A stretch of 64,000 bases of DNA from an uncultured Veillonellaceae bacterium. Its GTDB lineage: Bacteria > Bacillota > Negativicutes > JARBTT01. This document shows, in pieces, positions 1-64,000 of this stretch (its first letter is position 1; each line of letters starts with the position of its first letter). Both the position numbers and the translations under genes were made by a program. The notes below the pieces were generated by a model. It was not told where the DNA came from. It saw nothing but the letters and a program-made list of their open reading frames with translations, and did not search any database. The stretch spans positions 128,001 through 192,000 of the forward strand of contig CAWDTA010000001.1 of the NCBI GenBank assembly GCA_963805085.1. The letters are read 5' to 3'.

Positions 1-298
1 TTTTCACACCACTAATGGAAGCTTCGTCAATATTAGCGCCATTGGCTTTTTGTTCTTCCATTGCAGCTGTAATACCCATGATTGATGTAGCAACGAATGG
101 TTGGGTATTAAAGAATTCGAGATGTCTTTTCAAAGCGAGTTTTAATTCTTCGCCTTGGTATAGTTTTTTGAGTACAGGGATTAAACTTACGCAAAATCCG
201 ATGGATTGCATTCTTTCAAAGTTGAAGGACCCTAATAAGAAGTTAGAGCGAATGAACATTGAGACTAAGTCACTTTTTGTTACTTTTTTTTCAGTCAT
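1..298 (-). CDS. PTS mannose/fructose/sorbose family IID component (runs off window start)
   Basis: Minus-strand translation from ATG at 298: MTEKKVTKSDLVSMFIRSNFLLGSFNFERMQSIGF...RHLEFFNTQP, the ManZ-type signature; SD GAGGAGG upstream. Confidence 0.92.
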   Translation of the reverse strand, partial: MTEKKVTKSDLVSMFIRSNFLLGSFNFERMQSIGFCVSLIPVLKKLYQGEELKLALKRHLEFFNTQPFVATSIMGITAAMEEQKANGANIDEASISGVK

Positions 299-318
299 GA
301 TAATATCCTCCTCATCAA

Positions 319-1110
319 TTATAATAAATCCGAATCGTCAACTCCATCAACGCCACTAGCATTAGCTACAGCTGCGTTACCTTGGTTTGCGATTGATTTA
401 ATGTGGAATATTGCAGCGATTACACCGACAGCACCAAACCCAATTAAATTGAAGTTTGTAAAAGCTGCGAGTAAGAAACCGATGAAGAAGAAGGGCATAA
501 GAGATTTTGCATTCATCATGTTAATAACCATTGCATACCCTACGACAACGATAAAGCCACCAGATACTTGTAAGCCTCTAGTGATAACTTCAGGGATAGA
601 AGAAAGCATTGCATTCACTGCATCGGTACCGGCAAGTACACCTACGATTGCAGCAGGAACTGCAACACGAATACCTTGCAGCATAAGACCTAAAAAGTGA
701 CACATTTCAATGCCTCTGGTATTTCCCTCAGCGGCGTATTTATCAGCTAAATGTTGAAAAAATACTGTGATTGTTCTAACAAAAATGGTAAGAACTTGAC
801 CAGCAGCAGCAATTGGAATCGCAACTGCGATTCCAGCACCGATGGATTGATGTCCAACGATAACTAAGATGGCAGAAATAACACTGGCAAGTGCAGCATC
901 TGGCGCCATTGCAGCACCAACGTTCATCCAGCCAAGTGCTAATAATTCTAAAGTACCACCAAGAATAATACCTGTTGTCATATCGCCTAATACAAGTCCA
1001 ACTAAAGTACAAGCGATTAATGGTCTATGTGTTTGTGCTTCATCTAGCACGCTTCCCATACCAGCAATTGCTGCAACTAATATTAATAAAATTAATTGTA
1101 AAGAGTCCAT
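319..1110 (-). CDS. PTS mannose/fructose/sorbose family IIC component
   Basis: HRPLIACTLVGLVLGD...GGTLELLALGWMNVGAA ManY signature; hydrophobic. Confidence 0.93.
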   Translation of the reverse strand: MDSLQLILLILVAAIAGMGSVLDEAQTHRPLIACTLVGLVLGDMTTGIILGGTLELLALGWMNVGAAMAPDAALASVISAILVIVGHQSIGAGIAVAIPIAAAGQVLTIFVRTITVFFQHLADKYAAEGNTRGIEMCHFLGLMLQGIRVAVPAAIVGVLAGTDAVNAMLSSIPEVITRGLQVSGGFIVVVGYAMVINMMNAKSLMPFFFIGFLLAAFTNFNLIGFGAVGVIAAIFHIKSIANQGNAAVANASGVDGVDDSDLL

Positions 1111-1158
1111 AATAAAATCTCCCCTCGTATATAAGATGTAATTTAAAATAGATTAATT

Positions 1159-1650
1159 TTAGAGTAGACCTTTTGCGTTGAGTGCATCCATAACATTTAC
1201 TTTGCTTTCTGATGCGAGCTTTCTGAGTTCAAGTTCAATGCCTTTTTCATGAAGTTTTTTTAATGAAGCAACATCTTCATCACCAACAGCAACGGCACTA
1301 GAAATAAGTGTTTTACCTTCTTTAAAGCACATGCCGCCAAGGTTAATGGAAGTAAAGGGAATGCCGCCTTCAACTGCTCTTAATGCATCGGTAGGATTCG
1401 TAAATAAAAATAAAGTTTTGAAACTATCATATTTGGGGTTTTTATAAGCTTCAATTAATTTGTCAATCGGTACAACGTAAGCTTTAATTCCTGGAGGGGC
1501 AACTTGCAATAATAACTGTTTTCTTAAACTATCAGCAGCAACTTCATCGCTACCACACATGATTCTGTTGCAACCTGAAGTTTTTGACCATACTGTGGCA
1601 ACTTGTCCGTGAATTAAGCGGTCATCAATTCTTACAAAACTAATTTCCAT
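1159..1650 (-). CDS. PTS mannose/sorbose family IIB component
   Basis: RIDDRLIHGQVATVW phospho-His motif. Confidence 0.95.
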   Translation of the reverse strand: MEISFVRIDDRLIHGQVATVWSKTSGCNRIMCGSDEVAADSLRKQLLLQVAPPGIKAYVVPIDKLIEAYKNPKYDSFKTLFLFTNPTDALRAVEGGIPFTSINLGGMCFKEGKTLISSAVAVGDEDVASLKKLHEKGIELELRKLASESKVNVMDALNAKGLL

Positions 1651-1827
1651 GATATTATCTCCCTCATTTTAATAGTCTGAGTCATAATCAGTCATTCTTA
1701 GCAAATTTAGTCCAATCATCTTGATAAGATGCGATAAAAAATAAGATCATTAAATTTTTAAAATGATAGAACAGAGTTGCTAAGCTTGATGTTTTTAGTA
1801 CACCTCCTTTTATTACTGATTAATATA

Positions 1828-1844
1828 TGCAAGAATGATGCCAA
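1828..1844 (-). promoter_or_regulatory. sigma54 (-24/-12) promoter of the PTS operon
   Basis: Minus strand reads TTGGCATCATTCTTGCA with correct GG-N10-GC spacing; mannose-class PTS operons in Firmicutes are typically sigma54/LevR-type controlled. Confidence 0.8.
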
Positions 1845-2356
1845 TGCAGTGTATTGAAAATATTCATTTCTATGCATAAGATTTCATTTTATCAATAAAA
1901 TCAAGAGTCTGAAGATTATAAATATTTATAATAAAATAGATTTTAATTAACGAAAAGAAACTGAATTGACACACAAATTAAAATTAGTGATACAGATAAA
2001 AGGATGAAATGATATTTATAGAGAAAAATGATACTGAAATTTATCAATTAATACACAAATGCATAAAATGATTTATTTTAAATATAAACCGGTTAACAAA
2101 ATTAATCTTATAATTATGCATAAATATTCATTAAATGATAAAAATATTCAAAAAAAATCAAATCGTCAAAATTTAAATAATTACATTTTATAAAATAGTT
2201 AACGAAACAAAGAAAAAATGAAATTAAAGGTATAACTATACAACGGGTAGCAAAAGTTAAGGAATGCGCATAGTCTATTTTATCTAATTGAAAGGTTAAG
2301 ATTAGTTATTTAATGAAAGCTAAAGTTTGTTATAACTTCATAAAGGGGTTGAAGGT

Positions 2357-4207
2357 ATGTGTGGGATTACCGGTTGGCTTAATTGGGACGGTGGTTTAGA
2401 CTCGCGGCAAAATAGAAGAATTTTATCGAAGATGATAGAAACTTTGCAGTTACGTGGCCCAGATGACAATGGAGAGTATATCAAATCACAAGTTGCTTTT
2501 GGCCATCGGAGATTAAGTGTTGTTGATCCTGAAAATGGAGCCCAACCAATGGTGAAAAAATGTGGTCAATATGAATGCGTCATTACTTATAATGGCGAAC
2601 TTTATAATACGACAGAGCTCAGAAATGAATTAGAAGGAAAAGGATATCAGTTTGCTACAAATTGTGACACCGAGGTTTTGCTTGTTTCATATATTGAGTA
2701 TGGAACATCTTGTGTAAATAAATTAAATGGAATTTTTGCTTTCGGCATTTGGGATGAGGCCAAGGAAAGACTATTTCTGGCTCGCGATCGTATTGGTGTT
2801 AAGCCATTGTTTTATGCTGAAAGAGAAAAGCAATTTGTGTTTGGTTCAGAAATAAAAACATTGTTGGCGAATCCGTTAATTGAACCTAAGGTTGATATGG
2901 AAGGCTTAGCAGAAGTATTTATGGTTGGACCAGCGAGGACGCCGGGAAATGGTATCTTTCGTGGAATAGAAGAGCTAAAACCAGGCCATTCACTGATTTA
3001 CACTCGGAGTGGAAAGCGTACAATTCGTTACTGGTCGTTATTTAGTAAAGAGCATGAAGACGATTTTGATACAACGGTGCGAAAAGTAAAAGAATTATTG
3101 TTAGATACAGCGAAACGGCAAATGGTTGCAGATGTCAATGTATGTACTTTTTTATCGGGTGGCTTAGATTCTAGTGCTTTGACGGCACTTGCAGCAGATT
3201 ATTATAAAGAAAAAAATCTAGGACAACTATCAACGTATTCCGTGGATTATATCGATAATGAAAAGTACTTTAAAGCCAGTGCTTTTCAGCCAAATTCTGA
3301 TGCGCCATGGGTTGACCGTATGGTTGATGCTTATCAGACCGATCATCACAAGATTCTTGTTGATAATATTGAATTGGCGAAATCACTGAAAAAGGCGACG
3401 ATTGCAAGAGACTTCCCTGGTATGGCAGACGTTGATACCTCACTTTATCTGTTTTCGCGGGAAATAAAAAAAGGTGCAACAGTAGCTTTGTCAGGAGAAT
3501 GCGCAGATGAGGTATTTGGCGGTTATCCGTGGTTCTATCGTGAAGACATGATTCAAGCAGATGCCTTTCCTTGGTCACCAAGGCCGGCAATGCGACTTGA
3601 TTGGTTAAGTGATCATGTAAAATCAAGTTTAGATTTGGTTGATTACGCGCAAAGCCGCTACCAGGATGCTGTCAAGGAAGTACCGAAACTTGCTGGAGAA
3701 ACTAAGATGGAAGCGCGCATGCGGGAAATTTTTTATCTTAGTTTAACGAGATGGATGCCAACACTTCTAGATCGCAAAGACCGTATGAGTATGGCCTTTG
3801 GTTTGGAAGTGCGTGTGCCATATTGTGATCATCGTATTGTTGAATATGCATGGAATGTACCATGGAATATGAAGAACTACCAAAATCGCGAAAAGGGGCT
3901 GCTAAGAGAAGCTTTAACGGGTATACTACCTTATGATGTTTTATGGCGTAAAAAGAGTCCATATCCAAAGACCCATCATCCAGAATACTTGAATATTGTA
4001 CGTAATTGGGCTCTTGATATTTTGAAAGATAGTTCTTCACCTCTAGTACAGCTAGTTAATGTAGAAAAAATCAATGAAATTGCTAAAACTGATTTATCAG
4101 CCAGCAATATTCCGTGGTTCGGTCAATTGATGGGTGGAGCACAATTATTTGCCTATTTGATTCAAGTCGATACTTGGTTAAAACATTATAAGGTGCAAAT
4201 AATATAA
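2357..4207 (+). CDS. asnB: Asparagine synthase (glutamine-hydrolysing), AsnB/AsnO-like
   Basis: N-terminal MCGITG Ntn-amidotransferase, RGPD, LSGGLDSS, SGECADEVFGGY. Confidence 0.93.
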   Translation: MCGITGWLNWDGGLDSRQNRRILSKMIETLQLRGPDDNGEYIKSQVAFGHRRLSVVDPENGAQPMVKKCGQYECVITYNGELYNTTELRNELEGKGYQFATNCDTEVLLVSYIEYGTSCVNKLNGIFAFGIWDEAKERLFLARDRIGVKPLFYAEREKQFVFGSEIKTLLANPLIEPKVDMEGLAEVFMVGPARTPGNGIFRGIEELKPGHSLIYTRSGKRTIRYWSLFSKEHEDDFDTTVRKVKELLLDTAKRQMVADVNVCTFLSGGLDSSALTALAADYYKEKNLGQLSTYSVDYIDNEKYFKASAFQPNSDAPWVDRMVDAYQTDHHKILVDNIELAKSLKKATIARDFPGMADVDTSLYLFSREIKKGATVALSGECADEVFGGYPWFYREDMIQADAFPWSPRPAMRLDWLSDHVKSSLDLVDYAQSRYQDAVKEVPKLAGETKMEARMREIFYLSLTRWMPTLLDRKDRMSMAFGLEVRVPYCDHRIVEYAWNVPWNMKNYQNREKGLLREALTGILPYDVLWRKKSPYPKTHHPEYLNIVRNWALDILKDSSSPLVQLVNVEKINEIAKTDLSASNIPWFGQLMGGAQLFAYLIQVDTWLKHYKVQII

Positions 4208-4484
4208 GGCGATTGATTGATAAAACAGCTGTTTATAATTTTTAAGTCGATTTGGGTTAAAGATATAAATGTCTTAAATAGTAGAGAGAATTTTATAATG
4301 ATTATAAATAGAGTAAATTTTTAAATAAATTTACAAGGGTTATTGTTTATGGTAGTATGAATTTGTAGATAAATTAATCATTGATACGAAATAATATTAT
4401 AAGACGATGTTTTTACATTTTTATGATATCAGCGCTCGTTATGCTTGATTCTTTGCAATAAATTTTACAGAGGTGACTAAAGAG

Positions 4485-4970
4485 ATGAATGTAGAATCAA
4501 TAGAAACAAAAATTGTAATTAGTGAAGTTATGATGCCAAGTAAAGCAAATGTTGCTGGTAATATTCATGGTGGAGAGATCATGAAGCTTATGGATTCGAC
4601 GGCCTATGCAGCGGCAAGAAGGTATGCCCAATCCAATGTAGTTACAGCTCGGGTAGATGAATTGGAGTTTCATTTACCAATTTTAATTGGTCATTTGGTT
4701 GTTTGTACTGCTGAAGTAGTTTTTATTGGGCGCTCCTCATTAGAAGTTGCGGTAGAAGTAGAAGTGGAAGATTTAGATCATAATGGTAAGCGTCAAAAGG
4801 CATTATCAGCTTATTTTACAATGGTAGCTTTAGATGAAAATGCTAGACCAAAATCAGTTCCACCACTGCCACTAAAGACGCAAGAATCCCAAGACAAATT
4901 TGCTGAGGGCAAACGTCGTTATGAAGAACATAAAGCGAAAAAACGCAGACAATTAGAAAAAGCTCAATAA
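4485..4970 (+). CDS. Hotdog-fold acyl-CoA thioesterase (YciA-like)
   Basis: ANVAGNIHGGEIMKLMD, VTARVD, GRSSLEV motifs; SD GAGGTG before ATG 4485 (ORF track starts at GTG 4473). Confidence 0.88.
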   Translation: MNVESIETKIVISEVMMPSKANVAGNIHGGEIMKLMDSTAYAAARRYAQSNVVTARVDELEFHLPILIGHLVVCTAEVVFIGRSSLEVAVEVEVEDLDHNGKRQKALSAYFTMVALDENARPKSVPPLPLKTQESQDKFAEGKRRYEEHKAKKRRQLEKAQ

Positions 4971-4990
4971 AAATAAATAGACTTGAATAT

Positions 4991-5023
4991 AACGAAACCG
5001 TCACAATTTGTGACGGTTTCGTT
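4991..5023 (+). terminator. Intrinsic terminator hairpin
   Basis: aacgaaaccgtcaca-att-tgtgacggtttcgtt. Confidence 0.8.
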
Positions 5024-5428
5024 TCGTATATGAACGGAAAGCGATAATAGCTTTATAGATAAAATGAATAGTTATGATAAGAGGATAATATTAACAGAAG
5101 CTATATAGTCTAAGAAAATATTGAGTTTACAATTAATAGTTGTAGTGTGATGATATGAGATATTTAAAAATACTAAGAAAAACAGAAAATTTAATATGCC
5201 TAGTCTAGAACAAATGAGAAATATACTATATAATAAATATTCTGTAAATTCAGACTAATTGTGCGGTGTTTGGATTTTTTTACTATAAAATAATTGCAAT
5301 TCTATATAAAAAGTCGTATTATAATAAAAAGAATAAATTTAAAACGTATGCTGAGTATACGGAAATATTACATTTATTAACAATAGATACATGCGGAATA
5401 TATATAATTTTAAGGGGGAATTTTAAAA

Positions 5429-6442
5429 ATGAAAATAATTGAAACAAAAGAATTTGATGTGAAATTGATTGATGCAACTGCCATAGTTGAAACAGAAATA
5501 AGGGACAAGCAAAAAGCGGATGAAAACCACCAAAAAGGATATGAAGAAGATATAAAAAATATAGGTAATACAATTGGTAAAGTAGGGCAATTATATCCTA
5601 TCTTGATAAGAAAATTGACAAAAGAGGAAAAAGAAAAGTCCGATAAAAAGACGGCTATATACGGAATTATTGATGGTCATACACGTTTTGCTGCTAATCA
5701 AAAAAATAAAATATATGCTGCTGTTGTTGAGTTAGATGAAAATGAAGATCAGAAAAAACTTGCTTTGATTGCTAATTTTGCAAAGTCTGAAATGACTATG
5801 GATGATAAAGCAGAAGCTGTGTATCAAGAGCAAGAACGACTAAAACGATTGTCAGAAGATAATGTAAAGTTAGGAAAGAAAAAAATAAGTTCGTCTCTTG
5901 AAACATTAGCGCGTACCTTTGGGATAAGTAAAGGATATGTTCAGAAACTTATAAGTTATCATAATCAAAAGATGAAACAAGCAAAAGATGATGATAATAA
6001 AAATGATGGTAATGCAAAAACTAGGATGAACGATTTTACAGATAAGTATGAATTAAAAATCAATGATATCAAAAGTAGCATGAAAGTTATTATAGAAGAT
6101 ACTGATGCGAATCTGGCTTTAGATAGTATTAAAGAAGTAAAAAAATTCACTAAAGAAATTATAGAATATCTTAACTACATAGAAGAACATAAGCCAGAAA
6201 TAAAAGCCGCTAAGAAAAGAAAAGAAGAAATAAAAAAGGCAACAAAAGAGTTTGAGCATAAAAAAGAAAAATTCGAAAAATTACAAGGAAAAATCGAAAA
6301 GCTTCAGAAAAAATTAAATGCAGAAACCAATAAAAAAAATAAGGATAAGCTACAAAAAAATATAAATCAAAAGCAGCAAGAATACAATCATCTTAAAATA
6401 GAACTTGAAAATTTAGAACAAATAATAAGTCCAGCAGCATAA
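5429..6442 (+). CDS. ParB/Srx N-terminal domain protein with HTH and Lys/Glu-rich coiled-coil C-terminus
   Basis: GQLYPILIR and YGIIDGHTRFAA (ParB boxes), ALIAN, HTH-like LETLARTFGISKGYVQKLI; SD AAGGGGG. Confidence 0.7.
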   Translation: MKIIETKEFDVKLIDATAIVETEIRDKQKADENHQKGYEEDIKNIGNTIGKVGQLYPILIRKLTKEEKEKSDKKTAIYGIIDGHTRFAANQKNKIYAAVVELDENEDQKKLALIANFAKSEMTMDDKAEAVYQEQERLKRLSEDNVKLGKKKISSSLETLARTFGISKGYVQKLISYHNQKMKQAKDDDNKNDGNAKTRMNDFTDKYELKINDIKSSMKVIIEDTDANLALDSIKEVKKFTKEIIEYLNYIEEHKPEIKAAKKRKEEIKKATKEFEHKKEKFEKLQGKIEKLQKKLNAETNKKNKDKLQKNINQKQQEYNHLKIELENLEQIISPAA

Positions 6443-6634
6443 ATTAATAAAATTATTGCTGGATTAATGCCCAATATAAAGTTGAATAGCATAATTTAAG
6501 TCGTCTATAGAGTGGAATGGTGAAAAATGAGTCAACTGATTTTTAGTCGGTTGGCTTATTTTTGTGTAAAGAAGCCCTCTCGCTTTGATAAGCGATTTCA
6601 TATACTTTATTAAAGAAGGAGTGGAAGAAGATAT

Positions 6635-7018
6635 ATGAGTAAATGGTTTGATGAATCAGAATTTGTTTGTAAATGCTGTGGGCAGTTACCACCTAATGGT
6701 ATTGATCAAAATCTTTTAAATCTATTAGATGATATTCGCGAAGCAGTCGGTACGTCTTTAATTGTGAATTGTGGTTATAGGTGCGCGCAGCATAATGCAG
6801 AAGTTGGTGGAGTACCAGATAGTCAGCATAACGGAAATCCTTGTACAGCTGCTGATGTTGATGCAACAGATGTTGGCGTAGAAGAACTAGCACAATTGGC
6901 AGAAACGGCGGGTGCCGATGGTGTAGGTCGCTATTTTGGCGAGGCGGGTACTTTCTGTCACATCGATGTAAGAAGCGGAAGAATTGGCGATAGGTTTAGA
7001 TGGACAGAAGGGGCATGA
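6635..7018 (+). CDS. Peptidase M15A family (D-Ala-D-Ala carboxypeptidase-like/YcbK) zinc metallopeptidase
   Basis: EFVCKCCG, CGYRCAQHNAEVGGVPDSQH, AADV, FCHIDVR; SD GAAGGAG. Confidence 0.88.
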   Translation: MSKWFDESEFVCKCCGQLPPNGIDQNLLNLLDDIREAVGTSLIVNCGYRCAQHNAEVGGVPDSQHNGNPCTAADVDATDVGVEELAQLAETAGADGVGRYFGEAGTFCHIDVRSGRIGDRFRWTEGA

Positions 7019-7129
7019 TTTCAAGCAAATAGCTGTAAACAAGAAGCTGAAATAATTAATTTATTGATCGATGTGTAAAATTACTTGCTAAAAATAAACC
7101 GTTATGTTATCCTGTAATTGATATTTGAA

Positions 7130-7408
7130 ATACATTGCAGAGGAATAGTAGGATTTTTAAAGTCATCAGAGAGCTGTTGGGTGGTGAAAAACAGTGATGG
7201 AGAAGATTTGAACTCGCCTTGAAGTAGCTCGCTGAAATGAGAAGAGTAGGTGGAGACGGAGCCTAACCGTTAGCGTAGGAGGATATAAGACTTGAATTCG
7301 AGTCCGTATCTGTGAGAGTGCATACTATAATTGTAGTATGAATTAGAGTGGTAACACGTAAGATGTAAGTCTTTCGTCTCTTTGTGTAGAGATGGAAGGC
7401 TTTTTTGT
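7130..7408 (+). ncRNA. T-box riboswitch, Leu (CUC specifier)
   Basis: AGTA S-turn, CAGAGAG...GGTGGTGAAA distal loop, GAA-CTC at 7210-7215, antiterminator AATTAGAGTGGTAACACG 7341-7358, terminator ending in a T run; lies upstream of leuA. Confidence 0.9.
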
Positions 7409-7444
7409 TGTAATTTAAAGTTGATATGTGAGAGGATGTAAGAG

Positions 7445-9103
7445 ATGAAAAATTTTGAAAAGTATACAAGAGGATATTTCATGCCGCCAGTGGTCGACAT
7501 GAGTTGGACCCAGAAAGAATATGTGGATAAAGCACCAATGTGGTGTAGTGTAGATTTACGTGATGGCAATCAAGCCTTGATTATTCCAATGAATCTAGAG
7601 GAAAAAATCGAGTTCTTCAAATTTTTAGTGAAAATTGGTTTTAAAGAAATTGAAGTTGGTTTTCCTGCGGCTTCTGAAACAGAGTATGAGTTCGTCAGAA
7701 AATTAATTGAAGAAAATCTGATTCCAGATGATGTGACCATTCAAGTACTGACACAATCGCGAGAACATATCATCAAGAAAACTTTTGAAGCCTTAAAAGG
7801 GGCAAAGCAAGCTGTTGTGCATTTATACAATTCAACGTCCGTTGCGCAACGTGAACAAGTATTTAGAAAATCAAAAGAAGAAGTCATCGCCATTGCTGAA
7901 TTTGGCGCAAAATTATTAAATCAGTATGCAAAAGAATACCCAGGTAATTTTAGGTTCGAATATTCGCCAGAGAGCTTTACTGGAACAGAGATGGAATTTG
8001 CCTTAGAAATTAGTAATCGTGTATTAGATATTTGGCAGCCAACGTCAGCGAACAAGGTAATCATCAACTTACCAGCAACGGTTTCTATGTCCATGCCACA
8101 CGTATATGCAGCACAAATTGCTTACATGTCCAGCAATATGAAGTATCGTGAGGATGTGATTTTATCGTTGCATCCACATAATGATCGTGGCTGCGCTGTG
8201 GCTGATTCTGAAATGGGGCTGCTTGCAGGGGCTGATCGTATCGAAGGAACACTATTTGGCAATGGGGAGAGAACAGGTAATGCTGATATTGTAACCATTG
8301 CAATGAATATGTTCGCCCATGGCGTCAATCCAGAACTTGATTTTTCGAATATGCCAGAAATTATTAGCGTTTATGAAAGAATGACACGTATGACCGTCGG
8401 TGCTCGTCAACCATATGCAGGGGAACTTGTTTTCGCGGCCTTCTCTGGATCTCACCAAGATGCAATCGCCAAAGGAATGAAATGGCGTGAAGAAAAAGCT
8501 TGCGACGACTGGACGGTTCCTTACTTGCCAATTGACCCAAAAGATGTTGGGCGCCAGTACGATGGTGATGTGATTCGAATCAATAGCCAATCTGGTAAAG
8601 GTGGCATTGGTTACATCATGGAACAAAAATATGGCTTGGTGATGCCAGCGAAATTGCGTGAAGATTTTGGCTATGCAGTTAAGAATGTATCCGATCACAA
8701 TCATAAAGAATTAATGCCGGATGAAATATATGAGATTTTCCAAAAAGGCTATGTAAATATCGAAACGCCGATTAATGTTACCGATTACAATTTTGTGCGC
8801 AAAAACGGTATCTTTGAAGTTACAGCTAATTTCGTAGTAAATGGAGAAGAAAAAGTATTTGTTGCTACAGGAAATGGCCGTCTTGATGCCATTAGCAGCG
8901 TATTACAAGATGAATTGGGTATCAGATACACCAACTTGACTTATAGTGAGCATGCCTTAGAGCAAGGTTCGAAATCAAGAGCAGCTGCTTATATCAGTGT
9001 TGCTGGCGAAGATGGCAAAGTCGTATGGGGTGCAGGAATCGACAATGATATCATCACCGCATCTGTTAATGCATTGATTAGTGCGGTCAATAGAATGAAA
9101 TAA
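7445..9103 (+). CDS. leuA: 2-isopropylmalate synthase (yeast/actinobacterial-type LeuA)
   Basis: WCSVDLRDGNQAL, HPHNDRG, GNGERTGN, IRINSQSGKGG. Confidence 0.96.
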   Translation: MKNFEKYTRGYFMPPVVDMSWTQKEYVDKAPMWCSVDLRDGNQALIIPMNLEEKIEFFKFLVKIGFKEIEVGFPAASETEYEFVRKLIEENLIPDDVTIQVLTQSREHIIKKTFEALKGAKQAVVHLYNSTSVAQREQVFRKSKEEVIAIAEFGAKLLNQYAKEYPGNFRFEYSPESFTGTEMEFALEISNRVLDIWQPTSANKVIINLPATVSMSMPHVYAAQIAYMSSNMKYREDVILSLHPHNDRGCAVADSEMGLLAGADRIEGTLFGNGERTGNADIVTIAMNMFAHGVNPELDFSNMPEIISVYERMTRMTVGARQPYAGELVFAAFSGSHQDAIAKGMKWREEKACDDWTVPYLPIDPKDVGRQYDGDVIRINSQSGKGGIGYIMEQKYGLVMPAKLREDFGYAVKNVSDHNHKELMPDEIYEIFQKGYVNIETPINVTDYNFVRKNGIFEVTANFVVNGEEKVFVATGNGRLDAISSVLQDELGIRYTNLTYSEHALEQGSKSRAAAYISVAGEDGKVVWGAGIDNDIITASVNALISAVNRMK

Positions 9104-9127
9104 AGGTAAAAGGTAGATGAAACGAAT

Positions 9128-9613
9128 ATGGAGCAAACCATGCTATTGCAAAAAATGATCGAATACTTTGCTGGTGATGCAAAACGTATCCAACATTTTA
9201 TCAAAGTACATAGCTTTGCAAAGATGATTGGACAGCTTGAAGAAATCGATGAAAAGCAGCAGCTGATTTTAGAAACTGCCGCGATTGTACATGATATTGG
9301 GATCAAAAATAGTGAAATCAAATACAAGAGCAGTGCGGGAAAATATCAAGAGATTGAAGGTCCGGCTCCAGCGAAAGCAATGTTACTCAAATTAGGCTAT
9401 GAAGATATAGTGATTGAGCGCGTTGGTTATCTCATTGCCCATCATCATACGTATGACAATATTGAAGGCAGTGATTATCAAATTCTAGTTGAAGCTGACT
9501 TCCTGGTAAATCTTTATGAAGACGGGGTTTCAGAAAATGCCGTTCAAACGGTGAAAAAGAATATTTTTAAAACTGCTAGTGGAACCAGATTGCTAACGAC
9601 GATGTATGCATGA
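9128..9613 (+). CDS. HD-domain phosphohydrolase
   Basis: HFIKVH...VHDIG...HHH...EAD. Confidence 0.85.
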   Translation: MEQTMLLQKMIEYFAGDAKRIQHFIKVHSFAKMIGQLEEIDEKQQLILETAAIVHDIGIKNSEIKYKSSAGKYQEIEGPAPAKAMLLKLGYEDIVIERVGYLIAHHHTYDNIEGSDYQILVEADFLVNLYEDGVSENAVQTVKKNIFKTASGTRLLTTMYA

Positions 9614-9696
9614 AAATTTGGAGAGTATTGAAAAATGAAAAATTGCAATACTCTCTTTTTCTTTACGACATTACAAAACTTTTTTTAAAAATACTA

Positions 9697-9725
9697 TTGA
9701 CATGTAACAGAATAACAACTATAAT
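9697..9725 (+). promoter_or_regulatory. sigmaA promoter of trp leader
   Basis: Perfect TTGACA-N17-TATAAT. Confidence 0.88.
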
Positions 9726-9747
9726 CAAATTAATTTCATACGAGCTA

Positions 9748-10158
9748 CAAAAGCTGTGAGCGGGAAAAGTACATATGTACACTAGAGTTCAGCGAGTCGG
9801 TGACTGATATTGATCAGAGGTGAGATGACCGACCTTCAAGCGCATATCGAATGGTCCTGTGAGTGTCCTTTGAAAACAAAGTAATTTGTGAGTAGGTGGG
9901 AACGGTTGCCTCCGTTATTGGGCTAGGGTATCGGATGTTGTTTATGATATTCCCGTACTTTATAGAGAAGATAATTTTATTATCTGAAATTAGGGTGGCA
10001 ACACGAATGCATTTCGTCCCTTGGTGGGGGTGAAGTGTTTTTTTATTTCTCACATGTATTTCAGAATAATAACGTTATTAAATTAGGGTGGTACAGCGAA
10101 AACCATTTCGCCCCTATATATCAATTGATCTTGGTATATGGGCGGAATGGTTTTTTTT
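9748..10158 (+). ncRNA. T-box riboswitch, Trp (UGG specifier), with two antiterminator/terminator units
   Basis: AGTA, CAGCGAG...GGTGAGA loop, GAA-TGG at 9849-9854; T-boxes AATTAGGGTGGCAACACG (9988-10005) and AATTAGGGTGGTACAGCG (10081-10098), each followed by a terminator. Confidence 0.9.
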
Positions 10159-10191
10159 ATTTTATAAATGAGGATTTAGGAGGAATTTATA

Positions 10192-11202
10192 ATGTTAAAA
10201 CAATATTTAAGCCAATTGACAGAAGGTAAAGATTTAAATCAGCAGCAGGCAATTGCGGCGATGAATATCATTATGGAAGGAAACGCAACGGAGGCGCAGA
10301 TCGGATCATTTTTAACACTCTTGAAGATGAAAGGCGAAACGATTGAGGAAATTGCTGGTTTTGCCCAAACATTGCTGGATCATGCCGATAGAGTAAAACA
10401 CAGTAAACCGGTAATTTGTCCGTGCGGTACGGGTGGCGATACAAAAGGGACTTTTAATGTATCAACGGCAGTATCGTTTGTCCTTGCTGGCGGTGGGGTA
10501 TCCGTAGCAAAGCATGGCAATCGCAGTGTATCAAGCACTTGCGGCAGTGCTGATGTTTTAGCAGCACTTGGGGTAAATGTGGATCAACCGGCAGCTAAAG
10601 TAAGTAAGGAAATTGAAGATATCGGCATCGGATTTTTATTTGCACCTACGCTCAATAAAGCAATGCGTTTTGTTGCTAAACCGCGCAAGGAACTTGGTTT
10701 TAGAACAGTATTTAACATGCTTGGCCCGATTATCAATCCAGCGCATTTGGATTATCAACTGGTTGGTATCTATGATGCGAATTTAACGGAAAAAGTTGCG
10801 GAAGTATTGAAAAATGTCGGCGTAAAACAAGCAATGGTTATTCATAGTGATGATGGGATGGATGAAATTTCAACGCATACAGAAACAAAGGTTTCAGAGC
10901 TTAGAGATGGTGTAGTGAAAACATATAAAATCAATCCAGTCGATTATGGTTTTGCAGCCGGTTCTCTTGATGAATATAAAGGCGGTGAACCCGCAGTGAA
11001 TGCGGCAATTATTTATGATTTATTTAACGGTGTAAAAGGGGCGAAGCGCGATATTGTGTTGATGAATGCAGGTGCTGGTTTTTACATCGCAGGTCAAACA
11101 ACGACAATTGCTGAAGGAATTAAATTGGCTGAAGAAGTCATCGATAAAGGCCTAGCTTTAGAAAAATTAAATGCATTGGTTAATATTAGTAATGCGGGGT
11201 GA
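10192..11202 (+). CDS. trpD: Anthranilate phosphoribosyltransferase
   Basis: CGTGGD, FNVST, KHGNRSVSS..GSAD, DGMDE. Confidence 0.96.
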   Translation: MLKQYLSQLTEGKDLNQQQAIAAMNIIMEGNATEAQIGSFLTLLKMKGETIEEIAGFAQTLLDHADRVKHSKPVICPCGTGGDTKGTFNVSTAVSFVLAGGGVSVAKHGNRSVSSTCGSADVLAALGVNVDQPAAKVSKEIEDIGIGFLFAPTLNKAMRFVAKPRKELGFRTVFNMLGPIINPAHLDYQLVGIYDANLTEKVAEVLKNVGVKQAMVIHSDDGMDEISTHTETKVSELRDGVVKTYKINPVDYGFAAGSLDEYKGGEPAVNAAIIYDLFNGVKGAKRDIVLMNAGAGFYIAGQTTTIAEGIKLAEEVIDKGLALEKLNALVNISNAG

Positions 11203-11834
11203 GTCCAGTGCTTATTAAAATTTGTGGAATTCAATCGCTGGAAATCGCACAAACAGTTGCACAAAATGGTGCAGATTTCATGGGCTTTATCTTCGCCCCA
11301 AGTAGACGTTATATCGCACCAGAAAAAGCGGCCCAGATTAGTCAGCAGATTGGTTGTATAAAAAAAGTTGGCGTATTTGTGAATGAAGCAGTCGATCAGG
11401 TAAATGAAATTGCAGGGCAATGCAATTTGGATTATGTGCAATTGCACGGGGATGAAACGCCAGCGTATTGCAAAGAAATCAACTATCCGATCATCAAAGC
11501 GTTTCGTTATAATGAAGAATTTGATAGCCGTACTGTCAATCAATATGACGTTGACATGGTGCTCATCGATAGCTATCAAGTAGGTAAAGCTGGTGGAACC
11601 GGAAAAACCTTTTCTTGGCAGGAAGCTAAGCAAAGGTTTCGTGAGATTAAGTCACCGATATTGGTGGCTGGTGGCTTAACGATAGGTAATGTAAAAGAAG
11701 CAGTTCAAGTATTGTTGCCAATGGGAATTGATGTTTCTGGTGGCGTTGAAATAAGCGGAGAAAAATCAGTAGAACAAATTAAAAAATTTCTAGCGTATGC
11801 AAGATCGCTAGAACGGGGGAATGCAGAATGTTAG
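11199..11834 (+). CDS. trpF: Phosphoribosylanthranilate isomerase
   Basis: KICGI, QLHGDE, GGTG, AGGL, DVSGGVE; GTG start overlapping trpD stop. Confidence 0.95.
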   Translation: MSPVLIKICGIQSLEIAQTVAQNGADFMGFIFAPSRRYIAPEKAAQISQQIGCIKKVGVFVNEAVDQVNEIAGQCNLDYVQLHGDETPAYCKEINYPIIKAFRYNEEFDSRTVNQYDVDMVLIDSYQVGKAGGTGKTFSWQEAKQRFREIKSPILVAGGLTIGNVKEAVQVLLPMGIDVSGGVEISGEKSVEQIKKFLAYARSLERGNAEC

Positions 11835-12586
11835 ATGCAATTATGGCAAAGAAAAAAATTGAGGTCGAAAATGACAGAACAAAAATGCCTTTATATGAAT
11901 TGAAAAAAGATTTGCAAGTTGGCAATTTTGCAATGTCTCGGCAAATGCGTAAAGCACCTTGGAGCTTAATTGCGGAATGCAAACTTCAATCGCCGGCAAA
12001 AGGCAGACTTTGTACAAAATACACCGTGCCAGAGCTGGCAAAGATTTACCAAGCTCATGGAGCAACAGCGTTATCCGTACACACGGATCGACATTTTTTA
12101 GGGCAACTTGGTGATATCGCTAGAGTGAAAGCAGTGGTCGATTTACCAGTGTTACGAAAGGATTTCATTCTTGATGAATATCAAATTTATCAAGCGAGAA
12201 AAGCGGGTGCAGATGCGGTGCTCTTAATCGCACGTATTTTATCACCAGCGCAATTAAAGGAATATGTTTATACGACTTGGGGCTTAGGCATGGATTGCTT
12301 AATTGAGGTTCATAGTGAAGCTGAAATAAAAGCCGCGCTTGATACACCAGCGGAACTCATTGGGATCAATAACCGTAACCTTCAAAATTTTACGACCGAT
12401 ATTCAAAATACAATTGACTTGATTGAGTTTTGTGATAAGAATCGTACGATTATCAGTGAAAGTGGAATTTATGGAGCCAAAGATGTTGAGAGATTAAAAA
12501 AGGTCGGTGTAAGAGGTATCTTAGTTGGTGAAGGGTTGGTAAAAGCAGAAGATGTTGGTGTGAAAACGCGCGAGCTTGTGGGATAG
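11828..12586 (+). CDS. trpC: Indole-3-glycerol phosphate synthase
   Basis: IAECKLQSPAKG, LRKDFI, GINNRNL, SESG. Confidence 0.95.
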   Translation: MLDAIMAKKKIEVENDRTKMPLYELKKDLQVGNFAMSRQMRKAPWSLIAECKLQSPAKGRLCTKYTVPELAKIYQAHGATALSVHTDRHFLGQLGDIARVKAVVDLPVLRKDFILDEYQIYQARKAGADAVLLIARILSPAQLKEYVYTTWGLGMDCLIEVHSEAEIKAALDTPAELIGINNRNLQNFTTDIQNTIDLIEFCDKNRTIISESGIYGAKDVERLKKVGVRGILVGEGLVKAEDVGVKTRELVG

Positions 12587-12629
12587 TAACAGTAATTAAA
12601 TTTAAAAAAAATTTTTGGAGGAAATGATT

Positions 12630-13814
12630 ATGCCTGATAAAAATGGACGTTTTGGAGCTTTTGGTGGACAGTATGTTCCGGAAACAGTAATGCCGGTTCT
12701 TATGGAGCTGCAAGAAGCTTATGCGAAGTATAAAGAAGAACCTGAATTTAAAGCTGAGGTTGATGGATATTTAAAAGAATATGCTGGTCGTCCAACGAAA
12801 TTATATTATGCAGAACGCTTGACGAAGCATTATGGTAAAGCAAAGATTTATTTAAAACGCGAGGATTTATTGCATACAGGTGCACATAAAATCAACAATG
12901 CCTTGGCGCAAGCTGTACTAGCAAAAAAAATGGGTAAAAAACGTATCGTGGCTGAAACGGGTGCTGGTCAGCATGGTGTTGCTTGTGCGACCGTTGCGGC
13001 ACTGTTTGGTATGGAGTGCTGTGTGTTTATGGGGGAAGAAGACATTCGTCGTCAGTCCCTTAATGTATTTAGAATGCGGTTACTTGGTTCCAAAGTGATT
13101 CCGGTTACAAGTGGTACTGGAACGCTCAAGGATGCAACCAGTGAAGCGATTCGTTACTGGGCTTCCAATATTACCGATACGCATTATATCATCGGCTCCG
13201 TCGTTGGACCACATCCTTACCCAATGATTGTGCGTGACTTCCAAGCGGTGATTGGTGAAGAAATCAAAGCACAGGTAAAAGCAAACAATGTGAATTTGAA
13301 ATATGTAGTTGCTTGTGTAGGCGGCGGTAGTAATGCAATGGGTACGTTTTATCCGCTTAAAGATGATAAAGCGGTAATAAAGATCGGTGTTGAAGCTGCT
13401 GGTCGCAGTGATAAAGAAGGCGATCATGCAAAATCTTTGACATTAGGTCGTCCCGGCGTATTGCATGGTGCCTATAGTTATCTTTTGCAGACGGATGATG
13501 GGCAAGTGGTTGAAGCGTATTCCATTTCAGCAGGTCTTGATTATCCAGGTGTTGGACCAGAGCATTCTTATTTTAAAGATAGCGGTATTGTAAAATATGT
13601 TGCAGTAGATGATAAAGAGGCGCTTGATGCTTTTCAATTGTTATCGAGAACAGAAGGAATTATTCCAGCGGTAGAAAGCTCGCATGCGTTAGCTTATTTA
13701 GAAAAGTTGATGCCTACGACAAAAGAAGATGAAGCAGTGGTAGTTTGCTTGTCCGGTCGTGGCGATAAAGATGTACAGATGGTGGCATCGATATTAGGGG
13801 AGGATTTAAAATAA
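12630..13814 (+). CDS. trpB: Tryptophan synthase beta chain
   Basis: [29 protein letters not shown]; ATG 12630 after SD GGAGG. Confidence 0.97.
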
Positions 13815-14605
13815 TGACACGTTTAAGCGATAAATTAGAATCTATGCGTAAAGCAGGTAAAAAAGCTTTATTTATTTATATCACAGCGGGTGCACCAGAT
13901 TTTCAAACGACGGTAGAAGCCATCAAAGCAGCGGAAAAAGCAGGGGCTGACGTTATCGAAATCGGCATGCCATTTTCCGATCCGATCGCCGATGGACCTG
14001 TGATTCAGGAGGCTTCGGTGATTGCTTTGAAAAATGGAGCGACGATGAAAAAAATCTTGGGATTGATTAAAGAGTTACGGGAGTTTACCAAGATTCCACT
14101 TGTGGGAATGGGATATATCAATAATATTTTGACGTATGGTGTGGAAAAGTTTATTGGTGATTTTAAAGATGCTGGTCTTGATGGTATGATTATTCCAGAC
14201 TTACCACATGAAGAATCCGCCGATATGCGTGCAGTATGCAAACAAGCCGACTTTCATCTCATTGAATTTGTAACGCCGAATACGATTCCAGCTAGAATCA
14301 AGGAAACTTGTTTGAGTGCAGATGGTTTTATCTATTGCGTATCCGTGAATGGGGTTACAGGTGTTCGGGCAATTGATTATTCCGTGATCAATGACATAGC
14401 AAAATTGGTACGTGAGGAAACAAGTGTACCGCTCGCAGTTGGCTTTGGTATTGGTTCCCCCGAGGCAGCACTTGCAGCAAGTGAAGTCGCCGATGCCGTT
14501 ATTGTTGGTAGTGCAGTCGTGAAAAAAATATTGGAAAAAGATATCGCAGGGGCTAGTGAATTAATTGCAGCCATTCGCACGGCGTTAGATGAAAGGGTGA
14601 AGTGA
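13814..14605 (+). CDS. trpA: Tryptophan synthase alpha chain
   Basis: EIGMPFSDPIADGPVIQ, GVTG, GFGI. Confidence 0.97.
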   Translation: MTRLSDKLESMRKAGKKALFIYITAGAPDFQTTVEAIKAAEKAGADVIEIGMPFSDPIADGPVIQEASVIALKNGATMKKILGLIKELREFTKIPLVGMGYINNILTYGVEKFIGDFKDAGLDGMIIPDLPHEESADMRAVCKQADFHLIEFVTPNTIPARIKETCLSADGFIYCVSVNGVTGVRAIDYSVINDIAKLVREETSVPLAVGFGIGSPEAALAASEVADAVIVGSAVVKKILEKDIAGASELIAAIRTALDERVK

Positions 14606-14606
14606 C

Positions 14607-16106
14607 ATGCATTTTTTACCGAGTAAGGAAAAGTTTATCAAGCAGGTAACAGCGGCAAATTTTGTTGCTGTGTCCGCTGAGATTTCTACAGATATGGAAA
14701 CACCGGTTTCGCTTTATTATAAATTGGTAGGAAATGAGATCGGTTTTATCTTTGAAAGCGTTGATACAAATAAAAATTTCGGGCGATTTTCTTTTATTGG
14801 CGCAGAGCCGTTTGCGCAGCTTAAAGTGTATAAGAATCATGCTGATATTATAGAAGGAAAAAATCATACGATACTAAAAGGTGCACCAGTAGATACAGTA
14901 AAAGCGTATATGGCACAGTATCAGATTCCTGATGCTGTTGCAGAACTGCCGTTACTAAATGGTGGAGCGATTGGCTACTTTGCTTATGAATCTATTGGAA
15001 CCTTTGAGCGAATTCGTGGACTGGAAATTCCAGACGATATGGTATTGAGTGAATTTTTACTTTGTCGCATACTCGTGGTGATGGATCATTTAAAACATAC
15101 ATCAAAGTTGATTTGCTTGTCACAACTGACAAAAACGGCAAACGCTGCTGTAGTCTATGAAGGCATGATCGATAAGTTAAAAGCAGTTTATAAAAAATTG
15201 AAACAGGCAGTAGTGCCAATTGCCGTAGTGACTGAGCAGCAGACGGCAAAACATAAACAGAGTTTTGAAGAACGGTTTGGTAAACTTAATAAAGAGTATA
15301 TGGATAAAGTGGTTGCCGCTAAGAAATACATTGTAGCGGGCGATATTTTTCAAATTGTACCATCACATCAATTCCAATGTAAAATCAATAAACCACCGTT
15401 TTATCTTTATCGCCGCTTGCGGCAGATCAATCCATCACCCTATATGTTTTACATCAATTTTGGGCAGCGTAAGCTGATTGGTTCCTCGCCTGAAATGCTA
15501 GTGAAAGTTAGCGGAGATACCGTTTATACCTATCCCATTGCTGGTACAAGAAAACGTGGTAAAGATGCAGTGGAAGATAAAATACTGAGTGAAGATTTAT
15601 TAGCGGATACGAAAGAATGTGCAGAACATGCCATGCTCGTTGATTTAGGTCGCAATGATATTGGTCGGATCAGTAAACCGGGAACAGTGGAAGTAACAAA
15701 ACTGATGCAAATTGAAAAATTCTCGCATGTTATGCATATGGTATCTGAAGTGAAGGGGACAGTCAAAGCTGATTATATGGCACTTGATGTACTGAAAGCA
15801 TGCTTCCCGGCAGGAACAGTAAGCGGTGCGCCAAAAGTGCGGGCGATGGAAATTATCAATGAACTTGAAACGACCGATCGCAGTACCTATGCAGGTTGTA
15901 CTGGATATATCGATTTTAACGGCAATATGGATATGTGTATTACCATTCGCACGATTCGGGTCGATGGGGATACCGCCTTTATTCAAGCAGGTGGTGGAAT
16001 CGTTGCTGATTCAGTGCCAGAAACAGAATATCGTGAAATTTTGCAAAAGGCGCAAGTACTATTCCAAGTGATAGAGGAGGTAGAAGACGATGATTTTATT
16101 AATTGA
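14607..16106 (+). CDS. trpE: Anthranilate synthase component I
   Basis: NPSPYM, SSPE, PIAGT, EHAMLVDLGRND, GTVSGAPK. Confidence 0.95.
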   Translation: MHFLPSKEKFIKQVTAANFVAVSAEISTDMETPVSLYYKLVGNEIGFIFESVDTNKNFGRFSFIGAEPFAQLKVYKNHADIIEGKNHTILKGAPVDTVKAYMAQYQIPDAVAELPLLNGGAIGYFAYESIGTFERIRGLEIPDDMVLSEFLLCRILVVMDHLKHTSKLICLSQLTKTANAAVVYEGMIDKLKAVYKKLKQAVVPIAVVTEQQTAKHKQSFEERFGKLNKEYMDKVVAAKKYIVAGDIFQIVPSHQFQCKINKPPFYLYRRLRQINPSPYMFYINFGQRKLIGSSPEMLVKVSGDTVYTYPIAGTRKRGKDAVEDKILSEDLLADTKECAEHAMLVDLGRNDIGRISKPGTVEVTKLMQIEKFSHVMHMVSEVKGTVKADYMALDVLKACFPAGTVSGAPKVRAMEIINELETTDRSTYAGCTGYIDFNGNMDMCITIRTIRVDGDTAFIQAGGGIVADSVPETEYREILQKAQVLFQVIEEVEDDDFIN

Positions 16107-16659
16107 TAATTATGATTCTTTTACCTATAATGTGTATCAATTGGTTGCCAATATGGGGCGGGAAATCGAAGTCATTCGCAATGATCAGATTACCGTGGCT
16201 GAAATTGCTAGTCGTAACTATGAAGCAATTATCATTTCGCCAGGTCCAGGTACACCGAAAGATGCTGGGATCTGCCTTGAAGTCGTAACGACTTTGGCGG
16301 GTAAAGTACCGATTTTCGGGATCTGTTTAGGACATCAAGTCATTGGTGAAGTTTTTGGTGGTAAGGTTGTCTTAGCACCTCAGCCAATCCATGGCAAGGT
16401 TTCGAAAATCAAGCATAGTGGTATTGGTGTTTATCAAGGTTTGGAGCAAGAGCTACCAATCGGACGTTATCATTCCTTGATTGTAGAACGTGAATCTTTG
16501 CCAACATGCTTAGAAATAACCTCAGAAACCCACGATGGTATTATCATGGGGATAAAACATAAAGAGTACAAAATTGAAGGGGTACAGTTTCATCCAGAAT
16601 CTATTCTTACGCCAAACGGAGCGAAAATCTTGGAAAACTTTCTACTTACGATCAATTGA
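16090..16659 (+). CDS. trpG: Anthranilate synthase component II (glutamine amidotransferase)
   Basis: IDNYDSFTYN, SPGPG, GICLGHQ, QFHPES. Confidence 0.95.
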   Translation: MILLIDNYDSFTYNVYQLVANMGREIEVIRNDQITVAEIASRNYEAIIISPGPGTPKDAGICLEVVTTLAGKVPIFGICLGHQVIGEVFGGKVVLAPQPIHGKVSKIKHSGIGVYQGLEQELPIGRYHSLIVERESLPTCLEITSETHDGIIMGIKHKEYKIEGVQFHPESILTPNGAKILENFLLTIN

Positions 16660-16662
16660 AAT

Positions 16663-16706
16663 AAAAAATCAGCTCTTGCAAACTGAATTTGCAAGAGCTG
16701 ATTTTT
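16663..16706. terminator. Bidirectional intrinsic terminator
   Basis: aaaaaatcagctcttgcaaa-ctgaa-tttgcaagagctgattttt between convergent trpG and the small ORF. Confidence 0.85.
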
Positions 16707-16711
16707 GTTCG

Positions 16712-16831
16712 TTACCAAAAATCTGAGGAGCAGGCATCACCATTATTACAGCAAGCAAACAATAGAATGATAATGATGATAATAATCCAAGCTCCACCAC
16801 CGTTAAAACCACCGAAATTACCACAACTCAT
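16712..16831 (-). CDS. 39-aa Gly/Cys-rich single-TM small protein (YjcZ/SscA-like, putative sporulation peptide)
   Basis: MSCGNFGGFNGGGAWIIIIIIILLFACCNNGDACSSDFW*; SD GAAAGGAG; not in the ORF track because it is too short. Confidence 0.72.
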   Translation of the reverse strand: MSCGNFGGFNGGGAWIIIIIIILLFACCNNGDACSSDFW

Positions 16832-17104
16832 AAGAACTCTCCTTTCATAGCAGAACACTGCCAGAGATTTAAATAGAAGGCAAGGTTCGTAAGTATTTAT
16901 CTAGCTGTACAATGATATGTTATGAATTGATGATAAAAATGGTGACTTTTCATATAATAGTAATAAAAAGATGAAGATAAGTTTCGGTTTTTCCGGCAAA
17001 TATGGTAGAATAGAAACAATGTAAGTTTTTAATAGCAAAGATTCAGTGGCTTTGGCTGCTTGAAGATATTGTTTAGTCGATTATTTTTATTTTGGAGGAT
17101 GTCA

Positions 17105-18724
17105 ATGTCAGTAGAAGAACTTAATACGGAAATTAATAGACGTCGCACTTTTGCGATTATCTCGCATCCGGATGCTGGTAAAACAACATTAACGGAAAAA
17201 TTATTACTATACGGAGGAGCCATTCATTTAGCTGGTTCCGTGAAATCAAGAAAAACACAACGTCATGCTGTATCTGACTGGATGGAAATTGAAAAGCAAC
17301 GTGGTATTTCGGTAACATCGAGTGTATTGCAATTTGATTATGATGGGTTTCGCATCAATATCTTAGATACTCCAGGTCACCAAGATTTTAGTGAAGATAC
17401 CTATCGGACATTGATGGCAGTGGATAGTGCTGTTATGATTATCGATGTGGCAAAAGGTGTGGAAGCACAAACCAAAAAACTATTTAAAGTTTGTAAACAG
17501 CGCGGTATTCCAATTTTCACATTCGTAAATAAATTGGATCGCTTCGGAAAATCACCAATTGATTTAATGGAAGAAATCGAGAAAGTATTAGAGATTAATG
17601 CGTATCCAATGAACTGGCCAGTTGGGATCGATGGCAACTATAAAGGGGTTTATAATCGTCAAAAAGCACAAGTAGAGCTCTTTGATGAAGACGGATCACA
17701 CGGTCAAAATCTTCTTTCCTCTGTAGTCGGTTCGGTAGAAGATCCGGCTTTTGCTGAATTGTTAGGTAAAGATATTCACCAAGCCTTAGTTGAGGATATT
17801 GAACTTTTAGATATGGCTGGCGATGATTTTGATTTAGAAAAAGTAGCCCGTGGGGAATTGACACCAATGTTTTTTGGTAGTGCGATGACAAACTTTGGGG
17901 TACAAAACTTTTTAGAAGCGTTTTTGCGTCTTGCCCCAGCACCTGCACCGCGTACTTCTTCTGTTGGGAAAATTGAAACCAATGATGAAAAATTTTCTGC
18001 GTTCGTATTTAAAATTCAAGCAAATATGAATCCTGCCCATCGCGATCGGTTGGCTTTTATTCGGATTTGCTCAGGTAAGTTTACGCGCGGAATGTCTGTC
18101 TATCATGACAAAACAGGAAAAATGTTGAAACTTGCACAACCACAACAATTTTTAGCGCAAGATCGAACGATTATTGATGAAGCGTATCCAGGGGATATTG
18201 TTGGCTTATTTGATCCAGGAGTATTTGGTATTGGTGATACTTTATGCGAGCAAGGTGAAAAATTCTCCTTTGCAGATTTTCCTGTATTTCCGCCAGAACA
18301 ATTTGCCCGTGTTCAAGCAAAAGATACGATGAAGCGTAAACAATTCGTGAAAGGGATTACGCAGCTTACCCAAGAGGGTACGGTGCAATTATTCCAACAA
18401 GCGGGTGCTGGTACGGAATCTTATATTGTAGGAACAGTTGGTAGCCTGCAATTTGAGGTGCTCGAATACCGTTTGAAAAATGAATACGGTGTTGATATTT
18501 TAATGCAAATGCAACCATATGAGGTAGCTCGTTGGCTCGAAGGTAAAAATGGCGAAGTTGTTACACCCGCCTCACTTCGTGGTGCAGAGCGTGGAATGTT
18601 CGTTTATGATATCAAAGAGAGACCAGTATTGTTAGTAACAAATGAATGGGCTTTGGGATGGATTGCAGACAATAATTCTAATATTAATTTATTGCATGTA
18701 CCACCGGATAAAATAGAAGCATAA
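17105..18724 (+). CDS. prfC: Peptide chain release factor 3
   Basis: RRRTFAIISHPDAGKTT, SDWMEIEKQRGISV, DTPGH; ATG 17105 after GGAGG. Confidence 0.96.
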   Translation: MSVEELNTEINRRRTFAIISHPDAGKTTLTEKLLLYGGAIHLAGSVKSRKTQRHAVSDWMEIEKQRGISVTSSVLQFDYDGFRINILDTPGHQDFSEDTYRTLMAVDSAVMIIDVAKGVEAQTKKLFKVCKQRGIPIFTFVNKLDRFGKSPIDLMEEIEKVLEINAYPMNWPVGIDGNYKGVYNRQKAQVELFDEDGSHGQNLLSSVVGSVEDPAFAELLGKDIHQALVEDIELLDMAGDDFDLEKVARGELTPMFFGSAMTNFGVQNFLEAFLRLAPAPAPRTSSVGKIETNDEKFSAFVFKIQANMNPAHRDRLAFIRICSGKFTRGMSVYHDKTGKMLKLAQPQQFLAQDRTIIDEAYPGDIVGLFDPGVFGIGDTLCEQGEKFSFADFPVFPPEQFARVQAKDTMKRKQFVKGITQLTQEGTVQLFQQAGAGTESYIVGTVGSLQFEVLEYRLKNEYGVDILMQMQPYEVARWLEGKNGEVVTPASLRGAERGMFVYDIKERPVLLVTNEWALGWIADNNSNINLLHVPPDKIEA

Positions 18725-18787
18725 TATAAATAAAACAGAGGGAAAGCAGGACTAACCTACAAACCCTCTGTTATTTTGTATATTTTT

Positions 18788-19552
18788 TCACTTACTAAAG
18801 TAAGTTTTTTTGACGTTATCGACAATGCTTTGTATATTGTTAGGTAGTAAATGAATGTTGTAACCAATAAATAATGGGGAAGTTGCAAAGCGTGGCAGTA
18901 TTTTTACACGAATAAGACCGTCGATTAAGTAGAAGAATATATTATAGCTTTTGCAGCGACTGTTAAGGCTGTGTAATAGATAGTGGGTAGCAATTTGAAT
19001 ATAATCAGCAAGCTGATCTAAATTGCTGTTATCGTTCATCACGATATTAAATTCGGAAAAGCCAATCCTAGGGTACGTAGAGACGTTAAATTCTACGTTG
19101 TCACACTTATCAAGTACAATGCCTTCAAATTCCTTTGGATTAAGGCCAGCATAGCAATCAGCAGTTTTTAGACCAATAATTTGCATATGGGGATGACGAA
19201 TGGTGCCACCCGAGAATGGACCGTGATTTTTGAAAAATAGCACGGATTGATATTCCTTAGAATCAGTAAATTTAAACCAATTTTTGACGCCAAATCGTAT
19301 TAAGCTGTGTAAATGTTCTTTGTTGTACTGAGAAAGTTCTGAATCGCAATCTTCAGTTTCAATTAATACGGTTTGTAAGGAGTTTTGCAAAACTTGATAT
19401 TTATTTTCAATTAAAAGTAGTTCGCCTTCTTGGTCGATTATATTTGTAAGATTATCACGGTCACAGAATGGGCAAGCGGCAGTGGTATTTATGATGTTTT
19501 CTGGTTTATTTTTACCAATCGCGACGTTAAATCCTAGATAATTCGTTAGCAT
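18788..19552 (-). CDS. DUF4931 / GalT-HIT-like protein
   Basis: CPFC, ENKY, FKNHGPFSGGTIRHPHMQIIG (HxH motif). Confidence 0.75.
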   Translation of the reverse strand: MLTNYLGFNVAIGKNKPENIINTTAACPFCDRDNLTNIIDQEGELLLIENKYQVLQNSLQTVLIETEDCDSELSQYNKEHLHSLIRFGVKNWFKFTDSKEYQSVLFFKNHGPFSGGTIRHPHMQIIGLKTADCYAGLNPKEFEGIVLDKCDNVEFNVSTYPRIGFSEFNIVMNDNSNLDQLADYIQIATHYLLHSLNSRCKSYNIFFYLIDGLIRVKILPRFATSPLFIGYNIHLLPNNIQSIVDNVKKTYFSK

Positions 19553-19736
19553 GGAGTCACCTTCTTGTTAAATTAATACTGGAATACTAAGTCTAGAAAT
19601 GATATAATTTTTTAGCTTGGTAAATAATACTTTTTTTTAAATCACTATACTATATATTATATAGGTTTATGTTAAAAAGAAAAGCGAAAGTTTGCTTTAA
19701 GGTAGGTGTTATACAATTAGTAGTCAGGAAGAAAAA

Positions 19737-21341
19737 ATGAATACAAGTGAATCTTTCCTTAAAGGAACTTTTATCCTCGCAATTGCAGGGATAGTTGTAA
19801 AAGTTATCGGTTCTTTAAATTGGATATTTGTATCAAGGGTATTAGGTGGGGAAGGTATTGGTCTTTACCAAATGGCATTCCCAATTTACTTATTGGCACT
19901 TAGTGTCTCTTCTGCAGGGGTTCCGGTGGCAATTTCGATTATTACAGCAGAAAAAGTTGCGTTAAAAGATATATTGGGTGCGAAGCGTGTTTTTCGAATT
20001 TCGCTTGCCTTGATGGCTGTTACAGGAATGATCTTTAGTTTAGCTACGTATTTTGGAGCAGGTTTTTTAATTGAGTATCGTTTTATTCGTGATCCAAGGG
20101 CCTATTATTCAGTAGCGGCATTAGCGCCGGCTATTTTTTTCGTTACCATTCTTGCAAGTTCACGTGGTTATTTACAAGGTTGGCAAAGGATGACACCAAC
20201 AGCGGTATCTCAGATTGTTGAACAAATCTTTCGCGTAATCACCATGATTCTATTTGCAAATTTGCTTTTGCCACAAGGTCTTGAGTTTGCGGCAGCAGGT
20301 GCAAGTTTAGGTGCTTGTGCTGGTGCGGTGGCAGGTGTTATCGTCCTTGTTTATTATCATTGGCAATTAGAAAAAGATATTGAGCGTGAATATAGTGATC
20401 ATATTGTAGCAACGAAGCCTGAATCAAGTATGAAGATTATTAAACGTATCTTTGCATTGGCGCTTCCAGTATCGGCGGCGAGTATCATGTTACCCGTTGG
20501 TCAAAGTTTAGATTTGATGATTGTGCCAGCACGGCTAGAAGTAGCTGGATATAGTGTGAGTCAGGCAACCGAGTTATTTGGTTATTTAACGGGGATGGCA
20601 GTGCCACTGGTTAATTTAGCGACAGTCCTTACGGCATCGCTTGCAGTAAGCATTGTCCCCGCTATTTCAGAAGCGAAGGCGCTTGGCGATAAAGTGCGTT
20701 CGTTTCAGCAAGCGGCAGCAGCTATGCGTATTGCTAATTTAATTAGCTTTCCGGCCTTTATTATTGTGTTTATGTTGGATACACCCATTTCAGCACTTAT
20801 TTATAATGCGACAGCCGCAGGTCCAACAGTGCGTGTATTATCAACAAGTATCGTGCTCTTAGGGATTCATCAAGTGACGACTGGTGTACTCCAAGGACTG
20901 GGGCATACATCAGTGCCGGTGATTAATATGATTATTGCAGCAGCAGCAAAAGTAGTGCTTAACTGGATACTTACTGCAGAGCCGAGCCTTGGTATTCAAG
21001 GAGCCGCTTGGGCAACCGTTGCCGATTTTGGCATTGGAGCAGTCATGAATATGTATTTTTTACATAAATACATAGGGTATAAGTTAGAAGTCAAACAAGT
21101 GGTAAAAACGATTTTGGCTACTAGCTTAATGGGGCTAACCCTTCATCTAGTGTATCAATATATCATGGATTATATGTCAATTAATAGTGTAGCTACGTTA
21201 GGTTCGATTACCATTGGTTGTATTGTTTATATTGTAGTATTAATGATGCTTGGTGGCATTAGTGAACGAGATGTAGAACGAGTGCCGATGATTGGTTCTA
21301 TTGCGATAAAATTTTTACACCGCATTGGTGTATTTAAATAA
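19737..21341 (+). CDS. MurJ/SpoVB-family polysaccharide/lipid II flippase (MOP superfamily)
   Basis: FLKGTFIL, LGGEGIGLYQMAFPIY, RGYLQG..MTPTAVSQIVEQ; many TM segments. Confidence 0.88.
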   Translation: MNTSESFLKGTFILAIAGIVVKVIGSLNWIFVSRVLGGEGIGLYQMAFPIYLLALSVSSAGVPVAISIITAEKVALKDILGAKRVFRISLALMAVTGMIFSLATYFGAGFLIEYRFIRDPRAYYSVAALAPAIFFVTILASSRGYLQGWQRMTPTAVSQIVEQIFRVITMILFANLLLPQGLEFAAAGASLGACAGAVAGVIVLVYYHWQLEKDIEREYSDHIVATKPESSMKIIKRIFALALPVSAASIMLPVGQSLDLMIVPARLEVAGYSVSQATELFGYLTGMAVPLVNLATVLTASLAVSIVPAISEAKALGDKVRSFQQAAAAMRIANLISFPAFIIVFMLDTPISALIYNATAAGPTVRVLSTSIVLLGIHQVTTGVLQGLGHTSVPVINMIIAAAAKVVLNWILTAEPSLGIQGAAWATVADFGIGAVMNMYFLHKYIGYKLEVKQVVKTILATSLMGLTLHLVYQYIMDYMSINSVATLGSITIGCIVYIVVLMMLGGISERDVERVPMIGSIAIKFLHRIGVFK

Positions 21342-21370
21342 ATTCGATAAAGGGATGTGACGAGATCGGG

Positions 21371-22258
21371 ATGAAAAAATTAATTCTTGTCTATAATCCA
21401 GTTTCTGGGGATGCATTATTTAAATATAAATTAGATGATATTTTTGCGCAATTTTTAGCAAATGATTGTATTATTATACCCTATCGGACACGTAAAGATA
21501 ACCAGAAATCATTTATTGCTTTCTTAAATAGCGTTGATGTTGAAGGAATTGTTATCTCTGGTGGTGATGGAACCGTACATGAAATCATTAATTTAATGAT
21601 TAAGAATGATATTGATTTACCAATTGGCATTATTGCAAGTGGGACATCGAATGATTTTGCATCTTTTTTAGGGATTAATGAGGATATAGACGCTTATATT
21701 CGTGCGATTGCTCGGGGGAAAGTGATGCCGATTGACATTGGACAAATTGGTGAGAAATATTTTATTAATGTAGCGAGTGCTGGGGTATTAACTTCTGTAG
21801 CCCATAAGGTGGATGCAGGACTTAAAAATGCAATTGGTAAAATGGCATATTATTTAAAAGGACTGGGAGAAATTCCTAGCTTTCGTGCACTTGATTTGAC
21901 AATTTGTGCGGATAATGAAGTGCTTCGTGAAAAGGTATTTTTATTTGTTATTATCAATAGTGGTACGGTGGGGAGTATGAAGAATCTTGCCACCAATGCG
22001 AAAATTAATGATGGTAAACTGGATATGATTATTGTAAAACAATGTAGTATTCCAGAGCTAATGGCATTGACAGTAGAACTGCTCGCCGGTAATGATATTA
22101 CAAAACGCAACAATGTTATGTACTTACAGGCAGCAAATATTAAAATAGAATCTACGGAAATGGTCGAAAGTGATTTAGATGGTGAACTGGGTCCGAAACT
22201 GCCATTAGAAATTAAGACGTTACAAGGAAAAATGAATTTGTTTTATGATCAAAAATAA
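21371..22258 (+). CDS. YegS/BmrU/DgkB-family lipid kinase
   Basis: YNPVSG, GGDGTVHE, GTSNDFA, DLDGE. Confidence 0.9.
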   Translation: MKKLILVYNPVSGDALFKYKLDDIFAQFLANDCIIIPYRTRKDNQKSFIAFLNSVDVEGIVISGGDGTVHEIINLMIKNDIDLPIGIIASGTSNDFASFLGINEDIDAYIRAIARGKVMPIDIGQIGEKYFINVASAGVLTSVAHKVDAGLKNAIGKMAYYLKGLGEIPSFRALDLTICADNEVLREKVFLFVIINSGTVGSMKNLATNAKINDGKLDMIIVKQCSIPELMALTVELLAGNDITKRNNVMYLQAANIKIESTEMVESDLDGELGPKLPLEIKTLQGKMNLFYDQK

Positions 22259-22294
22259 GACAAACGAAAATAGTGGCAGTGGTATAATAATCTA

Positions 22295-22460
22295 GACACA
22301 GAGTAAAGTGGATTTACGGTCAATAGCTTGGACAAAAAAAGTGGTGTCAAGCAATCATTGATAAATAGTACAAACCTTTTGGATATGTTTTGGAGTAACT
22401 TTAAAAAGGAATAGTTTGCAGCATTCTGACCACCGGCGTTAAGCCGGTGGATTTTTATTT
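22295..22460 (+). ncRNA. Candidate free-standing structured small RNA
   Basis: Extended -10 TGGTATAAT at 22280-22288, several hairpins, GC terminator ccaccggc-gttaa-gccggtgg plus T run; no SD-led ORF. Confidence 0.4.
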
Positions 22461-22559
22461 AGTATGACATTGGAGCAATGTTACGACAGGCGAAGGTTGT
22501 TTCATACCAATTTTCCCATGAAATATCGTACTTGTGATTTGATGCTTTTGGGATGGATT

Positions 22560-22694
22560 CTGTCGCTTAATGAAATAATATTCCAAGTGATTTACCTATA
22601 GATAAAACGAATATCATAAATTCGATATATGAATTTTACGAATATGTATATTTCTTGTATAATTTGAACATAAAGGAATCCGTATTTTACATTT
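22560..22694 (+). repeat. Promoter module copy 1 (shared with region upstream of cfa)
   Basis: Aligns with 36163-36309, e.g. cgatatatgaattttacgaat and tatttcttgtataat(t/c)tgaacataaaggaatccgt(a/g)ttttacattt. Confidence 0.9.
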
Positions 22695-22729
22695 AGTGAC
22701 AAATCTAATTCTTTAAAGGGGATAGGAAT

Positions 22730-23347
22730 ATGAAAAAAGTTTGCAGTGATTGGACAAAAATTTTTAGTGAGGAGTTTGTCAATCCGATATTTTGGAACGA
22801 TTTTGAATTAAATGCCAAAGCTGCTCACACCGAAATTATCAAAGTAAGTAACTTTGAAGAAGCTCAAATGACAATCTTTAATATTATCCGATCAACAAAA
22901 GCAAAAAGTATTGTTGCTGTAGGAAATGAAGAATCTACGAAAATTGCTAATATTTATAATAATTTATATAATCTTGACGTACAAATTTATACGGATAAAT
23001 TTGCAATCGCCGAAAATGCTCCCACTGCTGATATAGGCATATCTACCGCAGAATTCGCCGTTGGTGAAACTGGTAGTGTCTGTGTTGATTGCTATTCATA
23101 CGAATCTCGTGTTGTTGGTATGTTGCCACCTGTACACATAGTATTTTTAAATTGCAATAACATTGTAAAAAATATGACGACTGCTTTTAAAGTGATTTCC
23201 CAAGGTTTCAAAAATGGTTATATGGGGTTCATTACTGGCCCTAGTCGTACCGCTGATATAGAACGAGTTTTGAGCCTCGGCGTGCATGGACCGAGCAGAT
23301 TTATCATCATTGTCGTTGATGTGCCAGCTATTGGAGGGATGAATTGA
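22730..23347 (+). CDS. lutC: Lactate utilisation protein C (LutC/YkgG, LUD domain)
   Basis: ETGS, LPPVH, ITGPSRTADIERVLSLGVHGP. Confidence 0.88.
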   Translation: MKKVCSDWTKIFSEEFVNPIFWNDFELNAKAAHTEIIKVSNFEEAQMTIFNIIRSTKAKSIVAVGNEESTKIANIYNNLYNLDVQIYTDKFAIAENAPTADIGISTAEFAVGETGSVCVDCYSYESRVVGMLPPVHIVFLNCNNIVKNMTTAFKVISQGFKNGYMGFITGPSRTADIERVLSLGVHGPSRFIIIVVDVPAIGGMN

Positions 23348-25515
23348 TGACTAATAATCGTAATATAAAAAAAGAAATTGATGTAAAATTACATGATGAA
23401 GTATTGCGTGATGCTCTTGGTCGGTTTGTTGATCAGTATTCGGATGCTCGTTTGAAGGCTTATGCGAATGTTGATAGCATAGAAGATTTGCGCGATTCAC
23501 TCAAGGAGATGAAACAAGAAACCGTTGCCCATATTGAAGAAATCGCCGATGAATTCGAAGCTTCCGTGAAGCAGAAAGGAGGACAGTTCTATAGAGCTAA
23601 AGATGGTGATGCTGTAAAGAAATATTTGTTGAAAATTTGTCAGGAAAATAATGTACAACGTATTGTGAAATCTAAGTCTATGGTTAGCGAAGAAATTCAT
23701 TTGAATAAATTTTTAATTGATAATGGTCTGCATGTAAAAGAAACTGATCTGGGGGAGTGGATGCTTTCTGTCGCAGGGCAGAGGCCTTCTCATATGATTA
23801 TGCCAGCTATCCATTTGAACCGGCAACAATGTGCCGATTTCTTCTCGCAGGAATTGCAGGAAAAAGTACCAGATGACATTGATTTTATGATTCATAAAGC
23901 CCGCGAAGTCTTGCGCGATGAATTTTTGCAGGCTGACATGGGATTAACTGGCGCTAATTTTGGCATTGCGGAAAATGGTGCAATTGGACTTGTAACTAAT
24001 GAAGGAAACGCTCGTCTGTCCACCACTTTGCCACGTATTCATGTTATTTTGATTGGTTATGAAAAACTGATTCCTAAAATTGAAGATGCTGCGAAAATTC
24101 TACGTTTATTGCCACGTAATGGTACTTGTCAACGCATGACAAGCTATATGACAATGGTAGCTGGACCTACACCTGTGATACGTAAAGTCAATGGAAATTG
24201 GATAGAAGAAGACCGGCAGGTTTATGTAATCCTATTAGATAATGGACGTCTTAAGTCTGCGCATGATCCAAAATTCAAGGAAGTTTATCAATGTGTTCGT
24301 TGTGCCTCTTGTCTAAATGTCTGTCCCATATGGACCTTGGTAGGTGGACATGTATATGGGCATATTTATTCTGGTGGCATAGGTGTTATCCTAACAGGAC
24401 TTTTAAATAGCATGGAAGATTTTAATAAAATTAGTGAGCTTTGTATTGGTTGCCGTAAATGTGTTTCTATTTGTCCAGGAAAAATAAACATTCCAGACTT
24501 GATTGAAGAATTGCGGGCTCAAAACGTAAAGAACAATGGTTTGTCGTTACCGTTAAAAGTTGTGGTTCAAGATATCTTGGCAAATCGAAAAATTTTCCAT
24601 ACATTACTCCGTATAGCATCTATAGGACAGAAACCTGTCCAAACAGGTAATGTCATTCGTCATTTGCCGATGTTTTTTGCGAAACTTACTAATGGTCGGA
24701 GTCTACCGGCCATAGCTGATGAACCGTTGCGTGATCGTGTCAGTAAACTTTTGAAAAAGAATCCGCCTGCACCGGTAAAACGTGTTGCCTTTTTCAGTGG
24801 ATGTAATATTGACTTTGTTTTTCCAAAAACAGGACAATCTGTCATTCGTGTATTACAAGATCTAAATATGGAGGTCGTTTTCCCCGAACAACAAAATTGT
24901 TGCGGTAAACCAGTTCTTGGTATGGGCGACAGAGAAACTGCCAAAAATATCGCTAAAAATAATGTTATAGTTTTTGAGGAAGCGGTAGTTGATGTTATTC
25001 TCTGTGCCTGCCCAACCTGTGCTGAGACTTGGCATAAGACATATTTAGAATTATTTGCCGACGATCAAGAATGGGCTGATCGTGTAAGGAAAATCACAGC
25101 AAAAGTATATGAATTCACTAGTTTTGTTGCTGAAGCCTATGAAAAAGCTGACCGCCTTATTAAAACAAAAGGCAGCAAAAAAGTGACATATCACGATTCA
25201 TGTCATATGAATCGTGGGCTTGGAATCTTTCAACAGCCTAGACAGCTGCTGAATGCCGCCGTAGATTATGAATTGGTTGAAATGAAAAACTGCGATAAAT
25301 GCTGCGGCATGGCAGGGGCTTTTGGCATGAAATACAGCGAAATATCTCTGCCCATCCTCAAAGAAAAAATTGAAAACATTAAGGCTAGCGGAGCCGATAC
25401 AATTGCTGTGGCTTGTCCGGCTTGTATGATGCAAATTCAAGGTGGTCTTGACCAACAGGCTCCGGAAATCAAAATTAAACACATTGCAGATATTATTGCA
25501 GAACATTTAGAATGA
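23347..25515 (+). CDS. LutB-LutA fused Fe-S L-lactate dehydrogenase subunit (LUD + 4Fe-4S + CCG domains)
   Basis: KSKSMVSEE, ETDLGE, NEGN, CVRCASCLNVCP, CIGCRKC..CP, CCG motifs, YHDSCH. Confidence 0.88.
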   Translation: MTNNRNIKKEIDVKLHDEVLRDALGRFVDQYSDARLKAYANVDSIEDLRDSLKEMKQETVAHIEEIADEFEASVKQKGGQFYRAKDGDAVKKYLLKICQENNVQRIVKSKSMVSEEIHLNKFLIDNGLHVKETDLGEWMLSVAGQRPSHMIMPAIHLNRQQCADFFSQELQEKVPDDIDFMIHKAREVLRDEFLQADMGLTGANFGIAENGAIGLVTNEGNARLSTTLPRIHVILIGYEKLIPKIEDAAKILRLLPRNGTCQRMTSYMTMVAGPTPVIRKVNGNWIEEDRQVYVILLDNGRLKSAHDPKFKEVYQCVRCASCLNVCPIWTLVGGHVYGHIYSGGIGVILTGLLNSMEDFNKISELCIGCRKCVSICPGKINIPDLIEELRAQNVKNNGLSLPLKVVVQDILANRKIFHTLLRIASIGQKPVQTGNVIRHLPMFFAKLTNGRSLPAIADEPLRDRVSKLLKKNPPAPVKRVAFFSGCNIDFVFPKTGQSVIRVLQDLNMEVVFPEQQNCCGKPVLGMGDRETAKNIAKNNVIVFEEAVVDVILCACPTCAETWHKTYLELFADDQEWADRVRKITAKVYEFTSFVAEAYEKADRLIKTKGSKKVTYHDSCHMNRGLGIFQQPRQLLNAAVDYELVEMKNCDKCCGMAGAFGMKYSEISLPILKEKIENIKASGADTIAVACPACMMQIQGGLDQQAPEIKIKHIADIIAEHLE

Positions 25516-25719
25516 ACTATATTTCGTTTGAATAGTATTCTCTTCGGCATTTTTATATTCCCCGTCTGTATTCTACCTATATTAGAATGCTTAAGTAGAT
25601 TTTGTGCTTTTGATAGCCAAAGTGTTTTAGCGCCGAGCCGATTGAATTTTTCCAACAGAATAAAAGCTCCCCCTAAAGAAAGTTATATTATTTAAACTTT
25701 TTCCTTTAAGGGGAGCATA

Positions 25720-26958
25720 TTATTTTTGTATGGTTCCTAAATAGTGGTTTACAAACTGTTGTGCAGTGCGTCCGGATCGCCCTGAATGATGAGTTTCCCA
25801 CTTGATTGCTTGCGCACGTAAGTCTTCACTATCTAAATTCATATGATGTTTTTTAAGTAATTCAGCGATTATTGTGAGATATTCTTCTTGATTTGGCGCA
25901 AGGTAACTGATGGTTAAGCCAAATCGATCCGATAAAGAAATCGTTTCATTCATGCTATCACTGCGATGAATCTCATCATTTGCTTCACCGCGATCTTTCC
26001 AAGTTTCTTTAATTAAATGACGACGGTTAGAAGTAGCATAAATAAGAACATTCGCTGGTTTGGCCTCCACGCCGCCTTCGATTGCCGATTTTAAATATTT
26101 ATATTCTACTTCAAAATCTTCAAAAGATAAATCATCTAGGAAGATGATGAACTTTTTACTACTACATAGACGTAATGTCTCCATGATTTTTGGTAAATGA
26201 ATCAATTGGTGCTTTGTGATTTCTAATAAGCGCAATCCTTGGTCGAAATATTTATTTGCCAACGCTTTTACTGCAGAGGATTTACCAGTGCCCCGTGCAC
26301 CAACGAGGAGGGCGTTATTGGCGGGTCTGCCAGCGACCAAGGCCTCAGTATTAGATATCAACATGCTTTTTTGCCGTTCATAACCAATCAAGTCTTCTAA
26401 GGTCATTTCATCGAAGTGTTTAATGCCTACTAAATGCTTTTCATTATCCCAACGGAAGGCGCGATAATTTGCGATATCGCCATACCCATAGGTGCGATAG
26501 TAATTGATAAAAACATCAGCAAGCATTTCATTTGAAGTTAATTCATCAAGTTTTGTTTGTAAATTAGCAAACGCAATTGATTTATTTAATGTGGTTGGCT
26601 GATACTCATCCAAAATTTTTGAATTGATGAAAAGGCTTGGAATAAGGTTTAATAAATAATACATAGTGATCATATCAGTTTTAAAAGCAGTGTAAAGGCT
26701 CATACCAATTTGTCCGTTGGAACGTTCCGTCATCAAAGCAACAATGTTATCGCCTTGAGACATAAGATAAGCAGCATAGCTGCGAATCAGATTTCCTGCT
26801 AAGCCAAGTGTTTCAGCTTTTTCGATTAGTTCAGCAATTAAGTTATTTCGTAAGGTGATATTTTGCGTATCATCTAGAAAAGCGACCATTTTTTTTAGTA
26901 CAGAATCGTTTAATATATTGCGACAAACAATGAATTCATGTAGGTTTGGTTTAATCAT
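25720..26958 (-). CDS. DUF815 family AAA+ ATPase
   Basis: GARGTGKSS Walker A, FLDDLSF, YATSNRRHL, SLSDRFG, SGRTAQQF; ATG 26958 after AGGAGG. Confidence 0.88.
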   Translation of the reverse strand: MIKPNLHEFIVCRNILNDSVLKKMVAFLDDTQNITLRNNLIAELIEKAETLGLAGNLIRSYAAYLMSQGDNIVALMTERSNGQIGMSLYTAFKTDMITMYYLLNLIPSLFINSKILDEYQPTTLNKSIAFANLQTKLDELTSNEMLADVFINYYRTYGYGDIANYRAFRWDNEKHLVGIKHFDEMTLEDLIGYERQKSMLISNTEALVAGRPANNALLVGARGTGKSSAVKALANKYFDQGLRLLEITKHQLIHLPKIMETLRLCSSKKFIIFLDDLSFEDFEVEYKYLKSAIEGGVEAKPANVLIYATSNRRHLIKETWKDRGEANDEIHRSDSMNETISLSDRFGLTISYLAPNQEEYLTIIAELLKKHHMNLDSEDLRAQAIKWETHHSGRSGRTAQQFVNHYLGTIQK

Positions 26959-27094
26959 AAGGCGCCTCCTAAAAATAAGTATTGGATTAGTATAACGCAA
27001 TAAAATAGCAAAGTAAATATTAAAGTGTAATTTTGTAAAGGAATAAAAACGACGCTTTGCAAAAAATGCAAAGCGTCGTTTTAGTTAGAGGCAA

Positions 27095-28330
27095 TTATAG
27101 ACTTAATTTTGTTTTAATGCGCTCAATTGCTTTTTCAGTGCTTTCTCTATCACCAAAGGAAGTTAACCGGAAGTAACCTTCGCCAGATGGACCAAAACCT
27201 GCACCAGGTGTACCAACGATATGTACTTCATTTAATAATTTATCAAAGAAGCTCCAAGAGTCTAAGCCTTGCGGAGTTTTAAGCCAGATATAAGGTGCAT
27301 TTACACCGCCAAAGGCCTGTATTCCAGCGGAAATTAAACCTTCACGAATGATTTTTGCATTTGTCATATAATACTCAATCGTTGCTTTGATTTGAGCTTG
27401 TCCTTCAGGGGAATAAATTGCTTCAGCTCCACGTTGTACAATATATGGTGTACCGTTGAACTTTGTAGTATGACGACGATTCCATAATTTATTTAAAGAA
27501 TGCTCTTCGCCATTGGAGTCTTTCGCCATTACTGTTTTAGGAACAACGGTATAAGCGCAACGTGTTCCAGTGAAACCAGCCGTTTTAGAAAAAGATCTAA
27601 ATTCAATCGCTACATCTTTTGCACCTTCGATTTCATAAATAGAATGAGGTACATCTTTTTCAGTTATGTATGCTGCATAAGCGGCATCAAAAAGGATTAC
27701 ACAGCTGTTTGCTTTCGCATAGTCTACCCATTTTTTTAATTCTTCTTTGGAAAGCGTAGTACCAGTTGGATTATTTGGGCAACAAAGATAAATCATATCT
27801 ACTTTGCTAGTTGGAAGCGCTGGTGTAAAGTTGTTTTCTGCATTGCAAGGTAAGTAAACAACTTTTTCAAACATACCATTGTCTTGTAATGTTCCTGTGC
27901 GCCCAGCCATAACGTTTGTATCTAAATAAACTGGGTATACTGGATCAGTGATTGCAACAATGTTATTGGTGCCGAAAATTTCCTGAATGTTACCAACATC
28001 GCTTTTTGAACCGTCACTTACAAAAATTTCGTCTGTAGAAATTTTTATATTGCGACTTGTATAGTTTGTTTCAACAATTTTTTCAAGTAGGAAATTATAA
28101 CCTTGTTCAGGACCGTATCCACGGAACGTGGATTGACTTGCTAATTCATCAACTGCATCATGCATTGCTTTAATAGAAGCAGGTGCAAGTGGTTGCGTTA
28201 CATCACCAATCCCTAAACGAATAATATCCGCATTAGGGTTAGCATCTTTAAAGCTAGCTACACGACGTGCAATTTCAGCAAATAAGTAGCTACCAGGTAA
28301 TTTTAAGTAATTCTCATTAATTAAAGCCAT
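27095..28330 (-). CDS. dapL: LL-diaminopimelate aminotransferase
   Basis: [39 protein letters not shown]. Confidence 0.96.
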
Positions 28331-28662
28331 ATATTTAGAAATCCTCCTGTTATTGTTTTTATTATTTGTTTATACAAAAAAGTATCAACTAATAAATAAT
28401 TATACAATAAAGACGTGCTTTTTGGTAGTTTATAAAAGAAATTTGTCGGTTTTTAAAAAGAAATTAGGAAAATTTTACGATAATTCTTGATTATACATCG
28501 GACTTATAATATAATAACCATTGTGAGGGTAATTATACATAATATTTAAACTGTTCTGATAATTTCTATGCATTGTTAAATAGCTTTTATCTATGAAACG
28601 GTTTAAATAAAAGGCATTATGTAAAATAGTTTCACAAGCAATTATATTAAGGGGTGTATTTT

Positions 28663-30003
28663 ATGGACATTATTTTAGGCTTCGTCGTATTATTAGCGTG
28701 TCTAATAGTCGGTGTTAGACATGGCGGCTTGGGGTTAGCTGCTGTTTCTGGTATTGGTCTAGTTATTTTCACATTCATTTTTCATTTAAAACCGGGTACT
28801 CCACCAGTTGATGTAATGTTAACAATTATGGCGGTTGTTACTTGTTCGGGCTTTTTACAAGCTTCTAATGGTTTAACGGTTATGCTAAAATACGCAGAAA
28901 AATTCTTGCGTAGTAATCCAAAATACGTAACTGTTTTAGCTCCTATAACAACTTGGTTTTTAACAGTATTATGTGGTACTGGTCATGTTGTATATACAAT
29001 GTTCCCAATTATCTATGATATTGCAATCAAAGAAGGGGTGCGTCCAGAACGTCCAATGGCAGCAGCTTCTGTTGCGTCACAAATGGGTATCTGTGCTTCA
29101 CCGGCATCGGTTGCAGTCGTTTCCGTAGTGGCAATGCTTGCTACAGCTGGTTCACATTTTAGTGTAGTTCAAATCTTATCTGTATCAATTCCAGCAACGT
29201 TCGCTGGTGTTGTTGCTACTGGACTTTGGAGTATTACTCGTGGTAAAGACTTAGATAAAGATGCTGAATTTCAAGCAAGAATTGCTGATCCAGAACAAAA
29301 AGCATATATTTATGGTGATTCTGAGAGCCTCGTTGGTAAAGAATTACCTAAAACGGCATATTGGGCAACAGCTATTTTCTTAGTTGGTATTATTATTATT
29401 GCTTTATTTGGTAGTTTCCCAGCATTGCTTCCTCATTTTGCTGATGCAAAAGGTAAATTGCAGCCATTATCTATGACACTTACTATTCAAATGTCCATGC
29501 TTGTTATTGCTGCAGTTATTATGCTTATATGTAAAGTAAAAGCATCTGATGTTAGCAATGGTTCTGTATTTAAAGCTGGTATGGTTGCAGTTGTTTCCGT
29601 TTATGGCGTTGCTTGGATGGCGGAAACTTATTTCGGTGCTTATTTACCATTACTTAAAAAATCTCTTGGTCAAATCGTACTTGATTATCCTTGGTCTTAT
29701 GCGATTGTATTATTCTTGGTATCAAAACTTGTTAATTCGCAAGCTGCTGCGCTTGCGATTGTTGTACCAATGGCGTTGAGCGTTGGTGTTGATCCATTAA
29801 TTATTTTATCGTTTATTTCTGCTTGTTATGGTTATTTCGTATTACCTACTTATCCTTCTGATTTGGCTTGTATCGGTTTTGACCGTTCAGGTACAACAGG
29901 CATTGGAAAATTCATTATCAATCACAGTTTTATTATTCCTGGTTTGATTGGTATTATGGTTGGTTCTTGTGTAGGTTACCTAATCGTTCATACTCTTTAT
30001 TAG
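28663..30003 (+). CDS. Anaerobic C4-dicarboxylate transporter (DcuA/DcuB family)
   Basis: CGTGH, RPERPMAA, ASPASVA, LPTYPSD, FDRSGTT.IGKF.INHSF. Confidence 0.92.
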   Translation: MDIILGFVVLLACLIVGVRHGGLGLAAVSGIGLVIFTFIFHLKPGTPPVDVMLTIMAVVTCSGFLQASNGLTVMLKYAEKFLRSNPKYVTVLAPITTWFLTVLCGTGHVVYTMFPIIYDIAIKEGVRPERPMAAASVASQMGICASPASVAVVSVVAMLATAGSHFSVVQILSVSIPATFAGVVATGLWSITRGKDLDKDAEFQARIADPEQKAYIYGDSESLVGKELPKTAYWATAIFLVGIIIIALFGSFPALLPHFADAKGKLQPLSMTLTIQMSMLVIAAVIMLICKVKASDVSNGSVFKAGMVAVVSVYGVAWMAETYFGAYLPLLKKSLGQIVLDYPWSYAIVLFLVSKLVNSQAAALAIVVPMALSVGVDPLIILSFISACYGYFVLPTYPSDLACIGFDRSGTTGIGKFIINHSFIIPGLIGIMVGSCVGYLIVHTLY

Positions 30004-30216
30004 GATTTCATTAGCAATCATGCGAAGATATGCCTATCTTCGTCAATAGAAAAATAGTACCAATAGCGCCCAGAGCTATCGGTACTATTTTTTTATGAGG
30101 AAAGGTTTATTTTTGATCTTGTAGAATATATTGATTTGTCAGCATTATTATAGGATAATTATTTAGTGATATGCACTTAGTTTTATATAAGAATGGTAGA
30201 GGAAAGAGGTCTTTGA

Positions 30217-31728
30217 ATGAATCGAAATGTAATCTACATAGTGCTACTGTGCTTAGTGTTGCTTTGTACAGGGACGGGCTTTGCAAACCCAACGAGTAAA
30301 CCTATTGTTGTCAATGATGGCGACAAAGGGATCATAACGAATCAGATGGCACTCATTGATGAATATGAGACTTTAATTCCGGTAGATGTCGTTAAGGATT
30401 ATATTTACAGTAATGTGCAATTTGATCGTCAACATAAACAAATGAAAGTCAAATTTTCTTTACCACGTGTTAGATTAGCAGAGCCTGATCTTTCAAAAGA
30501 ACTTTTTTCTAGTACAACATTCTTGTTGCCGTATAAAAATATTGATGGTACTAGTTACATTGATATGGAAGTTGCAGGAAAAGTATTTGGCTTTACAACA
30601 ACAAAGGATGCGGAAACAGTAACCATTGCAATCAATCAATATAGCTCTTTTGCACCATTGTTGTTAAAAGCGAGTGCAGATAGGCCAGTGATGACAGGGC
30701 AAAAGATTAATTTGATTTGGCAGCCTACTTTTGATGAGAAAACAGATGTGACAAGAGTCGATAAAATAAAGGGCTTAAATGTTGTATCGCCATCTTGGTT
30801 TGAACTTATTGATGATAATGGTGCCATTAAAAATAAAGTAGATGTAAGATATGTAAGGGCTGCCCATGTAAAGGGATATCAAGTTTGGGCGTTAATTACC
30901 AATAGTTTTGATCCGGATTTAACGAGAAAAGTGTTATATAATGAACAGGCTAAGAAAAATGTGGTCAAACAACTGGCTTTGTATGCACGCCTTTATCAGT
31001 TGGATGGTATTAATTTGGATTTTGAAAATATTTATGATGAAGATAAATATCAATTAACGCAGTTTGTAAAAGAAATTACTGACACTTTACACGGATTGGA
31101 TTTAAAAGTATCCATTGATGTGACTGTTCCCTCTGGTGTTTCGCAATGGTCGGCCTGTTATGATCGGTCAGGGCTCGGGAAAAGTGTCGACTATGTAATG
31201 CTTATGGCATATGATGAACATTGGCGTACAAGTCCAGTCAGTGGCTCTGTGGCTTCAATTGGCTGGGTAGAGCGTAGTTTATTAAATACATTAAAAGATG
31301 TACCGGCGGAAAAGCTGGTATTGGGTGTGCCTTTTTATATGCGTGAGTGGGAAGAAAATTTAGACGGCGAGAAAATTAATGTAAAAACGATGACAATGGA
31401 AATGGCTGAACAGACAATTAAAGATCATCAACTAAAACCAGAATGGCTTGAAGACAAAGGACAATATTACTTCGAATATGTAGATGGTGATAAGAAATAT
31501 CGAGTATGGCAAGAAGAGGAACGCTCAATGTCGCTTAGAGTAAAACTGATTGATCGTTATCAGTTAGCAGGAATTGCTGCTTGGCGAAAAGGCTTTGAAA
31601 AAAATGAAATTTGGCAAGTGATTGATCAAGGTCTAAATGTAAATAAACCTGAGGAAAAAATTGTAACAGTTCAAGAGGGTAAAGACAAAAAGCAGAAAAA
31701 GAATAAAAAAGATAAACGAAAACTCTAA
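30217..31728 (+). CDS. Secreted glycoside hydrolase family 18 protein
   Basis: Signal peptide; DGINLDFE catalytic motif, MAYDEH, LVLGVPFY, GIAAW. Confidence 0.87.
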   Translation: MNRNVIYIVLLCLVLLCTGTGFANPTSKPIVVNDGDKGIITNQMALIDEYETLIPVDVVKDYIYSNVQFDRQHKQMKVKFSLPRVRLAEPDLSKELFSSTTFLLPYKNIDGTSYIDMEVAGKVFGFTTTKDAETVTIAINQYSSFAPLLLKASADRPVMTGQKINLIWQPTFDEKTDVTRVDKIKGLNVVSPSWFELIDDNGAIKNKVDVRYVRAAHVKGYQVWALITNSFDPDLTRKVLYNEQAKKNVVKQLALYARLYQLDGINLDFENIYDEDKYQLTQFVKEITDTLHGLDLKVSIDVTVPSGVSQWSACYDRSGLGKSVDYVMLMAYDEHWRTSPVSGSVASIGWVERSLLNTLKDVPAEKLVLGVPFYMREWEENLDGEKINVKTMTMEMAEQTIKDHQLKPEWLEDKGQYYFEYVDGDKKYRVWQEEERSMSLRVKLIDRYQLAGIAAWRKGFEKNEIWQVIDQGLNVNKPEEKIVTVQEGKDKKQKKNKKDKRKL

Positions 31729-31796
31729 TAAATAAGACAATAAAAAACTCTTACGCAAAAAATAGATGCGTAAGAGTTTTTTTATTGTCTTATTTA
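31729..31796. terminator. Long bidirectional terminator hairpin
   Basis: taaataagacaataaaaaactcttacgca ... tgcgtaagagtttttttattgtcttattta between convergent genes. Confidence 0.85.
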
Positions 31797-32680
31797 GATA
31801 GGTTTTGTAATGTTAATGTGGCTTTGCAGAAATCAATGAAGGATTGTGCTGCTCTAGAAATATAACGATCTTTTTTCCAAGCGAGCCCGATATCAACAAA
31901 GATAGGTTCTGTTAGTGGCAAAGTTTTAATATTTGGTGTATCGTGTACGATAACATCAAGGAGAAATGCAGCGCCAACATCTGATGCAACCAAGCCTTTG
32001 ATGGTTTCAATTTGATTTGACTCTAAGACGATATTAGGATCAATATTTGCAGTTTTTAATTTCTGTAATACTAAATTACGTAGATAAGAGCCTTCTTTTA
32101 ACATAATCAAATCAATTTCTGATAAATCAGAAATCGCAAGCGAAGACTTCTCAGCAAGCGGACTTTGTAGTGGTACACAAGCTAAAATTTGATTTGTTGA
32201 CATAGGCAATAATTGTAAATTTTGTGAAGCTCCTGAAATAATAACGATACCAAAATCCAATTCATCGCGTTCTAGCTGTTCGCGAATCGCCATAGAACCT
32301 TCCTCATATAGATAGATATCTAAGTGTGAATAACGGCGTTGGAAGCTTGAAAATATTTTTGGAAATAAATAAGCACCAATCATAGAAGGAATACCAATTT
32401 TAATAGTACCTTTCTGTAATTGCTTGTAATCATTTACTTCTATTACAGCATCTTGGATATTGCGCAATGCGAGTTCAATACGATTTAAGAACACTGCTCC
32501 CTCTGGTGTTAAGGATAGCTGCTTTTGACTACGGTCAAATAGTTGAATGCCAAGTTCGGCCTCAAGCTTTTTTACAGCAACGGTAATATTTGGTTGAGAT
32601 ACACGTAGCCTTTCTGCAGCACGTGTAATGTTTTTTAAGCGGCTAGCCATTTGAAAATATTCTAATTGTCGTAATTCCAT
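31790..32680 (-). CDS. LysR-family transcriptional regulator
   Basis: MELRQLEYF..NITRAAERLRVSQP..LEAELG..LFDR. Confidence 0.93.
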   Translation of the reverse strand: MELRQLEYFQMASRLKNITRAAERLRVSQPNITVAVKKLEAELGIQLFDRSQKQLSLTPEGAVFLNRIELALRNIQDAVIEVNDYKQLQKGTIKIGIPSMIGAYLFPKIFSSFQRRYSHLDIYLYEEGSMAIREQLERDELDFGIVIISGASQNLQLLPMSTNQILACVPLQSPLAEKSSLAISDLSEIDLIMLKEGSYLRNLVLQKLKTANIDPNIVLESNQIETIKGLVASDVGAAFLLDVIVHDTPNIKTLPLTEPIFVDIGLAWKKDRYISRAAQSFIDFCKATLTLQNLSK

Positions 32681-33001
32681 CTTTTCTCTCCATTATCTAT
32701 TGTCATTTATAGTATATAATAACCCATGATTATTTAAGTATTATTATATCATATTTTAAACCAATATTATTAAATGATATTGGTTTAATTTGCATAAAAA
32801 TATTAAAAAAGTGTAAAACAATATAATAATATATAATATTATCATAAATTATTATAATAAGCCACTATTTTTATAATATTGTGTAATTTATGATAAGTAT
32901 AAAATTTTTACGGTTTTGTTTATACTACGTTTTATGCCTAGTTTCTTATATTTTTTATTTAGAAAAGCTAATATAATATTGTTTGATTAATTGTTGCTAG
33001 A

Positions 33002-33030
33002 GTATAAAAAAATAAGATCAGTACATACTA
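33002..33030 (+). promoter_or_regulatory. Putative sigmaG (forespore) promoter
   Basis: GTATA-N17-CATACTA upstream of the SASP-like gene. Confidence 0.55.
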
Positions 33031-33070
33031 TGAATGGCAATCTAAAATCAACGATTGGAGGCGACTGTGT

Positions 33071-33172
33071 ATGGCAAAGGTTATGTCAGAAAAAATGAAA
33101 TATCAGTTAGCAAACGATTTAGGTTTTGGTGATAAAGTTGCCGATCATGATTGGTCTGATGTTACTGTATAA
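33071..33172 (+). pseudogene. 5' half of an interrupted small acid-soluble spore protein (SspF/alpha-beta-type) gene
   Basis: MAKVMSEKMKYQLANDLGFGDKVADHDWSDVT(V*), paralogous to 33255-33458; SD GGAGG; homology stops exactly at the 17-bp repeat. Confidence 0.85.
33150..33166 (+). repeat. attL core direct repeat
   Basis: ATTGGTCTGATGTTACT. Confidence 0.88.
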
Positions 33173-33254
33173 CCTTTTTATAAATGAATAGCATGTGACA
33201 TAACAGTAAATAATATACGTAGGCTTCTAAAATCAATGATGGAGGTGGCTGTAT

Positions 33255-33458
33255 ATGGGAAAAGTTATGTCGGAAGAAACGAAATATAAATTAGCTCATG
33301 ATCTTGGATTTGGTGAGAAGGTCGAAGACGGAAATTGGGACGACGTTACGACGGGCGAAATAGGTTCTATGGTTAGAGAAGCTATAAAGCGTGGTAGCGA
33401 AGCAGTTGAAAAAGAAACACAAATCGAAAGTGGTTTAGCTCATCAAAATATTAAATAA
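33255..33458 (+). CDS. Small acid-soluble spore protein, SspF/alpha-beta-type-like (intact copy inside the element)
   Basis: KYKLAHDLGF..V..GNW..VTTGEIGSMVREAI; SD GGAGGTG; terminator at 33461-33505. Confidence 0.78.
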   Translation: MGKVMSEETKYKLAHDLGFGEKVEDGNWDDVTTGEIGSMVREAIKRGSEAVEKETQIESGLAHQNIK

Positions 33459-33634
33459 ATAATAAATGACCTGAAATTCATAACTGGATTTCAGGTCATT
33501 TATTGCATAATATGGCATGGTTGTCATGTTTTCTAAGGTATCATCTGTATTAAGCAAATATGTCACTGGTGGTATCTATTTTAAGTTTACATTTAGATAA
33601 TTACCAAAACTTAATTAGGTGCTTTGGTAATTAA

Positions 33635-33737
33635 TCTCTTTTTAAAATCAACTCTAGACCAAGAAAGTGCTTAGGCTGGGAATCGCCTATTTAAGTATTT
33701 TTACTCGAAGTGGCGCACGTGGCTTGACGATTCATCA
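33635..33737 (+). mobile_element. IS30-family transposase 3'-end remnant
   Basis: Translates SLFKINSRPRKCLGWESPI*VFLLEVAHVA*, matching the IS30 C-terminal NxRPRKxLGxxxP motif, with an internal stop. Confidence 0.75.
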
Positions 33738-33777
33738 TCTTTTTGAGGTCGTTATAAAATGTATAAAAATTGACACT

Positions 33778-34662
33778 TTATGAAGTTTTGTAAATTTGCT
33801 TAGTAATTTCAATGAACCCTTTTATTTCATTCCTTTCATTGCTCTTATGCCATGCAATTCCATAAGAAATTAAATTTCTTACATCCAGGGGAATGATGGA
33901 TAGTTGAGAATCTTCTGGACATACAAAGTTTGGCATCACCGCTATGCCCAGTCTTCCTTTAATCATGGTATAAGCGATGAAGGAACTGTCACCAAAATAA
34001 ACAGTGGCATTAGGACATTTTATTTGGATATCTTTTTGTACACGCGCCATTTCAGAGGGACATTTTAAAGGGTCTAGTAGAATAAGGGACTGATCCTTCA
34101 ATTCAGCCATTTTAATAACAGTTTTGCTAGATAATGGATGGTCTTTAGGTGCCACACAGACAAATCTTCCAATAAAAAGTTCTGCGTAACCAACCTCTGA
34201 TAAATCTTCAATACTTTCTTTGACAGTAAAAATCAAATCGAAATTATAATTTGTAAATAGATTTCTTTTTTCCTTAGAATCAGCTATTTTTAAATAAAAA
34301 TGTACGTGAGGAAATCTTTCCCTGCAGGCATCTAATATGTTTGGAAGGTATTTTACCTCGATATTTCCGTCATAACAAACTGATAAATTAGATTCAAATG
34401 CCTTAGAGTAGTTTTTGGCCTTTGCTATTGCTATGTTTGTTCTTGTTAGAATATCTTTTATATCATTATAGAAGGAAACGCCTGCTGGAGTAAGGTCCAC
34501 TTTTCTCTTTGTTCTAATAAATAATTTTAATTTAAGTTCATCTTCCAGAGTATTAATCTGATGGGTAACAGTAGGTTGAGTGATATATAAAGATTCTGCA
34601 GTTCTAGAAAAATTAAGAGTTTCAGCTAGATGAACAAAACATCCGAGTTGTTTAATATGCAT
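33778..34662 (-). CDS. LysR-family transcriptional regulator (element cargo)
   Basis: MHIKQL..F..LAETLNFSRTAESLYITQP..LEDEL; ATG 34662 after AGGAG. Confidence 0.92.
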   Translation of the reverse strand: MHIKQLGCFVHLAETLNFSRTAESLYITQPTVTHQINTLEDELKLKLFIRTKRKVDLTPAGVSFYNDIKDILTRTNIAIAKAKNYSKAFESNLSVCYDGNIEVKYLPNILDACRERFPHVHFYLKIADSKEKRNLFTNYNFDLIFTVKESIEDLSEVGYAELFIGRFVCVAPKDHPLSSKTVIKMAELKDQSLILLDPLKCPSEMARVQKDIQIKCPNATVYFGDSSFIAYTMIKGRLGIAVMPNFVCPEDSQLSIIPLDVRNLISYGIAWHKSNERNEIKGFIEITKQIYKTS

Positions 34663-34859
34663 GTTGACTATTCTCCTGTACTTATAGAAATTATTTATTA
34701 ATAATAACATATTTCAATTTCCGTTCCAAACAGAAAAGCGTTAAGATTAGTAATAAATAAAGGGAAAGTTATTATTTGCTAGAAGGGTTTAAACCCAATT
34801 AATAACTTATTGTATTATTTGTTTATAGCTTTAATAAAAAATAGGCAGGAGGGAAAAAT

Positions 34860-35819
34860 ATGAGATATATTGTTACAGGAGCAGATGGGCAATTAGGTGG
34901 AAGAGTAGCAGCTAACCTACTGAATGAAGTATCTGGAGAACAATTAATTTTTACATGTCCCGTTTTAAATCGGTTATCAAAAGAGAAGGCAGAGGCTTGG
35001 AAAAAACAAAGTGTTGCATTGAGAGAAGCAAACTATGATAACAAGGAGCAAATGACAAAAGCCTTTAAAGGTGGTGATCGTATTTATATTGTATCTGGTG
35101 TAATAATTGGACCAGAACGTGTACAGCAACATAAAAATGTAATTGATGCTGCTATTGCAGCTGGGGTAAGCCATATTACATACACATCATTCTTAGGTGC
35201 TAATCGTGAAGGGTACACTCAATATGTATTACCAGATCATACGGAAACAGAAAAATATTTACGAGAGACTGGCGTAAATTATAATATTATGAGAAATAAC
35301 CTTTATATGGAAAACTACTTAACTAATTCTGTTATGCTAGCTAACATAAGCGACAACAAGTGGGTAACTACAGCAAGTGATGGAAAAGCAACATTTATTG
35401 CAAAAGATGATAGTGGTCGTGTTGCTGCTGCATTATTATTAGGTAAAGGAGAGCATAATAAGGATTATGATGTAACAGGTGGAGAATTGATCAGCCAGCG
35501 TGAAATCTGTAAGATGATTATTGAAGCATCAGGTATTGATTATGAATATGTGATAGTTAATAATGATGAATTTTATAAGTATTTGGATTCAATATATATT
35601 CCTCGTGATTCACATGGAGATTACTCAAAATCACCTGTTCCATGGTGTAGTAATGACATGGTAACTAATGAATCAAGTATTAGAGATGGTTTAATGGCAA
35701 TTAAAACAGATACAGTTGAAAAATTGACAGGTAGAAAACCATTGCGCGTTTGTGACCTAATAGATAAATATAGCTATGTATGGAAAGAAAAAGTAAGTAG
35801 CTATTGGGAATTAAGATAA
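34860..35819 (+). CDS. NmrA/QOR2-like atypical SDR NAD(P)H-binding oxidoreductase (element cargo)
   Basis: VTGADGQLG, QHKNVIDAAIAAGVSHITYTS, H..TE; divergent from the LysR gene. Confidence 0.87.
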   Translation: MRYIVTGADGQLGGRVAANLLNEVSGEQLIFTCPVLNRLSKEKAEAWKKQSVALREANYDNKEQMTKAFKGGDRIYIVSGVIIGPERVQQHKNVIDAAIAAGVSHITYTSFLGANREGYTQYVLPDHTETEKYLRETGVNYNIMRNNLYMENYLTNSVMLANISDNKWVTTASDGKATFIAKDDSGRVAAALLLGKGEHNKDYDVTGGELISQREICKMIIEASGIDYEYVIVNNDEFYKYLDSIYIPRDSHGDYSKSPVPWCSNDMVTNESSIRDGLMAIKTDTVEKLTGRKPLRVCDLIDKYSYVWKEKVSSYWELR

Positions 35820-35875
35820 ATCACAACACGCATGATCTACTTGGTATGTTCAAAAAGGTTATTCAGAAACATCTC

Positions 35876-35943
35876 ATTGGTCTGATGTTACTACAGGGGA
35901 AATTGGATCAATGGTATGTCGAATCAATATACAAAATAAATGA
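35876..35943 (+). pseudogene. attR repeat plus 3' half of the interrupted SASP-like gene
   Basis: WSDVTTGEIGSMVCRINIQNK*, matching WDDVTTGEIGSMV of the intact paralog; followed by terminator 35946-35988. Confidence 0.8.
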
Positions 35944-36162
35944 ACAAAAATAGCCCCAAAGTTATAAATGAACTTTGGGGCTATTTTTATAGATAAAGAC
36001 TGAGAACAACTTCGCTTTAAATATTATATTAAATAACTTAAGTGAAAAGTGTCTATTTATGTAAATGAAATAATAATGCTAATAGTTAAATGTGGTAATT
36101 ATTAGTAGAATGATCGGAAGAAATAGCGTATTCGTGGTAGTAAAACGGTTGAAACATTGTGC

Positions 36163-36309
36163 CTGTCGCTTGATTACTTTTTTGAAAGAAAATATTCTAA
36201 GTGATTTTAACTATAGACGAAACGAATACCAAACATGCGATATATGAATTTTACGAATGCGTTTATTTCTTGTATAATCTGAACATAAAGGAATCCGTGT
36301 TTTACATTT
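36163..36309 (+). repeat. Promoter module copy 2 (shared with region upstream of lutC)
   Basis: Near-identical to 22560-22694. Confidence 0.9.
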
Positions 36310-36433
36310 TGCACATTATTGGCGATATTATTGTAATAATGATTAATGAAAGTGGCGATACGGTTCTTTTATCTATGATTTTAGTCATACATAAACTAAT
36401 TTTTATACTTGTTATTTGTAGCAATGGAGAGGA

Positions 36434-37630
36434 ATGATAGCAATGTTAACAAAAATGGCTTTAAAACTAGCCTTAAAACAGTGGAAAAAAGGTGGATTTT
36501 CTGTGGCTTTTTGGGATGGAGAGGAAGAAAACTATGGTGAGGCTCCTCCGTCTTTCAAGATAATTTTTCATAAAGAACCTCCCTTAAAACTTAATAGTGC
36601 AGACATGATTTTAGCTATCGGGGAAGCTTATATGAATGGACTTGTCGACTTCGAAGGATCAATGGATGATATTATGCATGTAGTTGCGCTTAATACCAAG
36701 CCAGAGCGATCGCAAAAGTATAGTCACTTTGTAGGCGATAGGGCCAACTGTAAAATTCAGAAGGAAAATATCCATCGTCATTATGATTTAGGAAATGACT
36801 TCTTTTCGCTTTGGCTGGACAAGACAATGAGTTATTCCTGCGCGTATTTTAAGACACCAGAGGATTCCTTGGAACAGGCGCAATTGCAAAAAATTGATCA
36901 TATTCTTAAAAAACTGAATCTTAAGCCTGGTGAAAGATTATTAGATATTGGCTGTGGCTGGGGCTGGCTGATTATCAGGGCTGCACAGCAGTATAATGTG
37001 AAAGCTACCGGAATTACATTGAGTACCGAACAATTTGCCGCAGTAACAGAACGGATAAAGAAATTAGGTTTGGAAGATCAATTGGAAGTTAAATTGATTA
37101 ACTATCAGGAACTTGATTCTGCGAAACTGCAATTTGATAAAATTGTAAGCGTAGGTATGTTTGAACATGTAGGAAAGGGAAACTTGGGCTGTTATATGAA
37201 TAAGGTTAACGAGCTTTTGGTGCCCGGTGGCATATCCTTGCTGCATAGCATTACTGGCATGTTTGAAGATTCTGCCAATACATGGATGGAAAGGTATATT
37301 TTCCCTGAAGGTTATGCGCCATCATTGCGTGAAACAGTTTGGCTATTGCCGCAATATGATTTTCATCTAATACATGCGGAAAGTTTACGTATGCATTATG
37401 CGAGGACTTTGGATTATTGGTACGTTAATTTTTCCAAACAGTTAGATACGGTTCGCCACATGTTTGATGAATGCTTCATTCGTATGTGGTCACTCTATTT
37501 ACAAGGCTGCGCTGCTGCCTTTCGGACATCGGGCCTTGATGTCTATCAACTGCTCTTCACCAAAGGGTTAAATAATGAACTGCCGCTAACTAATGCCCAC
37601 ATGTACAGTGAATACACGAAAAGGCAGTAG
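36434..37630 (+). CDS. cfa: Cyclopropane-fatty-acyl-phospholipid synthase family methyltransferase
   Basis: HYDLGNDFF.LWLD.TMSYSCAYF, LDIGCGWG, SVGMFEHVG, HYARTL. Confidence 0.92.
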   Translation: MIAMLTKMALKLALKQWKKGGFSVAFWDGEEENYGEAPPSFKIIFHKEPPLKLNSADMILAIGEAYMNGLVDFEGSMDDIMHVVALNTKPERSQKYSHFVGDRANCKIQKENIHRHYDLGNDFFSLWLDKTMSYSCAYFKTPEDSLEQAQLQKIDHILKKLNLKPGERLLDIGCGWGWLIIRAAQQYNVKATGITLSTEQFAAVTERIKKLGLEDQLEVKLINYQELDSAKLQFDKIVSVGMFEHVGKGNLGCYMNKVNELLVPGGISLLHSITGMFEDSANTWMERYIFPEGYAPSLRETVWLLPQYDFHLIHAESLRMHYARTLDYWYVNFSKQLDTVRHMFDECFIRMWSLYLQGCAAAFRTSGLDVYQLLFTKGLNNELPLTNAHMYSEYTKRQ

Positions 37631-38086
37631 ACAAAATAAGTTCATGAAAACAGCGTCGAAGTTTATTTATAACTTCGACGCTGTTTTTATATAGAAAAAT
37701 AGGTAGTATCTTATTCGAAGTTGTTTAATGCAATCAATGATTGCATTCCCAGATACATAATACGATAAAAAATAATAACCATTTATTGCAAATTAAAGAT
37801 AAATACTATATAAATCCTAGCATAATTTTGTATTTTTATAGGTATAAAGTTCGAATAATGCTAACTTTTGCAGGATAATTAGAATAAATAGCGTATCTGT
37901 AATTATATGATTTACTTCTATTTTGTGGTAGGTCAAATATTTTTAAGGATAAAAATATTAAAAGGACTAATTGGTTTATCATAAGTGCTGTTAGGCTTTA
38001 TTTCCTATTTTTTTTCTACATATAGACAATGGGATTTATAAAATGATAAAATTAATTAGTGTTTCTAGTAGAGGAGGACATTTATT

Positions 38087-38872
38087 TTGCAAAATACAAC
38101 AGCAATTGGTGTAGTTTTGGGGGTACTTTCAGTTTTCGTAGGAATGGTTCTTAAAGGTGCGCCATTATCGGCCTTGAATAATCCAGCAGCATTTTTGATT
38201 ATTATTGGTGGTACAGTTGCGTGCTTGTTTACTGGTCATACAATGGAACAAATGAAAAGGATGCCAACATTAATTAAAATGGCATTTAAAGCGCCAAACA
38301 CACGTCCAAAAGCAGAGTTATTGAAGCTATTTATTGAATTGTCACAAATAGCAAGACGTGAAGGAATTTTGGCTCTTGAAAATAAAGTGAATGAAATTGA
38401 AGATCCATTTTTTAAAACTGGTTTAAATATGGTTATTGATGGTATGGATCCAGAATTTGTTAGTGATGTCCTTGATGCAGAATTAGAAGTTATGGAGCAA
38501 CGGCATCGAGAAGGGGCGGCTATGTTTATCCAAGGGGGTACTTATGCACCAACACTAGGGGTGTTAGGGGCTGTTATTGGTCTTATTGCTGCACTTGGTA
38601 ATTTAAATGATATCGAAAAACTTGGGCATTCTATTGCAGCAGCGTTTATCGCTACCTTACTTGGTATTTATACAGGATATGTTATTTGGCTACCGTTTGC
38701 TAATAAATTAAAAATGTTATCGACAGTAGAAGTTGCAGAAAAGCGCATGATTATAGAAGGTGTATTATCGTTGCAAGCAGGCGATTCACCGACGGCAATT
38801 GAAGCAAAATTAATGGTATTTATTCCTCAAAATGAACGCGATTTATTAAAAGCGGACAAAGAGAGGGAATAA
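38087..38872 (+). CDS. motA: Flagellar motor stator protein MotA
   Basis: ARREGILALE, YAPTLGVLGAVIGLI, AFIATLLG; TTG start after GAGGAGG. Confidence 0.94.
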   Translation: MQNTTAIGVVLGVLSVFVGMVLKGAPLSALNNPAAFLIIIGGTVACLFTGHTMEQMKRMPTLIKMAFKAPNTRPKAELLKLFIELSQIARREGILALENKVNEIEDPFFKTGLNMVIDGMDPEFVSDVLDAELEVMEQRHREGAAMFIQGGTYAPTLGVLGAVIGLIAALGNLNDIEKLGHSIAAAFIATLLGIYTGYVIWLPFANKLKMLSTVEVAEKRMIIEGVLSLQAGDSPTAIEAKLMVFIPQNERDLLKADKERE

Positions 38873-38875
38873 ATT

Positions 38876-39640
38876 ATGTCTAGAAGGAAAAAACGTGAGC
38901 ATCATGAAGAACATATTAGTGAAGCGTGGCTTGTTCCGTACGCTGATATTTTAACATTGTTATTAGCATTGTTTATTGTATTGTTTGCCACATCTCAAAC
39001 AGATCAAAGGAAATTGACGGAGATGGCACAGGCTTTTAGTGCTGCATTTAATACGGGGGGGCCTTCGGTATTTGATAAAGCTGGACCTACGCCAAGTCAA
39101 TCTTCAGATACTCCGCCAGATAAAACGAAAGATCAGGATCAGAAATATCTAGCAGAAAATGAACAATTAAATGAAACAAAGAAAATGCTTGAACAAATGA
39201 TTAAAGAGCAAAAATTAAGTGATGAATTAAGTGCAGTACTTACCGATGAAGGATTGTCAATTCGGATTAAAGAAAAAGCGCTATTTCCATCCGGCAGTGC
39301 AACATTGTTATCACATTCTATGGAAATAGGCAAGCCAATTGCGGAGTTACTGTCGAAGGTACCACAAAAGATTGTTATTTCTGGGCATACGGATAATATG
39401 CCAATTTCCAATTCGACATTTCCGTCTAACTGGGATTTAAGTTCGCAACGGTCACTCAATTTTATGAAGTTCATTTTAACACAAGGCAATTTAGATCCAT
39501 CACGGTTTAGTACGGTTGGGCATGGAGAGTTCCGTCCGATCGCACCGAATGATACGGAAGCTGGTAGAGCGCAAAATAGGCGTGTAGAAATTTTGATTTT
39601 ACGTAATTATCAGTCGAATAATATCAAAACAATTCAGTAA
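38876..39640 (+). CDS. motB: Flagellar motor protein MotB
   Basis: WLVPYADILTLLLALFIVLFA, GHTD, NWDLS..R, NRRVEI. Confidence 0.94.
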   Translation: MSRRKKREHHEEHISEAWLVPYADILTLLLALFIVLFATSQTDQRKLTEMAQAFSAAFNTGGPSVFDKAGPTPSQSSDTPPDKTKDQDQKYLAENEQLNETKKMLEQMIKEQKLSDELSAVLTDEGLSIRIKEKALFPSGSATLLSHSMEIGKPIAELLSKVPQKIVISGHTDNMPISNSTFPSNWDLSSQRSLNFMKFILTQGNLDPSRFSTVGHGEFRPIAPNDTEAGRAQNRRVEILILRNYQSNNIKTIQ

Positions 39641-39720
39641 TAATAAAAGTAGAGCTGTTGCAAACTAGATTGCAGCAGCTCTAGTTCTATATTGGAATAG
39701 AGTTACATAGGAGGTTTACT

Positions 39721-40101
39721 ATGATCATTGGAATAGGCACTGATATTATAGAAATTAGTCGCATAAAAAAAGCACTCAAAAATAAACGATTTATCGAAAG
39801 GGTTTTTACTTCTCAAGAGATAATATATTGTGAAAGTAGAGGGGTACAAGCGCCAGCATCTTATGCAGCAAGATTTGCCGGTAAAGAAGCGGTACTTAAG
39901 GCCTTTGGTACAGGATTGGTAGGCGGTACATTATTAGATATTGAAATACTACCAGATGAAAAGGGCTGCCCAAGCGTGCAGTTATATAAGTATTTTGGCC
40001 ATGAGGCAGAAAAGACGGGGGTGACGCGTATTTATATCTCATTGAGCCATGCACTAATGTACGCCACAGCTCAAGTGATTTTTTGGGGGGAGAGCAAATG
40101 A
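39721..40101 (+). CDS. acpS: Holo-ACP synthase
   Basis: GIGTDIIEISRI, ARFAGKEA..KAFGTG, SLSH. Confidence 0.94.
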   Translation: MIIGIGTDIIEISRIKKALKNKRFIERVFTSQEIIYCESRGVQAPASYAARFAGKEAVLKAFGTGLVGGTLLDIEILPDEKGCPSVQLYKYFGHEAEKTGVTRIYISLSHALMYATAQVIFWGESK

Positions 40102-41645
40102 AAATTGCAACTGCTGAGCAGATGCGTAAAATTGATCAGCAAACGGTTCATCAATATGGAGTGCCAGAGATTGCTTTGATGGAAAATGCCGGAAGTGAGG
40201 TTTCAAAGGCTGTTGCTCAGATTTTGAAATCTATATCGGGAAAGAAAGTATGCATTTTTGCCGGGAAAGGTAACAATGGTGGCGATGGATTTGTTTCAGC
40301 ACGTCATTTAATCAATCAGAAGGCCAAAATAAAGGTTTTTATTATTGGTGATATTGAGCATATGAAAACGAGTGCAAAAATAAATTTAGATATTCTAAAA
40401 AATATGGGAATAGATATCCTACACGTAGAAAATGATCGTGATTGGGATAAAGTGAAAATTGCGTTAGCTTTTTCGGATTGCTTTGTGGATGCTTTACTTG
40501 GTACCGGTTTTCATGGTACATTATGCCCAGAAATGGAAAAAATCATTAATATGATCAATGGGATGGGAAAACCAATCATTGCTGTTGATATTCCGAGTGG
40601 TGTAGAAGCTGATACTGGTTGTGTACGAACGACAGCCATACAGGCAACGACTACTGTTTCATTTGGACTACCGAAAATGGGGTTGTATCTTTATCCTGGG
40701 GCGGTGCATACTGGCGAAGTTTTAGTAGCAGATATAGGAATTCCTAATGTTTTATTAACAGATGGGAATATAAAGCAAAATATCATCAATACTAGTATGG
40801 TAAAGTCCTTGATTGTGAAGCGTCCTGCTGATGCCCATAAGGGCAATTGTGGTAGAGTTTTAATTGTCGCGGGATCAAATGGCTTGACGGGCGCGGCAGT
40901 ATTGGCTGCTAGTGCTGCGCTAAGAAGTGGTGCCGGTATTGTAACATTAGCCGTAGCTCAGTCCTTGCAAGATGTTGTTGAGACCAAATTAACCGAAGTG
41001 ATGACGTACCCCTTAACAGAGAAAAAAGCAGGGGTAATTGGTGTAACTGCACTACCAGAGTTATTGAATCTTGCACAAAAGTACGATGTCGTTGCAATTG
41101 GTCCAGGAATTGGGCGTGATGCTGATACTTTTGAGCTGGTACGTGAATTTATAAAGCAGATAGATAAACAAGTGGTCATTGATGCGGATGCGATCCAGGC
41201 TTTTTGTGGTAAAGGGAAAGAACTTTCTGCAAGCAAGATGATACCAGTACTGACACCTCATTTGGGTGAGTTTTCAAATTTGGTAGGCGTATCTATTGAG
41301 AAGGTAAAATCTGATATCGTTGGTATTGCTAGAAAAGCGGCAGAAGAGTTTAATTCCATTATTGTGTTAAAGAGTGCGCGAACAGTAGTTGCATATCCAG
41401 ATGGTAATGTATATATTAATATTAGAGGTAATGCTGGTATGGCAACTGCGGGATCAGGAGATGTACTTACAGGCATCATTAGCGGGTTGTTTGCACAGGG
41501 ATTACTTAGTTATAGTGCAGCTGTTGCCGGTGTATTTCTACACTCTTTTGCAGGTGATTTGGCGGCGCAGTCTGGCATGGTTGGTTTGATTGCAAGTGAT
41601 ATTATGCAGGCTTTACCAGCTGCTAGATTTGCTATTAATGAATAA
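40098..41645 (+). CDS. nnr: Bifunctional NAD(P)HX epimerase/dehydratase
   Basis: LMENAG, GKGNNGGDG, DIPSG, HKG, TPHLGE, GSGDVL. Confidence 0.93.
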   Translation: MKIATAEQMRKIDQQTVHQYGVPEIALMENAGSEVSKAVAQILKSISGKKVCIFAGKGNNGGDGFVSARHLINQKAKIKVFIIGDIEHMKTSAKINLDILKNMGIDILHVENDRDWDKVKIALAFSDCFVDALLGTGFHGTLCPEMEKIINMINGMGKPIIAVDIPSGVEADTGCVRTTAIQATTTVSFGLPKMGLYLYPGAVHTGEVLVADIGIPNVLLTDGNIKQNIINTSMVKSLIVKRPADAHKGNCGRVLIVAGSNGLTGAAVLAASAALRSGAGIVTLAVAQSLQDVVETKLTEVMTYPLTEKKAGVIGVTALPELLNLAQKYDVVAIGPGIGRDADTFELVREFIKQIDKQVVIDADAIQAFCGKGKELSASKMIPVLTPHLGEFSNLVGVSIEKVKSDIVGIARKAAEEFNSIIVLKSARTVVAYPDGNVYINIRGNAGMATAGSGDVLTGIISGLFAQGLLSYSAAVAGVFLHSFAGDLAAQSGMVGLIASDIMQALPAARFAINE

Positions 41646-41743
41646 AAATGATGTAGTTCTTTATATAAAAAAGTTGACTTTTTGATATAAAAAATCTATA
41701 CTATTTATAGATTTATTGTGTGGAAACTGCGGGGGTGTAGGCT

Positions 41744-42016
41744 GTGGCTGAATTGAAGCGCATTATGATTAGTATTCCAGATAGCTTATTGCAAGAAATT
41801 GATGGTATTGTTGCCATGGAAAAGTTGAGCCGTAGTCAATTTATGCGTAATGCTATGCGACTATATATTGAGGATCGTAAGCGTAAGGCAATCATAGAAA
41901 ATATGAGAAAAGGATATCAGGAGATGGCGGCAATTAATTTAACATTAGCAGAGGAAGGACTGTATGTTGATGTTGATGTTGTTGAAATGCCTAGCTTGCT
42001 GGTGGAGCGTGAATAG
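41744..42016 (+). CDS. ndoAI: CopG/RHH antitoxin EndoAI (MazE-like)
   Basis: [29 protein letters not shown]; immediately upstream of the toxin. Confidence 0.85.
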
Positions 42017-42018
42017 CC

Positions 42019-42369
42019 ATGGTGGTGAAAAGAGGAGATATTTATTATGCTAACTTAAGCCCTGTTGTTGGTTCGGAACAGGGGGGACTGAGACCAGTTT
42101 TGGTCGTTCAAAATGATGTCGGTAATAAATATAGTCCAACGGTAATTGTAGCTGCAATTACTTCGCAAATTAGTAAAGGGAAATTGCCTACACATGTTGA
42201 ACTCACTTCGAAAGAGTGTCAGCTGGAAAAGAATTCTGTAGTTCTATTAGAGCAACTTAGAACTATTGATAAACGTCGTCTAAAAGAGAAGGTAACACAG
42301 TTGCCTGATGAATTTATGATTAAAGTTGATGATGCTATTCAAATTAGTGTTGGATTGGTTCAATTTTAA
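42019..42369 (+). CDS. ndoA: PemK/MazF-family endoribonuclease EndoA
   Basis: [21 protein letters not shown]...[18 protein letters not shown]. Confidence 0.95.
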
Positions 42370-42453
42370 AAATGGGGCGAGCAATGCTCGCTTTTTTTGT
42401 GCATAAAAAAGCTTTGAATTCTACTATAAATGCTGAAAGATAAGGAGAAGGGC

Positions 42454-43365
42454 ATGAAGAAAATTTTTGATTTCATTGTTGTTGTTATGATGGCAGTATC
42501 TCTAATAATTGCATTAGGTTGTGGTAATCTAGCGGATAAGTCGAAGAATGCAGATGGTAGCAAGGCTGCTACAACACAAGCGAAAAGCAATGATCCTGTT
42601 ATAATTAAAATGCTAAATATTGGGCAGGGGGACTCTATCTTAATCAAGACAGCTCAGCAAGTGATTTTAATTGATACGGGCGATGTAGATATGCGTGATA
42701 AATTGGTGGAGTTATTGAAAAAAGAAAATGTTCATCAAATTGATAAACTGATTATCACCCATCCACATGCGGATCATTTAGGCGGCGCGTATGCGGTCTT
42801 AAAAGACTTTGATGTAAAGCAAGTATATGATAATGGGCAAACGACTAGTAATGCCACATATCGGACGTATATGAAATTGATTACAAGTAAAAAAATCCCG
42901 TATAAACAATTATTAGATTGTGAAAATATCGATTTTGGTAGTGGAGTTAGTTTTAGAGTATTTAGTCCAACTGCAGATGAGATTAAAGCAGGCGGTGATT
43001 TAAATAGTAATTCCATTGTGGGTAAATTGGTTTATGACAAATTTTCGATGCTATTTACTGGTGACTGTGAGGCCGATAGAGAAAAAGTCATTCTAGCTAA
43101 GTATGGCAATCAATTAAAAAGCACAATCCTTAAAAGCCCACATCATGGGAGTAAATCTTCGTCAAATCGCGAATATTTAAAAGCGATAGCCCCAGAAGCC
43201 GTGCTTATTTCTTGTGGTGTAAATAATGATTATAAACATCCGCACGATGTGACGATGAATAAATATAATGATTTAAAAATGAAGATTTATCGTACCGATA
43301 AAGATGGATCGATTACTATCGAAACAGACGGTAATACTTATAAGATTCGAAAGGAGAATACATAA
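42454..43365 (+). CDS. ComEC/Rec2-like metallo-beta-lactamase-fold lipoprotein
   Basis: Lipobox ALGC, IGQGD, THPHADHLGG, FTGD, HHGS. Confidence 0.88.
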   Translation: MKKIFDFIVVVMMAVSLIIALGCGNLADKSKNADGSKAATTQAKSNDPVIIKMLNIGQGDSILIKTAQQVILIDTGDVDMRDKLVELLKKENVHQIDKLIITHPHADHLGGAYAVLKDFDVKQVYDNGQTTSNATYRTYMKLITSKKIPYKQLLDCENIDFGSGVSFRVFSPTADEIKAGGDLNSNSIVGKLVYDKFSMLFTGDCEADREKVILAKYGNQLKSTILKSPHHGSKSSSNREYLKAIAPEAVLISCGVNNDYKHPHDVTMNKYNDLKMKIYRTDKDGSITIETDGNTYKIRKENT

Positions 43366-43580
43366 TGCAAGCTGTTATTGATCGTTTTGAAGGCAAAAAA
43401 GCGGTTTTACTAGTCGGCGAAGATGAAATACCAGTGATATTTCCGAAGAAATATTTGCCTGCACAGATTGGTGAAGGCGATTATGTTAAAATTGAAATTT
43501 TTTACGATAAAGCTGCGACAAAAAAAGCGAATGCAGAGGCAAAGGCATTGCAACAATTGGCCGTAGAACAAAACAAATAA
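43365..43580 (+). CDS. DUF3006 family protein
   Basis: AVIDRFEG.KAVL...LP...EGD; the usual partner of ComEC-like MBL genes. Confidence 0.8.
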   Translation: MQAVIDRFEGKKAVLLVGEDEIPVIFPKKYLPAQIGEGDYVKIEIFYDKAATKKANAEAKALQQLAVEQNK

Positions 43581-43636
43581 TATAAACAATTAACCTGTAT
43601 GGATGCATTGCTATCCATACAGGTTAATTGTTTATA
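43581..43636. terminator. Perfect 24-bp inverted repeat
   Basis: tataaacaattaacctgtatggat-gcattgct-atccatacaggttaattgtttata. Confidence 0.7.
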
Positions 43637-43739
43637 GGAAAAATTTTTTATTTGTTCAAACGGTATTTAGTGGTAAAATGAAGTATCATAAAAAAATATT
43701 TGTTAATTTTGGCACTTTAGATATCGGAGGAATACGAGC

Positions 43740-45683
43740 ATGGGATTGCAAGAGGGCAGTAAAGGCGTTTTTAATAATAATGCTATGATATATTCTGCTT
43801 CACAAATGGTCAGACCACAGCCTGTAAGAATAACTGAAACGTTTACAGTGCAAGATTTGACTGAACAAGAGCTGAATAAAATTTTATTTCGTTATAGCAA
43901 TAATATTGAAGACATCCTACCGTTAACAGAAAGCCAGGGGTGGCTATTTTCCAACGATAAGATCGTTTCAGCGGATTTTTATATCCAAGCGTTGTTTAAA
44001 GTTGGTGGGTTTATTGAACCGCAAGAATTGATAGATCATATAGATCGTTTAATAGGCGAGTATCCTATTTTACGTACTGCGATCTGCTATCGAGCTATTG
44101 AAAAACCAGTACAAGTCGTTTTAAAAGCACGCAGTGCAGAAATCCGCTTTCATGATTTATCTAACTTAGCGGTTGATAAAGTGAATGAGACTCTCGAAAA
44201 TATTATGATAGCAGATAGACGGCGTGGCTTTGATTTGGAAGGTGATCGTCTAGTTCGAATTGGTATTTTTCATACTAGAACCAAAGAATATGCTGTGTTG
44301 ATTGCCCAGCCGCAGATGATTGCTGATGGGTGGGACTTTGGCTTGATTTTTGCAAATATGTTCGAAAATCAAGAAACGAATACGTTAAAAGCAAAAATGT
44401 TGAATGCCAAAGATTTTTCTTTTAGTCAATACCTAGAAAAACGCGGTGAGCAAGATAAAAGGCCGGCAATCCAATATTGGGAAAAGTTATTGGCAAAATT
44501 ACCAATTAACATCAAATTACCTGGGTACAAACATTCTGATTTGCCATATAGTCAGGCTGTTAGTATAATGAATGTTGATCGTAAGTTAAATGAATCGATC
44601 AAGCAGGTTGCACGAAATAATGCAACTGTGGTAGCTTTGCTACAAACAGCTTGGGGCATTATGCTACAAAGGTATAATAGAACAAATGATGTCGTATTTG
44701 GGGTCGTATTATCCAATCGGAGTGCGCGTATGGAAAATATCGAAGATGTTGCAAGTATCGTCAATGTTATGTTGATACGCATTACTTGTCCGATTAATAT
44801 GTCAGTAGAAGCGTTGATTAAGAAGCAACAATTACAACTTATGGTGTCACAACCATATAGTTTCTGCTCGTTGAATGAATTACAAGAACTTAGCAAGATG
44901 GAAAAAACTTTATTTCATCATTTCTTGAATTTTCATAGCTTTGGAATTGGTCAGCGGTATACGGATGTAGAGACGACCTTTGGGGTAAAGCCAGTCGCAG
45001 TGAATTCCTTTGATTATTGTAATAATGATCTGGGAATTTATTTTAGGATGACAGCCAATGGATTAGAAATGGAGTTTGTTTACAATAAAACAAGTTTCAC
45101 AGAAAAACAAATTGCGTTATTACAGCAAGGTTATTTAGCAGTATTGCGTCAGATTGTTCAGAAACCTACGATTGCAGTCTATGAAGTTAAGATGCCAAGT
45201 ATTGAGCAAGTGCTCGCAGCGGATGTTGATTATAATACCGAGCAACAGGAACGTATGCATTTTTTTGAAACCATTGATGTATTTTCTAAGTTGTCTCAAA
45301 ACGTCATTGCAGAATTGGCGAATAGTGCGACTAGTGAATATTATGTTGAAGGCGATAGTATCATTGGTGAAGGAATGGAACAAGAAAAATTATTAATCGT
45401 TTTTAGTGGTAATGTAGAAATTAGTCGTAAAGCCAGTAATGATTGCTCAAGCATAATTGAAGTTTTGCAAGCTGGTCAGATCATAAGTTTTGAAAGTATT
45501 TTTGATAATCGAGAAAGTTCTATCCACGCTGAGGCGGTAATAGGAGATGTAACTATTATTTCTTTGAAAAACAGTGAAATTTGTAAGTTGATGCATAAAT
45601 ATTTTACATTTAGTACGAGTGTAATTATGAATTTAAATGAACAAATCAACAAATTTCAAAAATTATTAGTGCGTGAGGAGTAA
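43740..45683 (+). CDS. Stand-alone NRPS condensation-domain protein fused to a C-terminal cNMP-binding domain
   Basis: IEDILPLTESQ, YPILRT, RRGFDL, QPQMIADGW (HHxxxDG position), YWEKLL, QTAWGIMLQRY..TNDVVFG; C-terminal FSKL..GDSIIGEG...IVFSGNVEIS..GQIISFESI. Confidence 0.8.
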   Translation: MGLQEGSKGVFNNNAMIYSASQMVRPQPVRITETFTVQDLTEQELNKILFRYSNNIEDILPLTESQGWLFSNDKIVSADFYIQALFKVGGFIEPQELIDHIDRLIGEYPILRTAICYRAIEKPVQVVLKARSAEIRFHDLSNLAVDKVNETLENIMIADRRRGFDLEGDRLVRIGIFHTRTKEYAVLIAQPQMIADGWDFGLIFANMFENQETNTLKAKMLNAKDFSFSQYLEKRGEQDKRPAIQYWEKLLAKLPINIKLPGYKHSDLPYSQAVSIMNVDRKLNESIKQVARNNATVVALLQTAWGIMLQRYNRTNDVVFGVVLSNRSARMENIEDVASIVNVMLIRITCPINMSVEALIKKQQLQLMVSQPYSFCSLNELQELSKMEKTLFHHFLNFHSFGIGQRYTDVETTFGVKPVAVNSFDYCNNDLGIYFRMTANGLEMEFVYNKTSFTEKQIALLQQGYLAVLRQIVQKPTIAVYEVKMPSIEQVLAADVDYNTEQQERMHFFETIDVFSKLSQNVIAELANSATSEYYVEGDSIIGEGMEQEKLLIVFSGNVEISRKASNDCSSIIEVLQAGQIISFESIFDNRESSIHAEAVIGDVTIISLKNSEICKLMHKYFTFSTSVIMNLNEQINKFQKLLVREE

Positions 45684-45715
45684 GCTAGAACTTTTATAAA
45701 ATAGGGGCGTGCGTT

Positions 45716-46768
45716 TTGAAGAGAAAAATTATTTTAATTTGTTTAAGCTTGCTGGTACTGTTGACACAAGCAGTTTTTGCGGCACCAAGCAAACAAATAA
45801 AGTATAGAGTGAATAGTTTTAGCTATTCTATGGTCGATAAAACTGATACACAGCCGAAAGTATTACGTTTAGAAATCGGACTAAACAATGCAACCAATGA
45901 TTTTACAACTAATATTGATTCGTTGAATCCTTCTGACTTGTTGATTGATTTGAATCAAACTCGCTTAGGTAAAATAAAGCAGCCAGTGACCTTAGATGGA
46001 GAATTGGCGAAAAGCATAGAATTTAATCAAGTTGATCAGTCAACAACTCGTGTAACCCTTCATTTGCCACAAGAGGCTAGTACAGCAAACTATAAGATTT
46101 ATACTTTACAAAAAGATAGCAAAACGAAAAAGCCATTCCGACTGGTGATTGAGATTGTTGATGGTCCTATTTATTCTTTTACTGCAGGGCTAAATGGTAA
46201 GACCATTATCATTGATCCAGGCCATGGCGGTAGTGATCCGGGGGCAATTGGACCGAGTCGTATCTGTGAGAAAGATGTAACTTTGGCAGTATCACTAAAA
46301 GTACAAGAGATTTTAAGAAACTCTGGTGCCAACGTTATCATGACGCGAGACGATGATCGTGATGTTTATGGTCCGAATGCCAGTGATAGTGAAGAGCTAC
46401 AAGCTCGAGTCAATGTCGGTAAAAATCATCCAGCGGATGTTTTTTTGAGTATCCATGCGAATTCTTTTACGAGTCAATCAGCTCATGGCACGGCAACTTA
46501 TTATTATGAAAAATCGTCGTATGATGGGCTGCTTGCCCAGTCGTTACAAAATGGACTAGTGGATTTCGGTGGATTATCTGATCGAGGAACGCAAGAAGCT
46601 AATTTTTATGTAGTGAAGCGTTCTAGTATGCCAGCTGCTTTAGTTGAATTGGCTTTTATCTCTAATCCTAGAGAAGAAAGTCTTCTAAATTCTTCTGCTT
46701 TTCAACTAAAATTAGCAGAAGGTATCTGTAAAGGATTAAGTGATTTTTTTAGTCAAGCGTCAAAGTAG
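45716..46768 (+). CDS. N-acetylmuramoyl-L-alanine amidase (AMIN-like + Amidase_3)
   Basis: Signal peptide; IDPGHGG.DPGA, EK, SIHAN, LVELAFISN. Confidence 0.9.
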   Translation: MKRKIILICLSLLVLLTQAVFAAPSKQIKYRVNSFSYSMVDKTDTQPKVLRLEIGLNNATNDFTTNIDSLNPSDLLIDLNQTRLGKIKQPVTLDGELAKSIEFNQVDQSTTRVTLHLPQEASTANYKIYTLQKDSKTKKPFRLVIEIVDGPIYSFTAGLNGKTIIIDPGHGGSDPGAIGPSRICEKDVTLAVSLKVQEILRNSGANVIMTRDDDRDVYGPNASDSEELQARVNVGKNHPADVFLSIHANSFTSQSAHGTATYYYEKSSYDGLLAQSLQNGLVDFGGLSDRGTQEANFYVVKRSSMPAALVELAFISNPREESLLNSSAFQLKLAEGICKGLSDFFSQASK

Positions 46769-46781
46769 AAAGGTGATAAAT

Positions 46782-47372
46782 ATGATGTTGAAAAGTTCAA
46801 AATATCTCATTGTGATTTTAACCGTTTTCATTTTATTTTTAACTGTTGGTTGCAGCAAGGAAAATAATCAAAACGATGAAAAGATAAATTCTGACAATAA
46901 AGTTGTGACGGAGAAAGAAAAAAAAGCAAATGATAATAAAACAGCAGTAGTAGAAAAAAGTGATACCTTGAAAGTGTACTATGCAAATGAAGATGGAACA
47001 AAACTTGTATCAGAAGTGAAGGTAAAAGAAGTGCCTGGTGAGGATAAATATACAACAGTCATGAAAAAACTGATTGCTGGTACACACGAAAAAGGCGCAG
47101 TTTCTATTATTCCAAAAGGGACAAAATTACGTGGTGTAAGGGTAGAAAAAAATATTGCCTATGTTGATTTTTCTAATGATTTAGTCAAAAAATTTAATGG
47201 TGGTTCCACTGGTGAAATTATGCTAGTAGGTTCCATTGTAGATACGTTAACCGAATTTCCCGAAGTGAAAGCAGTGCAAATTTTAATTGAGGGTAAAAAG
47301 GTTGATACGATTGCAGGTCATATGGATACTAGTGAGCCATTAAAACGTTTTAATGATATTATCAAAAATTAA
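46782..47372 (+). CDS. GerMN-domain lipoprotein
   Basis: Lipobox TVGC; VYY, IPKGTKL, AYVDFS, SIVDTLTEF..V..VQILIEG. Confidence 0.87.
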   Translation: MMLKSSKYLIVILTVFILFLTVGCSKENNQNDEKINSDNKVVTEKEKKANDNKTAVVEKSDTLKVYYANEDGTKLVSEVKVKEVPGEDKYTTVMKKLIAGTHEKGAVSIIPKGTKLRGVRVEKNIAYVDFSNDLVKKFNGGSTGEIMLVGSIVDTLTEFPEVKAVQILIEGKKVDTIAGHMDTSEPLKRFNDIIKN

Positions 47373-47427
47373 GTATACAGACCAATAGAAGTTTGGTAGA
47401 ATAGTAAAGAAATATAATATGTTTTTT

Positions 47428-47507
47428 CCACTAGGGGGGCAATTGTGCTGAGAGGTTTTATACCGACCCTTGGAACCTGTTTGGTTAAAACCAGCGTAGG
47501 GAAGTGG
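47428..47507 (+). ncRNA. TPP riboswitch
   Basis: ccactagggg...gctgaga...gaccct..gaacctg....gttaaaacc agcgtagggaagtgg; terminator 47528-47563; upstream of thiC. Confidence 0.93.
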
Positions 47508-47597
47508 CAAAATTGCTTTTACAAGGGAAAAGCCATTTAGCTGCTATGCGCTAAGTGGCTTTTATTATTGAAAATTTAATTTATTGGGGGAGAAAAA

Positions 47598-48905
47598 ATG
47601 GTAATTACGCAAATGCAAGCAGCACGTCAAGGTAAAATTACAGAAGCAATGGATATCGTTGCTAAGCAAGAAAATATGGATGTAAATGTGATCAGAGAAC
47701 GCGTAGCTGAAGGTACAGTAACAGTTTGTGCCAATGTAAATCATACTTCGCTGACACCTCGTGGTGTAGGAAAAGGTCTCTCGACAAAGGTAAATGCAAA
47801 TATTGGTACCTCCAGTGCATATCCAGATATTGAACCAGAACTACTAAAACTAGAAGCGGCAATCCAAGCAGGAGCAGATGCTGTGATGGATCTGAGTACT
47901 GGTGATAATATAGATCTTTCTAGAAAATCAATCATTGAAAAATCTACAGTTATGGTTGGCACAGTGCCAATTTACCAAGCAACTGTCAATGCGATTAAAA
48001 CCTATGGTGCTGTTGTTGATATGACAGGTGATGATTTATTACATGCGATTGCCACACAGGCCAAAGATGGTGCAGATTTCATGACAATCCACTGTGGCGT
48101 AACGCGTGAAGTGATTAACCGTATGCGTAATCAAGGTAGGGTGATGGATGTTGTAAGTCGTGGTGGATCTTTCATCACAGGTTGGATGCTACATAACCGA
48201 AAAGAGAATCCGCTCTATGAAAGATACGATGATATCTTAGATATCTGTGCACAATATGATGTGACAATCAGTTTAGGTGATGGTCTGCGTCCTGGCTGCT
48301 TGGCAGATGCGACTGATCGGGCGCAAGTACAAGAGTTACTGATTTTAGGTGAGCTTGTTGATCGTGCCTGGGCAAAAGGGGTGCAAGTATTGGTAGAGGG
48401 TCCAGGTCATGTACCATTTGACCAAATTGCTGCCAATATGAAATTACAAAAACAACTTTGTAGAAATGCTCCATTTTATGTGCTTGGACCATTGGTAACC
48501 GATGTGGCTCCAGGGTATGACCATATTACTTCCGCAATTGGTGGAACGCTTGCTGCAGCAAATGGTGCTGATTTCCTTTGCTATGTTACACCAGCAGAAC
48601 ATTTGGCATTGCCAACGATAGAAGATGTTCATGAAGGTGTGATCGCATCTCGTATTGCTGCCCATGCCGCTGATATTGTCAAAGGGGTACCGGGGGCAAA
48701 AGAATGGGATTTAAAAATGGCCAAAGCGAGAAAAGCACTTGATTGGCAGAAACAAATAGACTTATCGATTGATCCAGCGAAGGCGAAAGCAAAACGTGGC
48801 GCAAGAAACGCGGAAGGAACCGAAGCCTGTTCGATGTGTGGAGACTATTGCGCGATGAAAATCGTTGGTGAATACTTAAATAAACCAGTTGATTTATGTG
48901 ATTAA
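47598..48905 (+). CDS. thiC: Phosphomethylpyrimidine synthase
   Basis: [38 protein letters not shown]. Confidence 0.95.
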
Positions 48906-49010
48906 GGAATGTGAAAAATACATTAGGTAAGTTTTACACGCTCAATACTCCTTTTATATTTTAGTTTATGAAAATAAATATGGGATAAAACTTAATTTTT
49001 CCCATATTTT

Positions 49011-49037
49011 AAAGGAATGTAGAAAATAATGACGAAT
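49011..49037 (+). promoter_or_regulatory. Putative sigmaH-type promoter
   Basis: AAAGGAATG-N11-GACGAAT. Confidence 0.45.
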
Positions 49038-49085
49038 TCTTTTTATAAAGTAAACTATTAACGATACAATCGATTAGGAGGGGTA

Positions 49086-49469
49086 ATGATGGGGAAGATT
49101 AATAGAATTTTAGTACCAGTTGATGGTTCTGTTAATGGTTGTAAAGCGGTAGATCATGCCATTTTTTTAGCAGAAAAGAGCAATGCAAAATTAGATTTTA
49201 TTTATGTTGCTAGTAGTATTAATAAAGATATTCCTAGTGATATCGTTTTCGATAGAATTTGGGATAAGATTCCGCAGAATATCGAAGCAGAAAGACACGT
49301 TGAAAAAGGTAATATTCCTCGTGCCATTTTAAAAGTAGCCGAAGAATGTCACAGTGATATGATTGTTATGGGGAGCCGTGGTCTTGGTATTTTAAAAGGT
49401 GCCTTGATTGGTAGTGTGAGTCAAAAAGTAACGGAAGAAGCAAAATGTCCAGTTATGGTTGTAAAGTAA
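49086..49469 (+). CDS. Universal stress protein (UspA family)
   Basis: ILVPVDGS, DMIVMGSRG, GSVS, CPVMVVK. Confidence 0.93.
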   Translation: MMGKINRILVPVDGSVNGCKAVDHAIFLAEKSNAKLDFIYVASSINKDIPSDIVFDRIWDKIPQNIEAERHVEKGNIPRAILKVAEECHSDMIVMGSRGLGILKGALIGSVSQKVTEEAKCPVMVVK

Positions 49470-49584
49470 GGGATATTTAGAGAAGAAAATCGGGTTGCTC
49501 AAGTGAGTAACCCGATTTTTATTAATGGATAACAAAAAAACAGAGGTGCTTAACCTCTGTTTTTATTTAAGTAACTGGATTAGC

Positions 49585-50130
49585 TTATTCAGCAAAATAA
49601 CGTTTTAATAAACCGCTAAAACCACAACCATGGCGAGCTTCATCTTTTGCCATCTCATGAACGGTGTCATGGATTGCATCTAAGTTTTGTTGTTTTGCAA
49701 GGGTTGCCAATTCTTTTTTACCTGCACATGCACCATGTTCAGCAGCAGCACGTAATTCAAGGTTTTTCTTTGTACTGGAAGTAAGAACTTCACCAAGCAT
49801 TTCAGCAAATCTAGAAGCATGATCAGCTTCTTCAAATGCATAACGTTTAAAAGCTTCGGCAATTTCAGGATAACCTTCTCTATCAGCCACGCGAGCCATT
49901 GCTAAGTACATACCAACTTCAGTACATTCACCAGTGAAATTTTGACGTAAACCTTCGATGATTTTTGGATCTAAACCGTCTACGATACCTACGCGATGCT
50001 CATCTGCGTAAACAACTTCACCAGTTTGTTCGTTAAATTTTGATGCTGGAGCTTTACAAATTGGACAAACCTCAGGCGCTTCTGTACCTTCATGAACATA
50101 ACCACAAATACTGCAAATAAATTTTGACAT
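49585..50130 (-). CDS. Reverse rubrerythrin / NADH peroxidase
   Basis: N-terminal rubredoxin CSICGY..CPIC, then ferritin-like GECTE, EEADH, DEARH; ATG 50130 after GGAGG. Confidence 0.92.
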
Positions 50131-50506
50131 AAAATTAACCTCCAAAATATTTTTTAAATTTTATACATATACTTCATAAATTTTAAATCAATCTCAGGTA
50201 AGGGGCTTTACTCCTTACTGACCTTGACCATGTATATAGTATAGCAATATACGATAGAAAGTGAAATGTATAAATTTCCGCAAATACGGCGATTTTAGCT
50301 TATTATAAGGTTTTTTTCTGATAATATTGGGTGCTAACGAATTTATACTAATTATATTGAATATTAACGGATAATTATTATTAGAAATAAAATTATGACT
50401 ATCTATCGTTCAATAATTACGTAAATACATTTTTATGTTAAAATCTTAGTAGTAAAATCTAATTTAAGATAAAATTAAGAAGTTTTTAGGAAAGTGGGGT
50501 GACTTA

Positions 50507-51499
50507 ATGGAATTGAAAGAGCTTGGTGAATTTGGCTTGATTGATTTGATTAAACAAGATTGTATTGTTGACGCTAGTACTGTTGTTGTTGGTATCGGTG
50601 ATGATGCGGCGGTCATCATGCCTACGAAAGATATGTTACAGCTTATTAGCACCGATATGTTGATGGAGGGAGTTCATTTCGATTTATCTTTTATATCACC
50701 CTTTCAGTTAGGCTATAAATCGCTGGCAGTCAATTTAAGTGATATAGCGGCAATGGGCGGGATACCAAAGCAAGTTGTTGTATCGCTAGCATTGCCCAAA
50801 CAAATTGAGACGGAGTTCATCATTGAGTTATATCGTGGAATGAAGGACCTTGCCCGGCAGTTTGGTGTTAATATTGTTGGCGGCGATACTGTTTCAAGCT
50901 TGCATGGGATTGCGATTAATGTAACGGTCATCGGCGAAGTTACAGAGCAAAAATTGCAAAAGCGTAGTGGTGCAAAGCAGGGAGACCTGGTAGTTGTTAC
51001 TGGCACATTAGGTAGCTCAGCGGCCGGTCTTGCCTTACTACAAAACGGTGAATATACTACATGTGATTTTAGTGATTCATTAGTGAACGCACATTTAATG
51101 CCATTGCCGCAGGTGGTAATGGCCAATGATATCGCAAACTATTCCCATAGCATGAATGATATTAGTGATGGACTGGCTAGCGAAGCAAAGGAAATTGCGA
51201 TTGCCAGCGAAGTTGGGATGTGTTTATATGAAACAGAAATTCCATTATCACCAGAGTTAATAACAGCAAGTCGCGTGTTAAAAAAGTCTGCATTGGCATA
51301 TGCTTTATATGGTGGTGAAGATTATCAGTTGATTTTTACGATTGCGCCAGAAAAATATCAATTGCTAAAACAATGTCATTTAGTAAATAGCATTACTGTC
51401 ATTGGTGAGGTAACCCCACAAAATGGAGTCGTAGAATTGGTGCAGGAAGATCAACAGATTGTACAACTAGAGTCTAAAGGGTATAATCATTTTATATAG
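50507..51499 (+). CDS. thiL: Thiamine-monophosphate kinase
   Basis: GEFGLI, GIGDDAA, NLSDIAAMGG, GGDT, DISDGL, GGEDY. Confidence 0.95.
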   Translation: MELKELGEFGLIDLIKQDCIVDASTVVVGIGDDAAVIMPTKDMLQLISTDMLMEGVHFDLSFISPFQLGYKSLAVNLSDIAAMGGIPKQVVVSLALPKQIETEFIIELYRGMKDLARQFGVNIVGGDTVSSLHGIAINVTVIGEVTEQKLQKRSGAKQGDLVVVTGTLGSSAAGLALLQNGEYTTCDFSDSLVNAHLMPLPQVVMANDIANYSHSMNDISDGLASEAKEIAIASEVGMCLYETEIPLSPELITASRVLKKSALAYALYGGEDYQLIFTIAPEKYQLLKQCHLVNSITVIGEVTPQNGVVELVQEDQQIVQLESKGYNHFI

Positions 51500-51520
51500 A
51501 GTTTATAGGAGTGTTAGAAA

Positions 51521-51991
51521 ATGCAGGTAAAAACGTCATCACCAGAGCAAACGTATGCATTAGGGCAAGAGTTAGCTACCTATTTAGCTGACGGTATCGT
51601 CCTTTGCTTAGAAGGTGATTTAGGTGCTGGTAAGACTTTGTTTGTGAAGGGAATTGCGAATGGTTTAAAGGTAACTGAAGAGGTAACGAGTCCGACGTTT
51701 ACCATCATGAATATTTATCAAGGCGAAAAGACCATCTATCATTTCGATTTATACCGTTTGGAATTTGTCGAGGAGTTGCAAGATATCGGTTTTTATGAAT
51801 ATACAGAGAAAATAGATCAAGTAGTTATCCTTGAATGGCCCAATAAGTTTCCGGATGAATTGCCAGATGAGCATTTATGGATTAAAATTAGCCATAGCTT
51901 AGGTGAAAATGAAAGAATTTTTGATATTCGTTTGCAGGGCGAAAAATATAAAAGAGTCTATGAGGAGTTGAAACGAAGTTGCCAATTTTAG
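51521..51991 (+). CDS. tsaE: t6A biosynthesis ATPase TsaE
   Basis: GDLGAGKT, SPTF, HFDLYRL, EW. Confidence 0.95.
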   Translation: MQVKTSSPEQTYALGQELATYLADGIVLCLEGDLGAGKTLFVKGIANGLKVTEEVTSPTFTIMNIYQGEKTIYHFDLYRLEFVEELQDIGFYEYTEKIDQVVILEWPNKFPDELPDEHLWIKISHSLGENERIFDIRLQGEKYKRVYEELKRSCQF

Positions 51992-52689
51992 CAGTAGATA
52001 CAGCGACATTGGTGTCGAGTGTGGCCGTGACAGCAGGAGACAAAGTATTAGCAGAGTTAACGTTACAAACGAAATTAACCCATTCTGAAGTATTGATGCC
52101 ACATATCAAACAAATTTTAGAGATGACAAAACTAGAAAAGAGCAAAATTGAAGCGATTGCCATTAGTATCGGGCCAGGCTCATTTACTGGTCTTCGTATC
52201 GGACTTGCCACAGCAAAAAGTATTGCGTATGCACTTGATATTCCAATGATTGGGGTATCTACGCTTGCCGCGCTTGCCTATAATTATCCTGTTGAAGGTG
52301 TCTATTTAGCGCCAATGCTTGATGCACAAAAGGGGAATGTATATGTTGCGTTATATACTTGGATCAATGGTGAATTGAAAGAAGTCTATGAACCAGTGGT
52401 AAGACCTTTTGAATCAGTACTGGAAATTAGTCAGACTTTAGATAAAACGGTTATTTTACAAGGCGAAGTTGCAGTGAAAAATGCAGCTAAAATTAAAGAG
52501 ACCGCTGGAAATATTCGTGTGGCAATGCCACATACGATTATGCCTAGGGCTGCAAGTGTTGCAATGCTTGGACAGGCTATGATGGAAAAAGGCATGATAC
52601 ATGATGTTATGACGTTAGAGCCACTATACATTAGACGTTCAGAAGCGGAAGAACTTTGGGAACGAAGAAATGGAATTAAAAATGACTGA
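51979..52689 (+). CDS. tsaB: t6A biosynthesis protein TsaB
   Basis: LAVDTA, HSE.LM, GPGSFTGLRIG, P.YIR. Confidence 0.95.
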   Translation: MPILAVDTATLVSSVAVTAGDKVLAELTLQTKLTHSEVLMPHIKQILEMTKLEKSKIEAIAISIGPGSFTGLRIGLATAKSIAYALDIPMIGVSTLAALAYNYPVEGVYLAPMLDAQKGNVYVALYTWINGELKEVYEPVVRPFESVLEISQTLDKTVILQGEVAVKNAAKIKETAGNIRVAMPHTIMPRAASVAMLGQAMMEKGMIHDVMTLEPLYIRRSEAEELWERRNGIKND

Positions 52690-53128
52690 ACTTACATATC
52701 GGGAAATGACGGAAAAGGATCTTGATGCTGTTGTCATTGTAGAGAATCAGTCATTCTCCTCACCTTGGACTCGGCAAGCTTTCAACGATGAGCTAGAAAA
52801 TCAGTTGGCCTATTATTTACTGGCAATTTTTGATGACAGAGTCGTTGGTTATGTAGGAATGTGGCTAATTCTTGATGAAGCGCATATTACCAATGTTGCT
52901 GTTTTGCCTAGCTATAGAAAGCTTGGCATTGGAAAATGTATGATGCGGAAAGCTTTAGATATTGCTAAGGCAAAGGGCGCACTTTCCATGACGCTTGAAG
53001 TCAGACCATCAAATGCAGTAGCGCTGGTATTATATAAAAATATAGGGTTTGAAAATGCGGGATTAAGAAAAAAATATTATGAAGATACTCAGGAAGATGC
53101 AATTATTATGTGGCTTCGTGAACTATAA
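52670..53128 (+). CDS. rimI: Ribosomal protein S18 alanine N-acetyltransferase
   Basis: F..PW, EAHITNVAV, TLEVRPSN, RKKYY, EDA; the start may be ATG 52682. Confidence 0.93.
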   Translation: MELKMTELTYREMTEKDLDAVVIVENQSFSSPWTRQAFNDELENQLAYYLLAIFDDRVVGYVGMWLILDEAHITNVAVLPSYRKLGIGKCMMRKALDIAKAKGALSMTLEVRPSNAVALVLYKNIGFENAGLRKKYYEDTQEDAIIMWLREL

Positions 53129-53229
53129 TAGACAAAAAAATAGGCCGCTTTCGCAGGCCTTAGGGTGATTGGTAATATACTATATGTTATCACGATCAAT
53201 TTGGTTACTTAGATAATGGAGGTAGTAGA

Positions 53230-54270
53230 TTGGATATAGAAACAAATAAGGAAAAACCATGTTTAACATTAGCGATTGAAACAAGTTGTGACGAAACATC
53301 TGCGGCAATCATCGCCGATGGCCGTACTGTTCTAGCAAATATTATTTCAACACAAATTCCTGTTCATCAAAAATTTGGTGGTGTTGTGCCTGAAATCGCG
53401 TCTCGTAAACATATTGAAAATGTGATTCCTGTTATCGATGAATGCTTGAAGCAAGCCAATGTAAAATTAACGGAGATTTCCCATATTGGTGTCACGTATG
53501 GTCCGGGCTTAGTTGGGGCATTATTGGTAGGGGTAGCAGCGGCGAAAGCCTTGGCTTATACTTTAGATGTGCCGTTAATTGGGGTCAACCATTTAGAAGG
53601 ACACATCTTTGCGAATTTTTTGGCCAATCCTGACCTAGAACCACCATTTATAGCTTTAGTGGTATCTGGTGGGCATACATCACTTGTCCATGTAAAGGGA
53701 TATAACGAGTTTCAACTTCTTGGGCAAACCCGTGACGATGCAGCAGGTGAGGCTTTTGATAAAGTGGCTCGGGTTATGGGACTTCCTTACCCTGGTGGGC
53801 CACAAATTGATAAATTAGCACTGCAAGGTAACCCCGAGGCAATTGTTTTTCCTAAGGCACTAAATGAAAAAGGGAATTTTGAATTTAGTTTCAGTGGATT
53901 GAAATCTGCCGTACTTAACCATATTAATAGTGCCAAGCAAAAAGGCGAGGTAATTAATAATGCTGATGTGGCAGCAAGTTTCCAAAAAGCAGTTGTCGAT
54001 GTACTTACGGATAAAGCCTTGTCTGCAGTAAAGAAAATAAAGGTAAATACACTAGTACTAGCTGGTGGAGTAGCGGCGAACAGTGCACTTAATGCAAAAT
54101 TTACTGCCAATTGTGAAAAAGAAGGAATCAAATTTTATCATCCTAACATCATTTTATGCACAGATAATGCGGCAATGATTGCCTGTCGAGCATATTATCA
54201 AAGTAGGGCGGGCCTTTACGCCGATCTTTATTTGAATGCAGTGCCAAGTTTGAAATTAACCAACTTATAA
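53230..54270 (+). CDS. tsaD: t6A threonylcarbamoyltransferase TsaD
   Basis: [47 protein letters not shown]. Confidence 0.96.
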
Positions 54271-54435
54271 AAGGTGTTTATGGAGTGTGCGATAATTATG
54301 ACATAAGGCGTTTTTAGTATAGATCAATTTTGTACTTTGTATATTTTATAAATTTATAAAATTCCCAGAGGATTTCACAAAATTAAGTTGAAGTTTATAT
54401 TTTATGTTGATGGATTGGGAGGGTTTTTTTCTAAT

Positions 54436-55866
54436 ATGGGATTTCTTTTAGATAAATGTCGGCAAATGACAAATTTATCTACCGTACAAATTGATATTTT
54501 AGATAAACTTAGTAGAAGTTTTCCTCTAGTATCAGATTTATCACATGCACATTTAACGGTGTATGCAAAAGTGGCAGATAAAGATGAGATTGTTGTAATC
54601 GCACAAATTGAACCGAATACTAGCTTTAGTCAATACAGGCCTAGTATCCTTGGAACCACTGTACGCACGGCTGAAGAACCTTTGGTGTGGCGTACCATGA
54701 CAACAGGTGAAGCGATTAAGGGAAAGCGTGAATGGGCTTGGGGCTTTATGTTATTAGATATGTATACCTTTGCAATCTATGATTATGACGAGCAGATCAT
54801 TGCCAGTGTAAGTTTTGAAACGAATTCAGAGGAATTGCGTATTGAAGGGTATGACTATTTATTAGAAACTGCATATAAACTGTTATTGAATGTAAAACTA
54901 CCAATAGATACAGAACTATATCGGCCTTTATCAGCGAGTGATGGGATTATTATTACCGATAAGCGTAGCAAAATAGTTTTTGCCAACACTGCGGCAAGTA
55001 GTATTTACAAAGTGCTGGGCGTTGGTAAAATGGTTGGTCATCATATTTTTGATCGCCAGATTACGATGCATATTACAAAAGAAACAACCGTGAGCCAAAG
55101 ACCCTATGAGAAAGAAATAGAAGCGGGAAATTTGGTCTTAGTTCAACGGAATATTCCTTTAATGAAAAATGATCAATTGGTGAGAACCGTTATTGTTGTT
55201 TCTGATGTTACAGAGTTAAAGAAAAAAGAAAAAGAATTGCTAATTAAATCTGCTGTTATTCAAGAAATTCATCATCGAGTCAAAAATAACTTGCAAACGA
55301 TTGCAAGTTTATTACGTTTACAATCGAGGCGTACCAATTCTGAAGAGGTTAAAGCAGCGCTGCGCGAAAGTGTGAATCGAATCCTTAGTATTTCGGTAGT
55401 GCACGAATTTTTATCACAACAGGATGCGGAAATTATTGATGTGGTTGAAGTTGCAAAAAATATTTTAGATTTGGTTATTCAGAATATGTTAGAACCTGAT
55501 TTTACACTCGAAACTAAATTTAGAGGCGAGACGATCATCTTACCATCAGAGCATGCCAGCAGTTTGGCGTTGGTTATGAATGAATTGATTCAAAACTCCA
55601 TTGAACATGGGTTTATTGGTTTAAAACAAGGCGTTATTGGTTTGGATATTACAACCAATAATGATAATTACCTAATTGATATTTACGATAATGGGACTGG
55701 GATACCTGAAAGCTTTAAACCGCAGGCGTCAAAAAGTTTGGGATTGCAAATTGTTAGGACGTTGATTGAAGATGATCTTAATGGAACTTTTGAATTGTAT
55801 AACGATCATGGGACGCATGCCAAAATAAAAATTCCCCGTAAAGTGGAGGGAGGAAACAGTAGATGA
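54436..55866 (+). CDS. Cytoplasmic sensor histidine kinase, PdtaS/EutW-like (H_kinase_N, PAS, HisKA_2)
   Basis: EIHHRVKNNLQTIASLL, NELIQNS.EHG, DNG.G, LGLQIV; no TM segment; ATG 54436 after GGGAGGG. Confidence 0.9.
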   Translation: MGFLLDKCRQMTNLSTVQIDILDKLSRSFPLVSDLSHAHLTVYAKVADKDEIVVIAQIEPNTSFSQYRPSILGTTVRTAEEPLVWRTMTTGEAIKGKREWAWGFMLLDMYTFAIYDYDEQIIASVSFETNSEELRIEGYDYLLETAYKLLLNVKLPIDTELYRPLSASDGIIITDKRSKIVFANTAASSIYKVLGVGKMVGHHIFDRQITMHITKETTVSQRPYEKEIEAGNLVLVQRNIPLMKNDQLVRTVIVVSDVTELKKKEKELLIKSAVIQEIHHRVKNNLQTIASLLRLQSRRTNSEEVKAALRESVNRILSISVVHEFLSQQDAEIIDVVEVAKNILDLVIQNMLEPDFTLETKFRGETIILPSEHASSLALVMNELIQNSIEHGFIGLKQGVIGLDITTNNDNYLIDIYDNGTGIPESFKPQASKSLGLQIVRTLIEDDLNGTFELYNDHGTHAKIKIPRKVEGGNSR

Positions 55867-56444
55867 GAGCTTTGAAAATTGTAATTGCTGATAATGAGTC
55901 TATCATTCGAATGGATTTAAAAGAGATTTTAGAAGAAGCTGGTCATGAAGTTGTTGGCGAAGCAACAGATGGTGCAAAAGCGATTGATTTAACACGCAAA
56001 TTTAAACCAGATCTGGTTATTATGGATATTAAGATGCCAGAGATGGATGGCATTGCAGCTGCTAAGGTTATTTCTAATGATAAAATTGCCCCGGTTTTGC
56101 TCCTCACGGCATTTAGTCAAAAAGAAATCGTCGATAAAGCAAAAGACTCTGGCGTGCTGGCTTATTTAGTAAAGCCAGTGAAAGAAAGTAATTTATTTCC
56201 AGCAATGGAAATTGCCATGTCGCGGTTTGAAGAGATTGAACAATTGGAACATGAGCTAGACGACGTGAAAAATTCCCTAGAGATGCGGAAGATTCTGGAC
56301 CGTGCGAAAGGTATTTTAATGGATGCCTATAGCTTAAGTGAAAGTGAAGCATATCGGAGAATTCAACAATATAGCATGGCAAAACGTAAGACAATTAAAG
56401 AAGTCGCTCAAGCAATTATAGATTCTGTTTTAAAAAATAAATAA
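55863..56444 (+). CDS. ANTAR-domain response regulator (PdtaR/EutV-like)
   Basis: Receiver MDIKMP..DG, LTAFS, KP; ANTAR RKILDRAKGILM...SESEAY..IQ..SM. Confidence 0.93.
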   Translation: MRALKIVIADNESIIRMDLKEILEEAGHEVVGEATDGAKAIDLTRKFKPDLVIMDIKMPEMDGIAAAKVISNDKIAPVLLLTAFSQKEIVDKAKDSGVLAYLVKPVKESNLFPAMEIAMSRFEEIEQLEHELDDVKNSLEMRKILDRAKGILMDAYSLSESEAYRRIQQYSMAKRKTIKEVAQAIIDSVLKNK

Positions 56445-56455
56445 TTTATAGCATG

Positions 56456-56492
56456 TAAAAGCGTTCTAGAAATTTCACTAGAACGCTTTTTA
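56456..56492 (+). terminator. Intrinsic terminator
   Basis: aaaagcgttctag-aaatttca-ctagaacgctttt. Confidence 0.8.
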
Positions 56493-56698
56493 TTTGATAG
56501 CATGTATAAATAACTGGTAATTGCATATAATTTTACTATGTGATTGTATATGTTTTATATATGATGGCGTAATATTGAGCAATTTTGCAATAAAAGTTGA
56601 TTTCAACAGGATTTTGCAAAATTTTTTTCGTAAAAAGGTAAAAATTTGATTATTGGTATTGCTTTTTATCGGCGAATTTTATATTATGAAATATGTAA

Positions 56699-56727
56699 TT
56701 AGCACTCACTACTAAATAGAGTGCTAA
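56699..56727 (+). promoter_or_regulatory. CIRCE (HrcA operator)
   Basis: TTAGCACTC-N11-GAGTGCTAA; arms are perfect, the spacer is 2 nt longer than the canonical N9. Confidence 0.85.
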
Positions 56728-56769
56728 CAAAATTAAAATTTTATATATTATAAAGGAGGTCACTACAAA

Positions 56770-58752
<1,983 letters not shown>

Positions 58753-58876
58753 TTAACGCTTTTACAAATACCACGATTTGTAACGTTTCAGATCTTTTAT
58801 TATGAATGAAAAAACACACTTACAATTTTGTAAGTGTGTTTTTTGTTGCCGAAATTTTGTTGTCTGTGCAATATCC

Positions 58877-59857
58877 TTATATCAAGCCAATTGCAAATTG
58901 TACAAGCAAAGATACAACTGCAACGGCGATCCAACAGGCGAGTCCGAGGATAATTGGGCGAATACCGTTATTGATGAGCTGTTTTAAGTTGGTGTTTAAA
59001 CCAATTGCGCTCATGGCTAAGATGATGCAAAACTTACCAGCATTGCCTAGAAATTTTGATAGCTCTGTAGGTAATACACCGATCGTATTTACGATGGATG
59101 CAACGACAAACCAAAGGATAAAGTAAGGAAAAATTTTTGCAATGTTGAAGTTGCCAGCTTTGGCACTATTTCTAGAGGTTATAATGGCTAGAATAATACA
59201 AATTGGAACAATCATCAAAGCGCGGGTCAATTTTACAATTGTCGCATAATCGCCAGCAGCTAAACTGTAAGAATAACCAGCCGCTACAACCGAAGAAGTA
59301 TCATTGATGGCAGTACCTGCCCACATACCAAACCCTGTATCGGAAAAATTGAAGTAATGGCCTAATGCAGGAAAGATGAATACAGCTATAACATTGAATA
59401 AAAAAATCGTTGATATGGAAAAAGCAACTGTTTTATCTTTCGCACCGATGACGGGAGCAATCGCTGCAATAGCAGAGCCACCACAAATTGCAGTGCCTCC
59501 ACCTACTAATAAAGTAGTGTGCATATCTAATTTCAAGAGTTTACCAACAAAAAATGCCGTTAAGAATGCGGTGCTTAAGGTGCAAAACATGACCGATAAA
59601 GATTGTGTGCCAACGTTAAGTACAACATATAAGTTCATTTCGAAACCGAGTAAGATAATAGAGTATTGTAAAATCTTTTTACCTGTAAACTTAATGCCTG
59701 CTTCCAGTGCTTCTGGACGCTTAAAGCTGGCGGCGAGCATTCCTAATAAAATACCAAATACTGGACCACCGATAATTGGAAACTGATTACCTAAAAACCA
59801 AGCTGGTATAGCAAAAATAAGTGAAAAAATGATACCTTTTAATAATTTTAAATTCAT
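58877..59857 (-). CDS. YeiH family putative sulfate exporter membrane protein
   Basis: GTAICGGSAIAA, GTAINDTSSV, VKLTR, AMSAIGL. Confidence 0.9.
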   Translation of the reverse strand: MNLKLLKGIIFSLIFAIPAWFLGNQFPIIGGPVFGILLGMLAASFKRPEALEAGIKFTGKKILQYSIILLGFEMNLYVVLNVGTQSLSVMFCTLSTAFLTAFFVGKLLKLDMHTTLLVGGGTAICGGSAIAAIAPVIGAKDKTVAFSISTIFLFNVIAVFIFPALGHYFNFSDTGFGMWAGTAINDTSSVVAAGYSYSLAAGDYATIVKLTRALMIVPICIILAIITSRNSAKAGNFNIAKIFPYFILWFVVASIVNTIGVLPTELSKFLGNAGKFCIILAMSAIGLNTNLKQLINNGIRPIILGLACWIAVAVVSLLVQFAIGLI

Positions 59858-59965
59858 AAAATGTCATCTCCTTTTGTTGAAGCTAGTGTAACATTTGCAT
59901 ATACATATGTAAAATAATATAATTAAATAAAAACGATAGGCTAATACCTATATATGGAGGGTATA

Positions 59966-60850
59966 ATGACACTAAGACATTTAACGATCTTTATTTTTGT
60001 TTGTGATGAGGGGAGTATGACAAGAGCGGCGGATAAAATGCATATGGCCCAGCCGTCGGTGAGTCAAGTGATTAGCGAACTGGAAAAACATTATAATGTA
60101 CGTTTATTTGAACGCTTGGGGAGACAGCTATTTTTAACGGTGGCAGGTGAAAAATTGCTGACCTATGCTAGGCATATTGTGAATCTAAATAATCAAACTG
60201 AGGAAGCAATGCGACGGTTTGGCAATATCTATCACGTTCGGCTCGGGGCCAGTGTTACGATTGGCGAATGCGTTTTGATTGATTTACTGAAGTCGTTGTA
60301 TAAAATTTATCCAGAGAATCAGATTACTTCTGCGATTCATAATACCGCGGTGCTAGAAGAAATGCTATTAACCGATGCACTCGACATTGCTATGATCGAA
60401 GGAAGAGTTCAATCGGAGTTTTTGATTACCAGCCCGTTTATGAATGATGAATTGATTTTCATTGCGAAAAAAAATCATCCATTAGCAAAGCAAGAGAAAA
60501 TTAGTTTTCTTGAGTTAGAAAACGTTGACTTTTTTGTGCGTGAAGAAGGCAGTGGAACACGAAATTTATTTGAACAGGTCATGAACAATCACAATATTCA
60601 TTGTCATATTATTGGAACTTATAATAATGCGGAAACAATAAAAAAAGCGGTTGAAGCAGGCATGGGCATCAGCGTAATATCCAAGCTGGCAGTAAGAGCT
60701 GAACTAGAAAGTGGTGAGCTTTGTCAATTGAAAGTTGATGAACTTGTTTTTAAGCGGAAATTTCATATTGTGTATCATAAAAATAAATATATTTCCGAAA
60801 CACTAAAGACAATTATAAATTTTTGTCAACATATGACGGAGGTGGAATAA
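59966..60850 (+). CDS. LysR-family regulator (YeiE/CysL-like), divergent from yeiH
   Basis: MTLRHL.IF, SMTRAA..HMAQPSVS, GASVTIGE, REEGSGTR. Confidence 0.92.
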   Translation: MTLRHLTIFIFVCDEGSMTRAADKMHMAQPSVSQVISELEKHYNVRLFERLGRQLFLTVAGEKLLTYARHIVNLNNQTEEAMRRFGNIYHVRLGASVTIGECVLIDLLKSLYKIYPENQITSAIHNTAVLEEMLLTDALDIAMIEGRVQSEFLITSPFMNDELIFIAKKNHPLAKQEKISFLELENVDFFVREEGSGTRNLFEQVMNNHNIHCHIIGTYNNAETIKKAVEAGMGISVISKLAVRAELESGELCQLKVDELVFKRKFHIVYHKNKYISETLKTIINFCQHMTEVE

Positions 60851-60902
60851 AAATGGTCTTTTCGCATAGAGTTTTATAAGTTAGATGCGAGGAGGACTTT
60901 TT

Positions 60903-61643
60903 ATGGTAATTAATTTACGTGGTTTGCTGAAAAACCGCAATGTCATGTGCGCTTTATTTGGCTTACTTGTACTCAGTGCAACGTATTTGCAGATTACAGA
61001 AATTTTGACAAGTGGACCTATTGCCATTGCAGGAACAAAGACAGAACAAAAAGTGGTAGCACTTACCTTTGATCATTCTTGGGGAAATAAATTCACGCCA
61101 GCCATTTTAGAAACTTTAAAACAAAATAATCAAAAAGTTACTTTTTTTATTATGGGACCATGGGCTTTGAAATATCCCGAAGTTGCCAAACAAATTGCTG
61201 CTGATGGGCATGAAATTGCTAGCCATGGTCATAGACATCAAAACTACGGTGATCGGACAGCGGAATGGGTTAGAAATGATTTGCAAACGGCGCATGCCGA
61301 AATTAAAGAAGCTACAGGTGTCGATTGTTCCTTGATGCGTCCGCCTAATGGAAGTTATAGTAAAGAATCGTTAAATACCGTGGATCAAATGGGATATAAA
61401 ACAATTATTTGGAATATCGATTCGTTAGATTGGAAAAATCCCGGACGTGATGTAGTGATCGAAAGAGTGATAAAACGGTTGAAACCTGGCGGGATTATTC
61501 TGATGCATGCTTCAGATACACCGCAGCAAACTGCCGAAGCCTTGCCAATTATTTTGGATAGAATCAAAGCAGAAGGATACAAAATAGTTACTGTAGGAGA
61601 ATTGCTTGCAAATTATGCCGAAGGTGGTGTGTTAAGACATTGA
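60903..61643 (+). CDS. pdaB: Polysaccharide deacetylase, PdaB-like sporulation family
   Basis: VALTFDHSWG, TFF..G.W, HEIASHGHRH, RPPNG, DSLDWKNPG, ILMHASD. Confidence 0.8.
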   Translation: MVINLRGLLKNRNVMCALFGLLVLSATYLQITEILTSGPIAIAGTKTEQKVVALTFDHSWGNKFTPAILETLKQNNQKVTFFIMGPWALKYPEVAKQIAADGHEIASHGHRHQNYGDRTAEWVRNDLQTAHAEIKEATGVDCSLMRPPNGSYSKESLNTVDQMGYKTIIWNIDSLDWKNPGRDVVIERVIKRLKPGGIILMHASDTPQQTAEALPIILDRIKAEGYKIVTVGELLANYAEGGVLRH

Positions 61644-61750
61644 TTAGTTTTAGCAATCTAGCAGGAAAATAAATATCTTAGCACGAAATATAAACAGTTA
61701 TGGAGTAAAAGAAACTTATTATTTATTTTTATGCAAGAGGTGAAACATTC

Positions 61751-62848
61751 ATGGCGAATACATTGACAGCAGCGCAAAAAGCAGCGGCAGGAGAAAGATT
61801 GACGTTAGAAGATGCGCTCAAGTTGTATCACTCTGATGATTTATTAAATTTAGCGACATGGGCGAGAGCGGCGAAAGAGCGTAAGAGTGGTAGGGAAGTT
61901 TATTATAATGTGAATCGGCATATAAACTTAACGAACATTTGCGTATCGGGATGTCCATTATGTGCTTTTGCTTGTAAACCAGAAGAAAAACGTGCGTATG
62001 TGATGAGTGAAGAGGAAGTTGTTGAAATCGTAAAAAGCACAGTAGCAAAAACCCCGGGGCTAAGCGAAATTCATATGGTGAGCGCGTTGCATCCAGATAA
62101 GAAGTTCGACTACTATTTAAATATTGTAAAAGCAGTGAAAAAGACATTGCCAGATGTGCATTTAAAAGCGTTTACACCAGTAGAAATCGTACATTTTGCC
62201 AAAATAGCGAATCAATCGATTGGCGAAGTATTGACGAGGTTAAAAGAAGCTGGGTTAGATTCTTTGCCAGGTGGTGGTGCGGAAATTTTGGACGATGAAG
62301 TTCGTAAGATCATTTGTCCCAACAAAGCAACGTCTGCCCAGTGGATTGAAACGATTAAGACAGCGCACAAGTTGGGTATTCTGACGAATGCTACGATATT
62401 ATATGGGCACGTAGAAACAATCGAGCAACGGCTCAAACATTTGATTACGCTTCGTGAGATTCAAGATGAAACTGGCGGATTCCAAGCGTTCGTTTCATTC
62501 CCATTTCATCCGGCGAATACAGGATTTCCTGAAATAAAGAGAGGTTCTTCATGGGAAGATTTAAAGTTTATTGCAATCGCCAGATTGGTCTTAGATAATT
62601 TTGACCATATTAAGGGCTTTTGGATGATGTTGACGATGCCGATTGCACAACTTTCTTTGGCTTTTGGGGTTGATGATTTAGATGGTACGGTCGAAGAAGA
62701 AAAAATTATTCATGCAGCTGGTGCGGAAACAAAAAAAGGAATTACCAAACAAGATATTATAAAAATTGTTTCTGAAACTGGCTATATCCCAGTGGAAAGA
62801 GATACTTTCTATCAACCAATTAAATTAGAAAGTAATGGAGTTGAGTAA
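61751..62848 (+). CDS. mqnE: Aminofutalosine synthase (radical SAM, CofH/MqnE family)
   Basis: NLTNICVSGCPLCAF, SLPGGGAE, NATILYGH, NFDHIK, DDLDGT; adjacent to mqnA/mqnC. Confidence 0.85.
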   Translation: MANTLTAAQKAAAGERLTLEDALKLYHSDDLLNLATWARAAKERKSGREVYYNVNRHINLTNICVSGCPLCAFACKPEEKRAYVMSEEEVVEIVKSTVAKTPGLSEIHMVSALHPDKKFDYYLNIVKAVKKTLPDVHLKAFTPVEIVHFAKIANQSIGEVLTRLKEAGLDSLPGGGAEILDDEVRKIICPNKATSAQWIETIKTAHKLGILTNATILYGHVETIEQRLKHLITLREIQDETGGFQAFVSFPFHPANTGFPEIKRGSSWEDLKFIAIARLVLDNFDHIKGFWMMLTMPIAQLSLAFGVDDLDGTVEEEKIIHAAGAETKKGITKQDIIKIVSETGYIPVERDTFYQPIKLESNGVE

Positions 62849-62849
62849 G

Positions 62850-63689
62850 ATGGCAAATCCAAAAGTAGGGCATATTAACTTTATCAATTGTTTGCCTTTG
62901 ACCTATAGTTTTCATGAAGATGGCTTTGATCAAGGTCTGGATATTCATGCGGCAGTACCTTCCGTGCTCAACAATGATATTGTCAATTCTCGTTTAGATG
63001 TTAGCCCGGTATCCTCGATTATTTATGCGCGTAATAGTGAAAAATTTATGATTTTACCGGATGTATCAATCACCGCAGATGGTGCAGTACAAAGTATTAT
63101 TTTAGTATCGAAAAGGCCCATTGAAGAATTAAAAACCGATAAAATTATTTTAACAGCAAAATCGGCAACGTCACATTGCTTGTTAAAAATCGTATTAAAT
63201 AAAAAGTATGGGGCGAAACCCAATTATTATATTCGCATTGTTGATATGCAAAAGATTATTCCTGATGATGCGACCGCTACATTATTAATTGGTGATGATG
63301 CGTTATATGCTTATCATAACCAACAAGATGGTTTATATTATTATGATATCGGTATAGAATGGAAAAAACTTACGGGGCTTCGTATGGTTTACGCAGTATG
63401 GGTTGTTAACCGCGATTTTGCAAAAAATAAACCAGAATTATTGCAACTGGTTTATGATAGGGTTACACGGGGTTTTAAAAATGGTTACAAGAAGAAAGCA
63501 AAAGCGATACATACCATCGTTTATGATAAACCGTTTACTTTTGCCCAATTGGATGATTATTTAGAAGTGATTACATGGGATTTTACGACTGAGCATAAAA
63601 AAGCTCTGTTAACTTTTTATGAAATGGCACATGAGTTGAATTTGATTGATCATGTACCAGAAATTGAAATCGCGGAGGTTTTTAAATGA
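62850..63689 (+). CDS. mqnA: Chorismate dehydratase (futalosine pathway)
   Basis: VGHINFINCLP, PS.LN, G.VQSI, SATS, LLIGDDAL, W...TGL..VYAVW. Confidence 0.88.
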   Translation: MANPKVGHINFINCLPLTYSFHEDGFDQGLDIHAAVPSVLNNDIVNSRLDVSPVSSIIYARNSEKFMILPDVSITADGAVQSIILVSKRPIEELKTDKIILTAKSATSHCLLKIVLNKKYGAKPNYYIRIVDMQKIIPDDATATLLIGDDALYAYHNQQDGLYYYDIGIEWKKLTGLRMVYAVWVVNRDFAKNKPELLQLVYDRVTRGFKNGYKKKAKAIHTIVYDKPFTFAQLDDYLEVITWDFTTEHKKALLTFYEMAHELNLIDHVPEIEIAEVFK

Positions 63690-64000
63690 GCTTAACGGAA
63701 CAAGCAGGCTTAGAATTACTTCAGCATACTGATATTTTAGAGCTTGGTAAGATGGCAGATGCGATGCGGCAAAAGCTTCATCCCGGGAAAACGGTAACCT
63801 TTGTTATTGATCGTAATATCAACTATAGTAATGTTTGCGTGAGCGAATGCAAGTTTTGTGCCTTTTTCCGCCCCCAAAATCATAAAGATGCCTATATTTT
63901 ATCAATGGAAACTATGCTGAAAAAAATAAAAGAAACGATTGCTGCCGGTGGTACGCAAGTCATGATCCAGGGGGGCTTGCACCCCGAATTGGATTTGAAG
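63686..64000 (+). CDS. mqnC: Cyclic dehypoxanthinyl futalosine synthase (partial, runs off window end)
   Basis: VTFVIDRNINYSNVCVSECKFCAF...GGTQVMIQGGLHP. Confidence 0.88.
   Translation, partial: MSLTEQAGLELLQHTDILELGKMADAMRQKLHPGKTVTFVIDRNINYSNVCVSECKFCAFFRPQNHKDAYILSMETMLKKIKETIAAGGTQVMIQGGLHPELDLK

Follow-up and report, generated by a model that had tools for sequence, protein, structure and literature searches.

We analysed the window, a stretch of 64,000 nucleotides of DNA, and identified positions 33155-35875 as what is probably (probability about 0.72, judged from sequence) a non-autonomous, site-specific integrative gene cassette. The cassette splits a resident sspF-like spore gene (gene A) and brings a full-length gene of the same kind (gene B) with it. 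Related cassettes sit at the same sspF codon in many spore-forming Negativicutes; this family of recombinase-less cassettes is previously undescribed, and our literature search found no description of such a family. The locus contains the following features.

33002-33030, plus strand: promoter-like motif of resident gene A (GTATA, 17 nt, CATACTA), conserved in G001, a genome of the same genus; we take it to match the sigma-G consensus
33071-33172, plus strand: 5' fragment of resident sspF-like gene A, 33 codons followed by a stop made by the insert
33150-33166, plus strand: left copy of the 17-mer; its first five bases, ATTGG (33150-33154), are the putative recombination core on the attL side
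33155-33179, plus strand: right arm (armR, P'), TCTGATGTTACTGTATAACCTTTTT, forming the left end of the insert
33186-33215, plus strand: promoter-like motif of incoming gene B (GAATA, 17-18 nt, AATAATA), in a region conserved upstream of homologues
33255-33458, plus strand: gene B, a full-length 67-aa sspF-like gene for a putative alpha/beta-type SASP, brought by the insert
33455-33510, no strand assigned: hairpin after gene B (inverted repeat), probably a terminator
33628-33739, no strand assigned: non-coding block of 110 nt with 79-86% identity to sequences from four other genomes
33778-34710, minus strand: cargo, LysR-family regulator (Pfam HTH_1 and LysR_substrate)
34860-35819, plus strand: cargo, NmrA-like NAD(P)-binding protein (Pfam NmrA, E 3.4e-22)
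35852-35875, plus strand: left arm (armL, P), AAAAAGGTTATTCAGAAACATC+TC, which closes the insert on the right and is conserved as the end of all cassettes of the family
35876-35892, plus strand: right copy of the 17-mer; putative core ATTGG at 35876-35880, attR side
35876-35943, plus strand: 3' remnant of gene A with a 61-bp frameshifting deletion relative to G001
35944-35990, no strand assigned: terminator hairpin of the resident gene (terminator scan), conserved in G001

To establish the state of the locus before insertion we compared the source genome (G000) with G001. In G001 an uninterrupted 67-aa gene lies between the same LysR and cyclopropane-fatty-acid-synthase genes, representing the empty site, and homology between the two genomes breaks exactly at both copies of the 17-mer. 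An intact A-type gene was also present in another genome, G004. The 5' fragment of gene A differs from the G001 gene at 3 of 96 bases (counted by eye) and is native up to the junction, and the flanks on both sides of the insert are native A-type sequence. As both flanks are native, the junction was not imported ready-made by homologous recombination, and this candidate explanation was ruled out. At the DNA level gene B shared 72% identity with gene A of G001, against 80-81% with its counterparts in other families. The LysR-NmrA-arm segment matched a metagenome contig with 95.6% identity across 2066 bp, abutting a different sspF remnant there, and the segment was also found at about 95-97% identity and in other contexts in four sequencing runs, searched as assembled contigs in which rare forms cannot show. 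Neither free circles nor freshly excised sites were observed. Each sequencing run shared at most a quarter of the sequence words, none included the flanks of the source genome, and no RNA run was listed among those with a match. By these comparisons the insert is foreign DNA that was inserted de novo.

The target was entered precisely, at the (A)TTGG of a tryptophan codon in gene A. An earlier note on this DNA had described an exact 17-mer repeat, a stop right after its first copy, 22-bp arms that are 20/22 inverted-identical, a promoter motif at 33002-33030 and a 2726-bp deletion that restores one reading frame. The 17-mer ATTGGTCTGATGTTACT occurred exactly twice in the window, at the positions given in the note; allowing up to 3 mismatches, 0.25 matches were expected and 2 of 100 shuffles reached two matches. 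The stop of the reading frame starting at 33071 was located at 33170-33172, directly after the first copy, and the arms (33158-33179 and 35852-35873) and the motif were recovered as described. Removing the 2726 bp in silico did give the 48-aa frame that had been proposed, but this is not an intact gene, as the G001 orthologue has 67 aa. The 3' piece in the source genome lacks 61 bp between two CAATGGTA repeats, which shifts the frame, and excision would therefore not restore gene A. Both this deletion and gene B (33255-33458) had been overlooked. The proposal of an insertion into a forespore SASP-type gene was borne out by the empty site in G001.

We then examined the architecture of the site. 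When extended to TTGG the arms were 21/25 inverted-identical, and no further copy with 3 or fewer mismatches was found elsewhere in the 4.2-Mb assembly. Complete elements were also found in G078 and G048, and in these attL and attR have no more in common than ATTGG or ACTGG. Because these junctions share nothing longer, the functional core, as far as junctions can define it, is the 4-5 bp (A)YTGG and not the 17-mer. In the whole site, about 50 bp long, the asymmetric 4-bp centre (TTGG) is framed by imperfectly inverted arms, and about 6 variable bases lie between conserved inner and outer blocks. The palindrome that had earlier been reconstructed by circularising the insert exists as contiguous arm-core-arm DNA in G104 (locus L044); apart from a decayed copy in G098, this was the only uninterrupted site found, and both are chromosomal. 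A homologue of the right arm also preceded 8 of 20 distinct full-length genes from other genomes.

The contents of the insert were assessed by listing open reading frames and by Pfam and Rfam searches. Frames of at least 60 aa were limited to gene B, the LysR and NmrA genes and one 65-aa frame antisense within NmrA. Neither a recombinase gene nor a directionality factor was found among them, in agreement with the earlier observation that the insert lacks a recombinase. An Rfam scan of 32500-36600 returned weak hairpin matches and nothing else, with hairpin-type matches at the hairpin after gene B, which the terminator scan did not call, and with no family for the non-coding block at 33628-33739. 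The best named match of gene B was B. subtilis sspF (48.8% over 41 aa). Gene A of G001 scored just under the PF00269 cut-off (E 5.9e-4, 20.2 bits against 22), gene B gave no match to PF00269, and the sspF-like protein matched the canonical SASP of the source genome weakly. We infer that gene B stands in for the function of gene A. By bringing a complete substitute for the gene that it disrupts, the element would neutralise its own cost in an unusual way.

To determine whether the cassette was isolated we searched for the arm and core elsewhere. Beyond the source genome, the genomes and metagenomes yielded 35 distinct arm+core sites, and at 32 of the 35 the pattern AAAGGTTAT-N6-ACATCTCA-TTGG runs straight into an sspF-like 3' fragment, which bears out the suggestion of an element family targeting the same gene. 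The sites comprised 31 in frame into the sspF 3' fragment, 1 with an internal deletion, 1 right arm and 2 at a DUF255 remnant. The arm was present at up to 2 mismatches in 13 of 401 genomes. The gene itself was present in 66 of the 401, and 23 of these 66 (22 and the source genome), from 8 families, had 3' fragments. All 9 matches in the genome_contigs scan were titled Pelosinus or Sporomusa and had identical junctions, and the metagenome scan gave 18 loci with arm and core. The arm+core pattern had 0 matches in viral contigs, protein B had no match in the phage collection, and the plasmid collection held distant SASP genes only; no phage or plasmid carrier of the cassettes was found in the collections searched. 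In these genomes, many genes recorded as truncated SASP pseudogenes mark cassette boundaries.

The cassettes often occur in arrays: a single intact gene comes first, and after it a unit made up of 3' gene fragment, cargo and arm is repeated. In G220 one full gene and at least four remnants were spread over 32 kb. Cassettes ranged from 0.9 to 13.6 kb and from 1 to more than 8 genes on both strands, each with a regulator of its own and an enzyme or transporter as cargo. Different families have cassettes in common, with 89-96% identity at the DNA level; a unit of arm, remnant, ArsR and 550-aa gene, for example, is present in both G098 and G220, with 88.9% identity across 2657 bp and different neighbours. 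A second target was seen in G068, where a unit of sspF remnant, ORF and arm that has no right arm interrupts a DUF255 gene at CAT TGG, suggesting that an attR-type site had recombined with the target. Fragments of the 5' end were found in 4 genomes and fragments of the 3' end in 23, and attR-type junctions far outnumbered attL-type junctions. Nested insertion with subsequent deletion of tandem 5' stacks could also produce few 5' fragments, and because of this the reading of the arrays as integron-like rests mainly on the single DUF255 case.

To identify the enzyme we searched the cassettes, their surroundings and the source genome. No recombinase gene was found by Pfam in any family cassette scanned, so the family looks recombinase-less by design. 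The earlier note had taken the insert for a decayed member that lost its integrase; this does not hold, as there was no integrase-bearing member among all the cassettes examined. From this anatomy the enzyme must, we consider, act in trans, and since no recombinase could be linked to the sites the mechanism was inferred from anatomy alone. The assembly of the source genome is 83% complete and the enzyme could therefore lie in the missing part. A search of the source genome for a large serine recombinase, as had been suggested, recovered two; pairing of either with the cassette sites was not supported.

Several other candidates were considered and rejected. Two 400-aa phage-type integrases of the source genome were without consistent orthologues. 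Mimicry of Xer/dif was rejected as no second site with the inner motif was found in the source genome. The 20 cassette ORFs without Pfam matches (131-636 aa) showed no mutual similarity that would point to a hidden recombinase. Orphan 3' fragments, which lie at a distance from any full gene, gave no sign of being the ends of large autonomous elements, with no recombinase within 8-18 kb at 6 loci, and the serine recombinase that lies 11 kb upstream of the element in G048 is part of a separate defence island.

Taken as a site-specific cassette, the insert would have arrived as a circle that recombined with the target at the short core, and a conservative site-specific recombinase acting in trans would have carried out the exchange. 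Presumably, sites could recombine in any pairing as long as both have the arm and core, which would make the system integron-like. Gene B would then have taken over the function of gene A, leaving the remnants of gene A free to decay, as in the 61-bp deletion, and because of this decay the copy in the source genome would now be fixed. A wider reading, to which we give somewhat less than an even chance, is that sspF of spore-forming Negativicutes hosts an undescribed integron-like gene-capture platform, in which cassettes are stacked, shuffled and passed between families by an unlinked enzyme. Each cassette would end in the conserved 25-bp arm, the enzyme would be a host recombinase put to new use or one not yet recognised as such, and the short site CATTGG-NGC-NATGT would also open other genes such as DUF255. 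With about 35 natural junctions, a defined site of about 45 bp and cultured array carriers (a Sporomusa whose genome is complete and an isolate of Pelosinus), the recombinase can be sought directly. An enzyme reading a short core beside one long arm could serve site-specific integration.

The strongest competing explanation, which we nevertheless think unlikely, is that the sites are attP and attB of a large serine recombinase with crossover at the central TG and the enzyme encoded elsewhere. The 22-25-bp imperfect inverted arms, the asymmetric 4-bp centre and the inner and outer blocks about 6 bases apart are all consistent with it, as are the two such enzymes in the source genome. The source genome also has its own sigK-interrupting element, which encodes its recombinase and has a site of equal size and symmetry with arms around TGAA. 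To this extent the label "serine-integrase-type" given in the earlier note is plausible; the imbalance of junctions and the G068 cassette without a right arm do not fit it. Canonical large serine recombinases pair attP only with attB, and both the cassette in DUF255 and the excess of attR-type over attL-type junctions are unlike this. The sigK-element recombinase was the only large serine recombinase common to G000, G001, G078, G098, G104 and G220, but its arm motifs in 4 genomes (ACAGATAA / TTATCTGT) are unlike the cassette arms, and its role as the cassette enzyme was not supported by these comparisons. The second enzyme of the source genome (contig 2) was rejected as the common enzyme, being 81% identical to its counterpart in G104 but only 25-29% to those in G098, G078 and G220, where it has no close orthologue. 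G078 is 100% complete and has one attL and two attR junctions, yet the sigK-type enzyme is its only large serine recombinase. No large serine recombinase was found in or beside any cassette.

Less probable again is a non-autonomous DDE transposon, a "mobile insertion cassette" with 25-bp terminal inverted repeats (5'-TGA...TCA-3') and a transposase acting in trans. Such an element would duplicate a 4-bp target (TTGG or CTGG) and strongly prefer targets that mimic its own end. In all 3 complete elements the flanking 4-mer was indeed the same left and right, and it followed the target codon (TTGG in G000 and G078, CTGG in G048), most copies have ends of the form TG(A/T)... and ...(T/A/C)CA, the arm-4 bp-arm junction of G104 resembles abutted transposon ends, and the right half of the target (AGCGATGT) resembles the left end (TGAGATGT). 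However, no insertion sequence with matching ends was found in the 401 genomes, genome_contigs, viral contigs or metagenome scans, and the transposase genes in the vicinity of arrays (IS21, IS256-type) had other ends or were separate insertions. The left end starts with TC in G000 and TA in G048, not TG, most array units have a right end only, and the DUF255 cassette has no left repeat. Terminal repeats with a 4-bp duplication look alike under transposition and under a shared recombination core. In the source genome the 12 bases after the core at attL are identical to the host gene; this is predicted by neither model and we put it down to probable half-site similarity.

The earlier note had called the element skin-like, a developmental switch in which excision during sporulation rebuilds the spore gene. 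We consider this very improbable. A sporulation gene is interrupted, as with skin, SPbeta and gin, and in G048 neither half has decayed, so that an in-silico join would give back the full frame. In the source genome, in contrast, the 3' half is frameshifted and the element supplies a complete replacement gene, so excision would be neither restorative nor needed. The element has no recombinase or directionality factor, and the promoter motif of the target is of forespore type (sigma-G-like), where excision would be inherited by the germ line. That no mobile element is involved, and that the locus arose by tandem SASP duplication, an unrelated insertion and decay or by homologous import, can be practically dismissed: related copies with similar ribosome-binding regions do lie side by side (33071 and 33255), but the sister genome has a single intact gene, copy B resembles genes of other families more closely than it does copy A, the insertion is precise, its junctions falling at the codon where dozens of other independent junctions with the arm are found, and import is countered by the native flanks. 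Duplication and decay was also the alternative named in the earlier note should relatives lack the joined gene and the palindrome never lie beside a recombinase; the joined gene was found in relatives, which counts against it, and the palindrome was never found beside a recombinase.

Returning to the cassette reading, we compared it with known systems. The gene-intervening elements of sporulation genes include skin (sigK), SPbeta (spsM) and gin (gerE) (PMC5595907 and other work). Like these, the cassette is a foreign element inside the frame of a sporulation gene with a short repeated core and inverted arms, and like gin it is not a prophage. Unlike the cassette, they encode a serine recombinase and a directionality factor. 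Their excision in the mother cell rebuilds the gene, whereas the cassette has a decayed target here, a whole replacement gene and arrays, and its target has a forespore-type promoter motif.

Small recombinase-less modules are known in the Xer-dependent dif modules of Acinetobacter plasmids and in MIC231 of Bacillus cereus. The cassettes resemble both in their short conserved bounding sites and in a presumed host or trans-acting enzyme, but the site layout is not dif-like and no insertion sequence with matching ends was found in the collections scanned. Cis-mobilisable elements (CIMEs) and the pseudo-SCC elements of staphylococcal composite islands, both presumably moved with the help of an enzyme encoded elsewhere, are likewise bounded by att sites, lack a recombination module and accrete in tandem at one target. 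They stem from easily found integrase-bearing relatives at the same site, whereas no autonomous relative of the cassette was found in the collections searched.

The integron is the textbook gene-capture system, and its cassettes are recombinase-less, carry a conserved recombination site at the end, stack beside a fixed gene and are shared between taxa. The cassettes described here also end in a conserved site and stack in one orientation at one chromosomal site, and their cargo is similar, including glyoxalases, acetyltransferases and toxin-antitoxin parts. No tyrosine recombinase of the integron type was found among the ORFs scanned beside the arrays of G000, G078, G098, G104 and G220. Integron attC is folded, while the cassette site consists of one half of a palindrome, the other half being supplied by the next unit, and integron cassettes are mostly promoterless single genes read from a common promoter, while those here have 1 to more than 8 genes in both orientations. 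To our knowledge integrons are essentially confined to Gram-negative lineages; here the anchor lies inside a coding sequence and the hosts are Firmicutes-type spore formers. If the wider platform reading is correct, these cassettes would represent a second, independent solution to gene capture, one that differs from integrons in its site and its anchor and has no integrase linked to it.

The window was located in its source genome (G000; a 4.2-Mb assembly in five contigs, 83% complete), and the sequence features described in the earlier note were all reproduced. An exact 17-mer is present at both ends of the insert with no further copy within the window, the ORF of the resident sspF-like gene (gene A) terminates 3 bases past the first copy, and in-silico removal of the 2726 bp between the repeats gave the same 48-aa frame. 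The two arms match at 20/22 positions, or 21/25 when extended to TTGG, and are the only copies in the whole assembly at up to 3 mismatches. Overlooked in that note was gene B, a full-length paralogue of the split gene at the start of the insert, with its own ribosome-binding site and promoter-like motif.

Features of the split gene and its insert (window positions)
33071 onward: ORF of gene A
33150-33166: 17-mer, first copy
33158-33179, minus sense: right arm, at the insert's left end
33255-33458: gene B, 67 aa
33628-33739: 110-nt non-coding block, preceded by a hairpin
33778-34710, minus strand: LysR regulator, cargo
34860-35819: NmrA-like protein, cargo
35852-35873: left arm
35876-35892: 17-mer, second copy
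Site part, outer block of arm: AAAGGTTAT
Site part, inner block of arm: ACATCTCA
Site part, right half: NGCNATGT

Neither small sspF-like protein of G000 reached threshold in Pfam or NCBIfam. The orthologue of gene A in G001, the only other genome of the genus, scored 20.2 bits against PF00269 (cut-off 22), and protein B was 48.8% identical over 41 residues to annotated B. subtilis sspF. By these comparisons the sspF-like family appears to be a divergent alpha/beta-type SASP; no subfamily member besides genes A and B was found in the 83% complete assembly. The 110-nt block matched no Rfam family and shares 79-86% identity with DNA in four other genomes, G015 (twice), G006, G019 and G034; one G015 copy lies at a contig end, and an FtsA/PilM-like ORF is directly downstream of the block in G015. 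Outside the insert, a repeat of about 105 nt (36191-36298) lies upstream of the cyclopropane-fatty-acid-synthase gene and recurs 13.6 kb away (22577-22683, 88% identity); G001 likewise has both copies.

Comparison with G001 supported the reading of an insertion, as its region is uninterrupted and carries the joined gene, an intact 67-aa protein flanked by the same LysR and the same cyclopropane-fatty-acid-synthase genes. Window positions 32700-33166 aligned to G001 at 92.5% through to the end of the first 17-mer, and the alignment resumed with 35876-35916 at the very start of the second, so that the two overlap by exactly the 17-mer. An intact A-type gene was also found in G004, from another family. 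Native A-type sequence runs up to the junctions on both flanks in G000, indicating a precise new insertion. Acquisition of a preformed junction through homologous recombination was ruled out by these native flanks. The earlier note had likened the insert to skin, which was not supported. Compared with G001, 61 bp are missing from the 3' piece of G000, between two CAATGGTA repeats. This deletion puts the sequence out of frame and takes away the conserved REAIKRG motif, so that gene A would not be restored by excision, and the sole intact sspF-like copy in G000 is gene B, within the insert.

By its sequence affinities, the insert itself is foreign DNA. Gene B is 72% identical at the DNA level to G001 gene A as compared to 80-81% to genes of other families. 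The LysR-NmrA-arm segment matched a metagenome contig at 95.6% over 2066 bp, and in that contig (L066) a different sspF remnant directly follows the arm. The same segment was present in contigs from four public runs at about 95-97% in differing contexts, and the G000 flanks were in none of those four runs' contigs.

The distribution of the arm was assessed by pattern matching across 401 genomes of the class. At up to 2 mismatches the arm was detected in 13 genomes; matches with 3 mismatches were disregarded because a reversed control pattern also matched at that level. The arm followed by TCATTGG continues directly into the 3' portion of an sspF-like gene (...HW SDVTTGEVGSMVREAIKRG...). Exact-pattern scans returned nine loci in the species-genome collection, every one titled Pelosinus or Sporomusa, 18 in metagenome contigs and none in viral contigs. 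Array-bearing strains in culture are among the nine, namely a Sporomusa whose genome is complete and a Pelosinus isolate. All DNA fetched contained 35 distinct arm+core sites, of which 31 lead into an sspF 3' fragment with the frame kept and one more into a fragment with an internal deletion. One site (in G104) continues into the right arm, forming an uninterrupted palindrome, and two into sequence starting TGCC. The proposal of an element family aimed at the sspF-like gene was thus borne out, with 32 of the 35 sites leading into sspF 3' fragments.

A six-frame search with protein B detected an sspF-like gene in 66/401 genomes. Among the 65 other than G000, 22 carry 3' fragments (families f6, f13, f16, f25, f26, f27 and f32); 5' fragments were detected only in G000, G048, G078 and G164. 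G048 provided a second complete example, running from the 5' fragment through CTGG, right arm, full gene, HD/AzlD/cupin cargo, left arm and CTGG to an intact 3' fragment. In G040 (L006, 219-300) the last ~20 codons of an sspF-like gene lie downstream of the intact gene at a distance of 1.1 kb, with no recognisable arm. Old cassette boundaries decay past detection by the arm pattern, and the counts given here are therefore lower bounds.

Several genomes carry arrays. In G220 a single full gene is trailed by remnants at distances of 2.5, 12.5, 26 and 32 kb downstream, and other genomes have two or three remnants. The units between arms span 0.9 to 13.6 kb; among their contents are AraC with glyoxalases, MarR with a hydrolase, an MFS transporter with PadR, TetR with a two-component system and ABC exporter, TPR proteins, cupins, toxin-antitoxin parts, and ORFs without known function. 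One unit (arm, remnant, ArsR and a protein of about 550 aa) is shared by G098 (f6) and G220 (f25) at 88.9% identity over 2657 bp; the proteins are 92% identical and the upstream neighbours differ. The ArsR-linked protein (543-553 aa; L035 4325-5983 and L056 11380-13008) has a single hydrophobic stretch at its N-terminus and matches no Pfam family.

The extent of the core was defined from the three complete elements, in which the flanking 4-mer is identical on both sides (TTGG in G000, TTGG in G078 and CTGG in G048). Outside this 4-mer attL and attR have nothing in common in G078 and G048, which sets the core at (A)YTGG; the 17-bp identity seen in G000 is for the most part coincidence between similar half-sites. 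A second target was found in G068, where a DUF255 gene (YyaL-like, thioredoxin-domain) reads ...GYSTCHW and then in frame into an sspF remnant, followed 1.3 kb on by the left arm, TCATTGG and the remaining DUF255 motif (CHV...). This layout indicates that a unit of sspF remnant, one ORF and arm entered DUF255 at CAT TGG / TGC CAT GT. The unit is without right arm, promoter or 5' part, so what stays constant in cis is the left arm together with the core at the cassette 3' end; the right half (NGC-NATGT) is supplied by whatever sequence comes after the core. A DUF255 right half was confirmed at G068 for one of the two TGCC junctions, and the other, together with a decayed third in G220, looks like a DUF255 right half judging from a similar TGCCNTGT start. 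Read in frame, the left arm gives K-G-Y-S-E-T-S-H-W, resembling V-G-Y-S-T-C-H-W of the DUF255 target (L037 of G068, 8560-10300). In the DUF255 gene of G048 (L092, 16300-16520), 40 bp carrying stop codons are inserted immediately ahead of the motif; this insert contains GATGTTACT and may be a footprint.

The earlier note had also proposed a decayed element whose integrase was lost or acted in trans. No recombinase gene was found in the G000 insert or in any cassette scanned by Pfam, leaving the loss unsupported. The scans covered 208 ORFs, part of them outside cassettes, and the full list of recombinase- or transposase-type matches was an IS21 interrupting one cassette, IS256-type transposase genes or fragments, one rve_2 remnant with a tyrosine-integrase remnant, and one TniQ. 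The G000 genome has genes for two large serine recombinases and for two phage-type integrases. One serine recombinase belongs to a minimal 2.7-kb skin-like element that splits sigK outside the window (contig 5, L046 6894-10400) and holds the recombinase and one or two small ORFs, with TAATGAA as the shared core. Its site has the overall architecture of the cassette site, with different, conserved arm motifs. The enzyme is 96% identical in G001 and 60-64% in G078, G098, G104 and G220, and it adjoins the sigK 5' half in G001, G078, G098 and G220. In G078 (100% complete) the sigK-type enzyme is the only one present, and no consistent orthologues of the other three G000 enzymes (one serine, two phage-type) were found. 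The other serine recombinase (518 aa; contig 2, L045 6876-8432) adjoins an AAA_15/AbiEii-like ATPase and shares 81% identity with one in G104, from another family, suggesting recent transfer. G048 has a separate island (L092, contig 25, 2700-16050), 11 kb upstream of its sspF element, with a tyrosine-integrase fragment, a 501-aa serine recombinase, SIR2-HerA and an ABC-three-component defence system. A serine recombinase, the class suggested by the earlier note, a tyrosine recombinase and a DDE transposase are all possible, and the anatomy of the sites favours conservative site-specific recombination.

The intervening elements known from the portions of the literature covered, PMC5595907 included, are skin, SPbeta and gin; papers on integrons and the CIME concept also came up. 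No account of cassettes within SASP genes, or of cassettes from Negativicutes, was found in full-text literature outside subscription journals. The larger result, beyond the single insertion in G000, is what appears to be a widespread integron-like system of recombinase-less cassettes with its anchor in sspF. Its likeness to an integron array lies in a constant site at the cassette 3' end whose other half comes from the next sequence, a logic that differs from that of a phage-type attP/attB pair.
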